Shown in pieces: positions 1-64,000 of a stretch of DNA of 64,000 nt. The stretch comes from Pseudomonadales bacterium (GTDB lineage Bacteria > Pseudomonadota > Gammaproteobacteria > Pseudomonadales > Azotimanducaceae). The notes beneath the pieces are model-generated. The model made no database searches, was not told where the DNA came from, and worked only from the letters and a program-made list of their open reading frames with translations. The DNA lies in contig OZ253942.1 of the NCBI GenBank assembly GCA_965267195.1, positions 3,270,310-3,334,309 on the forward strand. Direction: 5' to 3'. How positions within the stretch are numbered: position 1 is the first letter of the stretch; each line of letters starts with the position of its first letter. The translations under genes and the position numbers were made by a program.

Positions 1-548
1 TCACACAGGTGAAGTCACAAGAATCCGATGGTTACTCCGCCATCCAGGTGACTGCAGGCGACGTGAAAGCCTCCCGTGTGAACAAAGCGGTTGCGGGTCA
101 CTACAGCAAGGCTTCAGTCGAAGCCGGCAGAAAGCTCTGGGAATTCCGAGTAGACGGTGAAGAAGAGCACAATGTTGGCGATTCACTGACTGTTGAAGCT
201 TTCGAAGCAGGCCAAAAAGTTGATGTTTGCGGCCAGTCCAAAGGTAAGGGCTTCGCTGGTGTCGTAAAGCGACACAACTTCTCAACCCAGGACATGTCAC
301 ACGGTAACTCCATCTCTCACCGTGCTCCGGGTTCAATCGGCCAATGTCAGACTCCAGGCCGAGTATTCAAGGGTAAGAAAATGGCAGGCCACATGGGATC
401 TGCTCGAGTAACAACTCAGACTCTGGAAATTGTCCAGATCGATCAGGAAAACAATCTGCTGTTGATTAAGGGCGCAGTCCCAGGTGCGAATGGCGGTGAT
501 GTCATCGTGACACCAGCAGTAAAGGTAGCTAGCGGAGGTGAATCTTGA
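1..548 (+). CDS. rplC: 50S ribosomal protein L3, 5'-truncated by window edge
   Basis: ORF 9..548 matches the C-terminal ~180 aa of L3 ([37 protein letters not shown]). The frame stays open to the window start and rplD follows. Confidence 0.95.
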
Positions 549-1150
549 ACCTCGATATCATAGGCGCAAGCAACGGCGTCGACGTATCCGACACAACTTT
601 TGGCCGGGAGTTTAACGAAGCTCTCGTTCACCAGGTTGTTGTCTCTTACATGGCGGGTGCTCGCCAGGGTACTAAGGCACAGAAGACTCGTTCTGAAGTG
701 CAGGGCGGTGGTCGTAAGCCATTCCGTCAAAAAGGTACTGGTCGTGCACGTGCAGGTACGATCAGAAGCCCAATCTGGAGAGGGGGCGGCACAACGTTCG
801 CTGCTAAGCCTCGCGACCATTCCAAGAAGGTCAACAAGAAGATGTATCGAGGTGCGATGCAGGCAATCTTGTCTGAGCTGGTCCGTCAGGAGCGACTGGT
901 TGTTGCAGAAGAGTTTTCAGTTGCTGAGCCAAAGACCAAAGAAGTTGCAGCCAAGTTGAAAGAACTTGATCTGACTAACGTGTTGATTGTCGTCGAAGAA
1001 GTAGACGCCAATCTTTACCTCGGTTCTCGCAACCTGAAAGACGTTGATGTGATCGACGTGCAGGGCGTAAACCCGGTCAACCTGATCGGCTTTGAAAAGG
1101 TCCTGTTCACAGTCGGCGCGCTGAAGAAAGCAGAGGAGTTGTTCGCATGA
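545..1150 (+). CDS. rplD: 50S ribosomal protein L4
   Basis: 201 aa. TTG start overlaps the rplC stop (TTGA). L4-like [17 protein letters not shown] and KGTGRARAG, in the canonical S10-operon position. Confidence 0.96.
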
Positions 1151-1434
1151 ACCAGGAACGCCTTTACAACATCATTCTCGGTGCACACATCTCTGAAAAA
1201 GCCGCTGTCATTGCTGACGAGGCGAACCAGTTTGCGTTCAGAGTAGCTAAAGACGCTACTGCACCTGAGATCAAGGAAGCTGTGGAAACTATTTACGAAG
1301 TGCCGGTGAAGAAAGTCACTGTCATGAACGTAAAGGGAAAAGTTAAGAGAAGCTGGCGCGGCACGAGCAAGCGCCCGAACTGGAAGAAGGCTTATGTCAG
1401 CCTGGAAGCCGGTCACGATATTGATTTCTCATAG
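1147..1434 (+). CDS. rplW: 50S ribosomal protein L23
   Basis: 95 aa. ATG overlaps the rplD stop (ATGA). Lies between L4 and L2, with typical L23 length and sequence. Confidence 0.95.
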
Positions 1435-1456
1435 TTGAGATTTAAGAGAGCAGATC

Positions 1457-2284
1457 ATGCCAGTCGTTAAAGCCAAGCCAACATCACCAGGACGTCGATT
1501 CGTCGTTAAGGTCACTAATCCTGACCTGCATAAGGGTGAACCGTACAAGCCGCTATTGGAGAAGAAATCCAAGACCGGCGGTCGCAACAACAATGGTCGG
1601 ATTACCACCCGGCATATTGGTGGTGGCCATAAGCAGAAGTATCGAATTATCGACTTCAAACGAAACAAAGACGGCATCAAAGCCGTTGTCGAAAGACTGG
1701 AATACGATCCAAACCGCACAGCAAATATTGCGCTCCTCAAGTACGAAGATGGTGAACGACGTTACATCATCGCTCCCAAAGGCCTCCAAGCAGGCGACAT
1801 CCTTCAATCAGGTGAAATGTCTCCCATCAAGACAGGCAACTGCCTGCCGATGAGAAACATCCCGATGGGTAGTGTGATCCACTGCATCGAATTGAAGGCT
1901 GGCAAAGGTGCCCAGATGGCACGCAGTGCTGGTACATCTGCACAGCTGGTGGCAAAAGAAGGTCGTTACGTAACGCTGAGATTGCGTTCCGGTGAGATGC
2001 GCAAGGTATTAGCTGAATGTCGTGCGACTCTGGGTGAAGTATCCAATTCAGAACACAACCTGCGTTCACTGGGTAAAGCCGGTGCAAAACGCTGGCGTGG
2101 TGTTCGACCGACTGTTCGTGGTGTTGTCATGAACCCAGTAGATCACCCACATGGTGGTGGTGAAGGTAAGACCTCTGGTGGTCGTCACCCAGTATCTCCT
2201 TGGGGTGTTCCAACCAAGGGTTACAAGACTCGTAAGAATAAGCGTACGGACAAGATGATCGTTCGTCGTCGCAATAAGCGATAG
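1457..2284 (+). CDS. rplB: 50S ribosomal protein L2
   Basis: 275 aa with L2 signatures ([21 protein letters not shown]). Confidence 0.98.
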
Positions 2285-2294
2285 GAGAAGCATA

Positions 2295-2570
2295 GTGCCT
2301 CGTAGTTTGAAAAAAGGACCGTTTGTTGACCTGCACCTGGCAGACAAAGTGCAGAAAGCTGTCGATAGCAATGACAAGCGACCCATCAAGACCTGGTCTC
2401 GTCGATCCCTGATCACTCCGGATTTTGTCGGACTGACCATCCAGGTTCACAACGGCCGACAGCACGTCCCCGTGTTCATCAGTGAAGACATGGTTGGGCA
2501 CAAGCTGGGTGAATTTGCACTGACCCGGACTTTCCGCGGTCACGCTGCTGACAAGAAAGCCAAGCGATAA
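2295..2570 (+). CDS. rpsS: 30S ribosomal protein S19
   Basis: 91 aa, GTG start. [11 protein letters not shown] and [11 protein letters not shown] are typical of S19. Confidence 0.97.
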
Positions 2571-2601
2571 GTCAGCAGGAAAGAGTTAGAGGAATTTTGA
2601 G

Positions 2602-2934
2602 ATGGAAGTAGCAGCGAAACTAAAAGGCGCAAGGCTTTCAGCACAGAAAGCACGACTGGTCGCAGATCAGATTCGTGGTAAGGAAGTCGGTGAAGCACTC
2701 GACATCCTGAACTTCAGCACTAAGAAGGGTGCTCACCTGGTTCGCAAGCTGCTGGAATCAGCAATTGCCAACGCTGAACACAATGAAGGCGCTGACGTTG
2801 ATGAACTAAAAGTATCAACGATCTTCGTCGATGAAGGTTTGACCATGAAGCGCATTAGACCGCGTGCGAAAGGTCGAGCAGACAGAATTTTGAAACGTAC
2901 TTGTCACATCACGCTTGCCGTGGCGGACGAGTAA
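2602..2934 (+). CDS. rplV: 50S ribosomal protein L22
   Basis: 110 aa, L22-like ([15 protein letters not shown]), canonical position. Confidence 0.97.
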
Positions 2935-2962
2935 AGCAGTAAAGGATTAGCAGGAGACCAAT

Positions 2963-3637
2963 ATGGGTCAGAAAGTACATCCCACTGGACTAAGACTGGG
3001 CATCGTTAAAGACCATACCTCTATCTGGTATGCAGACGGCCCCGCTTACGCCGAGAAGCTTCACGAAGATCTGGTGGTCCGGGATTACATCCGTAAGAAG
3101 CTGGCACAGGCTTCAGTCAGCCGAATTGAAATCCAGCGTCCTGCACAGACTGCAAGGATTACGATCCACACAGCTCGACCGGGCATCGTGATCGGTAAGA
3201 AAGGTGAAGACGTTGAACGTCTGCGCCAGGAAGTAGGCAAGATGATGGGTGTGCCCGTGCACATCAACATCGAAGAAGTTCGCAAGCCGGAATTGGATGC
3301 GCAGCTGGTTGCACAAAATGTTGCCCAGCAGCTTGAGCGTCGAGTTCAGTTCCGTCGCGCTATGAAGCGCGTTATGCAGAATGCGATGCGTCTTGGTGCT
3401 GAAGGCATCAAGGTTCGTGTAGCAGGTCGACTGGGCGGTGCAGAAATTGCTCGATCAGAAACCTATCACGAAGGTCGCGTTCCCCTGCACACGCTTCGTG
3501 CTGATGTTGACTATGCAACAGCAGAAGCCTTGACCACCTATGGAATTCTGGGCGTGAAAGTCTGGATCTTCAAAGGCGAGGTCATCGGTGAGAGGGAAGA
3601 AGGTCAGGGATCAGCAAACGTTCAGAGTTTTGGATAA
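2963..3637 (+). CDS. rpsC: 30S ribosomal protein S3
   Basis: 224 aa with S3 N-terminus [13 protein letters not shown] and KH-domain motifs. Confidence 0.98.
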
Positions 3638-3643
3638 GAAGTC

Positions 3644-4057
3644 ATGTTACAGCCAAAGAGAACAAAGTTTCGGAAAATGCAGAAGGGCCGTAACCGCGGT
3701 CTGGCACATCGTGGCAGCTCGGTTTCATTCGGTGAGTATGGTCTTAAGGCAACCGGACGTGGTCGCCTGACTGCAAGGCAGATCGAAGCAGGTCGTCGTG
3801 CGATGACTCGTCGAGTTCGTCGTGGTGGTCAAATCTGGATCCGCGTTTTCCCGGACAAGCCAATTACCAACAAACCTCTCGAAGTTCGACAGGGTAAAGG
3901 TAAGGGTAACGTTGAATATTGGGTAGCCCAGATCAAGCCAGGCAAGATCCTGTACGAGATGGAAGGTGTTACCGAAGAAGATGCGCGTGATGCGTTTCGT
4001 CTGGCTGCGGCAAAGCTGCCGTTCCCGACGACATTCGTTAAGCGCGTGGTCATGTAG
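3644..4057 (+). CDS. rplP: 50S ribosomal protein L16
   Basis: 137 aa with L16 N-terminus [11 protein letters not shown]. Confidence 0.98.
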
Positions 4058-4074
4058 AGATAGAGATTAAGTAG

Positions 4075-4269
4075 ATGAAAGCATCGGAACTTAGAGAAAA
4101 GTCAGTTGAAGAGCTGCAGCAGGAGATCAACAACCTGTCTAAAGAGCAGTTCACATACCGCATGCAGAAGTCCACTGGCCAGTTGGGTCAGTCACATCTG
4201 CTCGGTCAGATTAAGAAAGATATCGCACGGATCAAAACCGTGATTCGCGAGAAACAGGATAACGGTTGA
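4075..4269 (+). CDS. rpmC: 50S ribosomal protein L29
   Basis: 64 aa; [17 protein letters not shown] is typical of L29. Confidence 0.96.
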
Positions 4270-4295
4270 TTCAACCGATTAGACAGGAAATAGGA

Positions 4296-4565
4296 ATGAG
4301 CGAAGAAAATAGCCTGGCCCGTACTGCAAGCGGCACTGTAGTCAGCAACAAGATGGACAAGACAATTACTGTCCTGGTTGAGCGACGCATTAAGCATCCG
4401 CTTTACGGCAAGTACATCAAGCGATCCAAGAAGATCCACGCCCATGACCCTGAAAACCAGTGTCAGGAAGGGGATCAGGTGACGATCGAGGAGACTAAGC
4501 CGATCTCAAAGTCGAAGGCTTGGAAGCTGAGCTCAATCGATCGTAAAGCAACGATTATCGCTTAA
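4296..4565 (+). CDS. rpsQ: 30S ribosomal protein S17
   Basis: The tracked ORF starts at 4266, but an internal ATG at 4296 preceded by AGGAAATAGGA gives the normal ~89-aa S17 ([14 protein letters not shown]). Confidence 0.93.
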
Positions 4566-4629
4566 AGAGATTTAGGGAGTGCCGTTTTAATAACGGCGGT
4601 TCCAGAAGAAGGGACATTGGAGTAACAAA

Positions 4630-4998
4630 ATGATTCAGGCGCAAACGTATCTAGATATCGCGGACAACAGTGGTGCACGCCGCGTTATGTGCATCAAGGT
4701 GTTGGGTGGTTCCAAGCGTCGATACGCCAATGTTGGTGACATTATTAAGGTCACTGTAAAAGAAGCGATCCCCAGGGGTCGTGTAAAGAAAGGTCAGGTA
4801 TTGGACGCAGTTGTCGTTCGCACTAAGAAGGGTGTTCGTCGCCCGGACGGCAGTCTGATCAAGTTTGACGGAAACGCAGCGGTTCTACTGAACGCTCAGA
4901 AGCAGCCAATCGGTACTCGTATCTTCGGACCGGTAACACGTGAGCTGCGAACTGACAATTTCATGAGAATCGTGTCTCTGGCACCGGAAGTGTTGTAG
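4630..4998 (+). CDS. rplN: 50S ribosomal protein L14
   Basis: 122 aa with L14 N-terminus [17 protein letters not shown]. First gene of the spc block. Confidence 0.98.
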
Positions 4999-5007
4999 AG
5001 GTTAGGT

Positions 5008-5325
5008 ATGCAGAAGATCAAAAAAGATGACCAGGTGATTGTAATCACCGGTAGAGACAAAGGTAAGACTGGTGCGGTAACGCGAATCCTTGACGATGGA
5101 CGTGTCTACGTTTCAGGCGTGAACATGATTAAGCGTCACACCAAGGGTAATCCTCAGATGAATCAGCCTGGCGGCATCATCGAGAAGGAAGCGCCCATCC
5201 AGGCTTCCAACGTTGCGATTTACAACAGCGCAACTAACAAGGCAGACAAGGTAGGTATCAAGGTACTCGACGGCGGTGAAAAAGTCCGGGTATTCAAATC
5301 TACCGGTGAACAAATAGACGGTTAA
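5008..5325 (+). CDS. rplX: 50S ribosomal protein L24
   Basis: 105 aa, KOW-like [15 protein letters not shown]. Confidence 0.97.
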
Positions 5326-5330
5326 ACGAA

Positions 5331-5885
5331 ATGGCAAACCTAAAAGAAGTTTACGAACAGGAAATTCGGCCAAAGCTGCAGGAAGAGCTGGGTCTTTCCA
5401 ATGTGATGGAAGTGCCTCGCATCACCAAGATCACCTTGAACATGGGTGTTGGTGAAGCTGTAGCAGATCGCAAGCAGTTGGATGCTGCGGTTTCCGACAT
5501 GGAAGCAATCGCAGGCCAGAAGGCAGTACTGACGAAAGCGCGTAAATCGATCGCTGGATTCAAGATTCGTGACGACATGCCCATCGGCTGCAAGGTAACC
5601 CTGCGAAGAGAACGCATGTACGAGTTCCTGGATCGACTGATCAACATCGCTATCCCACGTCAGCGTGACTTCCGCGGCATCAGCCCGAAGTCTTTCGATG
5701 GTCGCGGCAACTTTGCGATGGGTATTACAGAACAGATCGTTTTCCCGGAAATTGACTACGACAAGATTGACAAGATTCGTGGTCTGGATATTGCGATCAC
5801 AACAACTGCAAAAACTGATGACCAGAGCCGGGCACTGCTCCGTGCATTCAACTTCCCGCTGCGGGAAACGAATACAGCGGCGTAA
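5331..5885 (+). CDS. rplE: 50S ribosomal protein L5
   Basis: 184 aa, L5-like ([21 protein letters not shown]). Confidence 0.98.
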
Positions 5886-5906
5886 CCCAAGAGGACAGAT
5901 AAACCT

Positions 5907-6212
5907 ATGGCTAAAGTATCCATGATTAACCGCGAGCTGAAGCGTCAGAAAACAGCTAAGAAGTACGCGGCGAAGCGAGCAGCATTGAAAGCGATTATCG
6001 CGAACCCAGAGTCAACTGATGACGAAAGATGGGACGCTCAGCTGAAGCTGCAAAAACTGCCCAGGAATGCGAGCCCTTGCCGACAGGTAAGACGCTGTAG
6101 CCTGACAGGTCGCCCACATGCGGTTTATCGAAGATTTGGTTTGTCACGTAACAAGCTGCGTGAAGCGGCAATGCGTGGCGACGTGCCAGGACTTGTTAAG
6201 TCCAGCTGGTAA
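5907..6212 (+). CDS. rpsN: 30S ribosomal protein S14 (long form)
   Basis: 101 aa, ends ...[11 protein letters not shown] as in S14. Confidence 0.97.
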
Positions 6213-6234
6213 GCAAGGGAAAAGGTAAAAAGTT

Positions 6235-6633
6235 ATGACTATGCAAGATCCAATGTCGGACATGCTGACCCGGATACGGAACGCACAAAGCGCCAATATC
6301 CCTAGCGTCACCATGCCGTCCTCAACGCTGAAGGTTGCTGTTGCCGAAGTGTTGAAAGAAGAAGGTTTCATCGAGAGCTGCAGTGTAGAGCAAGGCGAAG
6401 GTGGAAAGGCTGACCTGAACATTGAACTGCGTTATTACCAGGGTAAGCCGGTTATTGAAGAGATCAAGCGCATGAGCCGCCCTGGTCTTCGTCAGTACAA
6501 GAACAAAGATGAGATCCCCCAGGTTAAAGGTGGTCTCGGAATCGTCATCCTGTCCACGAACAAGGGTGTGATGACAGATCGTGCAGCCCGAGCTCAGGGC
6601 GTAGGTGGAGAACTGATCTGCTCAGTGTTCTAA
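6235..6633 (+). CDS. rpsH: 30S ribosomal protein S8
   Basis: 132 aa with N-terminus [17 protein letters not shown]. Confidence 0.98.
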
Positions 6634-6662
6634 ACACTGAGTCCGATAGAAGGTAACGAGTT

Positions 6663-7196
6663 ATGTCACGTATTGCTAATAACCCAGTATCGATCCCCAA
6701 GGGTGTTGAGATTTCCATCAGCGGCCAGGATCTGAACGTTAAAGGTTCTAAGGGCAATTTGTCTTTGACCATGCATGAGTTGGTTGAGATTTCCCAGGAA
6801 GAAGACACGCTGAAGCTGAAGGCAACTGAGAACTCCAAGAAGTCTGTTGCGCTGGCTGGAACTTTCCGCTCACTAGTTAACAACATGGTGACTGGCGTCA
6901 GCGATGGGTTCACTAAAGAACTGGAGCTGCAGGGCGTTGGTTATCGTGCTCAGGCTCAGGGTAAGAAACTGAATCTGTCACTTGGCTTCTCTCACCCGGT
7001 TGTTTACGAAGCACCTGAAGGCATTGAGATCGAAACACCAAGCCAGACTCAGGTCATTGTGAAGGGTATCGACAAGCAGCTGGTAGGCCAGGTATCTGCA
7101 GAGATTCGTGCCTTCCGTCCGCCAGAGCCTTACAAGGGCAAAGGTGTTCGATACGCAGATGAGTACGTGAAGCGCAAAGAAGCGAAGAAGAAATAA
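6663..7196 (+). CDS. rplF: 50S ribosomal protein L6
   Basis: 177 aa with N-terminus [16 protein letters not shown]. Confidence 0.98.
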
Positions 7197-7210
7197 TTAG
7201 GTTTATAGCT

Positions 7211-7561
7211 ATGGACAAGAAAAAAGCAGCCCGATTGAAGAGAGCAAAGAGAGCTCGCATGCATATCCGCGAGCTGGAAATGCCACGCTTGTGTGTATAT
7301 CGCTCACCGCGACATATCTATGCCCAGATTATCTCGGCTTCTGGCGAGCAGGTTCAGGCATCTGCGTCTTCGCTCGATCCAGAACTGCGTGGTGACAACA
7401 AAGGTAACGCGCAGGACGCGGCCAAAGTTGGCGCCAAAATCGCTGAGAAGGCAAAAGCAGCGGGTATCGAGAAGGTCGCATTTGACCGATCCGGTTACCA
7501 GTATCACGGCAGGGTCAAGGCTTTGGCCGATGCTGCGAGAGAAGGTGGTTTGCAGTTCTAA
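7211..7561 (+). CDS. rplR: 50S ribosomal protein L18
   Basis: 116 aa; C-terminus [19 protein letters not shown] is typical of L18. Confidence 0.97.
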
Positions 7562-7592
7562 GAACTGTAAAAGGAATCATTGAGGAAAAGTA

Positions 7593-8096
7593 ATGGCTTA
7601 TAACGAGCAGGACAACGAAGAAGGCATCCAGGAAAAACTGGTACAGGTAAACCGGGTAGCCAAAGTCGTTAAAGGTGGTCGAATCTTCGGTTTCACTGCG
7701 CTGACTGTAGTGGGCGATGGTAATGGTCGAGTGGGATTTGGTCGCGGCAAGGCTCGCGAGGTTCCTCTGGCGATTCAGAAAGCTATGGAAGCAGCTCGTC
7801 GCAACATGATCAGTGTTGACCTGAAGGGTTCAACCATTCAGTACCCGATCACAGGTCGTCACGGCGCCTCCAAGATTTACATGCAGCCTGCATCTGAAGG
7901 TACAGGAATCATTGCCGGTAAGACGATGCGTGCGGTACTCGAAGTGGCAGGTGTTCATGACGTTCTGGCCAAGTCTTACGGTTCAACCAACCCGGTAAAC
8001 GTTATCCAGGCGACTTTCAAAGGTCTGCAGGACATGCGTTCTCCGGAAAGTGTCGCTGAGAAGCGCGGCAAGACAGTCGAAGAAATTACGGGTTAA
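7593..8096 (+). CDS. rpsE: 30S ribosomal protein S5
   Basis: 167 aa, S5-like ([23 protein letters not shown]). Confidence 0.98.
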
Positions 8097-8101
8097 TCAC
8101 A

Positions 8102-8287
8102 ATGGCTGCGAAGAAGATCAAAGTTACTCAGACAAAAAGCACAATTGGTCGCCTTAAATCTCACAAGGCGTGTATTGCTGGTCTGGGTCTGAGAAGAATC
8201 AGACATACAGTAGAAGTGGAAGACACTCCTGCAGTTCGGGGCATGATCAACAAAGTGTCCTACATGGTAAGTGTCGAGGAAGGTTAG
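8102..8287 (+). CDS. rpmD: 50S ribosomal protein L30
   Basis: 61 aa, lies between S5 and L15, typical L30 sequence. Confidence 0.95.
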
Positions 8288-8289
8288 TC

Positions 8290-8724
8290 ATGCAACTGAA
8301 TACATTGAAGCCAGGGGCGGGTAGCCGCAGTCCTCGCAAGCGAGTTGGTCGTGGTATCGGCAGCGGTCTGGGTAAGACCTGTGGCCGTGGTCACAAGGGT
8401 CAGAAGTCTCGATCCGGTGGTCGAATTCGACGAGGTTTTGAAGGTGGTCAGCAGCCTCTGCAGATGCGTTTACCAAAGTTTGGTTTCAACTCTGCCAAGG
8501 CAAGGATCACAACTGAAGTGACACTGTCTGAACTGGCAAAAGTTGATGCAGACGTTATCGACGTACAGGCATTGATCGACGCAGACGTCATCAAGGGCAC
8601 GATGAAGCGCGCCAAGGTGATTCTGTCTGGAAGCATCGACAAAGCAGTCACTCTGAAAGGCATCCGTGCCACCAAGGGTGCGAAAGAAGCGATCGAAGCC
8701 GCTGGCGGCAAGGTCGAAGAGTAA
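8290..8724 (+). CDS. rplO: 50S ribosomal protein L15
   Basis: The tracked ORF 8170..8724 runs through rpmD. The ATG at 8290 ([13 protein letters not shown]...) gives the normal 144-aa L15. Confidence 0.95.
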
Positions 8725-8757
8725 GAACTTTAGAAGTTAAAGAGTAACGATAAGAGC

Positions 8758-10089
8758 ATGAGCAGTTCTGTAGCAGATAGAGCAAACGCCATGATGGCGG
8801 GAGGAGGCTTGTCCGAGTTGTGGGCAAGACTGCGCTTTGTGCTGCTCGCGATTATTGTTTATCGAATTGGCAGCCACATCCCATTGCCAGGCATTAACCC
8901 AGATCGCCTTGCAGCTCTGTTCGATCAGAACCAGGGCGGCATTCTTGATCTGGTCAACATGTTCTCGGGCGGCGCCATCGAGCGTATGAGTATTCTTGCG
9001 CTTGGAATCATGCCCTACATTTCGGCATCGATTATTTCGAACCTGATTGTTGCAACCACGCCATCGTTGCAGCAGCTCAGGAAAGAAGGTGAAGCAGGAC
9101 GTCGTAAGATCGCCCAGTACACGCGTTACGGTACGTTGCTTCTGGCGACCATCCAGGGTTTCGCGATGAGTAATGGTCTCGCGTCCCAGGGTCTGGCTTA
9201 TGCCCCAGATTTTGCTTTCCATTTCGTTGCCATTACGACATTGGTTACGGGAGCCATGTTTATGATGTGGCTGGGTGAGCAGGTGACTGAACGTGGTATC
9301 GGTAACGGTATCTCTATTCTGATTTTCACCGGTATTGTTGCGGGATTCCCAAGTGCTATTGGCCAGTCATTTGAACAGGCTCGCCAGGGTGAGATTTCGA
9401 TCATTGCACTGTTGCTGATTGCAGCCATTGCGATTGCCATTGTGGGCTTCGTTGTTTTCATCGAGCGCGGTCAGAGAAGAATCACTGTGAACTACGCCAG
9501 GCGTCAGCAGGGCAGACAGCAGTATGCGGCGCAAAGCAGCCACTTGCCTCTGAAGATCAACATGGCTGGTGTTATTCCGGCGATCTTTGCAAGCAGCCTG
9601 TTGTTGTTCCCGGCATCCATTGGTCAGTGGTTCGGTCAGTCGCCAGGTATGGAGTGGTTGCAGGACCTGAGTCTTTTGATTGCACCAGGCCAGCCGCTGA
9701 ATGTGATCCTGTTTTCATTGGGCATTATTTTCTTCTGCTTCTGGTATACGGCAATCATGTTTAACCCGAAGGAAGTAGCGGACAACCTGAAAAAGTCAGG
9801 CGCATTTATCCCAGGATTCCGTCCTGGTGATCAAACCGCTCGACACATTGATACGATTTTGACGCGACTCACGCTGGTGGGTTCGCTTTACATGACGGCT
9901 GTGTGCCTGCTGCCACAGTTCCTGATTCTGCAGTTCAACATTACCTTCCAGCTTGGAGGTACAGCGCTGCTGATCGTGGTGGTTGTCGTCATGGATTTTA
10001 TGGCGCAGGTGCAGACACATTTGATGTCTCATCAGTATGAATCTCTGATGAAGAAATCGAATCTGCAGAATTTTGGTACAAGACGCTAA
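8758..10089 (+). CDS. secY: preprotein translocase subunit SecY
   Basis: 443 aa, polytopic, SecY-like sequence at the canonical end of the spc operon. Confidence 0.98.
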
Positions 10090-10103
10090 CTGAGAGAACA
10101 GCG

Positions 10104-10217
10104 ATGAAAGTCAGAGCTTCAGTAAAAAAGATGTGCAGAAACTGCCGCATCATCCGGCGCAAAGGTTCCGTGCGAGTGATTTGCAGTGAACCACGTCATA
10201 AGCAGCGGCAAGGATAA
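10104..10217 (+). CDS. rpmJ: 50S ribosomal protein L36 (zinc-ribbon type)
   Basis: Below the ORF-track cutoff. ATG at 10104 translates to [37 protein letters not shown], stop at 10215-10217. Lies between secY and rpsM. Confidence 0.95.
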
Positions 10218-10232
10218 AGGAGAGCAATTCCT

Positions 10233-10589
10233 ATGGCTCGATTAGCCGGGATCAACATCCCCGACAACAAACACGCAGAGATTTCTCTGACGTACATCTA
10301 CGGTATCGGTCGCACGACTGCACAGCAGCTGTGTGAGACGACGGGCGTCAGCCCGACCGCCAAAATCCAGGATCTGACAGAAGATGATCTGGACAAGCTG
10401 CGAAATGAAATCGCCAAGATGAACGTAGAAGGTGATCTGCGTCGTGAAAACCAGCTGAACATTAAGCGTCTGCTGGACCTTGGCTGCTACCGAGGAATTC
10501 GCCATCGCCGTGGTCTGCCACTGCGTGGTCAACGAACGAAGACAAACGCGCGTACCCGGAAAGGACCTAAGCGTCCGATCCGTAAGTAA
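10233..10589 (+). CDS. rpsM: 30S ribosomal protein S13
   Basis: 118 aa with N-terminus [14 protein letters not shown]. Confidence 0.98.
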
Positions 10590-10618
10590 GCCGATCGTTA
10601 ATTTAAGAGAATCGACAT

Positions 10619-11044
10619 ATGTCTGAAGTAGAAACTACAACGCCAGAAGCAGAAACTGCTGCACCGGCACCGACGCGCGTCAAGAAAGGCAAGCGTCAGG
10701 TAGTCGATGGTCTGGCGCACATTCATGCTTCCTTTAACAACACAATCATTATGATTACTGATCGTCAGGGCGGCGCACTTGCATGGGCAACTGCGGGTGG
10801 CTCTGGTTTCCGTGGCGCACGAAAAAGCACACCTTTTGCTGCTCAGGTAGCCGCAGAACGTGCTGGTACAGCAGCCCAGGAATACGGTCTGCAGAACCTG
10901 GAAGTGTTTGTTAAGGGTCCTGGACCCGGCCGCGAAGCTGCGGTTCGTGCACTGAATGCCGTTGGTTATCGAATCACCAACATCACAGACGTCACACCGA
11001 TTCCACACAACGGGTGCAGACCCCCTAAGAAGCGTAGGGTTTAA
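10619..11044 (+). CDS. rpsK: 30S ribosomal protein S11 (acidic/Thr-Ala-Pro N-terminal extension)
   Basis: 141 aa; the core [18 protein letters not shown]...[13 protein letters not shown] is S11. Confidence 0.96.
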
Positions 11045-11059
11045 CCGAGGAGATTAATC

Positions 11060-11680
11060 ATGGCCCGATATCTCGGACCCAAGTTGAAATTATCCAGACG
11101 AGAGGGAACAGATCTGTTCCTGAAGAGCGGCGTTCGTCCTCTCGAGTCTAAGTGCCGAGCAGAAAGTGCACCAGGCCAGCATGGCCAGCGTCGTACTCGT
11201 AACTCGGACTATGCGGTACAGCTGAGAGAAAAGCAGAAGGTACGTCGACTGTACGGTGTGCTGGAAAAGCAGTTCCGCAACTACTACAAGAAGGCTGATC
11301 GTCAGAAAGGCGCAACCGGTATGAACCTGCTGCGTATCCTTGAGCGTCGCCTGGACAACGTTGTCTATCGTATGGGTTACGGATCCACTCGTGCGGAATC
11401 ACGTCAGCTGGTTTCCCACAAGTCGATCACAGTTAATGGTTCTGTCGTCAACATCCCGTCCTACCAGGTAGAGGCAGGTGATGTTGTTGCGGTTCGTGAA
11501 AAATCACGTAACCAGCTCAGAATTCAGGGTGCGCTGGCACTGTCAGCAAACCGGGCTCCGGTACCCTGGGTTGAAGTGAATGCGGACAAGATGGAAGGCG
11601 TCTTTAAAGCCTATCCAGAGCGCGATGAACTGCCGCAGGAAATCAACGAAAACCTGATCGTCGAGCTTTACTCTAAGTAA
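11060..11680 (+). CDS. rpsD: 30S ribosomal protein S4
   Basis: 206 aa with N-terminus [16 protein letters not shown]. Confidence 0.98.
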
Positions 11681-11723
11681 TTCGAAACGATCTAGAACAG
11701 TTATTCATCTTAAAGGTGAGAAT

Positions 11724-12725
11724 ATGCCCCATTCTTCATTAGAGTTTTTGACACCGAAGCACATTCAGGTAGATCAGCAGAGCACGACTCGCGCCAGCGT
11801 GGTTCTCGAGCCTCTCGAGCGAGGTTTCGGCCACACACTGGGTAACGCACTGCGAAGAATTCTCCTGTCTTCTATGCCAGGTTGCGCAATCGTCGAAGCT
11901 GAAATCGACGGCGTGCTGCACGAATACAGCACCATTGAAGGTGTTCAGGAAGACGTGATTGAAATTCTGCTTAACCTGAAAGGCGTCGCGGTCAAACTGA
12001 ACTCTGTTGATGAAGCCGAGATCACGCTTGAAAAGCAGGGTCCTGGTGTTGTGACTGCTGGTGACTTCCAGCTGGGTCACGATATTGAAATTGCAAATCC
12101 AGAGCACGTGATCGCGAATCTGAACGAAAATGGTTCTATCAAACTGCGCGCTCAGGTTGGCCGCGGTCGTGGTTATGAGCCTGCAGATATCCGAATGGCT
12201 GATGAAGAAGAAAGCCGCGTTATTGGTTCTTTGCTTCTAGATGCTTCTTACAGCCCTGTTCGTCGCGTTTCTTACAAAGTCGACAGCGCTCGTGTTGAGC
12301 AACGTACTGACCTCGACAAGCTGATCATCGACCTTGAAACCAACGGTACGATCGATCCTGAAGAAGCGATCCGTCGTGCTGCGACGATTCTGCAGCAGCA
12401 GGTTGCGATCTTTGTTGACCTGGAAAGCGAAAATGAGCCGGAAGTGGTTGAAGAAGAAGACGAGATCGATCCGATCCTGCTTCGTCCGGTTGACGACCTT
12501 GAGCTGACAGTTCGTTCCGCGAACTGCCTGAAGGCTGAAAACATTTACTACATTGGTGATCTGATCCGCAGAACTGAAGTAGAACTGTTGAAGACACCAA
12601 ACCTTGGCAAGAAGTCTCTGACTGAAATCAAAGACGTTCTGGCTTCACGTGGCCTTTCTCTGGGCATGCGCCTTGAGAACTGGCCGCCTTCAAGCCTCCG
12701 AGGTGATGACCGAGTACTGGGTTAA
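11724..12725 (+). CDS. rpoA: DNA-directed RNA polymerase subunit alpha
   Basis: 333 aa. The RpoA NTD and CTD are recognisable ([18 protein letters not shown]; [16 protein letters not shown]). Confidence 0.98.
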
Positions 12726-12761
12726 ACAGAAGCCCGAAAGAGATAAACAGGAAGATACGTC

Positions 12762-13169
12762 ATGCGCCATAGAAAGAGTGGTAGACAGTTAAATAGGAAC
12801 AGCTCGCACCGTAAGGCAATGTTCCGCAATATGGCCTGTTCCTTGTTTGAGCACGAAGTCATCAAGACGACTGTGCCCAAGGCAAAGGAACTGAAGCGCG
12901 TTGCTGAGCCTCTGATTACGCTGGCAAAGGAAGACTCCGTTGCGAATCGTCGTCTTGCTTTTGCACGCACCGGCAGCAAAGCAGCTGTAGGTAAGCTGTT
13001 TGGTGAACTTGGTCCGCGTTACCAGGATCGCCCCGGTGGTTACACTCGAATCCTGAAGTGTGGCTTCCGTGCAGGTGATGCAGCGCCTATGGCGTTCGTT
13101 GAACTTGTTGATCGTCCGTTGCCCGACAACGATGACGACTTCGATGATTTCGAGGACGATGAGGAATAG
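12762..13169 (+). CDS. rplQ: 50S ribosomal protein L17 with acidic C-terminal tail
   Basis: 135 aa with N-terminus [17 protein letters not shown]. The tail is [14 protein letters not shown]. Confidence 0.97.
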
Positions 13170-13188
13170 CTTCCTGTTGTAAATTCTT

Positions 13189-13217
13189 AAAGGCCGGGTC
13201 ATACCCGGCCTTTTTGT
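13189..13217 (+). terminator. Rho-independent terminator of the alpha operon
   Basis: The 9-bp stem AGGCCGGGT (13191-13199) pairs with ACCCGGCCT (13203-13211) around a 3-nt loop. It runs into TTTTTG, 20 nt after the rplQ stop. Confidence 0.85.
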
Positions 13218-13264
13218 TTGAACCAAAATTACGAGTAACCGTTCACCAAAAAAAGGGAACCAGT

Positions 13265-14440
13265 GTGGTCAGTTCATTTAATCCAACTCCCAGAACCTTG
13301 ATGGGTCCTGGACCTTCAGACGTAAACCCAAGAATCCTCAGTGCGCTGGCGAGACCTACCATCGGTCATCTGGATCCTGAATTTATTCGGCTGATGGACG
13401 AAACCAAGCAGCTGTTGCAGTACGCGTTTCAAACGAAGAATGAGCTGACCATCCCCGTGTCGGCGCCTGGTTCAGCTGGCATGGAAACCTGTTTTGTAAA
13501 CCTGGTAGAACCTGGTGACAAAGTTATCGTCTGCGTAAATGGTGTATTCGGCGGTCGAATGGCGGACAACGTCAGGCGTGTCGGTGGTGAAGCCGTTCTG
13601 GTCGAAGATGAATGGGGTACACCAGTTGATCCAGAGAAACTGAAAGCGACCCTGAGCGAAAACAGTGACGCAAAAATAGTCGCCTTTGTGCACGCAGAGA
13701 CATCCACAGGCGTACGTTCAGATGCGAAAACACTGTGTTCTATTGCAAAAGAACATGATTGCCTGACCATCGTCGACTGTGTGACATCGTTAGCAGGTGT
13801 CGAGGTGAATCTAGATGATTGGGGCGCTGATGCCGCATACAGCGGTACCCAGAAGTGCCTGTCCTGTGTACCGGGTTTATCTCCCATCAGCCTGAGCGAT
13901 GCAGCGGTGAAACGAATCAAGAGCAGGACCACTCAAGTGAGTTCCTGGTTCCTCGATCTTAACCTTGTGATGGGTTACTGGGGTGAAGGCCAGACCAGGG
14001 CCTATCATCACACGGCACCGGTTAATGCGCTTTATGGATTACATGAGTCCCTGGTGATCCTTGAAGAGGAAGGGCTTGAAGCCTCCTGGGCACGACATCA
14101 GAAGAATCACCTGGCACTTCGTGCGGGTCTTGAGGCACTGGGTCTGGAATTCATCGTTGCTGAAGATTATCGACTGCCACAACTCAACGCCGTCACTATT
14201 CCCGATGGCGTTGATGAAGGTTCTGTTCGCAAACAGCTATTGCAGCAGTTCAATCTCGAGATTGGTGCGGGTCTGGGTGCGCTAGCAGGAAAAGTGTGGC
14301 GCATTGGGTTGATGGGATATGCCAGTAACCCACGGAATGTCTTGTTCTGCACGAATGCGCTTGAATCCGTGTTAAGTGGCTACAACGCGCACATTAATAA
14401 GGGTGTTGCGACAGACGCGGTTCAGAAAGCTTACGGCTAG
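13265..14440 (+). CDS. class-V PLP aminotransferase (alanine-glyoxylate / serine-pyruvate aminotransferase family)
   Basis: LMGPGPS N-terminal motif and SGTQKCLS (PLP-Lys context). The tracked TTG start at 13214 lies inside the terminator T-run. The in-frame GTG at 13265 has an AAGGGA 6 nt upstream, so the start is uncertain. Confidence 0.8.
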
Positions 14441-17262
14441 GTCAGTACTTTCTTTAGAAACTGACCTGTAAATGATTGTTTCATATCGGCGACCGCTTCA
14501 GGTGTGCCTTCTGCGATGATCTGACCACCACCTGAACCACCCTCGGGACCCAGATCAACGATCCAGTCCGCTGTCTTGATCACGTCGAGGTTATGTTCGA
14601 TCACAACAATCGTGTTGCCATGATCGCGTAGTCGATGGATAACTTCGAGGAGTTGCTGAATATCATGGAAATGCAGCCCGGTGGTTGGCTCATCCAGGAT
14701 GTAGAGCGTCTGGCCCGTATCTCGCTTGGAGAGCTCCCGGGCCAGCTTTACCCGTTGTGCTTCACCACCTGAAAGCGTTGTCGCGCTCTGACCCAGTTTG
14801 ATGTATCCAAGACCGACGTCCAGCAGTGTTTGAAGGCGACGTTCAACCATTGGGACGGCGTTCAGAAATTCGTGCGCGTCCTCGACAGTCATTTCGAGCA
14901 CTTCATGGATGTTCTTTCCCTTGTAGAGAATTTCCAGGGTTTCGCGGTTATACCTTTTGCCCTGACACTCATCACAGGTGACGTAAACATCTGGAAGAAA
15001 GTGCATCTCTACTTTAATCAGGCCATCACCTTGGCAAGCTTCACAGCGACCGCCTTTAACGTTGAAACTGAAACGACCCAGCTTATAACCGCGGGATCTC
15101 GCTTCCTGAGTGGCAGCGAACAGTTCGCGGATGGGTGTGAAAATATTGGTGTAGGTTGCCGGATTGGATCGCGGTGTTCTGCCGATCGGGCTTTGGTCGA
15201 TATCGACGACCTTATCCAACTGATCAAGTCCGATGATTTCATCATAGGCGGCAACCTGCGGATTGGTTGCACCGTTCAGTTCACGAGCTGCAATCGGGTA
15301 AAGCGTTTGATTGATCAGTGTAGATTTCCCGGAACCAGAGACGCCAGTCACGCAAGTCATCAGCCCAAGAGGAATTTTGAGATCAAGTTTCAGAAGGTTG
15401 TTACCAGCGGCGCCTTTCAGCTCCAACACCTTCTCCTCGTCGTACTCATGGCGTTCCGCAGGCACTTCAATCTGTCTTTTTCCTGAAAGAAATTGACCGG
15501 TAATAGACGTTTTTGATTTGAGGATGTCCTTTAGTAGACCTGATGCCACGATTTCGCCACCGTGGACACCAGCACCGGGTCCGATATCGACGATGAAGTC
15601 TGCGGCTCTAATGGCGTCTTCATCGTGTTCCACAATGATGACGGTGTTGCCCAGGTCTCGCAGCCGGGTGAGTGTTCCCAGCAGTCTTTCGTTGTCTCGC
15701 TGGTGCAAGCCGATAGATGGCTCATCCAGGATGTACATGACGCCGACGAGACCCGCGCCAATTTGGCTGGCCAGCCGGATTCTTTGCGCTTCACCGCCTG
15801 ACAGGGTGTCAGCACTGCGAGACAGGGTCAGGTAATCCAATCCTACATCCATCAGGAATCCCAATCTCGCTTCAATCTCTTTCAGAATTTTCTCGGCAAT
15901 CTTTGCCCGTTGCCCGGTCAGTTTGAGGGACGCAAAGTAATCGTGTGCATCACCTACCGAGTGATTGGTGATTTTTGACAGCGAGCTTCCTTTGATCGTC
16001 ACCGCGCGTGCATCCGCATTCAGTCGATCACCGCCGCAATCCGGACAGGCCTGGGTACTCAGGAACTTGGATAGGTTCTCGCGAACCATCTGCGAGTCTG
16101 TTTCGCGGTAGCGACGTTCCATGTTGGGAATAATGCCTTCGAAGGAATGTGCGCGGGTGTACTCATCACCGCGGTCATTGACGTAGCGGAACTGAATTTT
16201 TTCACTGCCACTGCCTCGTAGAACAACTTTCTGGTGTTTCGCAGATAACTCTTTAAACGGCGTTGCGACATCAAAACCATAGTGTTCAGCGATCGAACCG
16301 AGCATTTGGAAGTAGTAAATGTTGCGTCGGTCCCAGCCGTGAATGGCGCCTTCAGCTAAAGAGAGCTCAGGATCTTGAACAACGTTGTCTGGATCAAAGA
16401 ATTGTCTGAGACCCAGGCCGTCGCAGGTCTGACAGGCTCCGGCAGGATTGTTGAATGAAAACAGTCTGGGCTCTAGCTCCTGGATTGCATGACCGCAAAC
16501 GGGGCAGGCAAAGCGGGAAGAAAACAACAGGTCTTCTTGCTCACCATCCATAAAGTTCACGGCAGCGATGCCGTCAGACACCTGAACCGCTGTTTCAAAA
16601 GAATCCGCCAGACGTGTCTTCAGATCCGGGCGAATGCGGAAGCGATCAACAACCACCTCAATGGTGTGTTTCTTGTTTTTATCGAGAGAAGGTGTGTCGT
16701 CCAGATCTGTGACGATGCCATCAATGCGTGCGCGCACAAAACCTTGGGTCGCCAGTTGTTTGAATACATGCAGGTGTTCACCCTTTCGCTCGCGAACAAC
16801 CGGTGCCAGGAGATTAACGCGAGTGCCTTCTGGTAGCGCGAGCACCTGATCCACCATTTGGCTGATCGACTGTGCTTCGAGCTTCTCCCCATGGGTTGGG
16901 CAGTGCGGCTCACCGATACGTGCAAACAGCAGGCGCAGGTAATCATAGATCTCGGTAATTGTGCCGACCGTTGATCTTGGATTGTGGCTTGTAGATTTTT
17001 GCTCAATGGAAATCGCCGGAGATAAACCGTCTATGTATTCGACGTCAGGCTTTTCCATCAATGAAAGGAACTGTCGTGCATAGGCAGACAGTGATTCGAC
17101 ATATCGACGCTGACCTTCAGCGTACAGAGTGTCGAATGCCAGGGAGGACTTTCCAGAGCCGGATAGTCCAGTCACCACGATCAATTTGTCCCTGGGTATA
17201 TCCAGGCTGACATCTTTCAGGTTGTGTGTCTTGGCACCATGAATCGATATCGTCGATGTCAT
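14437..17262 (-). CDS. uvrA: excinuclease ABC subunit A
   Basis: 941 aa with two Walker A sites ([18 protein letters not shown]), zinc-finger Cys pairs and LSGGEAQR signatures. Confidence 0.98.
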
Positions 17263-17497
17263 CGAATTGCAGTATTCCGGTTAGGTTTTGTCGTTCAGTT
17301 GTGTGGCCAGGGCAGGTCTTGAGCTGCCGGAGGAGGTCGATTTTTGTTATCATCTGCGGCGTACAGCACAGTGACTTCTGCTGAGTTTCGCCTCCAAAAG
17401 CCTACCCCGTTGAGCAGGGCACTGATGTTATAAGTTTGTTCGTCCTCGCGCAAAAAGAATGCGTGTCTGAGTTACAAAAAGCAGTGGTAATCCCGGT

Positions 17498-18832
17498 ATG
17501 AATCAACAGGAACTGAGTGCGGCTTCAGCCATTGGAGCGCTGTATCTCGTTCGGATGCTTGGTCTGTTCATGGTTTTACCAGTACTACCTTTGGCGACCG
17601 ATGACATCCCCCTGGCGACACCTCTGTTGATTGGTATAGCCATCGGTATCTATGGATTGTCTCAAGGGCTGCTTCAGATCCCGCTGGGTTTTCTGTCCGA
17701 CCGCTACGGGCGAAAACCGGTGATTGCTGCTGGCCTGCTGATTTTTATTGTTGGAAGTTTTGTCGCGGGATCTGCGCAGGATATCTACCAGTTAATCATC
17801 GGGCGGTTCCTCCAGGGTTGCGGTGCGATTGCCAGCACCCTCCTGGCTTTGATGGCTGATGTCACCCGTGTCGATCAGAGATCCAAATCGATGGCCATCA
17901 TTGGTATCGCTATAGCGGGTTCTTTCGGGTTGGCGCTGATCCTGGGTCCGTTGGTGGCTGCGCACTTTGGCGTCGCGGGTATTTTTAATCTCACCGGTGT
18001 TCTCGGCATCCTTGGACTATTGCTGCTCTTTACACGAGTGCCTTCACCGACCGTGATGGCGAATAATCTCGACTCAGCCCTCCAAACAGATCTGCTCAAG
18101 GCAACACTCGGTAACCCGAATCTTTGGCGTCTGAATACCAGCATTTTCATCCTGCACCTGTTGTTGGTTAGCGGATTTTCAGTTTTCCCTCTGCTTTTTG
18201 AGGCGACCGGCGAGATTGCTGAGGGTGACCACTACCTTTATTACTTTGGACTGCTGGTGCTGTCTTTTGTCGGCATGGTACCCATTATGACGTTGTCAGA
18301 TCGGCTTCCTGACGCACGACCCATTCTGCTCTCAATGATCGGGACCTGTTTCCTTGGGTTTCTGCTGCTCAGCCAGGATCAGGGTTACCTCGTGGTTTTG
18401 GCTGGTATCACGCTGTTCTTTATGGGATTTAATCTGCTGGAAGTGGTGCTCCCGGCACAGGTCAGCAAGCTGTCCGGAGCCGGTGCTCGCGGCACGTCCA
18501 TGGGGGTATACACGACCTGTCAGTTCCTTGGGATATTTGCGGGTGGGCTCATCAGCGGCTGGATATTGACCGAGTACGACCCGACGGTGCTCCTGTGGGT
18601 GAATATGGGCATCGTGGCGATATGGTTCACCGTTTGTGTGGGTTTTCCCCGCTTGGGTGATATTGGCAGCCGGACAATTTCGCTGGTTAATCTGCCAAAG
18701 GCGAGTGCCAAAGAAAGGTTGGAAGCGTTATCATCTGTCGACGGCGTTCTCGACGTTGTCGTCATAGAAGAAGAACAAGTGGCCTACCTGAAAGTGGACG
18801 AAGAACGTTTTCAGGATGAATTTTTAGAGTAA
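17498..18832 (+). CDS. MFS transporter, YajR-like, with a small C-terminal cytoplasmic domain
   Basis: 444 aa, 12-TM-like, with MFS motif GFLSDRYGRKP. The C-terminal ~60 aa is soluble (…VDGVLDVVVIEEEQVAYLKVDE…). Same uvrA-MFS-ssb arrangement as in Pseudomonas. Confidence 0.85.
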   Translation: MNQQELSAASAIGALYLVRMLGLFMVLPVLPLATDDIPLATPLLIGIAIGIYGLSQGLLQIPLGFLSDRYGRKPVIAAGLLIFIVGSFVAGSAQDIYQLIIGRFLQGCGAIASTLLALMADVTRVDQRSKSMAIIGIAIAGSFGLALILGPLVAAHFGVAGIFNLTGVLGILGLLLLFTRVPSPTVMANNLDSALQTDLLKATLGNPNLWRLNTSIFILHLLLVSGFSVFPLLFEATGEIAEGDHYLYYFGLLVLSFVGMVPIMTLSDRLPDARPILLSMIGTCFLGFLLLSQDQGYLVVLAGITLFFMGFNLLEVVLPAQVSKLSGAGARGTSMGVYTTCQFLGIFAGGLISGWILTEYDPTVLLWVNMGIVAIWFTVCVGFPRLGDIGSRTISLVNLPKASAKERLEALSSVDGVLDVVVIEEEQVAYLKVDEERFQDEFLE

Positions 18833-18844
18833 CAGGAGATCAGT

Positions 18845-19321
18845 ATGGCTCGCGGAATTAATAAGGTAATCCTCGTCGGAAACCTGGGCAGGGACCCTGA
18901 AACGCGATATATGCCGAGCGGTGGAGCTGTCACCAACGCATCGTTAGCAACCTCGAAGCAATGGCGAGATCGTGATTCCGGGGAGCAGAAAGAGCGTACT
19001 GAATGGCACCGGGTCGTATTCTTTAATCGGCTGGCAGAAATTGCTGGTGAATATCTGAAGAAAGGTTCCAAGGTATACATCGAAGGTGAGCTGCGTACCC
19101 GTGACTGGGAACGTGACGGTCAAAAACACTACACCACGGAGATTGTGGCCAATGAGATGCAGATGCTCGATGGTCGCGGTGAGATGGGTGGCGGTGGTGC
19201 GCCTATGGGCGGCGGATCCGGTGGCGGTGGTAACTTTGGTGGTGGTGGCTCAGGCGGTGGTCCTGCAGATGACTTCGGTCCGCCTCCTTCAGATGACTTC
19301 GACGACGATATTCCGTTCTAA
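18845..19321 (+). CDS. ssb: single-stranded DNA-binding protein
   Basis: 158 aa with an OB-fold N-terminus ([19 protein letters not shown]), a Gly-rich linker and a DDDIPF tail. Confidence 0.98.
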
Positions 19322-19322
19322 A

Positions 19323-20114
19323 CTAGACGATCATCAAAAGCAGGATGATCCCAAGGATCATCCTGTAAATCACAAACGGCAGATAGCCAACCCTCTCAAT
19401 CACCGCCAGCAGCCATGCGATACAGGCGTAGGCTGATATGCCCGCAACCGTTGTCCCAATGAGCAACACAGTCCACTGAACGGGAGCAGGATCGTGGGTG
19501 ATGTCCCACAGTTTGAGCGCCGCTGCACCTGCAATGGTTGGAATCGCGATCAGCAAGGAGAACCTGGCGGCTTCGGTGCGGGACTGTCCCAACAATAAAG
19601 CCATGGTCATGGTAACGCCGCTTCTCGAAGTACCGGGTATGAGGGCAAAGCATTGGGCAATACCGACAGCAAAAGCTCTCATGGGGGTGAGTGGACTACT
19701 CTCTTGATTTCGGAAGTGGTCAGCCAGCCAGAGTGCGATACCAAAGACTATGGTTGCTGCAGCGATGACCTCAAGACTGCGCAGTTCCGCTTCAATGACA
19801 AAGCGCGACAGATAACCGATGGGGATGATTGGCAGGCTCGCGATAACCACGTTGTAAGCAAGGCGGCTGGCGTCGCTGGATTCGCCAGCACTCACATGGC
19901 GGTGCACGCCCAGGAGCAGTTCCTGGAGTTGTGTTCTGAAGTAGATCAGTACCGCAAAAAGCGAGCCCAGATGCACCGCTGTGTCGAACGCCAGACCCTG
20001 ATCCGGCCATCCCAGTATCTTCCCGGGAAGTATGAGGTGTGCGGAACTGGAGATTGGCAGAAACTCCGTAATACCCTGGACAAGAGCCAGCACAATCGCC
20101 TGTAGTACATCCAT
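19323..20114 (-). CDS. uppP: undecaprenyl-diphosphate phosphatase
   Basis: ~263 aa membrane protein with BacA motifs (GITEFLPISSSAHL, PGTSRSG). The ATG at 20114 is preferred over the GTG at 20117. Confidence 0.95.
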   Translation of the reverse strand: MDVLQAIVLALVQGITEFLPISSSAHLILPGKILGWPDQGLAFDTAVHLGSLFAVLIYFRTQLQELLLGVHRHVSAGESSDASRLAYNVVIASLPIIPIGYLSRFVIEAELRSLEVIAAATIVFGIALWLADHFRNQESSPLTPMRAFAVGIAQCFALIPGTSRSGVTMTMALLLGQSRTEAARFSLLIAIPTIAGAAALKLWDITHDPAPVQWTVLLIGTTVAGISAYACIAWLLAVIERVGYLPFVIYRMILGIILLLMIV

Positions 20115-20173
20115 CACGGGAGTTTAGCGGCCCACCGCTGGAAGTGCTAACAGTGCATCTCTATTATGTCGTT

Positions 20174-20776
20174 ATGAAGGAAATCCCACTCTTCCCCTTG
20201 CCACTTGTCCTGTTTCCGGGAGGCAGACTGCCGCTCCAGGTTTTCGAAACCCGCTACCTGGATATGGTGAAAAGTTGCCTGCGTGAAAGCAGCGGCTTTG
20301 GTGTTGTCATGATCACCGAGGGCAATCAGATTTTGTCAAACCCTGAAGAGCAGCTTCCGGAAATCTCTCATTGCGGTACCTATTGTGAAATCGTTGATTT
20401 CGATCAGCACTCCAACGGGCTGCTCAGCATTGTTGCTGAGGGTAAGCAAAAATTTGCGATCCGCGATCAATATGAACTACCTGACAGATTAATGATGGCG
20501 CAGGTGGAGTTCATTGAAGAGGAAGAAGAGGTGGCTATGCCGGAAGAGCGAGAACATCTCTCCGGGCTGCTGGAATCCCTGATGTCTCACGAAGCCGTAC
20601 AGCGTCTGGGTTTGTCATGCGACCTTGGGCAGGCGGTTGAAGTCAGTGCACGACTGACGGAGTTGTTGCCGTGTCCGAATCACTTCAAGCAGCGACTGCT
20701 GGAACTTAAAGACCCGCTCGTTCGATTAAGCGAACTGGATAAGCTGGTTGAGAGAATACAGAAATCTAACGACTAG
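20174..20776 (+). CDS. LON N-terminal (substrate-binding) domain protein
   Basis: MKEIPLFPLPLVLFPGGRLPLQVFETRY is a typical LON-N/PUA-like domain start. The ATG at 20174 is preferred over the GTG at 20144. Confidence 0.8.
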   Translation: MKEIPLFPLPLVLFPGGRLPLQVFETRYLDMVKSCLRESSGFGVVMITEGNQILSNPEEQLPEISHCGTYCEIVDFDQHSNGLLSIVAEGKQKFAIRDQYELPDRLMMAQVEFIEEEEEVAMPEEREHLSGLLESLMSHEAVQRLGLSCDLGQAVEVSARLTELLPCPNHFKQRLLELKDPLVRLSELDKLVERIQKSND

Positions 20777-20787
20777 CCTTTTAGTGG

Positions 20788-21450
20788 CTAAGATGATGTT
20801 CGACGAATGATCACGTGATCGTCTTTGAGCGGATTCTTCGTTGCCAGGTGAGCGGAATCGAAATCGACGAAGCGATAGGGGAGATGTTCATCTCTGCCGC
20901 TTGGAATACCCAACCTTTTCGATTGGATCAGTTGTGAAGGGACGATACCCACATCGTCCAGGATAAGCTTTCCGCGTTTTAGTGTTTGCTGATTCCAGTC
21001 TGGCACTTTGAGACCCAGCGATCGACAAATCAGCGTTTGCCCGCTGCACAAACGTGACTCTTCCCTGGTGCGCCCGTTGATAGGATTCATCTCCTGCATG
21101 ACCGCAATGTTTTCTTGAGGCGACTTTGTATCGACGTGGACTCGTCCTGATTTAATGAGCACGCCGTTGCCTTCGCCTTGAGCGGAAAAGTTGAGGGAGT
21201 CACCACCCCTGGCGTAGTACATATATATAGTGCCGGGATCCATAAACATGGCTCGGCGCTTTTCGGTATAGCCCAGGGAAGAATGACTGCCTTTCTCTGA
21301 GCGATAGTAGGCCTCTGTCTCGATAATCCTGGCTGATAGCCAAATATCCCCATGAACCGGATGGTTAATGCGATGACGCAGTACTTTTCCTATGAGCGAT
21401 TGGGCCAGATCCAGCGGTTCGAGATTAAAAAAATCGGGTGACACCATCAT
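20788..21450 (-). CDS. mpg: DNA-3-methyladenine glycosylase (Mpg/AAG family)
   Basis: AAG-family motifs (LIGKVLRH, RIIETEAY, FMDPGTIYMYY). The tracked TTG start at 21498 leaves only 8 nt to proA. The ATG pair at 21450/21447 is more plausible. Confidence 0.82.
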   Translation of the reverse strand: MMVSPDFFNLEPLDLAQSLIGKVLRHRINHPVHGDIWLSARIIETEAYYRSEKGSHSSLGYTEKRRAMFMDPGTIYMYYARGGDSLNFSAQGEGNGVLIKSGRVHVDTKSPQENIAVMQEMNPINGRTREESRLCSGQTLICRSLGLKVPDWNQQTLKRGKLILDDVGIVPSQLIQSKRLGIPSGRDEHLPYRFVDFDSAHLATKNPLKDDHVIIRRTSS

Positions 21451-21463
21451 CTTCGATGCAGGG

Positions 21464-21469
21464 TATAAT
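21464..21469 (+). promoter_or_regulatory. candidate -10 box (TATAAT) for proA
   Basis: Perfect TATAAT about 40 nt upstream of the proA ATG. The only -35-like element (GTGACA, 21438-21443) sits at a non-optimal 20-nt spacing. Confidence 0.3.
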
Positions 21470-21509
21470 GCGCGGTTTTCAGAAAGACATTTTTGCAAGA
21501 TCTTAAGTG

Positions 21510-22775
21510 ATGGCGATTTCGGAGTACATGCAAACCGTTGGACAGCAGGCGCGAGCAGCTTCTGCTGAAGTGTGTCGTGCCTCCACGCAACTTAAGAATG
21601 ACGCACTGATGGCGATCGGCGATGCCATTCTGGCGCGACGAACGGAGCTGATGCAGGCCAATGAAAAGGATCTGGAAGCTGGGAGGAATAATGGTCTCTC
21701 TGATCCGCTCCTGGACAGGCTGACGTTCACGGAAGCGCGATTCGAATCTATGGTCGAAGGTTTGCAGCAGGTTGCTGCGCTGGAAGATCCCGTTGGCGAA
21801 ATCAGTGACATGTCTTATCAGCCGAACGGACTCCAGATTGGCCGTATGAGAACACCTCTCGGTGTCATAGGCATCATTTATGAATCCAGACCTAACGTCA
21901 CCATCGATGCGGCGAGCCTTTGTTTGAAATCAGGTAATGCGGCCATCCTTCGTGGCGGCTCTGAAGCTATCCACTCCAATCTTGGGCTGGCAGCCTGTTT
22001 GGAAGCAGGTCTGGATAAAGTGGGTCTGCCTGCTGCTTCATTGCAGATCATTCGGGATACCGATCGTGCCCTGGTGGGTGAGTTGATCACTATGAATGAC
22101 TATGTGGATGTCATCGTACCTCGCGGCGGAAACAGCCTGGTTGAACGCATCACCAATGAAGCGACGATTCCGGTCATTAAACACCTGGACGGCATTTGCC
22201 ATGTCTATATCGACGCGGACGCTGATATGGAAAAAGCCTATGCGATTTCCATTAACGCCAAGACTCAGCGATACGCGGTTTGTAATGCAATGGAGACCCT
22301 GCTCGTATCGCAAGATGTAGCTTCGTCAATCCTGCCGAGATTAGCCTCGGGCTACCAGGAACATGGGGTTGAATTGCGGGGCTGTGAAAAAACGGTCGAG
22401 ATACTTGGCAGTGAGGTGCAGGTCAGTCAGGCCGATGAGTCTGACTGGTATGCTGAATACCTTGCGCCGATCCTTGCGATTCGTGTTTTACCCGGTGTCG
22501 ACGAGGCCATCGATCACATCAACAAATATGGATCCAAGCATACCGATACCATCGTGACAGAAAATTATGGTGCTGGCAGACGGTTCCTGCGTGAGGTGGA
22601 CTCCAGTTCCGTCATGATCAACGCATCTCCAAGGTTTGCGGACGGCTTCGAGTATGGTCTTGGTGCCGAAGTTGGTATCTCTACGGATAAACTACACGCT
22701 CGCGGACCTGTGGGCCTAGAAGGCCTGACTTCCCAGAAATTCGTGGTATTTGGTGACGGTCAGATTCGTCAATAG
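21510..22775 (+). CDS. proA: gamma-glutamyl phosphate reductase
   Basis: ~421 aa, collinear with ProA ([49 protein letters not shown]). The start is ambiguous among 21507 (GTG), 21510 and 21528. Confidence 0.95.
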
Positions 22776-22787
22776 GTCTATCTGCCT

Positions 22788-23444
22788 GTGACTCTCAAAC
22801 TGGTGCTTGGCGGCACCTTCGATCCAGTACACGTCGGGCATGTGAACTCAGCGTGCGCCTTAATGGCTTTGTTTTCTGATTGCGAAGTGGTGTTGGTGCC
22901 GAGCAAGATTCCGCCGCATCGAGACACACCTTCAGCCAGTCCTGAACAACGATTTGAGATGCTGCAGTTGGCCACGAAGGGTGTACCGGGCCTAAGCAGC
23001 GATGACTGTGAACTTCGCAGAGAAGGGAGTTCCTTCACCGTTGACACCCTGGCGGACTATCGGGAGAAGGCGGAAGAGCAACCACTTGTTTTTGCGATGG
23101 GCTTGGATGCCTGGGTGACGTTACCAACCTGGCACAACTGGGAGTCCTTGTGTGATCTGGCCCACCTGCTGATTATGGAAAGGCCTGGTGGTTCGTCTCT
23201 TGAGGAGCCTGCTGAGCTGAAAGCATGGGCAGCAGAAAAACTCGTAGACGATGTTTCAATCCTTGAGACAACAGCTTCGGGTTTGGTTTGCCACGTGACG
23301 TTACAACAATTTGATGTTTCTGCGACAAGAGTTCGAGAAACCATAAGGCAGGGTGACAGCACTGAAAGCATGTTGCACCCTGATGTCGCCGGCTACATTG
23401 CCCGGCACCACTTATATTTGGACAATGAAAGTCATGGAAAGTGA
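22788..23444 (+). CDS. nadD: nicotinate-nucleotide adenylyltransferase
   Basis: 218 aa, GTG start, with the [11 protein letters not shown] nucleotidyltransferase motif. Confidence 0.94.
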
Positions 23445-23778
23445 AGCACTTAAAGCGCTCGTGATAGATGCCCTGGATGACATCAAAGGGCAGGATATTG
23501 TCGCCCTGGATGTTCAGAAGCAGACAGACATTGCGGATCACATGGTTGTCGCTTCGGGCAACACCAGTCGCCAGATAAAAGCTTTGGTCGACAACGTACT
23601 GCAAAAAGCGAAAGCAGAAGGTGTTCAGGTCCTGGGTGTTGAGGGTGAAGAGTCCGGTGAGTGGATTCTGGTTGACCTCGCTGATGTCATTGTCCACGTC
23701 ATGTTGCCTGCGGTTCGTGAATTCTACGACCTGGAACGACTGTGGAGTGTCAGTCCCAGCGACGAAAACGCTGAGTAA
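23425..23778 (+). CDS. rsfS: ribosomal silencing factor RsfS (iojap)
   Basis: The tracked ORF extends upstream into nadD. The RsfS core ([15 protein letters not shown]...DHMVVASG) begins near the ATGs at 23425/23434. The start is uncertain by 3 codons. Confidence 0.9.
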
Positions 23779-23783
23779 CTTAA

Positions 23784-24254
23784 TTGCTCCGGGTAGAACT
23801 CGTCGCCGTAGGAACAAAGCCCCCCTCCTGGGTTGCTGAAGGGATAGAACAATATGTCTCTCGCATGCGGCGCGAGTGTCACTTCGATATTCGCGAGATC
23901 AAAACCTCTGATCGAAACAAAAAGTTAACGGTATCCGCGCACCAGGAGGCAGAGGCAGATTCGATTCTGGACGCGCTTCAAACCTCAGCCAGGGTCATTG
24001 CGCTGGACTCTCGTGGAAGAAACTGGAGTACTGAGCAGTTAGCGGCAAAAATTGAGAATTGGAGTCAGATCACCAGTCATCTTCAATTTGTTATTGGCGG
24101 ACCTGACGGGCTGTCAGACCGTGTGCTGACGCGGGCAGACGAGACCTGGTCGTTGTCTGCCTTAACCTTCCCGCATTTTCTGGTTAGAGTGCTCTTAAGC
24201 GAACAGATATATCGGGCACTGATGGTTAATGCTAATCATCCGTACCATAAATAG
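23784..24254 (+). CDS. rlmH: 23S rRNA (pseudouridine1915-N3)-methyltransferase
   Basis: 156 aa, TTG start, collinear with RlmH (VAVGTK, FVIGGPDGLS, HPYHK end). Confidence 0.95.
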   Translation: MLRVELVAVGTKPPSWVAEGIEQYVSRMRRECHFDIREIKTSDRNKKLTVSAHQEAEADSILDALQTSARVIALDSRGRNWSTEQLAAKIENWSQITSHLQFVIGGPDGLSDRVLTRADETWSLSALTFPHFLVRVLLSEQIYRALMVNANHPYHK

Positions 24255-24261
24255 TTAATCC

Positions 24262-26172
24262 ATGGTCGAACCACTCGCGCTAAAAGATCACACCTGGGAG
24301 AGCCGAATCTTCTTCGAGCGAATTGTCGTGGGCTTCGGCATTCTGGTGGTCTTGACCCTGTTTCTGGTTGCTCGCTTCTTCTACCTGCAGATTGTTCAGT
24401 ACGATATTTACGCAACCTTATCTGACAAAAACCGCATTCAAGTACAGCCGCTGCCACCCATCCGTGGTCTCATCTACGACCGTAATGGTGAACTGCTAGC
24501 GGATAATTCACCGTCTTTTAACCTCGCGCTCACTCCTGAACGTGTGGACGATATGGACGAAACACTCGCGAGTCTAGACCGCGTCCTGCAGCTGTCCGAT
24601 GAAGAGATTCAGGCGTTCCAGAAAAGACTAAAACGCAGGCAGCGACCTTTTGAATCTGTGCCACTCCGGTTCAAACTGACTCAGGAAGAGATCGCGCGAT
24701 TCAGCGTGGATCGCCACTCGATGCCTGGTGTGGAAGTTGAAGCACGGCTGGTCCGTCACTATCCGAAAGGCGAACTGATGGTGCATGCCGTCGGGTCGGT
24801 ACGACGCATCAACGAAAATGACGCCAGGCGTCTTGATCCAGTTGCTTACTCCGGCACTGATCATATCGGCAAGATTGGTATCGAGCGGTTCTACGAGTCA
24901 GATTTACTTGGCTCTGTTGGCTACCAACAGGTGGAAATTGATGCACGCGGCAAGGTGATGAAGATTCTCGAGTCTGATTTACCGAGTCCCGGAAAAGACC
25001 TGGTTCTGCATGTCGACAGTTCGCTGCAGCAGGCTGCCAGCGATGCGCTGGGGGATCGCCGTGGAACCATCGTTGCCATAGAGCCGGAAACAGGCGGCAT
25101 CCTCGCCATGGTGAGTAAGCCGGGTTATGACCCTAATCTGTTTGTGACGGGGATTGATTTTGCGACCTATGCGTCGCTTCGCGATTCACCTGACGTCCCG
25201 CTCTTTAACCGTGCGCTGCAGGGGCAGTATGAACCTGGCTCCACGATCAAACCCATCATCGGTCTTGCAGGTCTCGTCACTGGGATGACGACGGCTGACT
25301 ACACCGTGGAAGATCCCGGTTGGTTTAAGTTACCGAATAATGATCGTCTCTACAGGGACTGGAACTGGACAGTCACCGGACTCGGGGGCCATGGGCAGGT
25401 CAATCTGGAGAAGGCGATTTACCGTTCCTGCAATGTCTACTTTTATAGCCTAGCCGTGAAAATGGGCATTGATCGAATCGACGACTACCTTGCGTTGTTC
25501 GGTTTTGGCGTGAACACCGCGCTCGATCTGCCGGAAGCTCGTAGTGGACTGTTACCGACCCGGGAGTGGAAAGAAGATTCACGGGGTCTGCCCTGGTATC
25601 CCGGTGACACGGTGAACATCGGTATTGGCCAGGGCGATATGCTGGTGACGCCGTTGCAATTGGCGACTGCGGTTACCGTTGTAGCGAACCGAGGAAAGTG
25701 GGTTGCTCCTCGGATGTTGAAATCCGGAAGCGATCTCGTGGAACGCTCGAATGTAACCCGCATGGATAGTATTGAGCTGATTCCTGATCATGTCTGGGAT
25801 CTGGTGATTGGTGCCATGGAAAAAGTGGTACATCGCGGTAACCAGGTTTATGGCGAAAATGGTACGGCCTGGGCTTATATTGGGCAGGACATTCCCTATC
25901 GAATGGCAGGTAAGTCGGGAACCGCACAGGTTGTTGGTATCGCCCAGGGCGAGGAGTACAACGAAGAAGAACTGGATGAGCGGCAACGAAAACACGCATG
26001 GTTTGTGGCTTTTGCGCCGGTGGAGAAACCAGAGATTGCGCTTGCCGTACTCGTTGAAAATGGCGGTGGCGGCAGTTCCGTTGCCGCACCCGTCGCCAGA
26101 CAGATCATCGATCACCACCTCTTGAAGAATACCGCGGCTAAAGGTCGTGTGGTTGCCTCGGCGGGCCAATGA
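24262..26172 (+). CDS. mrdA: penicillin-binding protein 2 (elongasome transpeptidase)
   Basis: 636 aa with an N-terminal TM segment, the STIKP active-site motif and a following rodA. Confidence 0.97.
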   Translation: MVEPLALKDHTWESRIFFERIVVGFGILVVLTLFLVARFFYLQIVQYDIYATLSDKNRIQVQPLPPIRGLIYDRNGELLADNSPSFNLALTPERVDDMDETLASLDRVLQLSDEEIQAFQKRLKRRQRPFESVPLRFKLTQEEIARFSVDRHSMPGVEVEARLVRHYPKGELMVHAVGSVRRINENDARRLDPVAYSGTDHIGKIGIERFYESDLLGSVGYQQVEIDARGKVMKILESDLPSPGKDLVLHVDSSLQQAASDALGDRRGTIVAIEPETGGILAMVSKPGYDPNLFVTGIDFATYASLRDSPDVPLFNRALQGQYEPGSTIKPIIGLAGLVTGMTTADYTVEDPGWFKLPNNDRLYRDWNWTVTGLGGHGQVNLEKAIYRSCNVYFYSLAVKMGIDRIDDYLALFGFGVNTALDLPEARSGLLPTREWKEDSRGLPWYPGDTVNIGIGQGDMLVTPLQLATAVTVVANRGKWVAPRMLKSGSDLVERSNVTRMDSIELIPDHVWDLVIGAMEKVVHRGNQVYGENGTAWAYIGQDIPYRMAGKSGTAQVVGIAQGEEYNEEELDERQRKHAWFVAFAPVEKPEIALAVLVENGGGGSSVAAPVARQIIDHHLLKNTAAKGRVVASAGQ

Positions 26173-27308
26173 GCCAGGATTTTGTCAGACAGCTCCCGGG
26201 CTCCGGCCTGGTAACACAGCGAAAAGCGGCGCTTGGCGATGCTGTCCACCTGGATATTCCGATGGTACTGCTGCTCCTCGCGATATCGGCGTATGGGCTG
26301 CTGATTCTCTATAGTGCCGTTGGCCAGCAATCAGCCCCGGTGATTTCCCAGAGCATCAAAATATTGGCAGGTCTGGGTGCCATGATTGTCATCGCTCAGA
26401 TATCTCCCATCTTCTACATGCGTCTCGCTCCCTGGATCTTCCTGGGTGCATTGGTTCTGTTAGCTTTGATCTATGTCTTTGGTGTAGAGATAAAAGGGTC
26501 ACGGCGCTGGCTCAGGATCCCTGGCGTCATGAACTTTCAGCCTTCTGAAATTATGAAGCTGGTGCTACCACTGATACTCGCCTGGTACTTTCACGATCGT
26601 CACCTGCCGCCTAAAGCACGCCATGTTTTTTGGTCCCTGGTGATCATTGCGATTCCTGTGATGATGATTGCCATGCAACCTGATCTTGGCACATCGCTAA
26701 TCATTGGCGCTTCTGGTTTGTTCGTGCTGTTGCTGTCTGGTGTTTCCTGGAGACTGGTTTTTTCTGCTATCGGTATTGGCGTCATTTCAGCGCCTGCACT
26801 TTGGTTTGTGCTTCGCGACTATCAGAGACAGCGGATTCTGACGTTACTCGATCCTGAGCGGGATCCACTGGGTGCAGGTTGGAACATCATTCAGTCGAAG
26901 ACGGCCATTGGCTCAGGTGGTCTGTTCGGCAAAGGACTTTTTGAAGGCACCCAATCACACCTGGATTTTCTGCCGGAAAGTCAGACCGACTTTATTATCG
27001 CTGTACTGGGAGAGGAACTTGGTCTTGTCGGAGTGGTCACACTGCTCATCCTCTACCTGCTTTTGATTGGTCGAGGGGTCATTTTGTCTCTGCAAGCACA
27101 GGATACTTTTGGTCGTTTGCTGTCTGGCAGCATTACGTTCACATTTTTCGTTTATGTCTTTGTTAATATAGGCATGGTCAGTGGAATACTTCCGGTTGTC
27201 GGAGTACCGCTGCCATTGGTTAGCCACGGGGGAACTTCTATCCTGACGCTGTTTGCTGGCTTCGGTATTCTGATGTCCATTCATACGCATCGCAGGATTA
27301 CTTTGTAA
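26169..27308 (+). CDS. rodA: peptidoglycan glycosyltransferase RodA (SEDS)
   Basis: 379 aa, polytopic. ATGA overlap with mrdA. SEDS motifs present (QPSEIMK, TDFIIAVLGEELG). Confidence 0.97.
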   Translation: MSQDFVRQLPGSGLVTQRKAALGDAVHLDIPMVLLLLAISAYGLLILYSAVGQQSAPVISQSIKILAGLGAMIVIAQISPIFYMRLAPWIFLGALVLLALIYVFGVEIKGSRRWLRIPGVMNFQPSEIMKLVLPLILAWYFHDRHLPPKARHVFWSLVIIAIPVMMIAMQPDLGTSLIIGASGLFVLLLSGVSWRLVFSAIGIGVISAPALWFVLRDYQRQRILTLLDPERDPLGAGWNIIQSKTAIGSGGLFGKGLFEGTQSHLDFLPESQTDFIIAVLGEELGLVGVVTLLILYLLLIGRGVILSLQAQDTFGRLLSGSITFTFFVYVFVNIGMVSGILPVVGVPLPLVSHGGTSILTLFAGFGILMSIHTHRRITL

Positions 27309-28294
27309 TGCAAAAAATTCTGATTCTGATTCTACTTTTGATACCACTGGTTTCTTTTTCCAGTGATTACACAGATCGACCCGAGGTTCAGGAGTTTGTT
27401 CGTGAACTTGCTGAAGAAGAAGGTTTTGATGAACGTGAACTCCTCTCGATCTTCAGTCACGCGGAATACAAGCAAAGCATCATTGATGCGATCAGCAGGC
27501 CCGCGGAAAAGCGCCTGACTTGGGCGGAATACCAGGACATCTTTCTGACTGACAGAAGAACGAATTCGGGCATCGAGTTTATGTCTGAACACAGTGAAGC
27601 CCTGGAAGAAGCCTATCGTGTCTATGGTGTGCCTCCGGTGATCATCACGGCGATCATTGGTGTAGAAACCATGTATGGCCGCATCAGTGGAAGCTACCGC
27701 GTGCTGGACGCATTGGCGACGCTTTCCTTCGACTACCCACCAAGGTCCAAGTTTTTCCGTGGTGAGTTAAAGCAATTCATCCTGCTGGCGCGTGAAGAAA
27801 AGCAGATGATCACAGATCTTAAAGGCTCATATGCCGGCGCCATGGGCCTGGGGCAATTTATCCCGAGCAGTTACCGGCACTATGCAATCGACTTTGATGG
27901 CGATGGCTTCCGGGATATCTGGAACAATCCGACAGATGCGATTGGTAGTGTTGCAAATTACCTGAGTGAGCACGGATGGCAGAGAGACGCCGACATTACG
28001 TTTCCAGTAGATGGTGCACGGGTTACGGAAGATGTTTTCAACGTGTCGCTTAAACCGAGCAAATCTATTGCGGAACTTGAAACCCTGGGCATGAAGGCGG
28101 AACTGGGTGAGCTTGATAAAGGCCAGAAGGTCTCTCCGATGCGACTATCCGGAAAGATGGGTGATGAGTACTGGATCGGTATGAAAAATTTCTACGTCAT
28201 CACCCGCTACAACCACAGCAAGTTGTACGCGATGGCGGTTTTCCAACTCAGTGAGGGACTGAAAAAAGGCAGCGCTGCCATCGCTGCTCGTTAG
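27308..28294 (+). CDS. mltB: lytic murein transglycosylase B
   Basis: 328 aa with a signal peptide. MltB/SltB1 motifs present (GVETMYG, GAMGLGQFIPSS). Confidence 0.93.
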   Translation: MQKILILILLLIPLVSFSSDYTDRPEVQEFVRELAEEEGFDERELLSIFSHAEYKQSIIDAISRPAEKRLTWAEYQDIFLTDRRTNSGIEFMSEHSEALEEAYRVYGVPPVIITAIIGVETMYGRISGSYRVLDALATLSFDYPPRSKFFRGELKQFILLAREEKQMITDLKGSYAGAMGLGQFIPSSYRHYAIDFDGDGFRDIWNNPTDAIGSVANYLSEHGWQRDADITFPVDGARVTEDVFNVSLKPSKSIAELETLGMKAELGELDKGQKVSPMRLSGKMGDEYWIGMKNFYVITRYNHSKLYAMAVFQLSEGLKKGSAAIAAR

Positions 28295-28304
28295 TTGTTC
28301 ACTT

Positions 28305-29039
28305 GTGTCTCGAGTACTTCTCGTCCTTCTGCTGGTTCAATGCCTGGTGTTGTCCTCCTGCACAACTGTGCCGACACCGAGCGCAAAGAAACCTGCGCTT
28401 AAAGACAATGAATACGAGGTTTTCGGCAAGGTCTATCAGATCATGCCGTCTAACCTGGGATACATCGAAATCGGCATAGCGTCCTGGTATGGCAAGAAGT
28501 TTCACGGCAGGTTGACCGCGATGGGCGAAATCTACGATATGTATGCGATGACTGCAGCGCATAAGGAACTCCCTTTGCCGACTGCCGTCAAAGTAACTAA
28601 TCTGGACAATGGCAGGAGTGTAGTGCTGCGCGTCAATGATCGCGGTCCATTTCATGACGACAGACTGATAGATCTGTCCTACGGTGCAGCGCGCGAACTG
28701 GGATTTGAGCATCAGGGCACGGCGCCGGTGGTGGTTGAGGCGCTGGATGAGGTGAATCATCCGGAACTGGTAAAAAGCCCACCGAAAGATCCTGGAACCT
28801 ATTATCTACAGGTTGGTGCTTTTCGATCAGAAGTGGGCGCTGAACGCCGTTTGTCGGAAGTTGTCGCGATATTGCCGGAAGATGTTCCGGCCAGAGTCCT
28901 GACAAGCGAAACTGAGGATGCGTTGCTGCATAAGGTTTGGGTTGGTCCGGTGGCCAGCCTGGAACAGGAAGAACAAATCGAAGCGCGCATTGTAGAGAAC
29001 AATTTGGGTACGCCGTTACGCGTGCTTGTTGAACATTAA
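28305..29039 (+). CDS. rlpA: septal ring lytic transglycosylase RlpA (DPBB + SPOR domains), lipoprotein
   Basis: Lipobox LSSC, DPBB core (ASWYGKKFHGRLTAMGEIYD...VLRVNDRGPF) and a C-terminal SPOR-like YYLQVGAF. Confidence 0.94.
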   Translation: MSRVLLVLLLVQCLVLSSCTTVPTPSAKKPALKDNEYEVFGKVYQIMPSNLGYIEIGIASWYGKKFHGRLTAMGEIYDMYAMTAAHKELPLPTAVKVTNLDNGRSVVLRVNDRGPFHDDRLIDLSYGAARELGFEHQGTAPVVVEALDEVNHPELVKSPPKDPGTYYLQVGAFRSEVGAERRLSEVVAILPEDVPARVLTSETEDALLHKVWVGPVASLEQEEQIEARIVENNLGTPLRVLVEH

Positions 29040-29065
29040 AAGCTAGATAGCAGTAGGAGGACGCG

Positions 29066-30232
29066 ATGTTGCGTCGATTGAGTTTCATTTTTGTCTCATT
29101 GGTGATGAGTGTCCATGCGCTGGCAGCGCCAGTGATTATTCCGTCTCCCCCACAACTGGCGGCTGAGGGTTATCTGCTGATTGATGCTGCGACTGGTGAA
29201 GCCTTGGTGGAGTTTAATGCGGAACAAAGACTGCCACCGGCCAGCCTGACAAAAATCATGACCAGTTATGTGGCAGCGAAAGAGCTGGAACGGGGTTCAA
29301 TCTCCCTCGATGATGAGGTCAGCGTCAGTATCAAAGCCTGGCGTATGGAAGGCTCACGGATGTTCATACAGGAAGGCACGAAGGTCCGTCTTGAAGACAT
29401 CCTTAGAGGCATGATTATTCAATCCGGCAATGACGCCAGCGTTGCTCTGGCAGAACATATCGCGGGCAGTGAAGATGCATTCGCGGACATCATGAATCAG
29501 TACGCTGCCAGTCTCGGGATGGAAAATACCAACTACATGAACGCCACCGGATTACCGGATGATAATCATTACACGACGGCTTCCGATGTGGCGAAACTAA
29601 CGGTCGCAATGATTCGTGACCATCCCAGTCACTACAAGATGTATTCAGAGAAGACCTTCACTTACGCGAATATTCGCCAGCCAAACCGCAACAAGCTGCT
29701 GATGCGTGACTCCTCTGTCGATGGCGTTAAAACGGGTCATACGGAAGCGGCAGGTTATTGTTTGGTCGCCTCGGCGGTACGAAACGACATGCGACTGATA
29801 TCGGTTGTGATGGGCGCTTCCAGTGAAGAGGCTCGTGCTGCTGAAAGTCAGAAACTACTGACCTATGGTTTCCGCTACTTTGAAACAGCGCGACTGTATG
29901 CCGCCGATGAAACGTTAAAGCAGGTCAGAGTCTGGGGTGGTAAACATCAGTCGGTGCAGGTCGGCATTGAAGAAGATCTGATCCTAACGATTCCGAGAGG
30001 GGGACGAGAAGATCTTAAAGCTGAGATCGCCCTTGATGCAGAAGTCCATGCGCCGATCGAGAAAGGTGATGTGTTGGGTAAGCTGCAGGTGCAGTTGCCA
30101 AGCGGTGAACCCATGATGATTCCCGTTGTGGCCCTTAACGGTGTGCAGGAAAGTGGCTTCTTTGCCAGTTTATGGGATTCCATAGCACTGTTTTTCCTAA
30201 AACTCTTTGGCGGCGATCCACTGGCAGCATGA
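29066..30232 (+). CDS. dacA: D-alanyl-D-alanine carboxypeptidase (PBP5/6 class)
   Basis: 388 aa with a signal peptide and the SLTK, SGND and KTGHT motifs. Confidence 0.95.
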   Translation: MLRRLSFIFVSLVMSVHALAAPVIIPSPPQLAAEGYLLIDAATGEALVEFNAEQRLPPASLTKIMTSYVAAKELERGSISLDDEVSVSIKAWRMEGSRMFIQEGTKVRLEDILRGMIIQSGNDASVALAEHIAGSEDAFADIMNQYAASLGMENTNYMNATGLPDDNHYTTASDVAKLTVAMIRDHPSHYKMYSEKTFTYANIRQPNRNKLLMRDSSVDGVKTGHTEAAGYCLVASAVRNDMRLISVVMGASSEEARAAESQKLLTYGFRYFETARLYAADETLKQVRVWGGKHQSVQVGIEEDLILTIPRGGREDLKAEIALDAEVHAPIEKGDVLGKLQVQLPSGEPMMIPVVALNGVQESGFFASLWDSIALFFLKLFGGDPLAA

Positions 30233-30495
30233 GCGACGATGAAATCAGGATAACGTACCCCTGCGACTACCCCATAAAGGTAGTCGGGGATGTACGTCCG
30301 AACTTTCACGAAGAAGTTTGTGAAGTGGTCATTCGTCACGACCCGACGATGACGACTGAAAGGATATCCCAGCGGACTTCGCGCAAGGGTAACTTCATCT
30401 CTGTCTCTTTTATGCTGGTTGCACAGAGCGAAGAGCACATTGAAAACCTGTTTGCGGAGCTGAAACTGATTGAGTCGGTACGACTGGTTCTCTGA
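30229..30495 (+). CDS. ybeD: YbeD/DUF493 family protein
   Basis: The ATG at 30229 overlaps the dacA stop (ATGA). The product [20 protein letters not shown]... is YbeD-like, in the conserved slot before lipB. Confidence 0.9.
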
Positions 30496-31145
30496 TGCCT
30501 GAATCCTGCCTCCTTCGACATCTAGGTCGAGCACCTTACCTTGAGGTGTGGCAAAAAATGAAAGACTTCACAAACAGCAGATCAGATGACACACCTGACG
30601 AGATCTGGCTGGTGGAACATCCTGCTGTATTTACACAGGGACAAGCTGGCAAACCGGAACATCTGCTCAATGTTTCCGATATACCTGTTGTGCAATCAGA
30701 CAGGGGCGGGCAGGTTACCTACCATGGTCCGGGGCAGTTAGTTGTTTACCTGATGCTTGAGCTACGGCGCCATAAACTTGGCGTACGTGATCTGGTGACC
30801 CTGATCGAGGAAAGCGTGATTGAGCTGCTCGACCAATATGATGTGACCGGGTTGGCCCGAAGAGATGCACCGGGTGTCTACGTAGATGACAGGAAAGTTG
30901 CGGCACTCGGTCTCAGAGTGCGAAAAGGTCGCAGTTATCACGGTCTGAGCCTAAATGTCGCCATGGACCTTTCGCCGTTTTCCCAGATCAACCCCTGTGG
31001 CTACTCGGGTCTTGAGGTGACTGATACCACTTCTTTGGGTATTCAGGCTGATATGCAGGAACTTGGTGAGGGTCTGACCAGCATATTGTGGCGTCGAATC
31101 GGGTATCATGGCGCTCCCGCTCCTATAACAGACCAGGCAATCTGA
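30495..31145 (+). CDS. lipB: lipoyl(octanoyl) transferase
   Basis: 216 aa with LipB motifs ([23 protein letters not shown]). Its start overlaps the ybeD stop. Confidence 0.96.
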
Positions 31146-31149
31146 AGAG

Positions 31150-32100
31150 ATGGCAAACAAGAACCGGATGGTTCCCGGAGAAAAACTGCGAGGTGCAGAC
31201 AAGGTTCGGCGTATACCTGTAAAGGTCATACCCACTGAGGTCATGCCGCGTAAGCCTGATTGGATCAGGGTTCGGATTCCTGCCAATCCGGAAATCAGCC
31301 GCATCAAGGAGATTTTGAGACGCCGAAACCTCGCGTCTGTCTGCGAGGAAGCCAGCTGTCCAAATTTGCCTGAGTGTTTTTCTCACGGCACGGCAACTTT
31401 CATGATCATGGGTGAGATCTGCACTCGGCGCTGTCCGTTTTGCGATGTCGCTCATGGCAGCCCCAAGGCGCTGGATGAGGACGAACCGAGACAGCTCGCT
31501 GAGGCAGTCCAGGAGATGGGTCTCAAGTACGTGGTGGTGACCTCTGTTGATCGTGATGATTTAAAGGACAGTGGTGCTGCACATTTTGCTGCGTGTATTT
31601 CAGCAATTCGTGAACACACACCCAGCACTACGATTGAAGTGCTGGTACCGGACTTCAGAGGTCGGATGGATATCGCGATTGAGACTCTGACGGCCACACC
31701 ACCGGATGTGTTTAATCACAATCTTGAAACTGTACCTCGACTTTATAAGAAGGCGCGTCCCGGTGCGGACTATGATTGGTCCCTCGATCTGCTTGAGCGA
31801 TTCAAAGCGGAAAATCCGGATGTTCCGACAAAGTCAGGGCTTATGCTGGGTCTTGGTGAAACTAACGAAGAAGTGCTCGAGGTCATGCAAGATCTCAGAG
31901 CGCACAATGTCGACATGCTGACACTGGGACAGTATCTGCAACCCAGTAAAGATCACCTGGCTGTAGAAAGATTTGTTCATCCCGATGAATTCGAAGAACT
32001 GGCAGAAGCAGGTCATTCAATGGGCTTTAAACAGGTGGCCAGCGGACCCCTGGTTCGTTCTTCTTATCACGCTGACCTACAGGCCAAAGGGACTTTTTAG
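31150..32100 (+). CDS. lipA: lipoyl synthase (radical SAM)
   Basis: 316 aa with [12 protein letters not shown] and radical-SAM CTRRCPFC clusters. Confidence 0.98.
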
Positions 32101-32101
32101 T

Positions 32102-32860
32102 CTAGCCTTTGCGATACGCCTGGCAGGACGGGCAGTCTTCCCTCTGCGGTAGTTTGAGTTTTCGCCAGTCCATGTATCTAGCATCGAACGTCAGCACATA
32201 ACCGGCGAGGGACTCGCCAATGCCGACGATCAGTTTCAGTGCTTCCAATGCCTGCAGGGTGCCAATGGTGCCAACCACCGGCGCGGCAATGCCTGCTTCA
32301 GCACAATTCAGTTGATCATCGGAGGCGTCCTCGTAGAGGCAGCGGTAACATGGCATGGAAGGATCAGTGGCATCGATAACCATAAGCTGACCTTCCATCC
32401 GAATTGCTGCGCCGGATACGAGGGTGGTGCCCTGTCTGAGACAGGCATCATTGATAGCGAAGCGAACTTCAAAATTATCGGTGCAGTCCAGAACCAGATC
32501 TGCTGACTTAACCTCCTGTTCCAACTGATCCAGTGTGAGCTTGTCGTTGATGGTCCTGATGCGTGTTTCAGGATTGATGTCATGGAGTGTTTTCTGTGCG
32601 GAATCAGGTTTTGGCTGTCCGATCATGGCCGTTGAATGGACGATCTGTCTTTGCAGGTTAGAGAGATCGACGGTATCGAAGTCCGCCAGTATCAGTTCAC
32701 CAACGCCGGAGGCTGCAAGGTAAAGCGCCACCGGGCTGCCCAGACCGCCTAACCCAATCACCAGGACTTTTGCTGCTAGGAGTTTTTCCTGACCTTCAAT
32801 ATCGATGTCTGGCAGCATGATGTGTCTTGCATACCGCAACAGCTGGTCGTCATTCATCAT
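32102..32860 (-). CDS. moeB: molybdopterin-synthase adenylyltransferase (MoeB/ThiF family)
   Basis: 252 aa with the GLGGLGSP dinucleotide fold and CxxC pairs (CYRC, CPSC). Same position after prmC as in Pseudomonas. Confidence 0.88.
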   Translation of the reverse strand: MMNDDQLLRYARHIMLPDIDIEGQEKLLAAKVLVIGLGGLGSPVALYLAASGVGELILADFDTVDLSNLQRQIVHSTAMIGQPKPDSAQKTLHDINPETRIRTINDKLTLDQLEQEVKSADLVLDCTDNFEVRFAINDACLRQGTTLVSGAAIRMEGQLMVIDATDPSMPCYRCLYEDASDDQLNCAEAGIAAPVVGTIGTLQALEALKLIVGIGESLAGYVLTFDARYMDWRKLKLPQREDCPSCQAYRKG

Positions 32861-33699
32861 GCGGTTCTGCTCCGTGAAGATTGGGCTATCACTGCACGTG
32901 GCTGCCCCTGTAAATCTTTGAAGCGTTCAATATGTATGAAGTTGGCTTCTTCCAGAAGAGTCACGATGGCTTCCTGTTGATCATAACCGTGCTCCAGCAA
33001 TAGAACGCCTTTTTCGTTTAGGAATTCTTGTGCTTTGCTCACAATCATACGGATATCATCAAGACCGTCGGCACCTGAGGCCAGAGCCCCTATTGGTTCA
33101 TGTTTCAGGGATTCGAGATGAGAATCACCTGCGGCGATATAGGGTGGATTGCTGACAATAATATCGAAACTACCTTCGATCCCGTCAAACCAGTTTCCCT
33201 GGGAAATTTCGATATTGTCTAAATCGATCGCATTGGTTTGTGCGATGCGTACGGCGTCCTCATCAATGTCCACGGCATGAACCAGCCAGGCAGATCGTTC
33301 CGCTGCAAGTGAGATGGCTATGGCGCCGGTTCCAGTGCCGAGATCGATGACCCTCAGTGGTGATTCATCAAACCGCTCAAGCAGTATCTCAATGAGCAGT
33401 TCCGTTTCCGGCCTGGGAATAAGTGTGGCAGGCGTGACTTGAAACTCTCTGTTCCAGAAACCTTTGCTGCCGGTGAGGTAAGCAACGGGTTCACCTTCTT
33501 GCCGGCGCTTAACGAGTTCAATAAATCTTGTCTGCGTCTGGCAGTCAGGCGTCTCATCGCTGTGTGCAAACAACCAGTCGCGGCCTTTGTTTAACACATG
33601 GGTCAGCAATAGCTGACAGTCCAGTTTAGGCGTGTCTGAAATTTGAGACAGGGCGTCGGAGCATCTTTCGATGAGATCTCCGAAGGTCTCACTCATCAT
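32857..33699 (-). CDS. prmC: peptide chain release factor N5-glutamine methyltransferase
   Basis: 280 aa with the NPPY motif (IVSNPPYI) and SAM-binding DLGTGTGA. Overlaps prfA. Confidence 0.95.
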
Positions 33700-34780
33700 C
33701 CTGTCCGAGAGATCGCAACTGATCGGCCTGATGCTCGACGATCAGCTGATCGATGATAGGGTCCAGTTCTCCGGTCATGATCTGCGGCAGGCGATGCAGC
33801 GTCAGGTTGATCCGATGATCGGTGACACGACCATCCGGATAGTTGTAGGTACGAATTTTTTCGGAACGATCACCGCTGCCAACTAGATTACGTCTGGTTT
33901 CAGCTTGCTCTTGCGATTGCTCAGACTGAGCCTTATCCAGCAACTTGGCCTGGAGCAGGCTCATGGCTCGCGCCTTGTTCTTATGCTGGGAACGCTCATC
34001 CTGACATTCCACCACGATACCGGTCGGCAGGTGGGTCAGTCTGACCGCCGAATCTGTTTTGTTTACGTGCTGTCCGCCCGCCCCGGAGGCACGATAGGTG
34101 TCGACTCTAAGATCGTTCTTGTCGATATCGATTTCTTCGATGTCATCAAGCTCCGGCATGATGGCGACTGTGCAGGCTGAAGTGTGAATTCTTCCCTGGG
34201 ATTCCGTTTGCGGTACCCGCTGTACCCGATGAGCGCCGGATTCAAATTTCATTTTCCCGTAGGCATCTTTGCCTGCGACCCGTGCAATCACTTCTTTGTA
34301 TCCGCCGTGCTCTCCATGTCGTTCGTTGAGAACTTCCATCTGCCAACTCTGCATCTCGGCGAAACGGGAGTACATGCGGAAAAGGTCACCGGCAAAGATT
34401 GCTGCTTCGTCACCACCGGTACCGGCTCGAATTTCCAGGAACACATTGTTTCCATCGTGAGGATCTTTTGGCAGCAGAAGCTTCTGAAGTTGCGCGTCCA
34501 GCTCTTCAACTTTAACTTCCAGCTCTTCGATTTCTGCGCGAGCCATCTCCTGAATTTCAGGATCAGGGTCATCTGCCATCACGCGAGCATCTTCAAGTTC
34601 AGTCGTCGAGGACTCAAAGTCACGGAAGCAATGTACGACCGGTTCAATGTCTGCATACTCTTTCGAGTAGGCTCTGAACTTGTCTTGATCCGAAATGATC
34701 TCGCTGTCACTCAGAAGGGCGCCAAGCTCCTCGTAGCGGTCCAGTAACTGATCGAGTTTATGCCTGAGAGATTTGTTCAA
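33689..34780 (-). CDS. prfA: peptide chain release factor 1
   Basis: 363 aa with the GGQ motif (SGAGGQHVN) and a PxT-type recognition region. Confidence 0.98.
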
Positions 34781-36036
34781 CGATTCTTTTCCAGTTCGTA
34801 AAGCCTGGTAATGGCTTTAAGTAATTCTTCTTCGCCTTCAGCGACCGCATTTTTCAGCTGTACGCTGGGCGTATGTATCATCTTGTTGGTCAGCTGGTTG
34901 GCCAACTGATTCACCACCGTTGTCGGGTCTTCCCCTTTTTCCAGCCGAGTTAACGCTTTCGCAAGTTCAGATTCTTTTAACTGCATGTGCTGCTCGCGAA
35001 ATCGAACGATCAGTTCATCTGCCGCTTTCATTTCCTGTCGTGATCGGTAGCTCGCAACCTCCTGCAGAACAATATCTTCTGCATCATTGGCAGCCTGCTC
35101 CCGGTTGCTGAGGTTCAGGTCGATGATTTCCTGCAGATCATCGACGCTGTAAAGATAGATGTCCCTGAGATCACCAACTTCCGGCTCGATATCCCTTGGC
35201 ACCGCCAGGTCTACCATCAGGATGGGTTTGTGTTTTCTTGATTTCAGCGCTCGCTCTACCGTGCCCTTGCCGAGTATCGGAAGCTGCGAAGCTGTGGATG
35301 CGATCACAACGTCGATGTTCGATAGTCTTCCAGGTATCGACTGCAGATCGATCGCCTGGCCATCGAATAGCTCCGCGAGACGTCGAGCATTGTCCAATGT
35401 CCGGTTGGCGATGGTGAGATTATTGATGCCCGCCGTATGTAGGTGGCGACCCACCAGTTCGATGGTTTCACCCGCGCCAATCAGCAGAATATTGCAGGTG
35501 GTCAGATCAGTGAATAGCTGACCTGCCAGGGTGACAGCGGTTGATGCCACGGATACTGAGTTCTCTCCGATGGCGGTCTCCGTCCGGACTTTCTTGGCAA
35601 TTCGGAAGGTGGTCTGCGCCAAATGGTCGAGTTCGGTGCCCAGTGTCCCAATGCGTCTCGCCTGTTCGAAACAATCCTTGAACTGCCCCAGAATCTGGGG
35701 CTCACCAATGACCATGGAGTCCAGACCACTGGCGACCCGCATCGCGTGCAATGCCGCATCGCGGTTCAATCGGGTGTAGATGCTTGCTTCGAGATCCGAG
35801 TGCGCCATACCGTGATAATCAGCGAGCCAGTCAACAATCGGTGAACTATCGGTCTTGGGGCTGGTTGCGATAACTTCTGTGCGATTACAGGTGGACAGAA
35901 TCGCCACTTCTGCCAGTTCTGCGTTGGCTGAGATATCATGCAGAGCGTCCACCAGTTGTTCAGGCGTAAACGCAACCTTCTCCCGCAATTCAACGGGTGC
36001 AGAAGTGTGATTGATGCCAACAATGAGCAGATTCAT
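34777..36036 (-). CDS. hemA: glutamyl-tRNA reductase
   Basis: 419 aa with N-terminal [14 protein letters not shown] and STCNRTE. Start of the hemA-prfA-prmC operon. Confidence 0.97.
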
Positions 36037-36191
36037 GGTTAACCGGTATAGTAAAATGAACCTCTTTTTTGTGTAGAAACACTAATGAGAGGTCTGCAAG
36101 AGTGGACCTGAGCCCTGGCCGACTGACCAGGCGCATATTGTACGCAAAAACCCCTATCGATGGGTGCCTTTCTTTGGCTAGTGGAAGAGTA

Positions 36192-38009
36192 GTGAATATC
36201 ACAAACATTTATTCAGCCCTGAATCTGCGGATTCCTGTGCTCCTTATCGCGCTGACTGTACTAGCGGGGTGTGCAACTGCGCCGCTGGAAACCACAGATG
36301 AACAGGTGGTTGCGGCAGATGTGCAAGAAACGACACAGGAGGCTGTTGAAGCCTCACAGCAGGCGGAAGCCACTGAGCCGGAACCCATTGAATACCCGGT
36401 AGCGCCTTTTACCGGCGATACGCTCTATGACCTGCTTGCTGCGGAGGTTGCCGGTTATCGCACGGAATATGACTTTGCGCTGGAAAAATACGTCGCCGTA
36501 GCCGAAGAGACCCGTGATCCGCAGGTTGCGGCAAGGGCAACCCGTTTGGCGCTCTATTTGAAGGATGAAGCGCAGGCTCTCCGAACTGCCCTGGTTTGGG
36601 CCGAGGAGGATCCCAAGGACGTTGATGCGCACCGGGCGGCGGTCGATCTGCTTCTGAAACAGGATCGAATGGAGGATGCCATCACCCATCTCTGGGCGAT
36701 TAAAGAATTGGGCGGCCTGGCTCGCTTTGATCTCTTTGCTTACCGTTCCGCCAATCTGTCTCCCGAACAACGCGCCGGTGTACTGGCTGCTATTTCCCAG
36801 ATGCAGGCTGAGCACCCTGAAGATACACAGCTCAAATTTGCGAAAGCGATCCTGCTGGAGCAGACAGGGCAATATGAAGAATCACTGGTTCTTGCTGATG
36901 AACTGCTTGAGTCGTCCCAGGAAGTTAGCCTGATTGTCCTGAAAGCGAGCCTGCTATCGAGCCTCGACAAATTGCCCGATGCCATTGCCGTGCTAGAGGA
37001 AGGGGTCGAGAACTCAGGTGGAAACCGTCGCCTGCGCTTGATCCTGGCCAGAATGCTGTTTGAAGCGGGAGACCTTGAGGCGGCTCGGGTGCAGTACGGG
37101 CAGGTTCTGGAGCAGTCGCCAAATGACGGTGATGTGCTGTTCGCACTGGCACTCATTGCATTGGATCAAGGTCAGGATGCCGAAGCGAAGCGATATTTCG
37201 AACGTATGGTCCGCTGGAATCGTCGCGTAGGCGAGGCGCACTACTACCTCGGCGGCATTGCTGAAAGGGAAGGGGATACGGTTGCTGCGCTCAGAGAATA
37301 TCGACAAGCAGGTGACGGCTACGAATTCATCCCGGCACAGGCGCGAATTGGTGCCATCCTGGTGAATGAGGGTCGCTGGCCAGAAGCACGAGAGCACTTT
37401 GATCGGCTTCGAGCCCAACGCCCAAACCGGCGGCAACAATTAACCCTGCTGGAAGCCCAGCTCCTGGCGGAAAGAGGCATGCAGGAAGAAGTTTTTGAAT
37501 TCCTGGATCTGGCGGTTGCAGAAGACCCTGAGAATATAGAGTTGCTCTACTTTCGCGCGATGACCGGCCAAAGGTTTGATCGTCTGGATATTCTCGAAGC
37601 GGATCTAAGGCGCGTGATAGAAATCGATCCGGACAATGCGGATGCGCTGAACGCTTTGGGGTACACGCTCACAGACCAGACCGACCGCCATGAAGAGGCG
37701 CTGGTTCTGATCGAGAAAGCACTCTCTATGAAACCGGATGAAGCGGCTTTCATCGACAGCATGGGCTGGGTTCAGTATCGATTGAACAATTACGAAGAAG
37801 CCCTTATCCATTTAAGGCGCGCCCTGGAGCTATTCCAGAACGACGAAGTTGCTGCACACCTGGGTGAGGTGCTCTGGGTGACCGGTGAACAGGAAGAAGC
37901 GGTTCGTGTCTGGGAAGAAGCGCTCGAACTGGCGCCTGACAGTGACATCCTCAAGGATACGATCAAGCGCTTTCAGGGTGACCAGGAAGACGCTGCGGAA
38001 GCCCTGTAA
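36192..38009 (+). CDS. TPR-repeat lipoprotein (conserved partner upstream of lolB)
   Basis: Multiple TPR-like repeats and lipobox LAGC. The tracked ATG at 36069 adds a non-signal-like 41 aa. The in-frame GTG at 36192 after GGAAGAG gives a normal lipoprotein signal, so the start is uncertain. Confidence 0.8.
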   Translation: MNITNIYSALNLRIPVLLIALTVLAGCATAPLETTDEQVVAADVQETTQEAVEASQQAEATEPEPIEYPVAPFTGDTLYDLLAAEVAGYRTEYDFALEKYVAVAEETRDPQVAARATRLALYLKDEAQALRTALVWAEEDPKDVDAHRAAVDLLLKQDRMEDAITHLWAIKELGGLARFDLFAYRSANLSPEQRAGVLAAISQMQAEHPEDTQLKFAKAILLEQTGQYEESLVLADELLESSQEVSLIVLKASLLSSLDKLPDAIAVLEEGVENSGGNRRLRLILARMLFEAGDLEAARVQYGQVLEQSPNDGDVLFALALIALDQGQDAEAKRYFERMVRWNRRVGEAHYYLGGIAEREGDTVAALREYRQAGDGYEFIPAQARIGAILVNEGRWPEAREHFDRLRAQRPNRRQQLTLLEAQLLAERGMQEEVFEFLDLAVAEDPENIELLYFRAMTGQRFDRLDILEADLRRVIEIDPDNADALNALGYTLTDQTDRHEEALVLIEKALSMKPDEAAFIDSMGWVQYRLNNYEEALIHLRRALELFQNDEVAAHLGEVLWVTGEQEEAVRVWEEALELAPDSDILKDTIKRFQGDQEDAAEAL

Positions 38010-38519
38010 TTGCGGCTCTTCGGTATCCTGCTGATCCTCCTCGTCGCCGGATGTGCGACCGTCAAAGATGCACCACCACCCTCTGATCGCTTCTGGCAGA
38101 TGAAAGGCAAACTGTCTGTCAGTTTCGATGGCAAAACACGGGTTGTGAGCATGGATTGGCGCCAATCAGGTGACACCAGTGCGATAGCGTTACAGGGCCC
38201 GTTTGGTTCTGGTGAGGCGAATCTCTCGGTCACCAAGGACGAAATTTGGGTGGATACCGGAGACGGTGCCAGGCGTTTTGGACCGGATCAGCTGATCCAG
38301 CTCTATGACCGCAGCCTGGATCTGCCGTGGCATAACCTTTCCTATTGGGTGAGGGGTAAGAAAGGACCGTCGGGTGAGCGAATTTCAGCGGAATTTGAGT
38401 ATGGGGAGTGGCGAATTCGGATCATCAGGGAAAACGCTGAAGGGCCGGAATTGATGGCATTTGAACACCCGGAAATCGCCCTTAGATTAAGGGTTCAGAG
38501 CCTCACGGGTAACATTTGA
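38010..38519 (+). CDS. lolB: outer-membrane lipoprotein LolB
   Basis: 169 aa. The TTG start abuts the upstream stop. Lipobox LVAGC, LolB-like sequence and position. Confidence 0.85.
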   Translation: MRLFGILLILLVAGCATVKDAPPPSDRFWQMKGKLSVSFDGKTRVVSMDWRQSGDTSAIALQGPFGSGEANLSVTKDEIWVDTGDGARRFGPDQLIQLYDRSLDLPWHNLSYWVRGKKGPSGERISAEFEYGEWRIRIIRENAEGPELMAFEHPEIALRLRVQSLTGNI

Positions 38520-38544
38520 CACATGCCCGTCTGATCAGCACAAT
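38516..38544 (+). promoter_or_regulatory. candidate sigma70 promoter for tRNA-Gln
   Basis: TTGACA (38516-38521, overlapping the lolB stop), a 17-nt spacer and CACAAT (38539-38544). A GC-rich discriminator AGCGCCC follows, about 15-20 nt before the tRNA 5' end. Confidence 0.4.
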
Positions 38545-38565
38545 AGCGCCCTTTTTTCGCCATAT

Positions 38566-38642
38566 TGGGGTGTCGCCAAGTTGGTAAGGCAACGGGTTTT
38601 GATCCCGTCATTGCGCAGGTTCGAGTCCTGCCACCCCAGCCA
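38566..38642 (+). tRNA. tRNA-Gln (anticodon UUG), CCA encoded
   Basis: 77 nt. The acceptor stem is TGGGGTG/CACCCCA, the anticodon stem ACGGG/CCCGT carries loop TT-TTG-AT, and the T-arm is GGTTCGAGTCC. Near-identical architecture to E. coli tRNA-Gln. Confidence 0.95.
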
Positions 38643-38686
38643 TTTCGCAATCCCAGAAGAACAATAAAAACCTGGAAAAACACCAA

Positions 38687-39655
38687 ATGGCTGAGCTAAA
38701 GATATTTACAGGGAATGCCCACAGGGCATTGGCGACTCGAGTCGTAGATCGACTTCGAATGGATCTGGGCGCGGCTGATGTGGGTCAGTTCAGCGACGGT
38801 GAAATCGCTGTAGAAATACACGAAAACGTTCGTGGTAAGGATGTCTTCATCATCCAACCCACATGTGCACCCACGAACGACAACTTGATGGAATTGGTCA
38901 TTATCGCGGACTGCTTGCAACGAGCATCAGCGGCGAGAGTGACGGCGGTCATACCGTATTTCGGATATGCCCGCCAGGATCGTCGCGTACGATCTGCGAG
39001 GGTGCCGATTACCGCAAAAGTTGTGTCGGACATGCTGGGCAGTGCTGGGATTAATCGCGTGCTAACGATTGATCTGCACGCGGATCAGATCCAGGGATTC
39101 TTCAGTATCCCGGTGGACAACATTTATGGTTCCCCGGTGTTGCTCATGGACATCGAGCGACAGAAGTATGACGACCTGATGATTGTCTCTCCAGACGTCG
39201 GAGGGGTTGTCAGGGCAAGAGCGATGGCGAAGCAGCTCGATGATGCGGATCTCGCGATTATCGACAAGCGGCGACCAGAAGCGAACGAATCAGAGGTCAT
39301 GCACATCATCGGTGATGTTCAGGGCCGAACCTGTCTCCTCGTGGATGACATGGTGGATACCGCGGGTACTTTGTGTGCCGCAGCGGGAGCGCTGAAAGAA
39401 AACGGCGCGAAGAAAGTAGTGGCCTACTGTACGCATCCGGTTTTGTCCGGTCCGGCCATCGAAAGAGTTAACAGTTCACCTCTGGATGAACTGGTTGTTA
39501 CAGATACGATTCCGCTGAAACCAGAAGCAGAGGAGTCACCGAAAATTCGTCAGTTAAGTATTGCTGACGAGCTTGCTGAGTCGATACGTCGAATCAGTAA
39601 CGAAGAGTCGCTAAGCGCGCTCTTCAAAAAGCGGATTCAACCTGCGCTGTTTTAA
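38687..39655 (+). CDS. prs: ribose-phosphate pyrophosphokinase
   Basis: 322 aa, collinear with Prs ([29 protein letters not shown]). Confidence 0.98.
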
Positions 39656-39747
39656 ACGGCTCAGGGCTGTTCTAAGGCAGTGAATCCATAGTCCATCCAA
39701 GATGCGGTCGCAGCATCCTGGGTGAAATACACTCTAAGGAGATCAAC

Positions 39748-40422
39748 ATGGCAGATTTCGAATTGAATGCCGAACTGCGAGAAGACAAAGGGAAAGGTGC
39801 GAGCCGCCGCCTGCGTCGTCAAGCAGACATGGTGCCAGCCATCATTTATGGTGCCGGCAGAGACCCGCAACCCTTGTCTATTGCACACAAGGATTTGCAC
39901 AAAGCGCTGGAGAACGAAGCGTTCTTCTCGCACATCATTACCATCAAAGCGGATGGCAAGTCTCAGGAGGCTATCCTGAAAGACCTGCAGCGCCATCCGG
40001 CAAAGGATCGCATCATGCATGCGGACTTCCTGCGCATCCAGATGGACCAGGAAATTACGGTTGAAGTACCGCTTCACTTTATGAACGAAGACAAGTGTGT
40101 TGGTGTACGTCAGGGTGGAGGAAACATTTCCCACAACATGTCGTCACTGGAAATCACCTGTCTGCCTGGCAACCTGCCTGAGTACATCGAAGTGGACGTT
40201 GAAGCACTGGAAGTTGGTAGTTCGATCCACATGAGCGCACTGCAGTTGCCTGAAGGCCTGACGATTCCTTCTTTGAATCTTGGTGCAGACCACGACCACG
40301 TTGTTGTTTCCTGTAACGCGCCGAAGCGGGTTGAAGAACCTGTTGCGGCGGCAGCTGAAGATGCGCCGGAAGGTGATGCAGCTGCTGATGAATCAGGCGA
40401 CGGTGACTCAGGCGACGAATAA
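39748..40422 (+). CDS. rplY: 50S ribosomal protein L25 / general stress protein Ctc (long form)
   Basis: 224 aa with an L25 N-domain (RRLRRQADMVPAIIYG), a Ctc C-domain and an acidic tail. Confidence 0.94.
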   Translation: MADFELNAELREDKGKGASRRLRRQADMVPAIIYGAGRDPQPLSIAHKDLHKALENEAFFSHIITIKADGKSQEAILKDLQRHPAKDRIMHADFLRIQMDQEITVEVPLHFMNEDKCVGVRQGGGNISHNMSSLEITCLPGNLPEYIEVDVEALEVGSSIHMSALQLPEGLTIPSLNLGADHDHVVVSCNAPKRVEEPVAAAAEDAPEGDAAADESGDGDSGDE

Positions 40423-40441
40423 ATTCGTCACCAGATAAAGC

Positions 40442-41065
40442 GTGGAAGGTGTGAACGCACCGCTTGAACAGCCCCTGGATCTGATCGTAGGCATCGGAAA
40501 TCCCGGTAAAGAATACGCAGACACCCGACATAATGCGGGTGTCTGGTATGTCGAGCGCCTGGCTAACGACTACGGGGCTGTGTTTAAAGCAGAGAAAAAG
40601 TTTTTCGGTCGGCTCGCCACGGTGCGAATCGCTGATCGGGAAGTTCGCCTGCTGGTGCCTGACACCTACATGAATGAATCCGGCAAAAGCGTGGCTGCCT
40701 TGGCGAATTTCTACAAAATCTCACCGACCGCCATGATGATTGCTCACGATGAGATTGATTTCCCAAGCGGGAAAATTCGATTCAAGCAGGGTGGCGGTCT
40801 TGCAGGACACAATGGTCTGCGGGACATCTCGAAACGAATGTCCGGTACAACGGACTTTAATCGACTTCGTATCGGTGTCGGTCACCCGGGCGATCGAGGC
40901 GGTGTCACCGGACACGTTCTGGGCAAGGTGTCTAAAGCTGATAGAGACATCATCGATACATGCATCTCTGAAGCGTTATCCGCAACTTCGATGGCGGTAT
41001 CAGGAGACTGGCAGGGCGCCATGCTAAGACTGCATAACGCACCTCAGCCTTTTTCCGGAAGTTAA
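40442..41065 (+). CDS. pth: peptidyl-tRNA hydrolase
   Basis: GIGNPGKEYADTRHNAG motif. The start (GTG at 40442 or 40451) is uncertain. Confidence 0.93.
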   Translation: MEGVNAPLEQPLDLIVGIGNPGKEYADTRHNAGVWYVERLANDYGAVFKAEKKFFGRLATVRIADREVRLLVPDTYMNESGKSVAALANFYKISPTAMMIAHDEIDFPSGKIRFKQGGGLAGHNGLRDISKRMSGTTDFNRLRIGVGHPGDRGGVTGHVLGKVSKADRDIIDTCISEALSATSMAVSGDWQGAMLRLHNAPQPFSGS

Positions 41066-41078
41066 TTGGGAGTAAATC

Positions 41079-42170
41079 ATGGGTTTTAACTGCGGCATTG
41101 TTGGTCTGCCCAACGTTGGCAAATCTACCTTGTTTAATGCACTGACTCGAGCAGGCGTTGGTGCCGAAAACTTTCCTTTCTGCACGATTGAGCCGAACTC
41201 GGGAATCGTGCCGATGCCGGATCCGCGCCTCGATAAGCTCGCTGGCATTGTGTCTCCCGAAAAAGTTATCCCAACGACCATGGAATTTGTGGATATTGCT
41301 GGTCTGGTAAAAGGTGCCTCAAAAGGGGAAGGCCTGGGAAACCAGTTTCTCGCCAATATCCGTGAAACGGATGCTATTGCACATGTCGTGCGTTGTTTCG
41401 AAGATGAAAATGTCACACACGTGGACAACCGGATTGACCCGGCTGCGGATATTGAAGTGATCAACACAGAGCTTCAGCTTGCTGACCTTCAGACCATCGA
41501 AAACGGCATCAACCGGGTTTCGCGAGTCGCTAAAAGTGGCGACAAAGAAGAACTCGCCAAAGTGCAGTATCTCGAAAAGCTGCAGGCGCACATCGACGAA
41601 GGCAAACCTGCTAGAACGTTTGAAACGACATCCGACTTTGCCGATGTGCTGCACAACCTTCATCTGTTGACCATGAAGCCGGTGCTCTACATTGCCAATG
41701 TGGATGAAGATGGCTTTGAAAATAATCCTCACCTCGACGTGGTTCGTGAAATCGCAGCGTCCGAGAATGCCGAGGTGGTTGCCATCTGCAACAAGCTCGA
41801 AGCAGAAATCGTTGAATTGGATGACGAAGAGCGAGCTGAGTTTCTTGCTGATCTGGGTATGGAAGAGCCGGGTCTCGATCGTGTGATCAGGGCAGGATAT
41901 CGCCTCCTGGGTCTACAAACCTATTTCACAGCCGGTCCGAAGGAAGCTCGCGCATGGACGGTTCGTGCAGGATCCAGCGCACCTCAAGCGGCTGCGGTGA
42001 TCCATACGGATTTTGAGAAAGGATTTATCCGGGCAGAAGTCATTTCTTATGATGACTATGTTGAACACGGTGGTGAGAATGGCGCCAAAGAAGCGGGAAG
42101 ATGGCGTCTGGAAGGTAAGGACTACGTCGTCCAGGATGGCGACGTAATCCATTTCCGGTTTAACGTTTAA
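41079..42170 (+). CDS. ychF: redox-regulated ATPase YchF
   Basis: 363 aa with G1 GLPNVGKST, a TGS-like C-terminus and a conserved pth-ychF pairing. Confidence 0.98.
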
Positions 42171-42764
42171 TCAGTTGCGAAACTTCTTCGCTAGCCAGTA
42201 GTCAACGCTGACGTATCGACCACCGCCCAGGAAAAACAGCGCCAGCAACATGATGAAGTAGGTTGCGGCGAATTCGATTCCGTTGTTCAGCACAACAAAG
42301 CTGCCGTTCTCGGTAAGCCAGCTGTAGTTACCATGTTCCCTGAGAATGTCTTTTGCGCGATCCAAGCGATCTATAGCGCCTATCGTTCTGTCGGTTGCGA
42401 AAATACCGCTGCCGGTTGAGATCGCCAGCCAGCCGTTATGCCAGTGAGCAGTGAACATAGCGACCAGCATGGTGAACATCAGTGGAATCGAAATCCAGCG
42501 AGTCGCAAAACCCAGTACCAACAGAAAAGCGCCAACTAGCTCCGCGCTGGTGGCCAGAAATGCCATCAGCCAGGGCATGGGGAGACCCAGGCCCCAGTCC
42601 GGATTACCGAACCACGCAACGGTGTTCTCGAATCCGTTGTACTTGTTGATACCCGCCATATAAAACACCGGAGCCAAATAAGCACGGAGTAACAGTGGCG
42701 CAATAAAGTCAGCTTTGAATGTCAGTTCCAGCCAATCCTGGAATTTGTTGATCAATGCAATCAT
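42171..42764 (-). CDS. DoxX-family integral membrane protein, last gene of the MNIO operon (BufD/HvfX-like position)
   Basis: 197 aa with ~4 TM segments and a DoxX-like pattern. Lies 15 nt downstream of the DUF2063 gene on the same strand. Confidence 0.8.
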   Translation of the reverse strand: MIALINKFQDWLELTFKADFIAPLLLRAYLAPVFYMAGINKYNGFENTVAWFGNPDWGLGLPMPWLMAFLATSAELVGAFLLVLGFATRWISIPLMFTMLVAMFTAHWHNGWLAISTGSGIFATDRTIGAIDRLDRAKDILREHGNYSWLTENGSFVVLNNGIEFAATYFIMLLALFFLGGGRYVSVDYWLAKKFRN

Positions 42765-42779
42765 GGTTTCCTCGTCCTT

Positions 42780-43517
42780 CTAGTTGAAGGTAAATACTCT
42801 GTATTGGTTAAAAGACTGAATCAGAGCTAATCCGTTACGCACAAACTCATCTTTTTCTTGTACGCCGAATTCATCAGCTTTCTCCTGCAGCCAATCAGCA
42901 GGTACTAACCCCTCTGTCTGCTGCATGTCATTGAGCAGATGAAATGCAAGGGGTTGTAACTCGAAGAATCTCACCGACTCATCCGGGATCCTGCAGACCA
43001 GCAGATAGGTCGGAGTGTCGCCCGGTGCAGTTGGCTGGAATTCCGGACTGATTCGATGGACCGGATAGTTGTAAGCGAGTGGTTGTGCCAGGGGGCTAAG
43101 ACTTAGCTGCAGATGTCCAATGTCACCTTCGAGTTCATCCGGTTGCTCTTCGTCCATGGTGAATAGCGCAAGTTCAACCCACTCATAATGCGCCAGCTCT
43201 GTCAGATAGTCGGGCAGATCAGCGCTTAACTGTGCATGCGCCAGGTATTCCACGAATTCCCCGGATAGCGCCATGAAATAGGGTGTTTGGGATTCGTGTG
43301 AAATAAAGAAATTACGAACCATGACCTGCCAGGCATCGTCGGAAACGATGCTTTTGATCACTGGAAAGAAGTCACCCAGTAATGAGGAAACGTTGTTAAA
43401 AATGAGTTCTGAATAAACGCCCATGCGTCGCTCATCGAGCCCTTCAGGAACGGGTACATGGTCCGGATCTCTCAGGTGTTCGGTGAACGCTTTTTGTAGT
43501 TTTGTCAGTTCACCCAT
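42780..43517 (-). CDS. DUF2063-family MNIO partner protein (MbnC/BufC/HvfC-like)
   Basis: 245 aa. The N-terminal LQKAFTEHLRDP...RMGVYSELIFNNVSSLLGDFFPV is typical of DUF2063. Starts 5 nt after the DUF692 gene. Confidence 0.8.
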   Translation of the reverse strand: MGELTKLQKAFTEHLRDPDHVPVPEGLDERRMGVYSELIFNNVSSLLGDFFPVIKSIVSDDAWQVMVRNFFISHESQTPYFMALSGEFVEYLAHAQLSADLPDYLTELAHYEWVELALFTMDEEQPDELEGDIGHLQLSLSPLAQPLAYNYPVHRISPEFQPTAPGDTPTYLLVCRIPDESVRFFELQPLAFHLLNDMQQTEGLVPADWLQEKADEFGVQEKDEFVRNGLALIQSFNQYRVFTFN

Positions 43518-43522
43518 ATCTG

Positions 43523-44356
43523 TCAGTCCTGGCAGGCCGATTGCCTCTGCTTGATCATGTCGACTTCAAGCAACAGGGTTTCGAGACTGGGGATATTGAA
43601 ATCTCGCTCGAGTAGCGTCGGTCGATCGCCGATCAGTGCATAGGTCTCCTCGAGCAGTGACCAGACAGGATCAATGACATCAGCGCCATGGGTATCGACA
43701 ATCAGACCATCGTCTTCGACGTAATGTCCTGCGATGTGCAGGTAACTGATTCGGTCAGCGGGCATCGCACGAATGAAGTCCATCGGTTCACCACCATGAT
43801 TCACGCTGTTGACGTAAACATTGTTCACGTCCAGCAGTAGATCACAGTCAGCTTCTTCTATGACAGCACGCACAAACTCGGCTTCCTCGAGTTCGCGTTT
43901 TGGTGTCAGGTAGTAAGACACATTTTCCAGCGCCATTCGTTCGCCGATGATGTCTTGAACACGTTTTACCCTATCTGCGGTATAGGTGACCGCTTCTTCG
44001 GTAAACGGCATCGGGAGTAGATCATAGAGCTGACCACCGTCGTTGGTGTAAGACAGATGTTCGCTGTAGATGGCGACATTATGTTTCTGGATGAAGTCCC
44101 TGGTGTCCGTGACTAGCTGCTCATCAAGCGGGGCAGGTCCCCCGATCGATAGTGATAAGCCGTGACATACGATCTGTTTTTGCTCACTGATCTCGCGAAG
44201 TTGTCGACCCAGTCGACCGCCAAGACCAATCCAGTTTTCGGGAGCCAGCTCAAAAAAATCGACGGATTCAGGGATGCCGTTCGTCAGGAGCTCTGGTGTC
44301 ATGGAACGACGCAGGCCAATGCCAGCGCCAGAAACAGGGTGAATATGTGAGTGCAT
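43523..44356 (-). CDS. DUF692-family multinuclear non-heme iron oxidase (MNIO; MbnB/BufB/HvfB-like)
   Basis: 277 aa. Family motifs are present in order: GIGLR, HGLSLSIGG, SEHLS, LLPMPFT, ALENVS, LLLDVNNVYVN, HIAGH, IVDTHG, TLLERD. Together they cover the TIM-barrel metal ligands. Confidence 0.88.
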   Translation of the reverse strand: MHSHIHPVSGAGIGLRRSMTPELLTNGIPESVDFFELAPENWIGLGGRLGRQLREISEQKQIVCHGLSLSIGGPAPLDEQLVTDTRDFIQKHNVAIYSEHLSYTNDGGQLYDLLPMPFTEEAVTYTADRVKRVQDIIGERMALENVSYYLTPKRELEEAEFVRAVIEEADCDLLLDVNNVYVNSVNHGGEPMDFIRAMPADRISYLHIAGHYVEDDGLIVDTHGADVIDPVWSLLEETYALIGDRPTLLERDFNIPSLETLLLEVDMIKQRQSACQD

Positions 44357-44369
44357 GGGGGAAAGGAAA

Positions 44370-44394
44370 CGGTCCCTGCCTAGGGCAGGGACCG
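44370..44394 (-). promoter_or_regulatory. intercistronic stem-loop between precursor and MNIO genes
   Basis: Perfect 11-bp GC-rich inverted repeat CGGTCCCTGCC / GGCAGGGACCG with a 3-nt centre. On the minus strand it is followed by TTTCCTTTCCCCC and then the MNIO ATG. Confidence 0.6.
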
Positions 44395-44429
44395 TAGGGT
44401 TACAACATTATGGTTTGATGTAATTGAGG

Positions 44430-44816
44430 TTAAGCAGCGCCGCCGCACTTACCTTCACCACACTTACCTTCGCCGCCAGCTTTCTCGCCGCCGCACTTGC
44501 CTTCACCACATTTGCCTTCGCCGCACTTACCTTCGCCTCCAGCTTTTTCGCCGCCGCATTTGCCTTCACCGCATTTGCCTTCGCCGCACTTGCCTTCGCC
44601 TTCAGCTTTTTCGCCGCCGCACTTACCTTCGCCGCATTTGCCTTCACCACACTTGCCTTCGCCGTGGCCACCGGCAACCTGCATGTAGCCGCCCTGGAGT
44701 TCAGTCATACCGAATGGGTTGGTGTCCGCAATGGCCATGGGCGACAGCGCCAGGCTAGCTCCAAGAGCGGTACCAACTGCGATGGAAAGGGTCTTCTTTG
44801 TGTTCTTGGGTGTCAT
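44430..44816 (-). CDS. secreted Cys-rich repeat precursor (11 x EGKCG), putative MNIO substrate / metallophore protein (HvfA-like)
   Basis: 128 aa. GAGGA sits 8 nt before the ATG. The Sec signal is MTPKNTKKTLSIAVGTALGASLALSPMAIA|D. All 11 Cys lie in EGKCG units, and the gene lies immediately upstream of the DUF692 gene. Confidence 0.85.
   Translation of the reverse strand: MTPKNTKKTLSIAVGTALGASLALSPMAIADTNPFGMTELQGGYMQVAGGHGEGKCGEGKCGEGKCGGEKAEGEGKCGEGKCGEGKCGGEKAGGEGKCGEGKCGEGKCGGEKAGGEGKCGEGKCGGAA
44442..44660 (-). repeat. in-frame nested tandem repeat (15-nt EGKCG unit inside a 63-nt 3-unit+linker period)
   Basis: The layout is 3+3+3+2 EGKCG units separated by GEKAEG / GEKAGG linkers. 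The units differ only at synonymous third positions (GGC/GGT, TGC/TGT, AAG/AAA). Confidence 0.95.
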
Positions 44817-45044
44817 GTAAAACGTCCTCTAGTTGATTTGTCCGCCGATACCACTCCTGGTAAGTCGGCCAGCTTTCATACAGATCAGTTAATGATCCTG
44901 TGTAATAAGACCTGTCATATGGACAGATGGTTTCATAGAGAAAACCACGATCGAAACGTTACAGCAATCTGCGAAAAACTGGTATGGCTGAACGTCTGGT
45001 TCAGGGAGGATTCAGTTTGAGGGACGTTTTGTAAGGATCTACTT

Positions 45045-45082
45045 ACAAAAAAGGCCGCAACCATACTGGATGGCGCGGCCTT
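45045..45082 (-). terminator. Rho-independent terminator of the EF-G paralog gene
   Basis: On the minus strand AAGGCCGC...GCGGCCTT forms the stem, with an inner CCAT/ATGG extension. TTTTTTG follows, 20 nt after the stop at 45102. Confidence 0.8.
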
Positions 45083-45101
45083 CATTGAGAGCTTTGCTGG
45101 G

Positions 45102-47183
<2,082 letters not shown>

Positions 47184-47326
47184 CACAATGGCTCGTGTCT
47201 AAGTTCATTTCATATGTTCGGGTAGTCCAGGGAGACCCTGGCGAGGGGGCCAAAAACACCGAAATTCAGGTGTTTTCGCGCGCGCATCATATATCAACGC
47301 CCAGTCATGTTCCAGATGGGTTTCTT

Positions 47327-47349
47327 AAAATTTCCTGGACTGCAGGAAA
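47327..47349 (-). terminator. candidate terminator after the DUF5916-like gene
   Basis: 7-bp stem TTTCCTG/CAGGAAA with a 5-nt loop. On the minus strand TTTTAAGAAA follows, about 34 nt after the stop at 47383. Confidence 0.45.
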
Positions 47350-47382
47350 GAATCTAACCTATTGAAATATATAGATATTTGG

Positions 47383-49860
47383 TTAGTTGCCGAATCGATA
47401 TCTAAGCTTGACCACAAAAGAGTCGACCTGGGGGTCGTCAAGGGTGTCACTGAACAGGTCCGAAAAGCTGTCTTCCTGGCGTGGCGCCAGCCGATTACCG
47501 CGGTTGTAGACCACAAACAGGTCGGTCAGCGGCGCGATTTCCCATCGATATCGCAGCTGCGCGGTGAGCAGACTGACGGTGAAATCATGGTCGGGCAAGG
47601 TTGGATTCGCGGGGATGAGTTCGCCGTCCCCTGGAGGGACCGCATAGAACCCCTGTTCATCGGCACGGACACCAGCCCACTGCAGAGAGAATCGAAGCTG
47701 ATGCCGGGGCGCCATAAACCAGTTGGCTTCGATCTTGGGCTGCCAGTCGATGGCATCGTAAGCGCCGAAGTTGTTGCGACCCTGGTAGACCAGCCAACCA
47801 TCGCGGCGCTTGTACTTCACATCAAGCTTCATCTCCAGGTTAGGTGTGGGTCTTGCGGTGACACCCATTGAATACTGCTGCGTCCAGTCGCCCAGATCTT
47901 CCTGAAGGCCTCCGATGCTAAACGACCAGGTCAGCATTTTGCTGGCATCTGTCGTCCACAATATGTTCCACCAGACCCTGTCCTCCGCTTTGTAGGCGCC
48001 ATTACCTCTTGAGTCGATGTCCTCGTATCTTTCCGGCAGGTAGGCCAGTGCAGTTTGAAAGGTATTCCTCCCCGGGATCTCGATTCTGTTGCGCCAGTAA
48101 ATTCCGCTATCAACGACCTGACCTTTACTGATGTTGTATTGCTGGCGGACGGTGACGGCGCCGCGGAATGCTTTCAGGTAAGCATCGGGTGCTGCGTGCG
48201 CATAGCGAAAGATGTACTGCAGACCGCCATAGTCATTTCGCCGGAGAAAACCCAGGTCATTGATCTCGACCTCTTCGTCGAAGTAATCCAATTCAACTTT
48301 GTGCTGGAACCTTGAGCTGGGCGCATAGGTCACATCGACCAAAGCGCCTTGACCTGTGATGTCATCGACATCGCTGTGCATCAGTTGAAGATCGGTACTC
48401 CATCGGCCATCGCTGGTGCCGAAGTGCGCATCGAGTCCGTGTACGGAGGCATCGTAGATCGGACCCTGGGTGAAGGTTCCTAGGTATCCGATGGCATAGC
48501 GGTTGCGCTCCGATCTTTCATAGCTCACCCGCGCGACGGCAAAGTCTCGACCATCATCTTCAATGTCGACTTCGTTGCCACTCAGATCAATGCCAAGCCA
48601 CTCCACATCATCTTCGAATGCAGCCAGCATGCCGTATCTGAGATCACCACTCTGTCCCGTGGTCTTGATGGCACCGAGCAGATCCGTTGGCAGGCCGGGT
48701 TCCCCTCGCTTGGGAATCACACCAGGTTCGAGCGTAACCTGGGTGGCGGTGCCACCGATGCGACGGGTGTTTAACAGGGAGATAGGCGGCTGAACAAAGT
48801 CGCTCACGAAAACTCTGCGGGATGTGGTCGCGAAGTTTTCGTTGGTCACTTCTCGAAGGGCGTTGCCACTGTTTGCGCGTGGTGTGGTGACAAAAATTTC
48901 ATTGCCTTCCAGGAAAAACAGACGTTTCTCCGGGAAGAAGGTTTCGAATGCCGTGAGGTTGAGCACGACGTTATCAGCTTCTACTGCGCCAAAGTCCGGA
49001 TTGAGGCTTGCGGTGAGTTCTAGACGAGATGACGGTTTCCAGGTGATGTCAGCGCCAACGTTCAATTCGTTTTCATCGCGCGCGTTATCCACTTCATCAG
49101 AGATATAAGGAATGAACGAGAAAGACTGTCTCGGCTCAACACCTTCGAGGTGCATGGTATTTAGAGCGGTAACAAATTGTGGCGATGAGTAAGTGTGACC
49201 CGGCCAGTAGTAGCGTTCGTTTTTGAACGACACGGTTCTGCTGAGGGCGAAACCTACCTGCCGGGTGCCCGATTGCTCAGGCAGGCTCATCATCGACCAG
49301 GGGTAAAAGATCTCAACACTCCAGCCGTCCTCATTGATGGCCGACTTGTATAGCCAGGGTCCGTCCCAGTCGCTTGAATAACGACGCTCCGGCAAAACCT
49401 TGCCGTCCATGACCACGTCTCCGGGACTCAGGGAAAACCAGAAGGCATAGGTGCCGTCACCGGTGGGATCTATGGTGACGCCGAATGAGTCTCTGTCTGA
49501 TTGCTGGTCCCGCTTCGTCATTCGATGGACGACGGTGTCCGGCGGCTGGTACATGATCGAACTGATGAACAGACCTTTCTCCGTCGCCAGCAGGCGGTTC
49601 TCCGTTTTGTATTCTCCAGGGTCACCGGTCGCAGGTACGGATACCAGCATGTTGTCGAACCAGGGCACCTCTTGCCAGATGGCTTCATCAACGATGCCAT
49701 CCAACTGAATCTCTACGTCTTCATGAGGCCGCGTCTGTACACTGATGTAGTGCATGGGAATGCCATCCAGCTCACCCTTGAGTTCCTGCTGGCCTCGAGG
49801 TGATTCCGCCTGGGCTACTGCACAAGCGATCAATAGAGCCATGATGAGTTGAATACGCAT
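47383..49860 (-). CDS. large secreted/outer-membrane protein, CBM9/DOMON-like N-domain plus DUF5916-like beta-rich body
   Basis: ~825 aa. The signal peptide MRIQLIMALLIACAVAQA|E appears from the ATG at 49860; the tracked GTG at 49926 adds 22 non-signal residues. The N-terminal D/W-rich module (WQEVPWF..., DGWSVEIFYPW) is followed by long beta-strand-like alternation. The family assignment is from memory. Confidence 0.65.
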   Translation of the reverse strand: MRIQLIMALLIACAVAQAESPRGQQELKGELDGIPMHYISVQTRPHEDVEIQLDGIVDEAIWQEVPWFDNMLVSVPATGDPGEYKTENRLLATEKGLFISSIMYQPPDTVVHRMTKRDQQSDRDSFGVTIDPTGDGTYAFWFSLSPGDVVMDGKVLPERRYSSDWDGPWLYKSAINEDGWSVEIFYPWSMMSLPEQSGTRQVGFALSRTVSFKNERYYWPGHTYSSPQFVTALNTMHLEGVEPRQSFSFIPYISDEVDNARDENELNVGADITWKPSSRLELTASLNPDFGAVEADNVVLNLTAFETFFPEKRLFFLEGNEIFVTTPRANSGNALREVTNENFATTSRRVFVSDFVQPPISLLNTRRIGGTATQVTLEPGVIPKRGEPGLPTDLLGAIKTTGQSGDLRYGMLAAFEDDVEWLGIDLSGNEVDIEDDGRDFAVARVSYERSERNRYAIGYLGTFTQGPIYDASVHGLDAHFGTSDGRWSTDLQLMHSDVDDITGQGALVDVTYAPSSRFQHKVELDYFDEEVEINDLGFLRRNDYGGLQYIFRYAHAAPDAYLKAFRGAVTVRQQYNISKGQVVDSGIYWRNRIEIPGRNTFQTALAYLPERYEDIDSRGNGAYKAEDRVWWNILWTTDASKMLTWSFSIGGLQEDLGDWTQQYSMGVTARPTPNLEMKLDVKYKRRDGWLVYQGRNNFGAYDAIDWQPKIEANWFMAPRHQLRFSLQWAGVRADEQGFYAVPPGDGELIPANPTLPDHDFTVSLLTAQLRYRWEIAPLTDLFVVYNRGNRLAPRQEDSFSDLFSDTLDDPQVDSFVVKLRYRFGN

Positions 49861-49990
49861 TGAATTTATTCTGAGTGAGTCACTAACCCCCGTCCACGAA
49901 CATAGTTTTACGTTATGCCGTGCCACCGTGGTGTGATCTGTGTCAGTTGTTGAACTGGATTAATGAGTGATTTTCAGTAACCTGCGCCGC

Positions 49991-50584
49991 ATGAATGATC
50001 TAAAGACTGAGAAAGCATCTATTCCCATAGACCTGTTGAGTGAAGGTGCTAGCCCTTTGATATCAGCGTGGTTTGAGCTGGTTCATCTGAAGCAGCTGTT
50101 CCGTAAAGGATGGCTTGAGCGAGGGATACCTGAGCAAAGGTGTGAGTCCGTTGCAGAGCATACGTTTGGCAACGTCATGTTATGTGTACTGCTGGCTGAT
50201 CAATTCCCCGATCTGGACGGAGAAAAGGTTCTCAGGCTGGCGGTACTGCATGATATCGGAGAGGCGTATGTTGGTGACATCACGCCTCAGGATCGCGTCG
50301 ATTCGGAAGAAAAATCAAAAAGAGAGTCCGAAGCGGTAGAAAAGATCTTAAGCAAACTGCCAAACGGTGAGCGACTGATTAACGATTGGCACGAATATGA
50401 GCACCAGTCTTCACCGGAGGCTCGGTTCGTCAAACAAATCGACAGACTAGAGCTTGCCATGCAGGCAAGCGTTTATAAGAAGCAGGGTCTCGTTGATCCG
50501 GAAGACTTTATGGCATCCGCGGAGCGCCACCTGAAAGCACCGCCCATGCTTGAAATCATGGAGGCGCTTAGGGCGCTCAAATAG
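49991..50584 (+). CDS. HD-domain hydrolase (YfbR-like 5'-deoxynucleotidase family)
   Basis: ESVAEHTF and VLHDIGEAYVGDITP motifs. The ATG at 49991 is preferred over the GTG at 49967. Confidence 0.8.
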   Translation: MNDLKTEKASIPIDLLSEGASPLISAWFELVHLKQLFRKGWLERGIPEQRCESVAEHTFGNVMLCVLLADQFPDLDGEKVLRLAVLHDIGEAYVGDITPQDRVDSEEKSKRESEAVEKILSKLPNGERLINDWHEYEHQSSPEARFVKQIDRLELAMQASVYKKQGLVDPEDFMASAERHLKAPPMLEIMEALRALK

Positions 50585-50597
50585 TCAGCGACGGAAA

Positions 50598-51431
50598 CTA
50601 ATTGCGCTCGGTATAGTTCGCCGTGCGTTTTTCCATCGTGGACATGACCGCTTCCACCTGGTTTGGTGTCCGGATGATGCCGTCCTGTAGAACAGATTCC
50701 TGCAAGAGCATTTCAGCGTCGGTCATGTCTGATGCGGAGTTGAAAATTTTCTTGGCTGCAACGATAGCGTCAGGATTTTTGCCGGCGATTTCTCTCGCCA
50801 AAGCTAGCGCATCCTCCAGAGGTGTCTCAGAGGTTCTCGTAACAAAACCCAATTCCTGGCCTTCGACCGCATTGAACTGTCGGCCGGTATAAGTCAGTTC
50901 CCTGACCACATCTTCGCGGGCCAGATTCCGCATGATCGCTGTACCCGCCATGTCGGGGACAAGACCCCATTTGATTTCCATCACGGACATTCGGGTTTCA
51001 GGATGAGCGATGCGAATGTCACTGCCTAGCATAATCTGAAAACCACCGCCGAAAGCGACTCCGTGAACCGCGGCGATAACTGGAACAGGTGATTCCCGCC
51101 ACGTCCAAACGGCGTACTGAGCGCGATTACTTATCCCATGTGTTCGAGGCTCGAGTCCCTTGGTGACATCTGAACCGCCTTTCTTTTCGGAACCTTTGTC
51201 TGAACCGCTCTCGGCCATTTTCCCAAAGCTGCCCATGTCGAGACCTGCACAGAACGCGCGACCTTCGCCTGACAGAACAATGCAGCGAACGGAAGTGTCA
51301 GCAGCGAGTGTTTGTCCTGCTTCGATCAACGCACTGAACATGGCGTCGTCCAGAGCGTTCATCTTGTCACTTCTGATCATGCGCACATCTGCGACACCAT
51401 CGTTAACCTCAATAGAAATTCGATCTTTCAT
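50598..51431 (-). CDS. enoyl-CoA hydratase/isomerase (crotonase) family protein
   Basis: 277 aa. FCAGLDM and AAVHGVAFGGGFQIMLGSDIRIA are crotonase-fold motifs. Carries a Gly/Ser/Lys-rich insertion. Confidence 0.88.
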   Translation of the reverse strand: MKDRISIEVNDGVADVRMIRSDKMNALDDAMFSALIEAGQTLAADTSVRCIVLSGEGRAFCAGLDMGSFGKMAESGSDKGSEKKGGSDVTKGLEPRTHGISNRAQYAVWTWRESPVPVIAAVHGVAFGGGFQIMLGSDIRIAHPETRMSVMEIKWGLVPDMAGTAIMRNLAREDVVRELTYTGRQFNAVEGQELGFVTRTSETPLEDALALAREIAGKNPDAIVAAKKIFNSASDMTDAEMLLQESVLQDGIIRTPNQVEAVMSTMEKRTANYTERN

Positions 51432-51437
51432 TGGTTC

Positions 51438-52496
51438 CTATCCATCTTTCTTTTCATCATTCGGTTCGTTGAGAGAAGCCTCGATTTCCTGCAGCCTTCT
51501 CTCCGCATCGTTCTTTTCACGCTCAAGTGAAGAAGTGTCGACCTTGCTGTTGGCTTTGAGCTTTGCCTCGATCTCCATAAGCCTGGCTTTGGCGGCTTTC
51601 TTTTCCTGTTTTAGAGATTCTTTTTCCGCTGCACTGTCGGCTTTGTCGAAAATAACTTCTTCAGCGGTGCTTTCTTCCAGTCTACCCGAATCTTCTCGAT
51701 AGTCTCTGGGGATCATCTGTTTGTCTTCTGCCAGTGCACGTTGGTTCATGAAATTGGGTGAAACGATTTCAACGCCGTTACGGTGTAAGACTGACAATAT
51801 CTTTTTCCGAAGATTCGATTTTGCCGTAAGCAGTTTGCTCACGTCTTCGAAGAATCCACCAACCCGATAGGAAACTGAAAAGTCTCCCAGTTCTCCAACC
51901 AGAACGAATGAATCGGTCAGGCCTGCATCGTTTGCCGCCTGAATCAACAGCTCCTCGATACGACGATGTGAGATGTCATAACCCAGTGACAGGGTGGCTG
52001 AAATAATAGTCCCGGAGTCGTGTACAACTGTCACCGGATTCGTCACAAGGAACAGGTTAGGCACGGTTGCGAGGTCTCGGTCTTCGGTTTGTATTTCCGT
52101 GTGAAAGAGTCCGCGTTCTGTAACCCGACCGAACATGTCCTGGCTTCGGATAAAGTCGCCGGGATGAAAACTGTTCACAGCTCGGAGCATCAACCCTGCC
52201 ATGATGTTCGCGACAAAGGTGGTTGAAGACAGCGCGATGACCGCGGTGATGACGATACCAAGCAGGCTAAGAATTTGTCCGCGACTGGTTTCGCTGATCG
52301 GCAGCATGAAGATAACCATCAGAACCCCGGCTGCGGTCGACATGAGTAGCAGTACCTGTCGAAACACCGGAATCTCTCCGGGTTGGTTTCTGCGCAGCAG
52401 AAAATTCATGAGAGCGAGCAGCACAACAACGATCACCAGGGTCAAAAGGGCTGGTGCCATTCCGAGCGCGTATTGAATGAGAAGCGTCGTATCCAT
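51438..52496 (-). CDS. mechanosensitive ion channel (MscS family) with charged coiled-coil C-terminal tail
   Basis: 352 aa with ~3 TM segments, then the MscS beta-domain signature (PGDFIRSQDMFGRVTERGLFHTEIQTEDRDLATVPN). The C-terminal ~80 aa is K/E-rich. Confidence 0.82.
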   Translation of the reverse strand: MDTTLLIQYALGMAPALLTLVIVVVLLALMNFLLRRNQPGEIPVFRQVLLLMSTAAGVLMVIFMLPISETSRGQILSLLGIVITAVIALSSTTFVANIMAGLMLRAVNSFHPGDFIRSQDMFGRVTERGLFHTEIQTEDRDLATVPNLFLVTNPVTVVHDSGTIISATLSLGYDISHRRIEELLIQAANDAGLTDSFVLVGELGDFSVSYRVGGFFEDVSKLLTAKSNLRKKILSVLHRNGVEIVSPNFMNQRALAEDKQMIPRDYREDSGRLEESTAEEVIFDKADSAAEKESLKQEKKAAKARLMEIEAKLKANSKVDTSSLEREKNDAERRLQEIEASLNEPNDEKKDG

Positions 52497-52570
52497 GCCG
52501 ATACTTTACTACAGTGTCTGCGATCGATTTGCTATAGTGCCTGACGCATCCAGTCCGGTATCAATGAAGT

Positions 52571-53617
52571 ATGCGGACCGTCTTTCCGATGATTCCCGTC
52601 GCCAATAGTCGAGTGATTGCGAGCTTGCTGCTCGCGGTATCGATTCTGCTTGTTCAAAATACTTTTGCCGCAGAGGCTCGCCCCGTGCGCATTACACAGG
52701 TAGCGCAGGAGCCGGTGAGCAGAACGATCAGTACTTTCGGTGTTCTGGCACCCAGGGTTGAAGATCTCTCTTTTAGAACTCGTGGCCGAATCGCTGCGTT
52801 CAATGTCATTGAAGGGCAGCGAGTCCAAAAGGGTCAGGAACTGGCCATCCTGGAAACCCAGAATGCAGAAGACGCGCTTAATCAGTCACGAATTCGCTTT
52901 GAGCAGGCATCAAGACAGTTAGAGCGGTTCGAGAAGTTGGCAGAAGAAAACATGATCCAGGAATCTCAGCTGGAACAGGCCATTGGTGAGATGGAATCGG
53001 CGACCATTGCACTACAGCAGGCGGAACTGGAGCTCGATCGATGTACGCTTCGCGCACCCGCAGAAGGCGTGATATTAAAAGAGTATCTAGATTCCAGAAC
53101 GACCGTCGCTGCAGGGCATCCCATCTATTCGTTTCGTGATGCCTCAAGACCCTGGATTACTGAGGTTGAACTGACGGACCAGAACGCTTTTATTTTTGGG
53201 CTGGGTGCTACAGCACAGGCTCGCTTTGCGCCTTACCCTGGAGAGACATTTGCAGGGACGCTCACCAAGCAGGCTGGCATCGCTGACAAGAACAACGGGC
53301 TCTATACCGTTGAAATCACGATCGACACGCAGGGCAGAGAGCTCAGACCCGGCATGGTGGTTGAAGTTGATCTCCTGCACGAAACTGAAGAGACGTTCAG
53401 CACAGTTCCCCTGGATGCTTTGGTGGATGTGCGTGGTCATCGCGGTGTGATTTATCTGTTAGACGAAGAAGATAGTCGAGCAAGAGAAATTCCCATTCAT
53501 ATTGTTGCCATTACTGGGGGCAGCGTGGCGATCGCTGAACCAATTCCGGCAGGTACCAGTGTCGTGGTTCGCGGGCAGCAGAGTCTGCGCGACATGACGC
53601 CGGTCAAGGTCATCTGA
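52571..53617 (+). CDS. RND efflux periplasmic adaptor (membrane fusion protein)
   Basis: 348 aa with a signal/anchor, a coiled-coil hairpin region and a beta-barrel C-terminus. Lies directly upstream of the RND permease. Confidence 0.88.
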   Translation: MRTVFPMIPVANSRVIASLLLAVSILLVQNTFAAEARPVRITQVAQEPVSRTISTFGVLAPRVEDLSFRTRGRIAAFNVIEGQRVQKGQELAILETQNAEDALNQSRIRFEQASRQLERFEKLAEENMIQESQLEQAIGEMESATIALQQAELELDRCTLRAPAEGVILKEYLDSRTTVAAGHPIYSFRDASRPWITEVELTDQNAFIFGLGATAQARFAPYPGETFAGTLTKQAGIADKNNGLYTVEITIDTQGRELRPGMVVEVDLLHETEETFSTVPLDALVDVRGHRGVIYLLDEEDSRAREIPIHIVAITGGSVAIAEPIPAGTSVVVRGQQSLRDMTPVKVI

Positions 53618-53632
53618 GGCTGAGTTAGGGTT

Positions 53633-56600
53633 ATGCGAGCCATCATCGAGTTCGTGGTGACCAATCGTCTGTTTACGATCCTATTTATGTTTGTTGTCGT
53701 GCTTGCGGCACTGACGAACCTCCCCAATCTTCGAATCTCGCAGCTGCCAACGGTAGAGATGCCGACGCTTCTTATAGACGTTGCTTTGCCTGGAGCTTCC
53801 GCCCACGAAATTGAACAGCGCGTGATCAATCCGGTTGAAGAAAAGCTGGAAACCACGCGAGAGTTAAACCGGTTCGAAACCTCCATTTCGAACAGCCGTG
53901 CCAACATCCTGATGGAATACAGTCATGGTGTGGATATTGATGACGAGTACGTAGACATCAATTCCAAGATCAACAACATCATGGCGGAGCTGCCGGACGA
54001 AACAGAGATCACCGTATCCAAACAGAGCCCGATCGACATCATTGTGTCTTTTGTTGTTGCGGTGGTTTCGAACACCGCCACAGACTCTGAGCGAGTCACT
54101 GTTGCGGAAGAGCTGAAAAGAAAACTTCGTGACGTACCCAACCTGGCTGAAGTTGAGCTGATGAAGCCGGAGCAGGAAATTCGTGTGGAGCTGGATCTGG
54201 CCCGACTGCATCGATACGGCATCGATGTCGCGCAGGTGCATCAGGCGATTCAAGGAAATAACCGTTTCCTCCCTACAGGCACCTTCGAGCTGGGTGACAA
54301 GGCGATATCGGTCCTGGCATTCAGCGGTGGCTATAAGTCCCTTGATGCATTGCGTGACACGATGCTGATCTCAAATACCGGTAGTGCACTCGCGCTCCGG
54401 GATGTCGCAACGGTCACACAGGCGATCGATAAAGACGCGCTGCGAACCCGGGTTGATGGGGCGTCGGCCACGATGATTACGATGAAGATGTCTGCTGATG
54501 CGAACGTCTTCACGCTTCGCGATCAGATTGTTCAGGTCATCGACGGCATGCAGGATGACTTGCCCGTGGATATACGGATCGAGTGGCTTTTTGATGTGGC
54601 TGATGGCGTCGACTTCAAGCTGCGAGAGCTGCTCACCAACATCATGCAGGGGATTATCATCCTGACGCTGGTCCTGTTGTTCTCTGTGGGTTGGCGCTCC
54701 GGCTTGATCATCGCCATGATGCTGCCGATCTCCTTGTTGCTTTCAGTGGTGGGTCTGTCTGCTACTGACTATGGGATTCAGGAAATCTCGCTGGCGGGAT
54801 TTGTTATCTCGTTAGGACTGATTGTTGATAACGGTATTGTTGTCGGTGAGAACGTTTCCAAAAATGAGGCCTATCGAGGCATGAACAGTATGGAAGCCGC
54901 CATCGACGGTGCTTCCTCTGTGATGTCCCCACTGTTATCGGCAACAGCAACCACGGCACTCGCATTTGCACCACTTTTTCTGCTGACTTCGCCTACAGGG
55001 CTTTTCCTGCACAGCATGGTGGCCACCATCTGGCTTTGCCTTGCGGCTTCCCTGATTTCAGCGGTGCTGTTTTCAACCATGCTGATGTCTCGGTTTGGAA
55101 CTCGGCAAGGCATAGCGGGCTTACCCAATCCACCGAGTTTCCTGACGTATCTGACGCCGATTCGTGACGGTATCTATATTCGAGTATTGCGGCACCTGGT
55201 GCTGCATCCCTGGCAGTTATTTGGTGGGGTAGTGGTGCTGCTTATCTTCACGGGGATTCTGGCCTCTCGCTTGGAAGTCATTGTTTTTCCTGACAGTGAA
55301 GATCCCTTCTTTACAGTCACCATAGAAGCACCTGCAGACCGGAGCCGCGACTTTGTCGATAACCTGACCATGGATGTGCGGCAGGTGGTTGCCGAAGAAA
55401 CCAATGTTGATCACTGTGGCACGGTTGTTGGGGGAGGGTTTCCCTTTGTTCATACGGGAATCCAGAACTCCGGCACGGGGCGAAACAATGCCACGCTGTT
55501 TTGCACGGTGAACTTTCGCAACAGTGATGAAATTACAGCCCTGACCAATCGCATCAACGCCAAGCTCGCGAATCGTGTCGCTGATGCCAATATTCTTGCG
55601 ACGCCGATGGTACTCGGTGGGGAACCTGGTTTTTCAGATGTTCAGATTCATATCACCGGACCTCGAATTGAATTGGTGCGTGAGCAGGCTCGGCAGTTCG
55701 GTGAATACTTTGCTGAACAAGAGCTGGAAGGAATTCTGCATATTGATAACCCGGCTAGTTCTCGCTGGTATGCCGTTGATGTCAGCTTCAAAGAGCGAAC
55801 CGCGAATGCAGTTGGCGTCACCCGCAGCCAGGTTGATCAAATGTTGGTGCTGCTGACCTTCGGTGCAGAGGTAGACACCTATCGTGACAATGACGGTAAT
55901 GATTTTCCGATCATGCTGCGCGCCAACTCTGATGTATCAGATCCATTCTCTGTATTCGATCGTGTATTTATTCCATCAACTACCGGTGAGCAGATCCCGC
56001 TTTCCCAGGTCATCGAATACAAGTTCGTAGAAGATGAATATGACATTCGCCATGACATGTTCCAGCCGGAAGTGAAGATTGGAATAACCGCTCAGCCTTA
56101 TTACCCGGTTCCAAAACTCACCCAGGAAGTGGCCAAGACTGTTGAAGCCTATGAACTGCCGGAAGGCTACAGCTTTGATATCAGGGGTGAAGTGGCGAAT
56201 ACAGAAAAAGCGTTCAGTGGAGCAGGTCGTAACCTTGGTCTGGTGTCTTTGGTGGTGCTCGCCATCTTTGTGCTTCAGTTTAAGTCCTTGCTGCAACCGG
56301 CGATCATCCTGGTGGCGATTCCCCTCAGCTTTATTGGTGCTTTCATTATGTTGTTCCTGACGGGGCAGCCAATTTCATTCCTGGCCTTCATCGGTCTTAC
56401 CAGTCTTATGGGGATCGTGATCAACAACAGCATTTTGCTGGTGGATGAAGGGAACCAGTTGCGTGCGTTGAAGCCTGATGAACCACTACTCGAGATTGCC
56501 ATTACTGCGGGCGTGAATCGCTTTATGCCTATTGTGCTGACGTCAGTGACCAGTATCTTTGGACTATTACCGCTGGCGCTGGGTAACTCCATGTTTAAGG

Positions 56601-56758
56601 GGTTGGCAGTGGTGATCATCGGTGGCCTTACTACATCGACCTTCCTGACACTTCTCTGTGTGCCGGTGCTCTATTCACTTCTAACCCGGTCAGCGCCCAC
56701 TGTTTCTGTTACCGAAGGTTGGTCCGGCCGATCCGAGCTTGGGGAAGTCACTGACTGA
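53633..56758 (+). CDS. RND efflux permease (AcrB/AcrD/AcrF superfamily)
   Basis: 1041 aa with 12-TM RND topology and two large periplasmic loops. Confidence 0.93.
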   Translation: MRAIIEFVVTNRLFTILFMFVVVLAALTNLPNLRISQLPTVEMPTLLIDVALPGASAHEIEQRVINPVEEKLETTRELNRFETSISNSRANILMEYSHGVDIDDEYVDINSKINNIMAELPDETEITVSKQSPIDIIVSFVVAVVSNTATDSERVTVAEELKRKLRDVPNLAEVELMKPEQEIRVELDLARLHRYGIDVAQVHQAIQGNNRFLPTGTFELGDKAISVLAFSGGYKSLDALRDTMLISNTGSALALRDVATVTQAIDKDALRTRVDGASATMITMKMSADANVFTLRDQIVQVIDGMQDDLPVDIRIEWLFDVADGVDFKLRELLTNIMQGIIILTLVLLFSVGWRSGLIIAMMLPISLLLSVVGLSATDYGIQEISLAGFVISLGLIVDNGIVVGENVSKNEAYRGMNSMEAAIDGASSVMSPLLSATATTALAFAPLFLLTSPTGLFLHSMVATIWLCLAASLISAVLFSTMLMSRFGTRQGIAGLPNPPSFLTYLTPIRDGIYIRVLRHLVLHPWQLFGGVVVLLIFTGILASRLEVIVFPDSEDPFFTVTIEAPADRSRDFVDNLTMDVRQVVAEETNVDHCGTVVGGGFPFVHTGIQNSGTGRNNATLFCTVNFRNSDEITALTNRINAKLANRVADANILATPMVLGGEPGFSDVQIHITGPRIELVREQARQFGEYFAEQELEGILHIDNPASSRWYAVDVSFKERTANAVGVTRSQVDQMLVLLTFGAEVDTYRDNDGNDFPIMLRANSDVSDPFSVFDRVFIPSTTGEQIPLSQVIEYKFVEDEYDIRHDMFQPEVKIGITAQPYYPVPKLTQEVAKTVEAYELPEGYSFDIRGEVANTEKAFSGAGRNLGLVSLVVLAIFVLQFKSLLQPAIILVAIPLSFIGAFIMLFLTGQPISFLAFIGLTSLMGIVINNSILLVDEGNQLRALKPDEPLLEIAITAGVNRFMPIVLTSVTSIFGLLPLALGNSMFKGLAVVIIGGLTTSTFLTLLCVPVLYSLLTRSAPTVSVTEGWSGRSELGEVTD

Positions 56759-56815
56759 GCCGGCCCTCTGCAGCAGAACTTGATATGATGAAATCAAGTT
56801 CAGCGGGGGAGAGTC

Positions 56816-58069
56816 ATGAAGTTTCCTGAGAAAGGTAGAGCTGTCGACGACGTGATTGAAGCGTTAAACGACAAACGCGAAAACGACGTTAAATGGAAAG
56901 ACGGGAAAGTCTTCGGGATGATTTATGACGGTGGTCCCGGCGTCCATGAAGCTGCAGAACGTGCCGCTTCTCTTTATCTCCATGAAAATGCCCTCAATAC
57001 GAAAGCCTTCCCCTCTCTTGGAGAGATCCAGTCGGAATGTGTTGGTTGGACGGCGGACTTACTTCACGGACCTGAAAGTGCCTGTGGTTTTCTGACCAGT
57101 GGCGGCACGGAATCTATCTTGTGTGGCGTGCTCGCTGCGCGGGAACGCGGCCTGAAAGAGAGGGGCATCACGAATCCTGAAATCGTGCTTGCTGAAAGTG
57201 CACATGCAGCTTTCCATAAGGGTGGTCATCTGTTCGGCATGAAGATCAATAAAGCACCGGTCAAATCTGACTGGACTGCTGACGTTGACGCTATGGCGAA
57301 CCTGGTAAATGAGAATACGGTGTTGGTGGTTGGATCGGCGCCGCAGTACCCGCAGGGTGTCGTTGATCCGATTCCTCAGATTGCGGAACTCGCGAAGAGT
57401 GTTGATGCCAACTGTCATGTGGACGCCTGTATGGGTGGCTTTGTCCTGCCGTTTGTTGAAATGCTGGGCAGGGAAGTGCCTCCCTGGGATTTCAGAGTAG
57501 ATGGCGTAACCACGATATCCGCAGATATCCACAAACTCGGTTATGCCCCGAAAGGTGTCTCAGTGATTCTTCATCGCACGAAAGAATCTCGCCGATACCA
57601 GACGTTTGTCTTTGATGGCTGGTTAGGCGGGTTTTATGCATCACCCAATCTTCAAGGCACACGATCTGGATTGCCTATGGCAACAGCCTGGTCGGTTATG
57701 CAACACCTTGGGATCGAGGGTTACCTGAAGCTGACGGAACAGACGCTCAAGAATGCTGACCAGTTGAGAGCAGGGATTGCTGAGATAGAAGGTATCCAGG
57801 TGCTGGGTGACGGTCAGTATCACCTGATCGGTATGGCTGGGGATCCTGCGGTTACGCCACAGGTTGACGCCTTTGCTCTTGGCGATGCACTGCTGGAAAG
57901 AGGCTGGTTCCATGATCGTCAGGCGCCACCAGACACACTGCATTCAACGGTAAGTAATAGCAATACTGGCGTCATCGAACAGTATCTGAAGGACCTGCGC
58001 GAATGTGTCGAGATCGTCCGGGGTAAGCGTAGTGATGATCGTTCCACGAACTACGCAACACTTGAATGA
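56816..58069 (+). CDS. PLP-dependent group II decarboxylase-fold enzyme, sphingosine-1-phosphate-lyase-like
   Basis: 417 aa. TSGGTESI and the PLP-lysine context SADIHKLGYAPKG match the S1P lyase/Glu-decarboxylase fold. No N-terminal TM segment. Confidence 0.75.
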   Translation: MKFPEKGRAVDDVIEALNDKRENDVKWKDGKVFGMIYDGGPGVHEAAERAASLYLHENALNTKAFPSLGEIQSECVGWTADLLHGPESACGFLTSGGTESILCGVLAARERGLKERGITNPEIVLAESAHAAFHKGGHLFGMKINKAPVKSDWTADVDAMANLVNENTVLVVGSAPQYPQGVVDPIPQIAELAKSVDANCHVDACMGGFVLPFVEMLGREVPPWDFRVDGVTTISADIHKLGYAPKGVSVILHRTKESRRYQTFVFDGWLGGFYASPNLQGTRSGLPMATAWSVMQHLGIEGYLKLTEQTLKNADQLRAGIAEIEGIQVLGDGQYHLIGMAGDPAVTPQVDAFALGDALLERGWFHDRQAPPDTLHSTVSNSNTGVIEQYLKDLRECVEIVRGKRSDDRSTNYATLE

Positions 58070-59142
58070 AACTTCTGACACTCAGTGGTTCGCCGACGGA
58101 ACGTGGTCGAATTCACGGGGAAGACTGCCGCACTGAAATCCATGAGTTGGTGGGTGGATGGCGATATGCGATTGAGAGGTCGACCGGACGTTTGCTCTCT
58201 GAGTGGGTTCAGGATTTCAAAGCGCATACAAGCTTTGATGCTGCCATGCACAGATATGCGCCAGGTCTGGTCGAAGAGTTGCAGGGTATTGCCGAGGGCG
58301 CATCGATCGATTTCGATGAGCTCTATATGTTCAATTGCACCGACGAAAACCAGTGGTTCCTTGAGCACCGGTCATCGGACGTTGCACTGCCTGAGCCCAG
58401 AGGTTGCAGCTCTCTTGGTACAACCAGGGATTTGGACGTGCCCGTCATAGCTCAGAACATGGACATCCCCGGCGCCACAGACGGCCATCAGTTGCTGCTG
58501 CACATAGTTGAAGACGATAAAGAGACCTATCTGTTCACCATATCCGGAATGCTCGGCATGATCGGATTGAACAACAAAGGTGTCGGAGTCGTGAACAATT
58601 CACTCAGGCAACTCAGTGTCAGGCCAGATGGTCTGCCAGTCAACGCCATGACTCGAGGCCTGTTGATGCAGGATACATTTGAGCAGTCCGTTGACTACAT
58701 TTCCAATACGCCACATGCGACCGGCCATAACTGGATACTGGGTGGTCCGACCGGCGTTGCTGACTTCGAATGTTCTGCGAATCTCAGAGTCCGAGTTGCG
58801 GATAAGGAAGGTCGAGTGACTCACACCAATCATCCTCTTTGCAGCGATGATTTGAATGATCATCCTGCTTTTCGTACCAGTAACTCCACATCTAATACGG
58901 AGACCCGACTGCATGCCCTAGAATGCGAATTTGAAGAGAAAGAAAAAGTTGATCTTCAAACCATTCGCGACGCACTGTCTTCACACCGTGATCCAGAGAA
59001 TCCGGTCTGCAGGCATGTGACCGACAAGAAAACCAACTTTACGGCGGCAAGTGTGATTTACGAACTGAGCGAGAATCCCGTTCTGCATATTGCGCCAGGG
59101 CCACCATGTGAAGTTCCATACCAGACTTATCGATTTGGTTAG
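58066..59142 (+). CDS. peptidase C45 / acyl-CoA:6-aminopenicillanic-acid acyltransferase-like Ntn hydrolase
   Basis: 358 aa with N-terminal LSGSPTERGRIHGE and a putative nucleophile in PRGCSS. ATGA overlap with the upstream gene. Confidence 0.72.
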   Translation: MKLLTLSGSPTERGRIHGEDCRTEIHELVGGWRYAIERSTGRLLSEWVQDFKAHTSFDAAMHRYAPGLVEELQGIAEGASIDFDELYMFNCTDENQWFLEHRSSDVALPEPRGCSSLGTTRDLDVPVIAQNMDIPGATDGHQLLLHIVEDDKETYLFTISGMLGMIGLNNKGVGVVNNSLRQLSVRPDGLPVNAMTRGLLMQDTFEQSVDYISNTPHATGHNWILGGPTGVADFECSANLRVRVADKEGRVTHTNHPLCSDDLNDHPAFRTSNSTSNTETRLHALECEFEEKEKVDLQTIRDALSSHRDPENPVCRHVTDKKTNFTAASVIYELSENPVLHIAPGPPCEVPYQTYRFG

Positions 59143-59155
59143 AGAGGAATGATTC

Positions 59156-60109
59156 TTGACTGAAAATACTTCATCCCCAAACAGGCTGCTTGTTGTTGGC
59201 TTCGTCCTTCTTGCGGTCGTCTGCCTCTACCAGGCATTCCGTCTTTCTCAGTTATCCTCGACAGTTTCAGAAGGCGACGTTTCGGTAGCGCTTTTACAGG
59301 AGTGTGTGCTGAATGCTCAGGCAACCGTTGAAACCAATCAGATATCTGACGAGGCACTAGCGCCCAGGTTGCTTAAGGATACTGCTGAGATGGAGGAGTA
59401 CGTTGAGGCTTTCCCGGTTGGCGATTACGAGGTTTATCCCATGCCAGGGAATGTCTTTACCGGCAATTTGTATCTCGATGACACCGTTGATGTCATTAAA
59501 GATGAGCTCAAAGCGGGGAATCTCTGGGAAACTCACGTCGTCGGCATGATTGTGAAGTATGCGCAACGCGGAACAACGATGTTGGATGTCGGTGCGCACA
59601 TTGGTGTTCATTCATTGATCATGTCCAAGCTTGCGGGACCGACCGGTCGCGTTTACGCGTATGAACCTCAGAAAAAATTGTATCGTGAGCTGGTTCATAA
59701 CATGCGTCTCAACGGTGCGACCAATGTTGTGCCTATGCGGTACGCCGCCGGGGATACACAAACCGTGATAGAGATGAATCCCCCGACCGATGGTAATGAA
59801 GGAGGGACATCGGTTGGTGAAGGTGGTGATCAGGCAGAACTTCGAACCATTGACAGTTTTGGCTTCAAGAATGTTTCACTGATGAAGCTTGATGTTGAAC
59901 ATCTGGAAGACCAGGTTCTTGAAGGTGCTCGACAAACCATTGCGGAAAGCAAGCCGGTCATCTTGGTTGAGATTCAGGGCGGCTGGTTGCTCGACAGAGC
60001 GCCACCGGAAGTTCTTGAAAAGATTGCGGCCACCGTGAAGCGCATTGAAGATATGGGTTATTCAGTGCTGCGTTTTGGACACTACGACTACGTTGGTATC
60101 CCCAAATAA
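59156..60109 (+). CDS. FkbM-family SAM-dependent methyltransferase with N-terminal membrane anchor
   Basis: 317 aa. TTG start 7 nt after GAGAGGA. Carries a TM helix (LLVVGFVLLAVVCLY) and FkbM motifs (MLDVGAHIGVHS, YAYEP, LMKLDVE). Confidence 0.8.
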   Translation: MTENTSSPNRLLVVGFVLLAVVCLYQAFRLSQLSSTVSEGDVSVALLQECVLNAQATVETNQISDEALAPRLLKDTAEMEEYVEAFPVGDYEVYPMPGNVFTGNLYLDDTVDVIKDELKAGNLWETHVVGMIVKYAQRGTTMLDVGAHIGVHSLIMSKLAGPTGRVYAYEPQKKLYRELVHNMRLNGATNVVPMRYAAGDTQTVIEMNPPTDGNEGGTSVGEGGDQAELRTIDSFGFKNVSLMKLDVEHLEDQVLEGARQTIAESKPVILVEIQGGWLLDRAPPEVLEKIAATVKRIEDMGYSVLRFGHYDYVGIPK

Positions 60110-60130
60110 AGCAGGGTCCTATTCGGATTC

Positions 60131-60556
60131 TTATCTTTCCAGTAGCGCAGTCACCACGTCGCCGGTGGCGACAGTCACGTCTACTTTCAATTGGTCGGTT
60201 TCGGTAAGGGTGTATTCCAGCTTCTTAACCGAAGCCTCACCATCAATGGTGAAAGCGATACTCCGATCGGACTGACTTAAGAGAGTCATACTTTGATCAG
60301 TCACCAGCTCCATGGTCGGGCTGAACTGTCTCAAATCAAGCACCAGGCTGTTTCCACCGCTTTGATCAGTCACTTCGCGTACTACGATGAACTCCAGCAT
60401 CTGCAGTGTGTCTGGGTTCGAGAGTCGAATCATCATTTGCATGCTGCCGTGTTTCGGCGGATACCAGGTTTCTTCAACCGTCATTGGTCCAAGGCTGCCC
60501 TGCCAGCTGCCGGTTAACCAGGCGATTGAATCTATAGAGGTGTTTGCTTGAGACAT
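60131..60556 (-). CDS. hypothetical protein (possibly DUF6265/lipocalin-like)
   Basis: ATG at 60556 with AGGAG 8 nt upstream. The WLTGSWQG motif is present. The functional family is uncertain. Confidence 0.6.
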   Translation of the reverse strand: MSQANTSIDSIAWLTGSWQGSLGPMTVEETWYPPKHGSMQMMIRLSNPDTLQMLEFIVVREVTDQSGGNSLVLDLRQFSPTMELVTDQSMTLLSQSDRSIAFTIDGEASVKKLEYTLTETDQLKVDVTVATGDVVTALLER

Positions 60557-60624
60557 GATGTCAGCTCCTGAGTGATTCTTTATGATGGCATATGACAAAG
60601 GGCATTGTGCAGGGGAGGTGACAA

Positions 60625-61134
60625 GTGACGATAACGCGTGTGAACCATACGGGCATTAGTGTTTCAGACATGGAGCGATCGTTGGGTTTCTATCGGGATC
60701 TTCTTGGGATGGAGCTGATCTTTGATTCGGATGTGCCCGCCAACGAACCTTTAAGTCACGTGGTGGGTATGCCTAATGCCAGTGGCAGAGTTGCCTGGCT
60801 GCGAGCAGGGGATACCATGATTGAGTTGTGGCAATGGGATTCGCCAAGTGGACGTCCCTTGCCGAATGACTATGTCCCTGCAGACAAGGGGGTCACTCAT
60901 TATGCGTTCGAAGTCGATGATGTGGATGCCTTGTATGAAAAAGTTGTGGCCGCGGGTTATCACGCGAATGTTGAGCCTCAGGATCTTGGGCTGCACAAAA
61001 CGACTTACATTAAAGGACCCGACAACGAAATTATTGAGATACTCGAGGACCGGGCAACAGATGAATGGTTACGGGAGCTGACGGAAGCTTCTCGGCAACA
61101 AAGACAGCAAATCGGGCAGGAAAACAGCGAATAG
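60625..61134 (+). CDS. VOC (glyoxalase/bleomycin-resistance/dioxygenase) family protein
   Basis: 169 aa, GTG start. VNHTGISVSDMERSLGFYRDLLGM and HYAFEV are typical VOC motifs. Confidence 0.85.
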   Translation: MTITRVNHTGISVSDMERSLGFYRDLLGMELIFDSDVPANEPLSHVVGMPNASGRVAWLRAGDTMIELWQWDSPSGRPLPNDYVPADKGVTHYAFEVDDVDALYEKVVAAGYHANVEPQDLGLHKTTYIKGPDNEIIEILEDRATDEWLRELTEASRQQRQQIGQENSE

Positions 61135-61143
61135 GACAACATC

Positions 61144-61488
61144 GTGGACGAAGAAACTAAACAAGAAATTGCAAAACAGATTCAGGACGTCTTACCGGCG
61201 CCGGAAAGTATTCGGGAAGACTGGCACAACCTGATCATCGATACCGTGTTGGATAGTGTCTGGAATCGACCCGGTCTCGCGCAACGTGACAAAAGTCTGG
61301 TGACGATTTCAGCACTGACGGTTCTGAACATGCCCCACGAACTCAAGCTGCACATGCAGCGGGGCTTATCGAACGGTCTCAGTGAGGAAGAGATTACCGA
61401 GGCAATTCTTCATTGCGCTATCTATGGCGGCTTTCCCGCCGCTGTTGAAGGTATGCGAGTCGCTGCGGAATTGTTCGACGGCGCTTAA
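61144..61488 (+). CDS. carboxymuconolactone decarboxylase (CMD) family protein
   Basis: 114 aa, GTG start. The CMD-like core is RDKSLVTISALTVLN...EAILHCAIYGGFPAA. Confidence 0.8.
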   Translation: MDEETKQEIAKQIQDVLPAPESIREDWHNLIIDTVLDSVWNRPGLAQRDKSLVTISALTVLNMPHELKLHMQRGLSNGLSEEEITEAILHCAIYGGFPAAVEGMRVAAELFDGA

Positions 61489-62516
61489 GCCGCCGTTAGC
61501 TGACGACTCCATCGCCTGTGGCTCGGACCCTCGGGGCCACGTTTTTCACCGGCATGCTCTGGATAGACGGATGCGCAATATAGATCTCCGTGCTGATCCA
61601 TCGCTAACTGGTGAATATAGACAGAGATCTTCTCCACTCGTTTTAGAACTTCACCGGTTTCCTCATCCAATATAGCGAGATCACTCATCTTGTCGCTGGC
61701 ATAGATTTTGTCGCCATAGGTGGCGAGGCTTAGGGGCGTGATATGTGTCCACTCATCGATATATTCGCCATCGGCCGTGAGACGTTGAATTCGATGCGCA
61801 GCACCTTCTTCGGGTTTCGTCCGATGGTCTTCGATCTGTCCTGGTACCGTCATGTAATCGTGAAAGTTTCCGCCGACGAGGTCAGCCACCAGGATGCGAC
61901 CTTTTGAATCCTGCGTAATGGCGTGAGGGGTATTAAACTCGGCGGGGCCACGTCCCCATTTCCCAACAGACCGAATGAATTTTCCTTCCGGTGTGAACCA
62001 AACGAGGCGTGAATTCCAGTACCCATCTGAAACCACAATGGTGCCGTCATCCTGAACCAGCACAGCGGTAGGTCCGTTGAAGTGTGATTCATCACAACCC
62101 CACTCGGCGAAGGTGCCGAGCTCCAGGAGCATTTCGCCATCGGGACTAAACTTTCGAACCGTATGCCCATCGCGGTCTGTGGTCCAAAACATGCCGTCCT
62201 TTTCGATGTAGATGGTGTGACCACCCAGTGCAAAACCTCTTTCGTCTGAGGTGCCCCATTTACCCAGATAATCGCCTTCCCGGTTGAACATGGAAACGCT
62301 GCTTTTCCCCATTTTGTCTTTCATCGCAAGTGGATGTGTCGCCCAGTGTTCGATGTCACGGGTAAAGCAGTAGATGATGCCGTCTTTGTCGACAGCTACC
62401 CCGGAGCCCATTTCGAATTGCATATCCGGCGGGTAGTGTGGCCACTCAGCCAGCCGATAGCCGCCCCTTGGATCATTGCTCTCGGTTCCATTTTCCACAT
62501 CATGGCTTGTGCACAT
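61485..62516 (-). CDS. NHL-repeat six-bladed beta-propeller protein (peptidylglycine alpha-hydroxyglycine lyase-like)
   Basis: 343 aa with repeated NHL-like blades (FNGPTAVLVQDDGTIVVSD, FNTPHAITQDSKGRILVAD). Confidence 0.72.
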   Translation of the reverse strand: MCTSHDVENGTESNDPRGGYRLAEWPHYPPDMQFEMGSGVAVDKDGIIYCFTRDIEHWATHPLAMKDKMGKSSVSMFNREGDYLGKWGTSDERGFALGGHTIYIEKDGMFWTTDRDGHTVRKFSPDGEMLLELGTFAEWGCDESHFNGPTAVLVQDDGTIVVSDGYWNSRLVWFTPEGKFIRSVGKWGRGPAEFNTPHAITQDSKGRILVADLVGGNFHDYMTVPGQIEDHRTKPEEGAAHRIQRLTADGEYIDEWTHITPLSLATYGDKIYASDKMSDLAILDEETGEVLKRVEKISVYIHQLAMDQHGDLYCASVYPEHAGEKRGPEGPSHRRWSRQLTAA

Positions 62517-62590
62517 AGGGAAGTCTCCAGTTTAAAATTATCCGAGTTTCTCGATTATACTCACAGTTAACTCAAGCAGACCCATCGGTT

Positions 62591-63712
62591 ATGGCGCACT
62601 TCGAATACAAAGACAGTCCCTATCCCATCCGGGAAGATATTGGCGAAACACTTCGCGCTTTCTGGGCGCGTCTTGCCTCACCAGGCAGTTGGTGGACGGG
62701 GGATGAAAGAGTAAAGATCGCGGCAGAATGTCGCGCCGCTCGTGATTGCACATTCTGCAAAACAAGAAAAGAGGCGCTGTCCCCGTACACTGGTGAGAAC
62801 AATCACGACGCGGTTACGGATTTACCGGCAAGCGCGGTGGATGCGGTGCATCGCATTGTCACCGATCAGACGCGGATCACTCGAAACTGGATAGAAAGTA
62901 ACGCTGCCGGTGATCTAAGTGTTGAGAAATATGTGGAGCTTGCGGGGATCGTTGTTGCTGTATTGAGTATTGATGAATTCAATCGGGCGTTGGGCATTCC
63001 GTTTGAGCCACTGCCGGAGCCAGTTGCCGGTGACCCCGATCGATATGTGCCTGCCAACCTCGTCACCGGTACCGGCTTTGTACCAATGATTGCAGCAGAT
63101 GGCGCTGTTGGAGACGAAAGCGATCTCTGGTCGCCGAACTTCGCAGCCAACGTGATTCGTGCGCTATCTCTTGTGCCAAATGCGGTGAGGGATTGGGTCA
63201 GTATTGCTGGTGCCCTGTACCTGACTCCCGCAGGCATGGCGAACTTTGTTGGCCAGGACGATCGAAGTATAGATCGCGCACAGATGGAAATTGTTGCGGG
63301 TAGGGTGTCCAGTTACAACGAGTGCTTTTACTGAACCAGTGCTCACGCAACCATGCTCCGTGTGAGCATGCAGGCAACAGAGCGCAACATTGATCTGCAC
63401 GTGATCAATGGAGAAGCTGACGGTGTCGCTGAGGTGCCATTTGCCAACGAACTGTCCGATTTTGCGGAGGCGGTGGCCAGTTTTGATGAAGAGAAGTTGC
63501 TACCTGCGAGGCAGGCATTGCTGGAAGCGGCGGGAGAGGCTGTGTTGGTAGATGCAGCAGGTGTCGCCGGTAACTTCCAGCGAATGGTGCGGATTGCTGA
63601 CTCCATGGGAATCCCGGTGGATTCTATGGATAACGAGGTCCAGAACCAGGTTCGCCAGGAACTGGACCTTTATCGTTTCAGGAGTTCAGAGAACTCGGTG
63701 AATCCTGCCTAA
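62591..63712 (+). CDS. AhpD/CMD-like peroxidase-related protein, putative selenoprotein (in-frame TGA at 63332-63334 read as Sec)
   Basis: ORFs 62591..63334 and 63353..63712 share one frame and are split only by this TGA. Read-through gives RVSSYNECFY-U-TSAH, the AhpD-type E..VS..N.C.YC...H motif with U at the second Cys. A hairpin follows the TGA. Confidence 0.7.
63340..63368 (+). promoter_or_regulatory. candidate bacterial SECIS hairpin
   Basis: The 9-bp stem TGCTCACGC / GTGTGAGCA (one G-U pair) has an 11-nt loop AACCATGCTCC. It starts 6 nt after the TGA. Confidence 0.5.
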
Positions 63713-64000
63713 GCCTTGCGTTTTACCTTCACCATCATCTTGGTGTAACCCTTCACGAAAGAAGAGTAGGTACGTTCCGGCTCTTCAAGCACTTCAATTT
63801 TCTCGAAGCGTGCCAGGATTTCTTCCCAGATGATTCTCAGTTGCAGTTCTGCGAGTCGGTTACCCATACATCGATGGATGCCGAATCCGAATGACAGGTG
63901 GTTACGAACGTTAGGTCGATCGATGATCAACTCGTCTGGATTCTCAAAGACGCTGTCATCGCGATTACCTGAGACGTACCACATCAACATCTGATCGCCT
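63709..64000 (-). CDS. cytochrome P450, C-terminal part (gene continues beyond window end)
   Basis: Heme-binding loop FGFGIHRCMGNRLAE. The frame is open to the window edge. The stop overlaps the convergent AhpD-like stop. Confidence 0.88.
   Translation of the reverse strand, partial: GDQMLMWYVSGNRDDSVFENPDELIIDRPNVRNHLSFGFGIHRCMGNRLAELQLRIIWEEILARFEKIEVLEEPERTYSSFVKGYTKMMVKVKRKA

Follow-up and report, generated by a model that had tools for sequence, protein, structure and literature searches.

A captophorin-type hvfABCX operon beside core translation genes in an uncultured marine Pseudomonadales lineage

The operon and its chromosomal setting

The window analysed here, a 64-kb stretch of genomic DNA, contains four minus-strand genes, hvfA-hvfB-hvfC-hvfX, at positions 44816–42171. 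The open reading frames (ORFs) are separated, in gene order, by 73, 5 and 15 nt. The coordinates, lengths and gaps in the ORF listing are the same as in an earlier sequence-only reading of this DNA, which had described four co-directional genes 5–73 nt apart. The flanking genes it had named also agree, with prs, rplY/ctc, pth and ychF on one side of the operon and EF-G on the other.

Nine related genomes, whose HvfB is as little as 66% identical, keep the order EF-G / hvfABCX / ychF-pth-rplY-prs, and no G+C anomaly was found at the operon. Since relatives have the operon at this same place, between EF-G and ychF, and there is no such anomaly, the term "insertion", which had been applied to the operon, is misleading. 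Comparison of the related genomes indicates that the operon is not a recent insertion; it is a stable chromosomal resident beside core translation genes in an uncultured marine Pseudomonadales lineage. The nearest HvfB relatives come from OM182/Azotimanducaceae-type genomes, not from Microbulbifer, and the operon belongs to a marine gammaproteobacterium in the group Pseudomonadales / OM182 / 'Ca. Azotimanducaceae'.

Inspection of the neighbourhood revealed no regulator, protease or exporter gene adjoining the operon, as had been claimed. A copper-export or copper-sensing gene is likewise missing from the adjoining positions, and no methanobactin-uptake-type TonB-dependent receptor, MATE exporter or periplasmic binding protein was found near the operon. 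Within the 64-kb window there is no sigma or anti-sigma gene.

The precursor and its partner proteins

The precursor gene hvfA (44430–44816, minus strand) encodes 128 residues and was assigned from the ORF listing, the NF050137 match and its conserved frame. It is preceded by a good Shine-Dalgarno sequence, GAGGA, and is overlapped by an ORF on the opposite strand. Residues 1–30 form a predicted Sec signal peptide: the n-region is rich in Lys, residues 10–30 make up the hydrophobic core, and cleavage is predicted after the AIA motif (AIA|DT). The protein also carries a conserved NPFGMTELQGGYMQVA segment. The 11 cysteines, at positions 56, 61, 66, 77, 82, 87, 98, 103, 108, 119 and 124, each lie within a perfect EGKCG unit, as the earlier reading had described. 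The units are grouped 3+3+3+2, with GEKA(E/G)G spacers between the groups. Among the 98 residues of the mature protein there are 37 Gly, 16 Glu, 14 Lys and 11 Cys.

The HvfA-family repeat-domain model NF050137 matches the precursor with 62.9 bits (cut-off 19.5), and the Haemophilus HvfA equivalog model NF050188 gives 40.3 bits, below its cut-off of 95. By these scores the precursor is an HvfA family member but not an HvfA equivalog. An N-terminal disulfide Cys pair of the C38/C43 type, which helps recognition in Haemophilus HvfA, is absent from the window's precursor. A Pfam search of the precursor returned no domain, so the protein lacks DUF2282. The precursor has 6738 homologues at E ≤ 1e-5, some of them named HvfA family by NCBI. 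In many databases such precursors carry just the label "low-complexity protein".

Inside hvfA lies a tandem DNA repeat array (44441–44663, minus strand) of 3.5 copies of a 63-nt unit with 89% match. One unit corresponds to one 21-residue cassette with three EGKCG units. Alignment of hvfA with the related loci L001, L005 and L002 reveals in-frame indels by which whole EGKCG units have been gained or lost between close relatives. A 96%-identical relative has the arrangement 2+2+2+2, compared with 3+3+3+2 here. The number of cysteines per precursor ranges from 2 to 13 among relatives, and numbers up to 58 are reported in the literature; 11 is therefore nothing unusual. Of 80 related loci, 63 keep the precursor frame upstream of hvfB, along with the signal peptide and an NPF..EL..GYMQ segment.

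The 277-residue product of hvfB (43523–44356, minus strand) is a multinuclear non-haem iron oxidative enzyme (MNIO, DUF692). It scores 411.9 bits against the HvfB family model NF003818 (cut-off 360) and 333.5 bits against PF05114, and it aligns over its full length with Protein Data Bank entry 3BWW (E = 1.6e-72), metal-ligand motifs included. This entry is the Histophilus somni MNIO, which is 72% identical to the characterised HvfB and is used as its structural reference. All seven metal-ligand motifs that had been listed were located in the stated order: HGLSLS (65–70), SEHLS (98–102), ENVS (144–147), DVNNVYVN (176–183), HIAGH (207–211), DTHG (221–224) and LLERD (248–252). The site-3 residues essential in the characterised HvfB are N175, D242 and H244; through the 3BWW motif alignment, their equivalents are present in the window's HvfB as the Asn of DVNN and the Asp and His of DTHG. 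An insert of ~20 residues that 3BWW has between HIAGH and DTHG is missing. No obvious Shine-Dalgarno sequence was found for hvfB.

The start of hvfC (42780–43517, minus strand) lies 5 nt past the hvfB stop. Its 245-residue product, a DUF2063 partner with a RiPP recognition element, matches NF050145 with 263.3 bits (cut-off 142) as well as PF09836 and PF22106. The last gene, hvfX (42171–42764, minus strand), encodes a DoxX-family membrane protein of 197 residues, with hydrophobic segments, that scores 243.4 bits against NF050144 (cut-off 80) and 80 bits against PF07681. The curated models therefore identify three of the four proteins as HvfB, HvfC and HvfX and the precursor through the repeat-domain model, all above cut-off. 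The assignment to a precursor-DUF692-DUF2063-DoxX operon of the hvf/bufferin type was right at the family level.

Intercistronic and upstream elements

A GC-rich hairpin of 12 bp, nine of them G-C, is situated at 44369–44395 (minus strand), directly 3' of the hvfA stop, and is followed by a weak T/C tract. Its stability is −27.3 kcal/mol (z = −7.0), and none of 200 shuffles was equally stable. Loci L001–L005, L007, L008 and L017 have a counterpart of this hairpin that differs in sequence. The hairpin probably favours precursor over enzyme mRNA, either by terminating transcription in part or by stabilising the mRNA.

Some 120–145 nt upstream of the hvfA ATG there is a candidate ECF-sigma-type promoter, TGTAAC-N18-TCTAT (44935–44963, minus strand). 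The geometry resembles the Caulobacter sigmaF site GTAACC-N16-CGAA, which drives bufferin operons; in that organism, homologous operons are known to be under ECF-sigma control (PMC3511200). The degenerate form of the pattern, derived after seeing the data, has a single match in the 64-kb window. Of the 14 closest loci, 10 have it upstream of hvfA, where both elements are conserved and the spacer varies.

Directly after the candidate −10 element lies a block, ATGAAACCATCTG-N9-CAGGTCT (44908–44936, minus strand), that is unchanged in all seven aligned relatives and includes a small CTG..CAG stem with two compensatory pairs. The complete leader shows no folding advantage over shuffles (z = −1.3), and Rfam contains no match to it. 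We regard the block as a putative operator or 5'-leader element. Between the EF-G terminator and the candidate promoter, the palindrome TGTAAG-N6-CTTACA (45030–45047, minus strand) occurs once in the window, where 0.08 matches are expected by chance. Its half-sites are retained in L001, L004 and L007 with a different spacer, and it may be a regulator binding site.

Class, chemistry and function

Taken as a whole, the locus is with high confidence explained as an EGKCG/oxazolin-type captophorin cluster, hvfA-hvfB-hvfC-hvfX. It is an ordinary one, of a kind already well described and very common. More than 20,000 gene clusters of this type have been reported, one of them conserved in marine Microbulbifer, and EGKCG is the commonest repeat motif among captophorin precursors. 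Four EGKCG systems have been characterised, those of oxazolin, fontiphorin, gonophorin and bulbicupramide; all four contain 5-thiooxazoles and bind copper, and high-affinity Cu(I) binding is known for the oxazolin, fontiphorin and bulbicupramide peptides. The substrate rules of FonBC call for at least two tandem units, a small residue (Gly) after the cysteine and no Pro or charged residue flanking it (PMC13097082). Each HvfA cysteine is flanked as K-C-G and belongs to a run of two or three units, and we count the precursor as conforming to these rules.

Closest in gene content is the oxazolin operon hvfXABC of nontypeable Haemophilus influenzae (NTHi; PMC11252979), which has the four protein families in common with the window. 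Both systems have a Sec-signal precursor with repeated EGKCG, and neither has a protease or exporter gene. The oxazolin precursor has six modifiable cysteines in three AEGKCGEGKCG pairs, whereas the window's has 11 in 3+3+3+2 cassettes. The DoxX gene follows hvfC in the window but is next to hvfA in NTHi by locus tags, and the hosts are a free-living marine bacterium and a pathogen, respectively. The bulbicupramide cluster mmrABC of marine Microbulbifer (PMC12538549) is similar in its marine gammaproteobacterial host, its EGKCG cassettes and the lack of a nearby protease. Its precursor has 5–8 cysteines by strain, the cluster is lineage-conserved, and the product binds Cu(I) and contains thiooxazoles. 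Cysteines are more numerous in the window's precursor, which also has three-unit cassettes, and the window has hvfX, whereas the bulbicupramide paper covers mmrA-C and makes no mention of DoxX.

Fontiphorin (FonABC, Fontimonas thermophila) and gonophorin (Neisseria gonorrhoeae) likewise combine an EGKCG-repeat precursor with an MNIO and a PME1/DUF2063 partner; in both, 5-thiooxazoles are installed and copper is bound (PMC13097082). FonA has seven modification sites, compared with eleven predicted from the sequence of the window's precursor. Bufferins (BufABC, Caulobacter; Buf1/DUF2282 and Buf2) share the MNIO, DUF2063 and DoxX core and a Sec-signal precursor; they are known for thiooxazole chemistry, a role in copper stress and ECF-sigma control. 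In contrast, no sigF-nrsF pair of the bufferin type adjoins the window's operon. A bufferin (Buf1) cluster was rejected, as the BufB model NF050167 gives 261 bits (cut-off 310) and the precursor is without DUF2282.

Methanobactin (MbnABC) also depends on an MNIO-family enzyme, which oxidises the cysteines of a ribosomal peptide into a copper-binding heterocycle. Unlike the window, it involves oxazolone/thioamide groups, an MbnC partner, a short leader/core peptide without Sec signal, and dedicated export and uptake genes. This class was also rejected: the MbnB model TIGR04159 gives 50.9 bits (cut-off 325), the partner is DUF2063 and not MbnC, in place of an MbnA-type leader/core the precursor carries EGKCG repeats behind a Sec signal, and no transport genes are adjacent.

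The modification of oxazolin (HvfA) was reassigned in 2026 by two groups from oxazolone/thioamide to 5-thiooxazole (PMC13097082; bioRxiv 10.64898/2026.06.05.730506). The sequence-only reading was correct at the family level in having DUF692 and DUF2063 proteins convert cysteines to heterocycles, but its oxazolone/thioamide for HvfA is out of date. NCBI family names still carry the superseded wording. Because of the reassignment, the chemistry expected here is 5-thiooxazole, with −4 Da per cysteine, a conversion that we infer from the orthologues. The "up to 11 chelating sites" proposed before were overstated, since the published copper model has about one Cu(I) per two heterocycles. The odd number of heterocycles from a three-unit cassette misfits a simple two-per-copper scheme.

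The chemistry, the cofactor and the copper binding proposed below are carried over from published orthologues; the physiological role, regulation and transcript stoichiometry of the operon we infer. HvfA would be made with a Sec signal peptide. Before export, HvfC would probably engage the NPF..EL..GYMQ segment through its RiPP recognition element and heterodimerise with the TIM-barrel iron enzyme HvfB, which would use O2 and a mixed-valent diiron centre for the four-electron oxidation of each EGKCG cysteine. Each would become a 5-thiooxazole with a loss of 4 Da, up to 44 Da in total, giving a chromophore at ~302–305 nm. The modified peptide would leave by Sec, with cleavage after AIA30. Once in the periplasm or released from the cell, the peptide would sequester Cu(I) through thiolate and nitrogen donors of its thiooxazoles, and about one Cu per two heterocycles would give about 5–6 Cu per molecule. 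HvfX would be a membrane accessory protein. Transcription would probably start at the ECF-sigma-type promoter, with its sigma factor encoded elsewhere, and the hairpin after hvfA would probably raise the precursor transcript above the enzyme transcript. The function would most likely be protection against copper or oxidative stress.

With the same enzymes and product, the role could be copper acquisition, as for a methanobactin-like chalkophore, or defence against other thiophilic metals or oxidants (Au, Cd, Cr, peroxide) instead of copper detoxification. The oxazolin authors leave sequestration and acquisition both open, gold, chromate and cadmium elicit a response of homologous operons, and the operon has no copper-export or copper-sensing neighbour; open-ocean bacteria also meet very low copper, where scavenging could pay. 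Such a role is unlikely, if still worth serious attention, as the characterised relatives respond to excess metal or oxidative stress and not to starvation, bufferins give better growth under copper stress, the ECF-like promoter suits an envelope-stress response, and uptake genes of the methanobactin type are absent nearby.

Methanobactin-like oxazolone/thioamide pairs in place of 5-thiooxazoles are very improbable. They were the original HvfA assignment, are retained in NCBIfam names and are equal in mass to 5-thiooxazole, which makes the two hard to distinguish. The reassignment, however, came from two independent groups (by alkylation-assisted HMBC and by selective-label HNCO), all characterised MNIO and DUF2063 (PME1) pairs produce thiooxazoles, and the window's enzyme falls far below the MbnB cut-off. 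We give almost no credence to the precursor ORF being a chance low-complexity frame or a decayed gene, with the MNIO pair acting on another substrate or none. Its extreme Gly/Glu/Lys/Cys bias, the database label for such proteins and the opposite-strand ORF would fit that reading, but the Shine-Dalgarno sequence, the canonical signal peptide, the conservation of frame, signal and NPF..GYMQ segment over 63 loci, the in-frame indels and the match to a curated repeat-domain model all argue against it.

Within the captophorin assignment, there is an outside chance that the three-unit cassettes (3+3+3+2) give copper sites that differ in nuclearity or stoichiometry from the Cu(I) site with two heterocycles proposed for oxazolin, coupled with a clade-specific regulatory module. 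Possibilities for the cassettes are three-ligand or cluster copper sites, or ligands left unpaired on purpose, which would cross-link molecules into a network that traps copper. The module may consist of TGTAAG-N6-CTTACA, TGTAAC-N18-TCTAT and the invariant leader block, with a sigma factor or regulator encoded non-adjacently.

With this locus, a RiPP class counted in tens of thousands is extended to an uncultured marine Pseudomonadales lineage; the importance of the finding hardly goes beyond annotation. The cluster is a clean natural case in which repeat number and cassette size have changed rapidly between near-identical genomes, and this variation in HvfA is useful for asking how cassette architecture fixes copper stoichiometry. 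The conserved hairpin and the ECF-like promoter, with no adjacent sigma/anti-sigma pair, are testable handles on the expression of the cluster.

Layout and family assignment of the hvf operon

The ORF listing places four co-directional minus-strand genes at exactly the coordinates claimed in the sequence-only reading. These are the precursor gene hvfA (44816-44430, 128 aa), the MNIO gene hvfB (44356-43523, 277 aa), hvfC (43517-42780, 245 aa) and hvfX (42764-42171, 197 aa), with intergenic gaps of 73, 5 and 15 nt. The N terminus of HvfA is a signal peptide, Lys-rich and then hydrophobic, with AIA at its end, and the segment after it is DTNPFGMTELQGGYMQVAGGHG. HvfA contains 11 perfect EGKCG units arranged as 3+3+3+2, with GEKA(E/G)G spacers. 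In the DNA, the repeat unit is 63 nt long and occurs in 3.5 copies with an 89% match.

Curated NCBIfam models and Pfam (PF05114; PF09836 and PF22106; PF07681) agree on the families, and the original assignment was right. The 277-aa protein matches the HvfB family MNIO model NF003818 (411.9 bits, cut-off 360) and stays under the cut-offs for BufB (261 bits versus 310) and MbnB (50.9 bits versus 325). The 245-aa protein matches HvfC (NF050145, 263.3 bits, cut-off 142), and the 197-aa protein matches HvfX (NF050144, 243.4 bits, cut-off 80). The precursor passes the model for the HvfA-family repeat domain (NF050137, 62.9 bits, cut-off 19.5) but falls below that for the Haemophilus HvfA equivalog (NF050188, 40.3 bits, cut-off 95), and it is therefore a member of the HvfA family but not an HvfA equivalog. 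All seven MNIO motifs previously named in HvfB were found, in the right order. HvfB also matches the MNIO structure from Histophilus somni (Protein Data Bank code 3BWW) with E = 1.6e-72, and the ligand motifs align. The 3BWW protein shares 72% identity with the characterised HvfB, whose essential site-3 ligands are N175, D242 and H244 (bioRxiv 10.64898/2026.07.17.739211). The DVNN and DTHG motifs, which hold the equivalents of these residues, are both kept in the window HvfB.

The stop codon of ychF (plus strand, ending at 42170) abuts that of hvfX (minus strand, 42171-42173), with zero bases between the convergent genes, so that there is no terminator space for either transcript. On the other side lies a stand-alone EF-G gene (45102-47186, minus strand; bona fide EF-G equivalog TIGR00484, 974 bits), which relatives also keep next to the hvf operon. 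Because the window starts inside the S10/spc ribosomal-protein operon, this gene is presumably a second fusA copy. It is adjoined by a gene for an 847-aa protein (47383-49926, minus strand), whose sole match is DUF5916 (150 bits) and which has no NCBIfam family; it also adjoins the EF-G gene in L001, the relative with 96% identity. Farther away, a tRNA-Gln gene (38566-38642) is situated between prs and a weak LolB-like gene that scores under its model cut-off. In other gammaproteobacteria ispE is expected at this position, and none was found at 38010-38687.

Chromosomal position and variation of the precursor

A genome-collection scan with the window HvfB returned more than 500 relatives, the nearest being marine metagenome-assembled Pseudomonadales, OM182 and 'Ca. 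Azotimanducaceae', with a closest identity of 96%. The order EF-G / hvfABCX / ychF-pth-rplY-prs is kept in nine of these loci (L001-L008 and L017), among which HvfB identity goes down to 66%, and the G+C content is flat over the locus (0.49-0.54). The locus had been described as an insertion, a description that neither the conserved gene order nor the flat G+C content bears out. The same observations rule out a recent horizontal insertion and indicate that the operon is an old resident of the lineage. L017 has the same chromosomal position, yet there is no hvfX match between its hvfC (6837-7568) and ychF (7776-8864).

Of 80 loci, 63 have a precursor ahead of hvfB that combines a signal peptide, an NPF..GY segment and Cys-Gly units; at L013, where HvfB is 73% identical, neither of two precursor screens found one. 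A protein search gave 6,738 precursor homologues at E<=1e-5, some of which NCBI already lists as 'HvfA family ... RiPP metallophore'. An exceptional number of Cys residues in the window precursor can be ruled out, as the related loci have 2-13 per precursor, and a 2025 survey describes a 'Buf_EGKCG/oxazolin' precursor family of ~2,000 proteins of 31-506 aa with up to 58 Cys (PMC12452194). The precursors of the window and of its 96%-identical relative (3+3+3+2 units versus 2+2+2+2) differ by in-frame indels of whole EGKCG units. Runs of at least three units occur in just 6 of the 63 loci, and runs of 3-5 units are also present in other homologues, such as the protein-search hits P0036, P0009 and P0005. 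The arrangement of the window precursor, 3+3+3+2, counts as a minor variant.

In three related loci (L031, L043 and L056), EF-hand-like calcium-binding segments such as DANKDGK.SKEEF lie between the Cys motifs; this kind of precursor has already been described as a 'type 2' EGKCG/EF-hand fusion (PMC12452194). In the best protein hit to the precursor, P0001 (195 aa), the repeats are followed by a C-terminal stretch of ~60 non-repeat residues, which resembles the outcome of a frameshifted or read-through gene call more than a real extension.

Putative expression signals around hvfA

A GC-rich hairpin of 12 bp follows the hvfA stop codon (44395-44369, minus strand; -27.3 kcal/mol, z = -7.0), and eight relatives have an equivalent hairpin of different sequence in the same place. 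It likely causes partial termination or stabilises the transcript, so that precursor mRNA would exceed enzyme mRNA. The Shine-Dalgarno sequence of hvfA is good (GAGGA). AGGA or GAGGA sequences precede hvfA, hvfC and hvfX, while hvfB has no recognisable one, with CCTTTCCCCC before its ATG in the region of 44356. Together with the hairpin, the lack of a Shine-Dalgarno sequence for hvfB suggests that enzyme output is lower than precursor output.

A hairpin and T-run at about 45047-45080 form a terminator for the EF-G gene, and three conserved elements lie between this terminator and hvfA. The perfect palindrome TGTAAG-N6-CTTACA (45047-45030, minus strand), situated before the hvfA promoter region, has half-sites that are conserved in L001, L004 and L007 with varying spacers; it may be an operator for a regulator. 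The element pair TGTAAC-N18-TCTAT (44963-44935, minus strand) has the geometry of an ECF-sigma promoter and is a candidate promoter. A degenerate form of this pattern has a single match in the whole window. Of the 14 closest loci, 10 have it ahead of hvfA, with variable spacers, an enrichment that is overstated because the pattern was derived after seeing the data. A consensus scan of the minus strand upstream of hvfA gave no sigma-70 promoter. In Caulobacter, sigmaF drives homologous bufferin operons from the site GTAACC-N16-CGAA (PMC3511200); the corresponding motif GTAAC-N16-19-CGAA was not found upstream of precursors in the related loci.

The third element is an invariant block, ATGAAACCATCTG-N9-CAGGTCT. 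A small upstream ORF starting from the invariant ATGAAACC was rejected, as its length is not conserved, with a stop after only 5 codons in L007, and its third codon positions are invariant, which indicates constraint at the nucleotide level. A search for riboswitches and other known RNAs gave no meaningful Rfam match in the leader or in the spacer between hvfA and hvfB (44300-45150, E<=10), and at gathering thresholds Rfam returned nothing across the window but one tRNA. The leader folds no better than shuffled sequences (z = -1.3), and its alifold contains two short stems only.

Among the 44 window proteins scanned, 40 of them flanking, there was no ECF sigma factor, NrsF or other anti-sigma factor, copper regulator, protease or exporter, in line with the earlier remark that no regulator, protease or exporter is adjacent. 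The scores of an RND pump at 52571-56758 indicate the multidrug type and not the CusA/CzcA type.

Predicted modification chemistry and possible role of the product

In nontypeable Haemophilus influenzae, the six Cys of HvfA are spread over three AEGKCGEGKCG motifs. Each Cys loses 4 Da on modification by HvfB and HvfC, the product binds Cu(I), and more than 3,000 homologues had already been noted (PMC11252979). Core clusters of the Buf_EGKCG/oxazolin type contain precursor, MNIO, DUF2063 and DoxX genes in varying order (PMC12452194). According to a 2025 paper, every marine Microbulbifer has a conserved EGKCG cluster with 5-8 Cys, the product of which, bulbicupramide, binds Cu(I) (PMC12538549). 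The name captophorins dates from 2026, and the class comprises more than 20,000 clusters in RefSeq, with EGKCG as the commonest repeat (PMC13097082).

The oxazolone/thioamide structure assigned to the HvfA product in the sequence-only reading has been superseded. 5-Thiooxazoles have been shown in oxazolin, fontiphorin and gonophorin (PMC13097082), and for oxazolin the reassignment was made by the original authors (bioRxiv 10.64898/2026.06.05.730506). The same authors found the active HvfB cofactor to be a diiron centre of mixed valence that does not form unless HvfC is present (bioRxiv 10.64898/2026.07.17.739211).

The best-supported mechanism is modelled on these published orthologues. HvfC would recruit the precursor, and HvfB with HvfC would oxidise every EGKCG Cys to a 5-thiooxazole. 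The peptide would be exported by Sec, with residues 1-30 removed by signal peptidase, and the thiooxazoles would bind Cu(I). At the published stoichiometry of ~one Cu per two heterocycles (PMC11252979), eleven heterocycles would correspond to roughly five to six Cu per HvfA molecule. Alternatively, EGKCG peptides may bind copper stochastically and aggregate (PMC13097082).

The hvf locus is real and its classification correct. It adds one more member to a class that is well described and very abundant, and the curated models in their present form would assign names to all four genes without manual work. The mildly new points are limited to the three-unit cassettes, the conserved hairpin between hvfA and hvfB, and an ECF-like promoter that has no adjacent sigma factor; the expression signals, that is, the hairpin and the upstream elements, are new here and inferred throughout. 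The physiological role may be either copper sequestration or copper acquisition; protection against stress is favoured.

Follow-up and report, generated by a model that had tools for sequence, protein, structure and literature searches.

A gene whose product carries eleven identical EGKCG pentapeptides, nested within a longer repeat, raises two questions: what kind of protein it encodes, and how so regular an array arose and is kept. We addressed both for positions 44442-44660 (minus strand) of a 64,000-nucleotide stretch of Pseudomonadales DNA, hereafter the window. The reading that we favour, and consider very probable, is that this segment encodes the core of a RiPP metallophore precursor of the HvfA family (oxazolin / Buf_EGKCG / captophorin), whose gene belongs to an hvfA-hvfB-hvfC-hvfX operon, and that its nested repeat results from the birth and death of copies under purifying selection.

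The precursor gene and its operon

All four genes of the operon (Table 1) exceed the cut-offs of their own NCBIfam models. The precursor scores 62.9 bits, in three stretches, against NF050137 (KCGExKCG_twice, the HvfA family; cut-off 19.5), and 40.3 bits, below the cut-off of 95, against NF050188, the equivalog model for HvfA (the H. influenzae orthologue). Judged by these scores, it is a member of the HvfA family (in captophorin terms, the Lys-Cys group) and not an orthologue of HvfA. HvfB falls below the cut-offs of both the BufB model (261, below 310) and the MbnB model (50.9, below 325), and among solved structures the nearest are 3bww (HvfB) and 3dee (HvfC). The original prediction, made from the sequence without database searches, was that an MNIO/DUF2063 pair acts on a RiPP precursor core; the Pfam and NCBIfam matches to the neighbouring genes bear this out. 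No copper-responsive regulator or copper gene adjoins the hvf operon.

Table 1. Features of the hvf operon and of its repeat-bearing precursor gene, in window coordinates
Feature	Coordinates	Strand	Basis or remark
hvfX, DoxX-family membrane protein	42171..42764	-	Pfam DoxX; NF050144 243.4 bits, cut-off 80
hvfC, DUF2063 + RRE partner	42780..43517	-	Pfam DUF2063 + NGO1945_C; NF050145 263.3 bits, cut-off 142; PDB 3dee E = 8.8e-8
hvfB, MNIO (DUF692) maturase	43523..44356	-	Pfam MbnB_TglH_ChrH E = 1e-99; NF003818 411.9 bits, cut-off 360; PDB 3bww E = 1.6e-72
12-bp GC-rich hairpin, then UUUCCUUUCC (U/C-rich tail), between hvfA and hvfB	44369..44395	-	-27.3 kcal/mol, z = -6.35
hvfA-family precursor gene, 128 aa: signal peptide, conserved N segment, EGKCG repeat core	44430..44816	-	ORF, NF050137 match, termini like those of relatives
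Terminal cassette, (EGKCG)2 + GAA + stop	44430..44471	-	2/42 nt differ from the L002 terminal cassette
Higher-order repeat 3, (EGKCG)3 + GEKAGG	44472..44534	-	92.1% identical to repeat 2, 85.7% to repeat 1
Higher-order repeat 2, (EGKCG)3 + GEKAGG	44535..44597	-	90.5% identical to repeat 1
Higher-order repeat 1, (EGKCG)3 + GEKAEG	44598..44660	-	Units 1-2 + linker nucleotide-identical to L001 cassette 1
Post-signal segment DTNPFGMTELQGGYMQVAGGHG, aa 31-52, NPF..L..GY motif + single His	44661..44726	-	Conserved among homologues
Predicted Sec signal peptide, aa 1-30, Lys-rich n-region + hydrophobic core + AIA|D cleavage site	44727..44816	-	Read from sequence pattern

The nearest genomes, MAGs from uncultured marine Pseudomonadales (OM182 and 'Candidatus Azotimanducaceae'), have in common the gene order EF-G-like, hvfA, hvfB, hvfC, hvfX, ychF, and the synteny matches that at L081 (related loci carry L numbers throughout). 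The EF-G-like GTPase (694 aa; 45102-47186, minus strand) lies immediately upstream of hvfA, an adjacency conserved in L081. Inspection by eye places a GGCCGC...GCGGCC hairpin and a T-run after its stop codon at window positions ~45046-45080 (minus strand), though the terminator scan missed this hairpin, whose loop is too long for the scan; its presence suggests that the hvf operon is transcribed on its own. An AGAGGA Shine-Dalgarno sequence, also found by eye, stands upstream of the hvfA ATG. The sigma-70 promoter scan upstream of hvfA returned no site, and Rfam gave no match on 44300-45150 and hence no known riboswitch in the 5' UTR.

A second hairpin, between hvfA and hvfB, occurs at the same place but with a different sequence in L001-L005, L007 and L012, with compensatory changes at 6/10 pairs. 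It is likely an intra-operon attenuator or a stabiliser of the precursor mRNA that sets the precursor-to-enzyme ratio.

The predicted product of the 387-nt hvfA gene reads MTPKNTKKTLSIAVGTALGASLALSPMAIA|DTNPFGMTELQGGYMQVAGGHG-(EGKCG)3-GEKAEG-(EGKCG)3-GEKAGG-(EGKCG)3-GEKAGG-(EGKCG)2-GAA*. Its 11 identical EGKCG units are grouped 3+3+3+2 and run exactly from 44660 down to 44442; with the GEKA(E/G)G linkers between groups, a 15-nt unit is nested in a 63-nt (21-residue) period. In Tandem Repeats Finder the 63-nt period came first (score 337; 3.5 copies matching at 89%, 0 indels), ahead of the 15-nt period (score 106, 69% matches). The mature core is composed of G, E, K, C and A only, plus one His. 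Translation thus agrees with the composition first proposed for the core, and translation and Tandem Repeats Finder together with a nested 3+3+3+2 array of units that differ only synonymously. The repeat also opens spurious ORFs (44424-45020, plus strand, 198 aa; 44408-44677, minus strand, 89 aa; 44497-44688, plus strand, 63 aa) that carry a risk of mis-annotation; we rejected these alternatives as repeat artefacts.

A PDB sequence search with the precursor gave no match. When the precursor sequence was modelled by AlphaFold2 with 22 homologues, the mean pLDDT was 45, the core stayed below 50 and no strands were formed. Lacking a confident fold for the core, this model does not reproduce the beta-helix published for members with 17-residue repeats.

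Ahead of the core, the predicted signal peptide, which takes the place of the classical cleaved leader, conforms to a family for which Sec signal peptides are known (PMC11252979, PMC12452194). Alanines of the AxA pattern at -5/-3 relative to the Asn of NPF, which would place cleavage two residues before NPF, are present in 95/118 and 107/118 homologues. The segment that follows bears the motif NPF-x3-[EQ]-L-x2-G-Y. Among homologues anchored on xPF, the Asn is kept in 112 of 118, the Leu in 105, the Gly in all 118 and the Tyr in 112. Across the signal-plus-leader region (the first ~50 codons), comparison with the nearest species, L001, gave a dN of 0.009 and a dS of 0.33. From this conservation, the leader segment would appear to have a constrained function, most plausibly engagement of HvfC.

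The segment had been put forward as a recognition element for the DUF2063/MNIO complex. The strong conservation of NPF..L..GY speaks for such a role, but a strict requirement is contradicted by published work. HvfA is modified completely even when its signal peptide and N region are removed (PMC11252979), and in a shortened FonA substrate every single Ala variant preceding the core was tolerated (PMC12668002); the leader is therefore not strictly required for modification. The group working on bufferins reports preliminary evidence that the signal peptide belongs to the recognition sequence (PMC12452194).

Selection on the pentapeptide

Differences between units are confined to four biallelic synonymous transition sites (GGC/GGT, AAG/AAA, TGC/TGT and GGC/GGT), and the GAA codon is invariant. 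The 11 units fall into seven nucleotide haplotypes with no non-synonymous change among them, and no two adjacent units are nucleotide-identical. Linking the seven haplotypes requires at least six substitutions, or at least four if units recombine, every one of them synonymous. Random substitutions in a unit would be synonymous in 9/45 cases (20%) and transitions in 5/15 (33%), so an all-synonymous outcome over four to six or more events exceeds what chance would give (p ~6e-5 to 1e-2, depending on assumptions).

The same constraint is seen across the family. At 987 Cys sites in precursor-selected homologues, the residues of the motif are kept at frequencies of.99 (E),.98 (G),.92 (K) and.99 (final G) around the Cys. 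In precursors chosen via a neighbouring HvfB, the corresponding values are E.90, G.70, K.43 (with S.26 and A.25 at the same position) and G.91. The EGKCG pentapeptide is, on this sequence evidence, under purifying selection. That part of the original prediction is upheld both by the absence of non-synonymous change among the 11 units and by the family-wide Cys context.

Copy number and age of the array

The nearest species, L001, whose HvfB is 96% identical in amino acids and whose leader is near-identical, has the layout 2+2+2+2. Its first cassette and linker match units 1-2 and linker 1 here nucleotide for nucleotide; the window has an extra third unit. Between L001 and the loci L081 and L082, hvfB is 99.76% identical at the nucleotide level and the leaders are identical. 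Exactly one 15-nt unit is missing from L081 and L082, where L001 has its only pair of neighbours with identical nucleotides. These genes (L001 3589-3927 versus L081 2501-2824 and L082 264-587) represent two forms from a near-clonal population, one 15-nt unit apart. Both forms recur in independent assemblies, the 112-aa one in 5 contigs and the 107-aa one in at least seven. An 80-aa 2+2 form with the same leader as the L001 and L081 forms lies on a 1,444-nt contig and is possibly an assembly collapse. L005 (3554-3934) and L083 (2100-2432) have 100% nucleotide-identical hvfB genes and carry three and two exact 48-nt cassettes, respectively – a difference that reflects either real unequal recombination or short-read assembly collapse.

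Arrays with nucleotide-identical neighbours gain or lose units between strains (L001/L081, L005/L083), whereas the window's array, with no exact repeat above 20 nt, would resist slippage. Its scrambled synonymous codons might then be more than a mark of age: filtered or selected, they could lock copy number and fix the 21-residue cassette, whose three heterocycles might form a distinct Cu(I) site. If true, this would be a tri-heterocycle site unlike the two-heterocycle site of the canonical 2-unit cassette. We find this idea doubtful.

The original prediction further held that selection keeps the 3+3+3+2 nesting itself. Taken to its full extent, each of the 11 sites would be preserved individually and the architecture conserved. 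The identity of 11 peptides despite diverged codons favours such a view, as do a first cassette nucleotide-identical to that of L001 and a last one nearly identical to that of L002. Exactly 3+3+3+2 also recurs in two of the 120 best protein hits (P0045 and P0057), with 3+3+3 in four others. However, the closest species has 2+2+2+2, and a single unit or cassette separates strains that are near-identical at hvfB. We took two censuses of architecture, one over the 120 best protein hits and one over 108 precursors chosen via neighbouring HvfB. Among the best protein hits, 2+2+2+2 is the commonest layout (23 proteins) and runs of at least three units occur in 58/120; in the HvfB-chosen census such runs occur in only 8/108. 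In the recurring 3+3+3(+2) proteins the leaders are unrelated, and each protein has uniform linkers that are specific to its lineage; judging from these sequences, unrelated lineages reached the layout independently.

The residues of the units also point to turnover. Sister lineages L002, L003, L004, L005 and L007 have cassettes in which EGSCG and EGKCG alternate, whereas the window and L001 are all Lys. Because a change from Ser (TCN) to Lys (AAR) takes two to three nucleotide changes, the all-Lys state implies turnover of whole cassettes (concerted evolution), which is at odds with a conserved architecture. We consider it unlikely that selection preserves the nesting: across the relatives compared, copy number and the grouping by threes are evolutionarily labile and not conserved. 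Change between 3+3+3+2 and 2+2+2+2 may have run in either direction.

The opposite possibility is that the array is young, having expanded recently by replication slippage, or that ongoing gene conversion keeps it uniform. Several features are consistent with this: the 63-nt period itself, with its high match rate and lack of indels, linkers that are alike within a protein and different between lineages, and exact duplicates in relatives, including the three identical 48-nt cassettes of L005 and the identical adjacent pair of L001. The window's array, however, has no identical neighbours, and its longest exact internal repeat is 20 nt. Its units differ by a mean of 1.96 nt in pairwise comparison. 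In hvfBCX, the divergence between the window and L001 corresponds to a dS of 0.54-0.63, and orthologous genes differ at 15-33% of their conserved E, G, K and C codons; 1.11 differences per unit would therefore be expected at the L001 split. Paralogous units are thus on average more diverged from one another than the window is from L001.

Arrays drawn randomly from codon usage had 2.66 ± 0.22 differences. The shortfall of the observed value arises partly because GAA is invariant (a Glu-Gly context bias), and by our estimate the bias-corrected expectation is ~2.1-2.3; the free synonymous sites are therefore near equilibrium. Five unit pairs are identical, versus ~3.6 expected by chance as estimated from site frequencies. 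Sharing a 63-nt phase does not make units more alike (1.93 differences, versus 1.98 between phases), and we rejected the 63-nt period as a record of recent duplication since phase leaves no signal. The AAG/AAA pattern alone hints at the phase (p ~0.02 by our estimate) and is not relied on.

We likewise rejected invariant GAA as a sign of homogenisation: in other genes of the window, GAA-GGN outnumbers GAG-GGN by 15:1. The presence of GAA in 11/11 units is a genome-wide context effect, and may reflect avoidance of intragenic Shine-Dalgarno-like GAGG.

A recent origin or continuing conversion is accordingly very unlikely, in agreement with the initial view that the array is not a product of recent slippage. 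The codon divergence indicates that the array is old: it appears to have been stable for so long that codon usage at its synonymous sites is close to equilibrium.

We find it scarcely credible that misassembly produced the repeat count, that the region is non-coding or that translation uses a different frame or the opposite strand: a low-complexity repeat does open ORFs in several frames and look-ups found no independent assembly of the exact protein, but the hvfA frame alone has the NCBIfam match, Shine-Dalgarno sequence, signal peptide, synteny and N- and C-termini common to relatives, variation between units is synonymous throughout in that frame, and exact internal repeats of at most 20 nt leave k-mer assembly unambiguous, making collapse or expansion of the array unlikely. 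Exact-protein look-ups were negative, and the searches turned up no second assembly of the species from which the window comes. In the same-species search of metagenome contigs, a degenerate leader pattern gave no match, and the best HvfB match was only 78% identical.

Returning to the birth and death of copies under purifying selection, we propose that slippage or unequal recombination built the nested repeat, adding and removing 15-nt units as well as cassettes of 48 or 63 nt. The resulting changes would be filtered by strong purifying selection on E-G-x-C-G. In this array, no exact repeat longer than 20 nt is left for further slippage. The array would then be an example of how RiPP cassette arrays evolve, with a motif frozen by selection and a copy number that drifts where neighbours are nucleotide-identical.

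Proposed maturation and relation to known systems

Published work on homologues suggests how the precursor may be processed. HvfBC modifies six Cys in the three AEGKCGEGKCG motifs of HvfA, yielding oxazolin, which binds Cu(I) (Manley et al. 2024, PMC11252979); the binding fits a ratio of about one Cu to two modified residues, and more than 3,000 homologues are known (PMC11252979). The modification, first described as an oxazolone/thioamide, has been reassigned to a 5-thiooxazole (PMC12668002; 10.64898/2026.06.05.730506). In homologues, conversion of each motif Cys to 5-thiooxazole entails a change of -4 Da and absorbance at ~305 nm (PMC11252979, PMC12668002, 10.64898/2026.06.05.730506). In FonA, a loss of 12 H from one tryptic fragment (residues 88-104) was read by the authors as 4 H per repeat with all three repeats modified; FonBC depends on the Cys and on a small residue in the next position, and position 3 tolerates A, R and T (PMC12668002).

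By analogy, we propose the following course. The precursor would be made in excess, helped by the hairpin after hvfA. HvfC would bind it and hand it to the iron enzyme HvfB, as in homologous systems, with the NPF..L..GY segment probably adding to HvfC binding. HvfB would then carry out a four-electron oxidation of each EGKCG Cys to 5-thiooxazole; for 11 sites, homology predicts a shift of -44 Da. The product would be exported by Sec, with the signal peptide cleaved at AIA|DT, and its heterocycles, again by homology, would bind Cu(I) at about one Cu per two heterocycles or in a looser network. The precursor of this uncultured marine Pseudomonadales bacterium (OM182 / Azotimanducaceae-like) is predicted to carry 11 copper-binding 5-thiooxazoles.

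Cu(I) binding has been shown for oxazolin and bulbicupramide, and Cu binding by mass spectrometry for gonophorin (PMC11252979, PMC12538549, PMC12668002). The physiological role is debatable: a homologous cluster in Microbulbifer was not expressed and gave no clear copper protection (PMC12538549).

The HvfA family has been described in papers since 2024, and the nested repeat, the variation in copy number and the enzymology are all already known; the precursor is an ordinary member of a recently described, very large family. The Buf_EGKCG/oxazolin group, as defined, comprises ~2,000 proteins of 31-506 aa, with up to 58 Cys in one (PMC12452194), and precursors among Microbulbifer strains are organised in cassettes with 5-8 Cys (PMC12538549). 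The suggestion that copy number acts as a dial for metal-binding stoichiometry fits this published range, from 5-8 Cys in Microbulbifer to a maximum of 58 in Pseudoalteromonas, though the idea is already in the literature. The locus bears on how metal-binding capacity is tuned in a widespread family and adds no new kind of system. Its main value lies in annotation: an ORF that could easily pass for a 'hypothetical low-complexity protein' is identified as the predicted substrate of an MNIO maturase.

Among the closest known parallels is HvfA/oxazolin of nontypeable Haemophilus influenzae (NTHI1441). Both precursors have a Sec signal peptide, an N segment of ~20 aa and then EGKCG motifs; both lie beside genes for an MNIO (HvfB), a DUF2063-RRE protein (HvfC) and a DoxX protein (HvfX), and the NCBIfam family model is matched. 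The motif Cys of HvfA are its modification sites, to which we liken the EGKCG Cys here by sequence. HvfA is 95 aa long and has three AEGKCGEGKCG cassettes, six modified Cys and two N-region Cys in a disulfide, whereas the window's precursor has 11 Cys arranged 3+3+3+2 and none in the N region.

FonA/fontiphorin of Fontimonas thermophila (the 'captophorin' class, PMC12668002) shares the EGKCG 5-mers and the combination of an MNIO with a DUF2063-type (PME1) partner. It has seven modification sites, each repeat losing 4 H, in contrast to 11 sites, three triple cassettes and different linkers here. Type-1 Buf_EGKCG/oxazolin precursors (PMC12452194) and Microbulbifer MmrA/bulbicupramide (PMC12538549) resemble the window's precursor in having a signal peptide, a conserved leader and a variable number of cassettes, and their clusters include MNIO and DUF2063 genes, with or without DoxX. 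The type-1 repeat spans 17 residues with two EGKCG motifs and is predicted to form a beta-helix with its Cys facing inward; the repeat here spans 21 residues and has three motifs. More distantly, bufferins (BufA1 DUF2282, BufA2) and methanobactin (MbnA/MbnBC) share an MNIO, Cys-derived heterocycles and copper binding – the last two by homology in the present case – and bufferins have a signal peptide, a DUF2063 partner and DoxX in common with it. The precursor folds and motifs of bufferins and methanobactin differ from those of the EGKCG array.

Follow-up and report, generated by a model that had tools for sequence, protein, structure and literature searches.

Selenocysteine-containing relatives of the alkylhydroperoxidase AhpD have been described twice over in marine sequence data. 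One group, “hypothetical protein 1” of the Sargasso Sea selenoproteome, was introduced from four CXXU sequences (Zhang, Fomenko & Gladyshev 2005, PMC1088965), and a 2026 review (PMC13188914) equates it with the NCBIfam family NF041238, whose full name is AhpD_rel_CFYUT, alkylhydroperoxidase-related (seleno)protein. The papers cited here on the NF041238 family are computational (PMC1088965, PMC13188914). The other group, the separate “AhpD-like” (COG2128) selenoproteins, was described in PMC1088965 and in the GOS paper (PMC2398784), and is among the most abundant selenoprotein families in the Sargasso Sea and GOS data. The active site of AhpD itself has been described as a proton relay, with residues E118/C130/H132/C133/H137 in Mycobacterium tuberculosis AhpD and E36/C48/Y50/C51/H55 in Pseudomonas aeruginosa PA0269 (PMC3141380).

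The locus considered here lies near the end of a 64,000-nucleotide stretch of DNA from a Pseudomonadales bacterium, referred to as the window. With a probability of roughly 90%, judged from comparison with homologous sequences, positions 62591-63712 constitute a single gene for a 373-residue AhpD-related selenoprotein of the NF041238 family, with the motif C-F-Y-U-T. The first-pass annotation had likewise proposed one CxxU selenoprotein of about 373 residues, and a full-length match to NF041238, Cys-containing homologs, a conserved TGA and a SECIS-type hairpin all agree with that proposal. The gene is a typical member of an already described and curated selenoprotein family.

One reading frame across an internal TGA

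Two open reading frames (ORFs) on the plus strand make up the locus. The first, 62591..63334, begins with ATG, encodes 247 amino acids and is terminated by TGA; the second, 63353..63712, also begins with ATG, encodes 119 amino acids, and is in the same frame at an offset of 762 nt, or 254 codons. The TGA is the sole stop codon between 62591 and the TAA at 63710-63712. This arrangement had been described in the first-pass annotation, and both the ORF check and the translation agree with it. Reading through the TGA gives ...IVAGRVSSYNECFY[TGA]TSAHATMLRVS..., with RVSSYNECFY immediately before the internal stop. At local base composition, a run of 125 stop-free codons past a stop has a probability of ~0.003, and the comparative evidence for continued translation is far stronger than this figure. 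There is no obvious Shine-Dalgarno sequence before the first ORF.

A profile search with the 373-residue read-through product, in which Cys was substituted at the TGA, matched NF041238 from end to end (E=4.2e-135, 450.6 bits against a cutoff of 175), with residues 13-365 aligned to profile positions 1-357 of 357. The C-F-Y-U-T motif that defines the family is present as NECFY[TGA]TSAH, the U codon being the in-frame TGA. The description of the product as an AhpD-like selenoprotein in the first-pass annotation therefore needs amending in one respect: the AhpD-related fold and the CxxU motif stand, but the protein belongs to the 357-residue NF041238 family and not to TIGR01926/COG2128. Membership of that classical AhpD-like family is excluded by a score of 38.7 bits against the 81.8-bit cutoff of TIGR01926 (“peroxidase-related enzyme”; residues 183-343 on profile positions 27-175), so that the two are related only. 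The match to the Pfam CMD family PF02627 falls marginally under its gathering cutoff (22.9 against 23.0 bits). An exact database look-up of the window's 247-residue product returned no record. The features of the locus are collected in the table.

Table. Predicted features of the selenoprotein locus, in window coordinates
Feature	Position	Strand	Details
Complete selenoprotein coding sequence (predicted)	62591..63712	+	373 codons including one Sec-UGA, then TAA; NF041238 AhpD_rel_CFYUT
Invariant CxxC, Cys53 and Cys56	62747..62758	+	In the all-helical N-terminal half
AhpD-type active-site segment (putative)	63287..63346	+	Glu233, Cys245, Tyr247, Sec248, His252
Active-site codons	Glu233 63287-63289; Cys245 63323-63325; Tyr247 63329-63331; His252 63344-63346	+	
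In-frame TGA, predicted Sec, residue 248	63332..63334	+	Second position of CxxU, C245-F-Y-U248
Six codons T249-T254, from the TGA to the second ATG	63335..63352	+	Inferred part of a single protein
SECIS-type hairpin	63352..63370	+	Loop starts 24 nt after UGA
Hairpin parts	5' arm CAUGCUC 63352-63358; loop CGUGU 63359-63363; 3' arm GAGCAUG 63364-63370	+	

At its 3' end the gene meets a convergent cytochrome P450 gene on the minus strand, which extends past the end of the window. The two overlap at their stop codons in the sequence CTAA (63709-63712), read as TAA on the plus strand and as TAG on the minus strand, so that no terminator could fit between the two genes.

The window contains 23 read-through candidates. 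The two with a Cys-containing, redox-like context were inspected, and a third with an adjacent Cys, at 32504 (CU), was left out along with 19 others. Candidate 34178 (CAGU) was rejected as antisense to prfA, and candidate 17857 (UC) as an alternative frame of an MFS transporter.

A conserved TGA and a constrained downstream hairpin

When species-representative genomes were scanned, at least 520 relatives emerged, of which the best 80 loci were analysed. These come mostly from uncultured marine Pseudomonadales and other Gammaproteobacteria, and the closest is in the metagenome-assembled genome (MAG) HXMU1422-5 (L001), at 95% protein identity. The tblastn match continues across the TGA in all 80 loci and is collinear over query residues 1 to ~370. 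Within these loci, 83 copies of the gene were located (77 with NECFY and six with NQCFY); every one of them has TGA at this position, and none has TGC or TGT.

Relatives were also sought in a large public protein collection. The best 120 matches to the N-terminal part (P0001-P0120) are all about 247 amino acids long, cover 66% of the query and end at the Sec codon. Thirty-four of them were aligned and each ends in NECFY, indicating that gene callers halt at the same codon. The 125 C-terminal residues, searched exhaustively, retrieved for the most part fragments of 110-150 amino acids beginning at the Met of MLRVS; among the best 150 C-terminal matches (P0121-P0270), ~146 are stand-alone fragments, many of them beginning at Met255. 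The C-terminal parts are entered as proteins in their own right, of about 120 amino acids. The prediction that standard annotation would split or truncate the gene is thus borne out by all 120 of the best N-terminal entries. Any annotation made without a selenoprotein-aware pipeline will split this gene, and recognizing that is the main practical value of the present analysis.

The C-terminal search also recovered four full-length proteins with CFYC in place of CFYU (P0130, P0218, P0253 and P0267; 361-402 amino acids). All four are collinear with the read-through product at 36-47% identity over the whole length, and carry Cys opposite the TGA. Collinearity with Cys homologs across the TGA had been proposed as a check in the first-pass annotation, which also placed the TGA on the second redox Cys with the downstream His retained; the CFYC alignment and an invariant H252 support both points. 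Such Cys forms are rare, numbering ~4 among the best 150 representatives at 50% identity, and the family almost always occurs in the Sec form.

A short hairpin begins a few codons downstream of the TGA. The published model of the bacterial SECIS element (bSECIS; PMC13188914) specifies an apical loop of 3-9 nt, an upper stem of 4-16 bp, a G within the first two loop positions, a distance of 16-37 nt from the UGA, and a minimum free energy of -7.5 kcal/mol or lower. The hairpin in the window, with its 5-nt loop, G in the second loop position, 7-bp stem, 24-nt spacing and energy of -9.0 kcal/mol, lies within each of these ranges. Folded in isolation it has a z-score of -2.69, with 2 of 200 shuffled sequences as stable.

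Family-wide evidence came from patterns of synonymous change. Among 148 four-fold or six-fold degenerate columns, codons 256-259 (CTC CGT GTG AGC) occupy the four lowest ranks in synonymous entropy: their normalised values are 0.04-0.18, whereas the next column stands at 0.51 and the median is 0.88. In RNA they give GCUC[NGUNU]GAGY, whose four core pairs are unbroken in all 70 sequences (280 of 280 cells). Changes within the core helix comprise seven replacements of G-C by G-U and one compensatory replacement of C-G by U-A; the latter is in L007, a sequence that combines the sole CTT with the sole GTA of the data set. A 7-bp family consensus with a bulged A is paired in 90.8% of cells, as against 19-64% in slid controls, and in the clade of the window the stem is an uninterrupted 7 bp. 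Synonymous constraint and pairing counts together demonstrate, at the level of sequence comparison, that 63352-63370 is a constrained SECIS-type hairpin, in agreement with the bSECIS-type element that the first-pass annotation had suggested looking for.

Other tests of RNA structure, taken alone, give the hairpin no support. The folding energy of the 75-nt region is unremarkable against shuffled sequences (z = -0.89), and against 1000 synonymous recodings the window has z = -1.49, with 78 of 1000 as stable and a family median of ~0. Overall folding energy, being no better than that of synonymous recodings, was dropped as evidence for a SECIS element. Covariation statistics on the hairpin helix were not significant because the helix is nearly invariant, and Rfam yielded no family either at the gathering threshold or with E relaxed to 10. 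In the clade of the window, a competing 10-bp hairpin with an 11-nt loop can form between 63339-63348 and 63360-63369 (GUGCUCACGC/GUGUGAGCAU). This is the minimum-energy fold of the 49-nt region, at -15.9 kcal/mol, and is preferred over the SECIS-type hairpin, but it lies outside the bSECIS model and is unconserved in the family.

Three further observations concern the family as a whole. In 70 of 71 genes the Tyr247 codon, which directly precedes the Sec-UGA, is TAC, and this column has the lowest synonymous entropy of 64 two-fold degenerate columns (0.11 against a median of 0.99). The bias, which the hairpin leaves unexplained, suggests that decoding of the UGA constrains its 5' context. Four loci (L047, L063, L068 and L074) each carry two paralogous copies within a few kb, all with the TGA and the conserved hairpin. 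Finally, L002, L015 and L028 are close orthologs (57-73% identity) whose contigs, 5-15 kb long, belong to MAGs labelled Candidatus Fonsibacter ubiquis, Limisphaerales and Bacteroidia. Since nearly all other loci are gammaproteobacterial, these labels point to mis-binning or horizontal transfer.

The genes for selenocysteine insertion were sought both in the window and beside its orthologs. None of selA, selB, selC and selD was found within the 64-kb window; the only tRNA there is tRNA-Gln, with no tRNA-Sec, a SelD search gave no match, and none of the 17 window ORFs of at least 330 amino acids scanned in NCBIfam is a sel gene. The only SelB-like match in the window is to the GTPase domain of EF-G, and was rejected as selB. 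The window is an ordinary chromosomal stretch containing secY, rpoA, uvrA, proA, mrdA, rodA, dacA, prfA, hemA, ychF, fusA and RND efflux genes. Indirect support came from two orthologous loci. In L066, selB (TIGR00475, 387.6 bits) followed by tRNA-Sec (2031-2124, anticodon TCA) lies ~900 nt upstream of the ortholog, and in L008, a Woeseia MAG, a Cys-type selD (NF002098, 524.6 bits) lies ~630 nt upstream in divergent orientation. These machinery genes occupy L066:108-2124 and L008:1318-2358, and both loci belong to a subgroup with the hairpin loop AGUUU (MLSLS rather than MLRVS).

Alternatives to selenocysteine insertion

Translation could stop at the TGA and restart at the ATG at 63353, by coupled or independent initiation, yielding 247-residue and 119-residue products that may associate. 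Met255, encoded by this ATG, is conserved in 92% of the family, and gene callers routinely predict a second ORF from it; however, the ATG is part of the hairpin stem, which accounts for its conservation. The absence of a visible Shine-Dalgarno sequence upstream of 63353 also speaks against a restart, and the first-pass annotation had likewise seen no ribosome-binding site for the second ORF, but the point is non-discriminating because the first ORF also has no obvious Shine-Dalgarno sequence.

A codon alignment of 71 distinct genes was used to compare codon positions 1, 2 and 3, where mean pairwise differences amount to 0.31/0.24/0.63 on the 5' side of the TGA and 0.32/0.25/0.64 in the downstream part. 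Comparison of the window with L001 gives 24 synonymous and 3 non-synonymous codon changes in the downstream part. Purifying selection downstream would also be expected of a separately translated ORF. In contrast, the six codons between the TGA and the ATG would stay untranslated if initiation occurred at 63353, and these too show a coding pattern, with differences of 0.22/0.15/0.51; T249 and H252 are invariant while their synonymous codons vary, and the window and L001 differ there by 2 synonymous and 0 non-synonymous changes. These data show purifying selection in frame across and beyond the TGA. Moreover, His252, a residue of the catalytic relay by analogy with AhpD, would be lost from both products, and the Cys homologs are single chains. 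Production of two proteins is accordingly a distinctly improbable alternative to a single selenoprotein.

Equally improbable is the incorporation of a standard amino acid such as Trp or Cys at the TGA, whether by near-cognate decoding or under a reassigned code. While the sequence evidence by itself indicates only that translation continues, several lines of evidence argue for selenocysteine. TGA is the ordinary stop codon of 7 of 21 long ORFs in the window, so the code has not been reassigned. The position corresponds to a redox Cys in homologs and is followed by the constrained SECIS-type hairpin, orthologs adjoin selB and tRNA-Sec (L066) or selD (L008), and the family is curated as a selenoprotein family. 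A pseudogene or a sequencing error, with TGC or TGT changed to TGA in this assembly only, has nothing in its favor beyond the bare presence of a stop codon and is effectively refuted by the same TGA in 83 copies assembled independently, with protein identities of 54-95%, and by the ratio of synonymous to non-synonymous downstream changes accumulated since the split from L001.

Selenocysteine insertion in the source organism is the reading that we infer, by analogy with the bacterial mechanism as it is established. In the proposed mechanism, SelB-GTP carrying Sec-tRNA(Sec) would be tethered by the hairpin at 63352-63370 and would insert Sec at the UGA in place of termination. The gene marks its source, a marine Pseudomonadales relative, as a probable user of selenocysteine.

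Proposed chemistry and comparison with known proteins

The positions of Glu233, Cys245, Tyr247, Sec248 and His252 are invariant in alignment A1 (35 sequences), in alignment A2, which includes Cys-type homologs, and in the codon alignment. Sequence matches in the PDB (3c1l, 6k40, 2pfx and 2oyo) cover about residues 170-340; the best of these, 3c1l (E=6e-5), aligns VSSINHCYYCLTAH with VSSYNECFY[U]TSAH. An AlphaFold model of the Cys homolog P0130 is all-helical (pLDDT 90.9, pTM 0.90) and matches the AhpD-family structures 6k40, 2gmy, 2prr and 3c1l with a probability of 1.0 and target TM-scores of 0.60-0.71 over half its length. Judged by the identity of the AhpD motif, the C-terminal half (~residues 175-345) would adopt the AhpD/carboxymuconolactone-decarboxylase (CMD) fold, and Sec248 would occupy the place of the second Cys of the AhpD CxxC. 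Glu233, Tyr247 and His252 would form a proton relay. Cys245 would resolve the oxidised selenium to give a Cys245-Sec248 selenenylsulfide, which a reductant would recycle. On this scheme the protein would be a thiol/selenol oxidoreductase that works as a peroxidase or as a reductase.

The gene neighborhood offers no clue to substrate or reductant, because the neighbors of the window gene (FkbM methyltransferase, DUF6265, glyoxalase, CMD, NHL and P450) are kept only in the sister locus L001. No flanking family is common to more than 10 of the 80 loci, so that no conserved operon partner was found, and ahpC was not found among the neighbors. Two genes upstream, 61144-61488 on the plus strand encodes a small CMD-family protein (114 amino acids; PF02627, 60 bits) with an HCAIYGGFP-type motif. 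It has no CxxC, making a role as redox partner unlikely, and on this basis the protein is probably not a partner of the selenoprotein. Its gene and the convergent NHL-repeat gene share 4 nt at their 3' ends. Elsewhere in the window, beside fusA, an 847-residue ORF on the minus strand (47383-49926) matches nothing in NCBIfam at E up to 1e-5.

The N-terminal half of the protein (62591-63115, ~175 residues) contains a second pair of cysteines, C53 and C56, that are invariant in A1 and A2 and that Cys-type homologs retain. Cys53-x-x-Cys56 may serve as another redox site or as a metal site. When the two halves were compared by hhalign, the CxxC helix paired with the CFYU helix over 17 columns, but the match is not significant (P = 0.08), and an internal duplication was set aside as a hint only. 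Further information came from Sestrin2 (PDB 5dj4), a eukaryotic protein with two AhpD-like lobes that is similar in size and likewise all-helical. In Foldseek, the P0130 model matches Sestrin2 over the whole chain with query TM-scores of 0.45-0.48 and probabilities of 0.85-0.92; the match is weak (E > 0.2, rmsd 13-15 Å), and the two have no sequence relationship. This resemblance, seen in the model, raises the possibility of a second, divergent AhpD-like lobe in the N-terminal half. A more specific proposal, speculative and rather unlikely, is that this diverged lobe makes the protein a sestrin-like intramolecular pseudo-dimer, with the CxxC serving to recycle the Cys245-Sec248 selenenylsulfide. 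If true, it would make the protein a self-contained two-centre selenoenzyme.

The catalytic half can be compared with M. tuberculosis AhpD and P. aeruginosa PA0269. The spacing of the relay, Glu-x11-Cys-x-(His/Tyr)-Cys/Sec-x3-His, is identical, and the fold matches as judged on the model of the Cys homolog P0130. The window protein differs from both in having Sec for the second Cys, and its sequence similarity to them is remote.

The “AhpD-like” selenoproteins (TIGR01926/COG2128) resemble the window protein in the AhpD/CMD fold of its catalytic half, in a CxxU motif that puts Sec at the second redox position, in the following His and in their marine bacterial hosts. In contrast to these single-domain proteins of ~180-200 amino acids, the window protein has an additional N-terminal half of ~175 residues with its invariant CxxC.

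The biological novelty of the locus is small, since the family has been a candidate selenoprotein since 2005, has a dedicated NCBIfam model with the motif in its name and is an entry in the 2026 review catalogue. With NF041238 the window gene shares the end-to-end profile match, the CFYUT motif and the position of Sec, and it agrees with that family in length (about 360-373 amino acids) and in the habitat of its relatives, which are marine uncultured Gammaproteobacteria. The comparison with NF041238 revealed no difference, and a member 95% identical to the window gene is present in the Pseudomonadales MAG HXMU1422-5.
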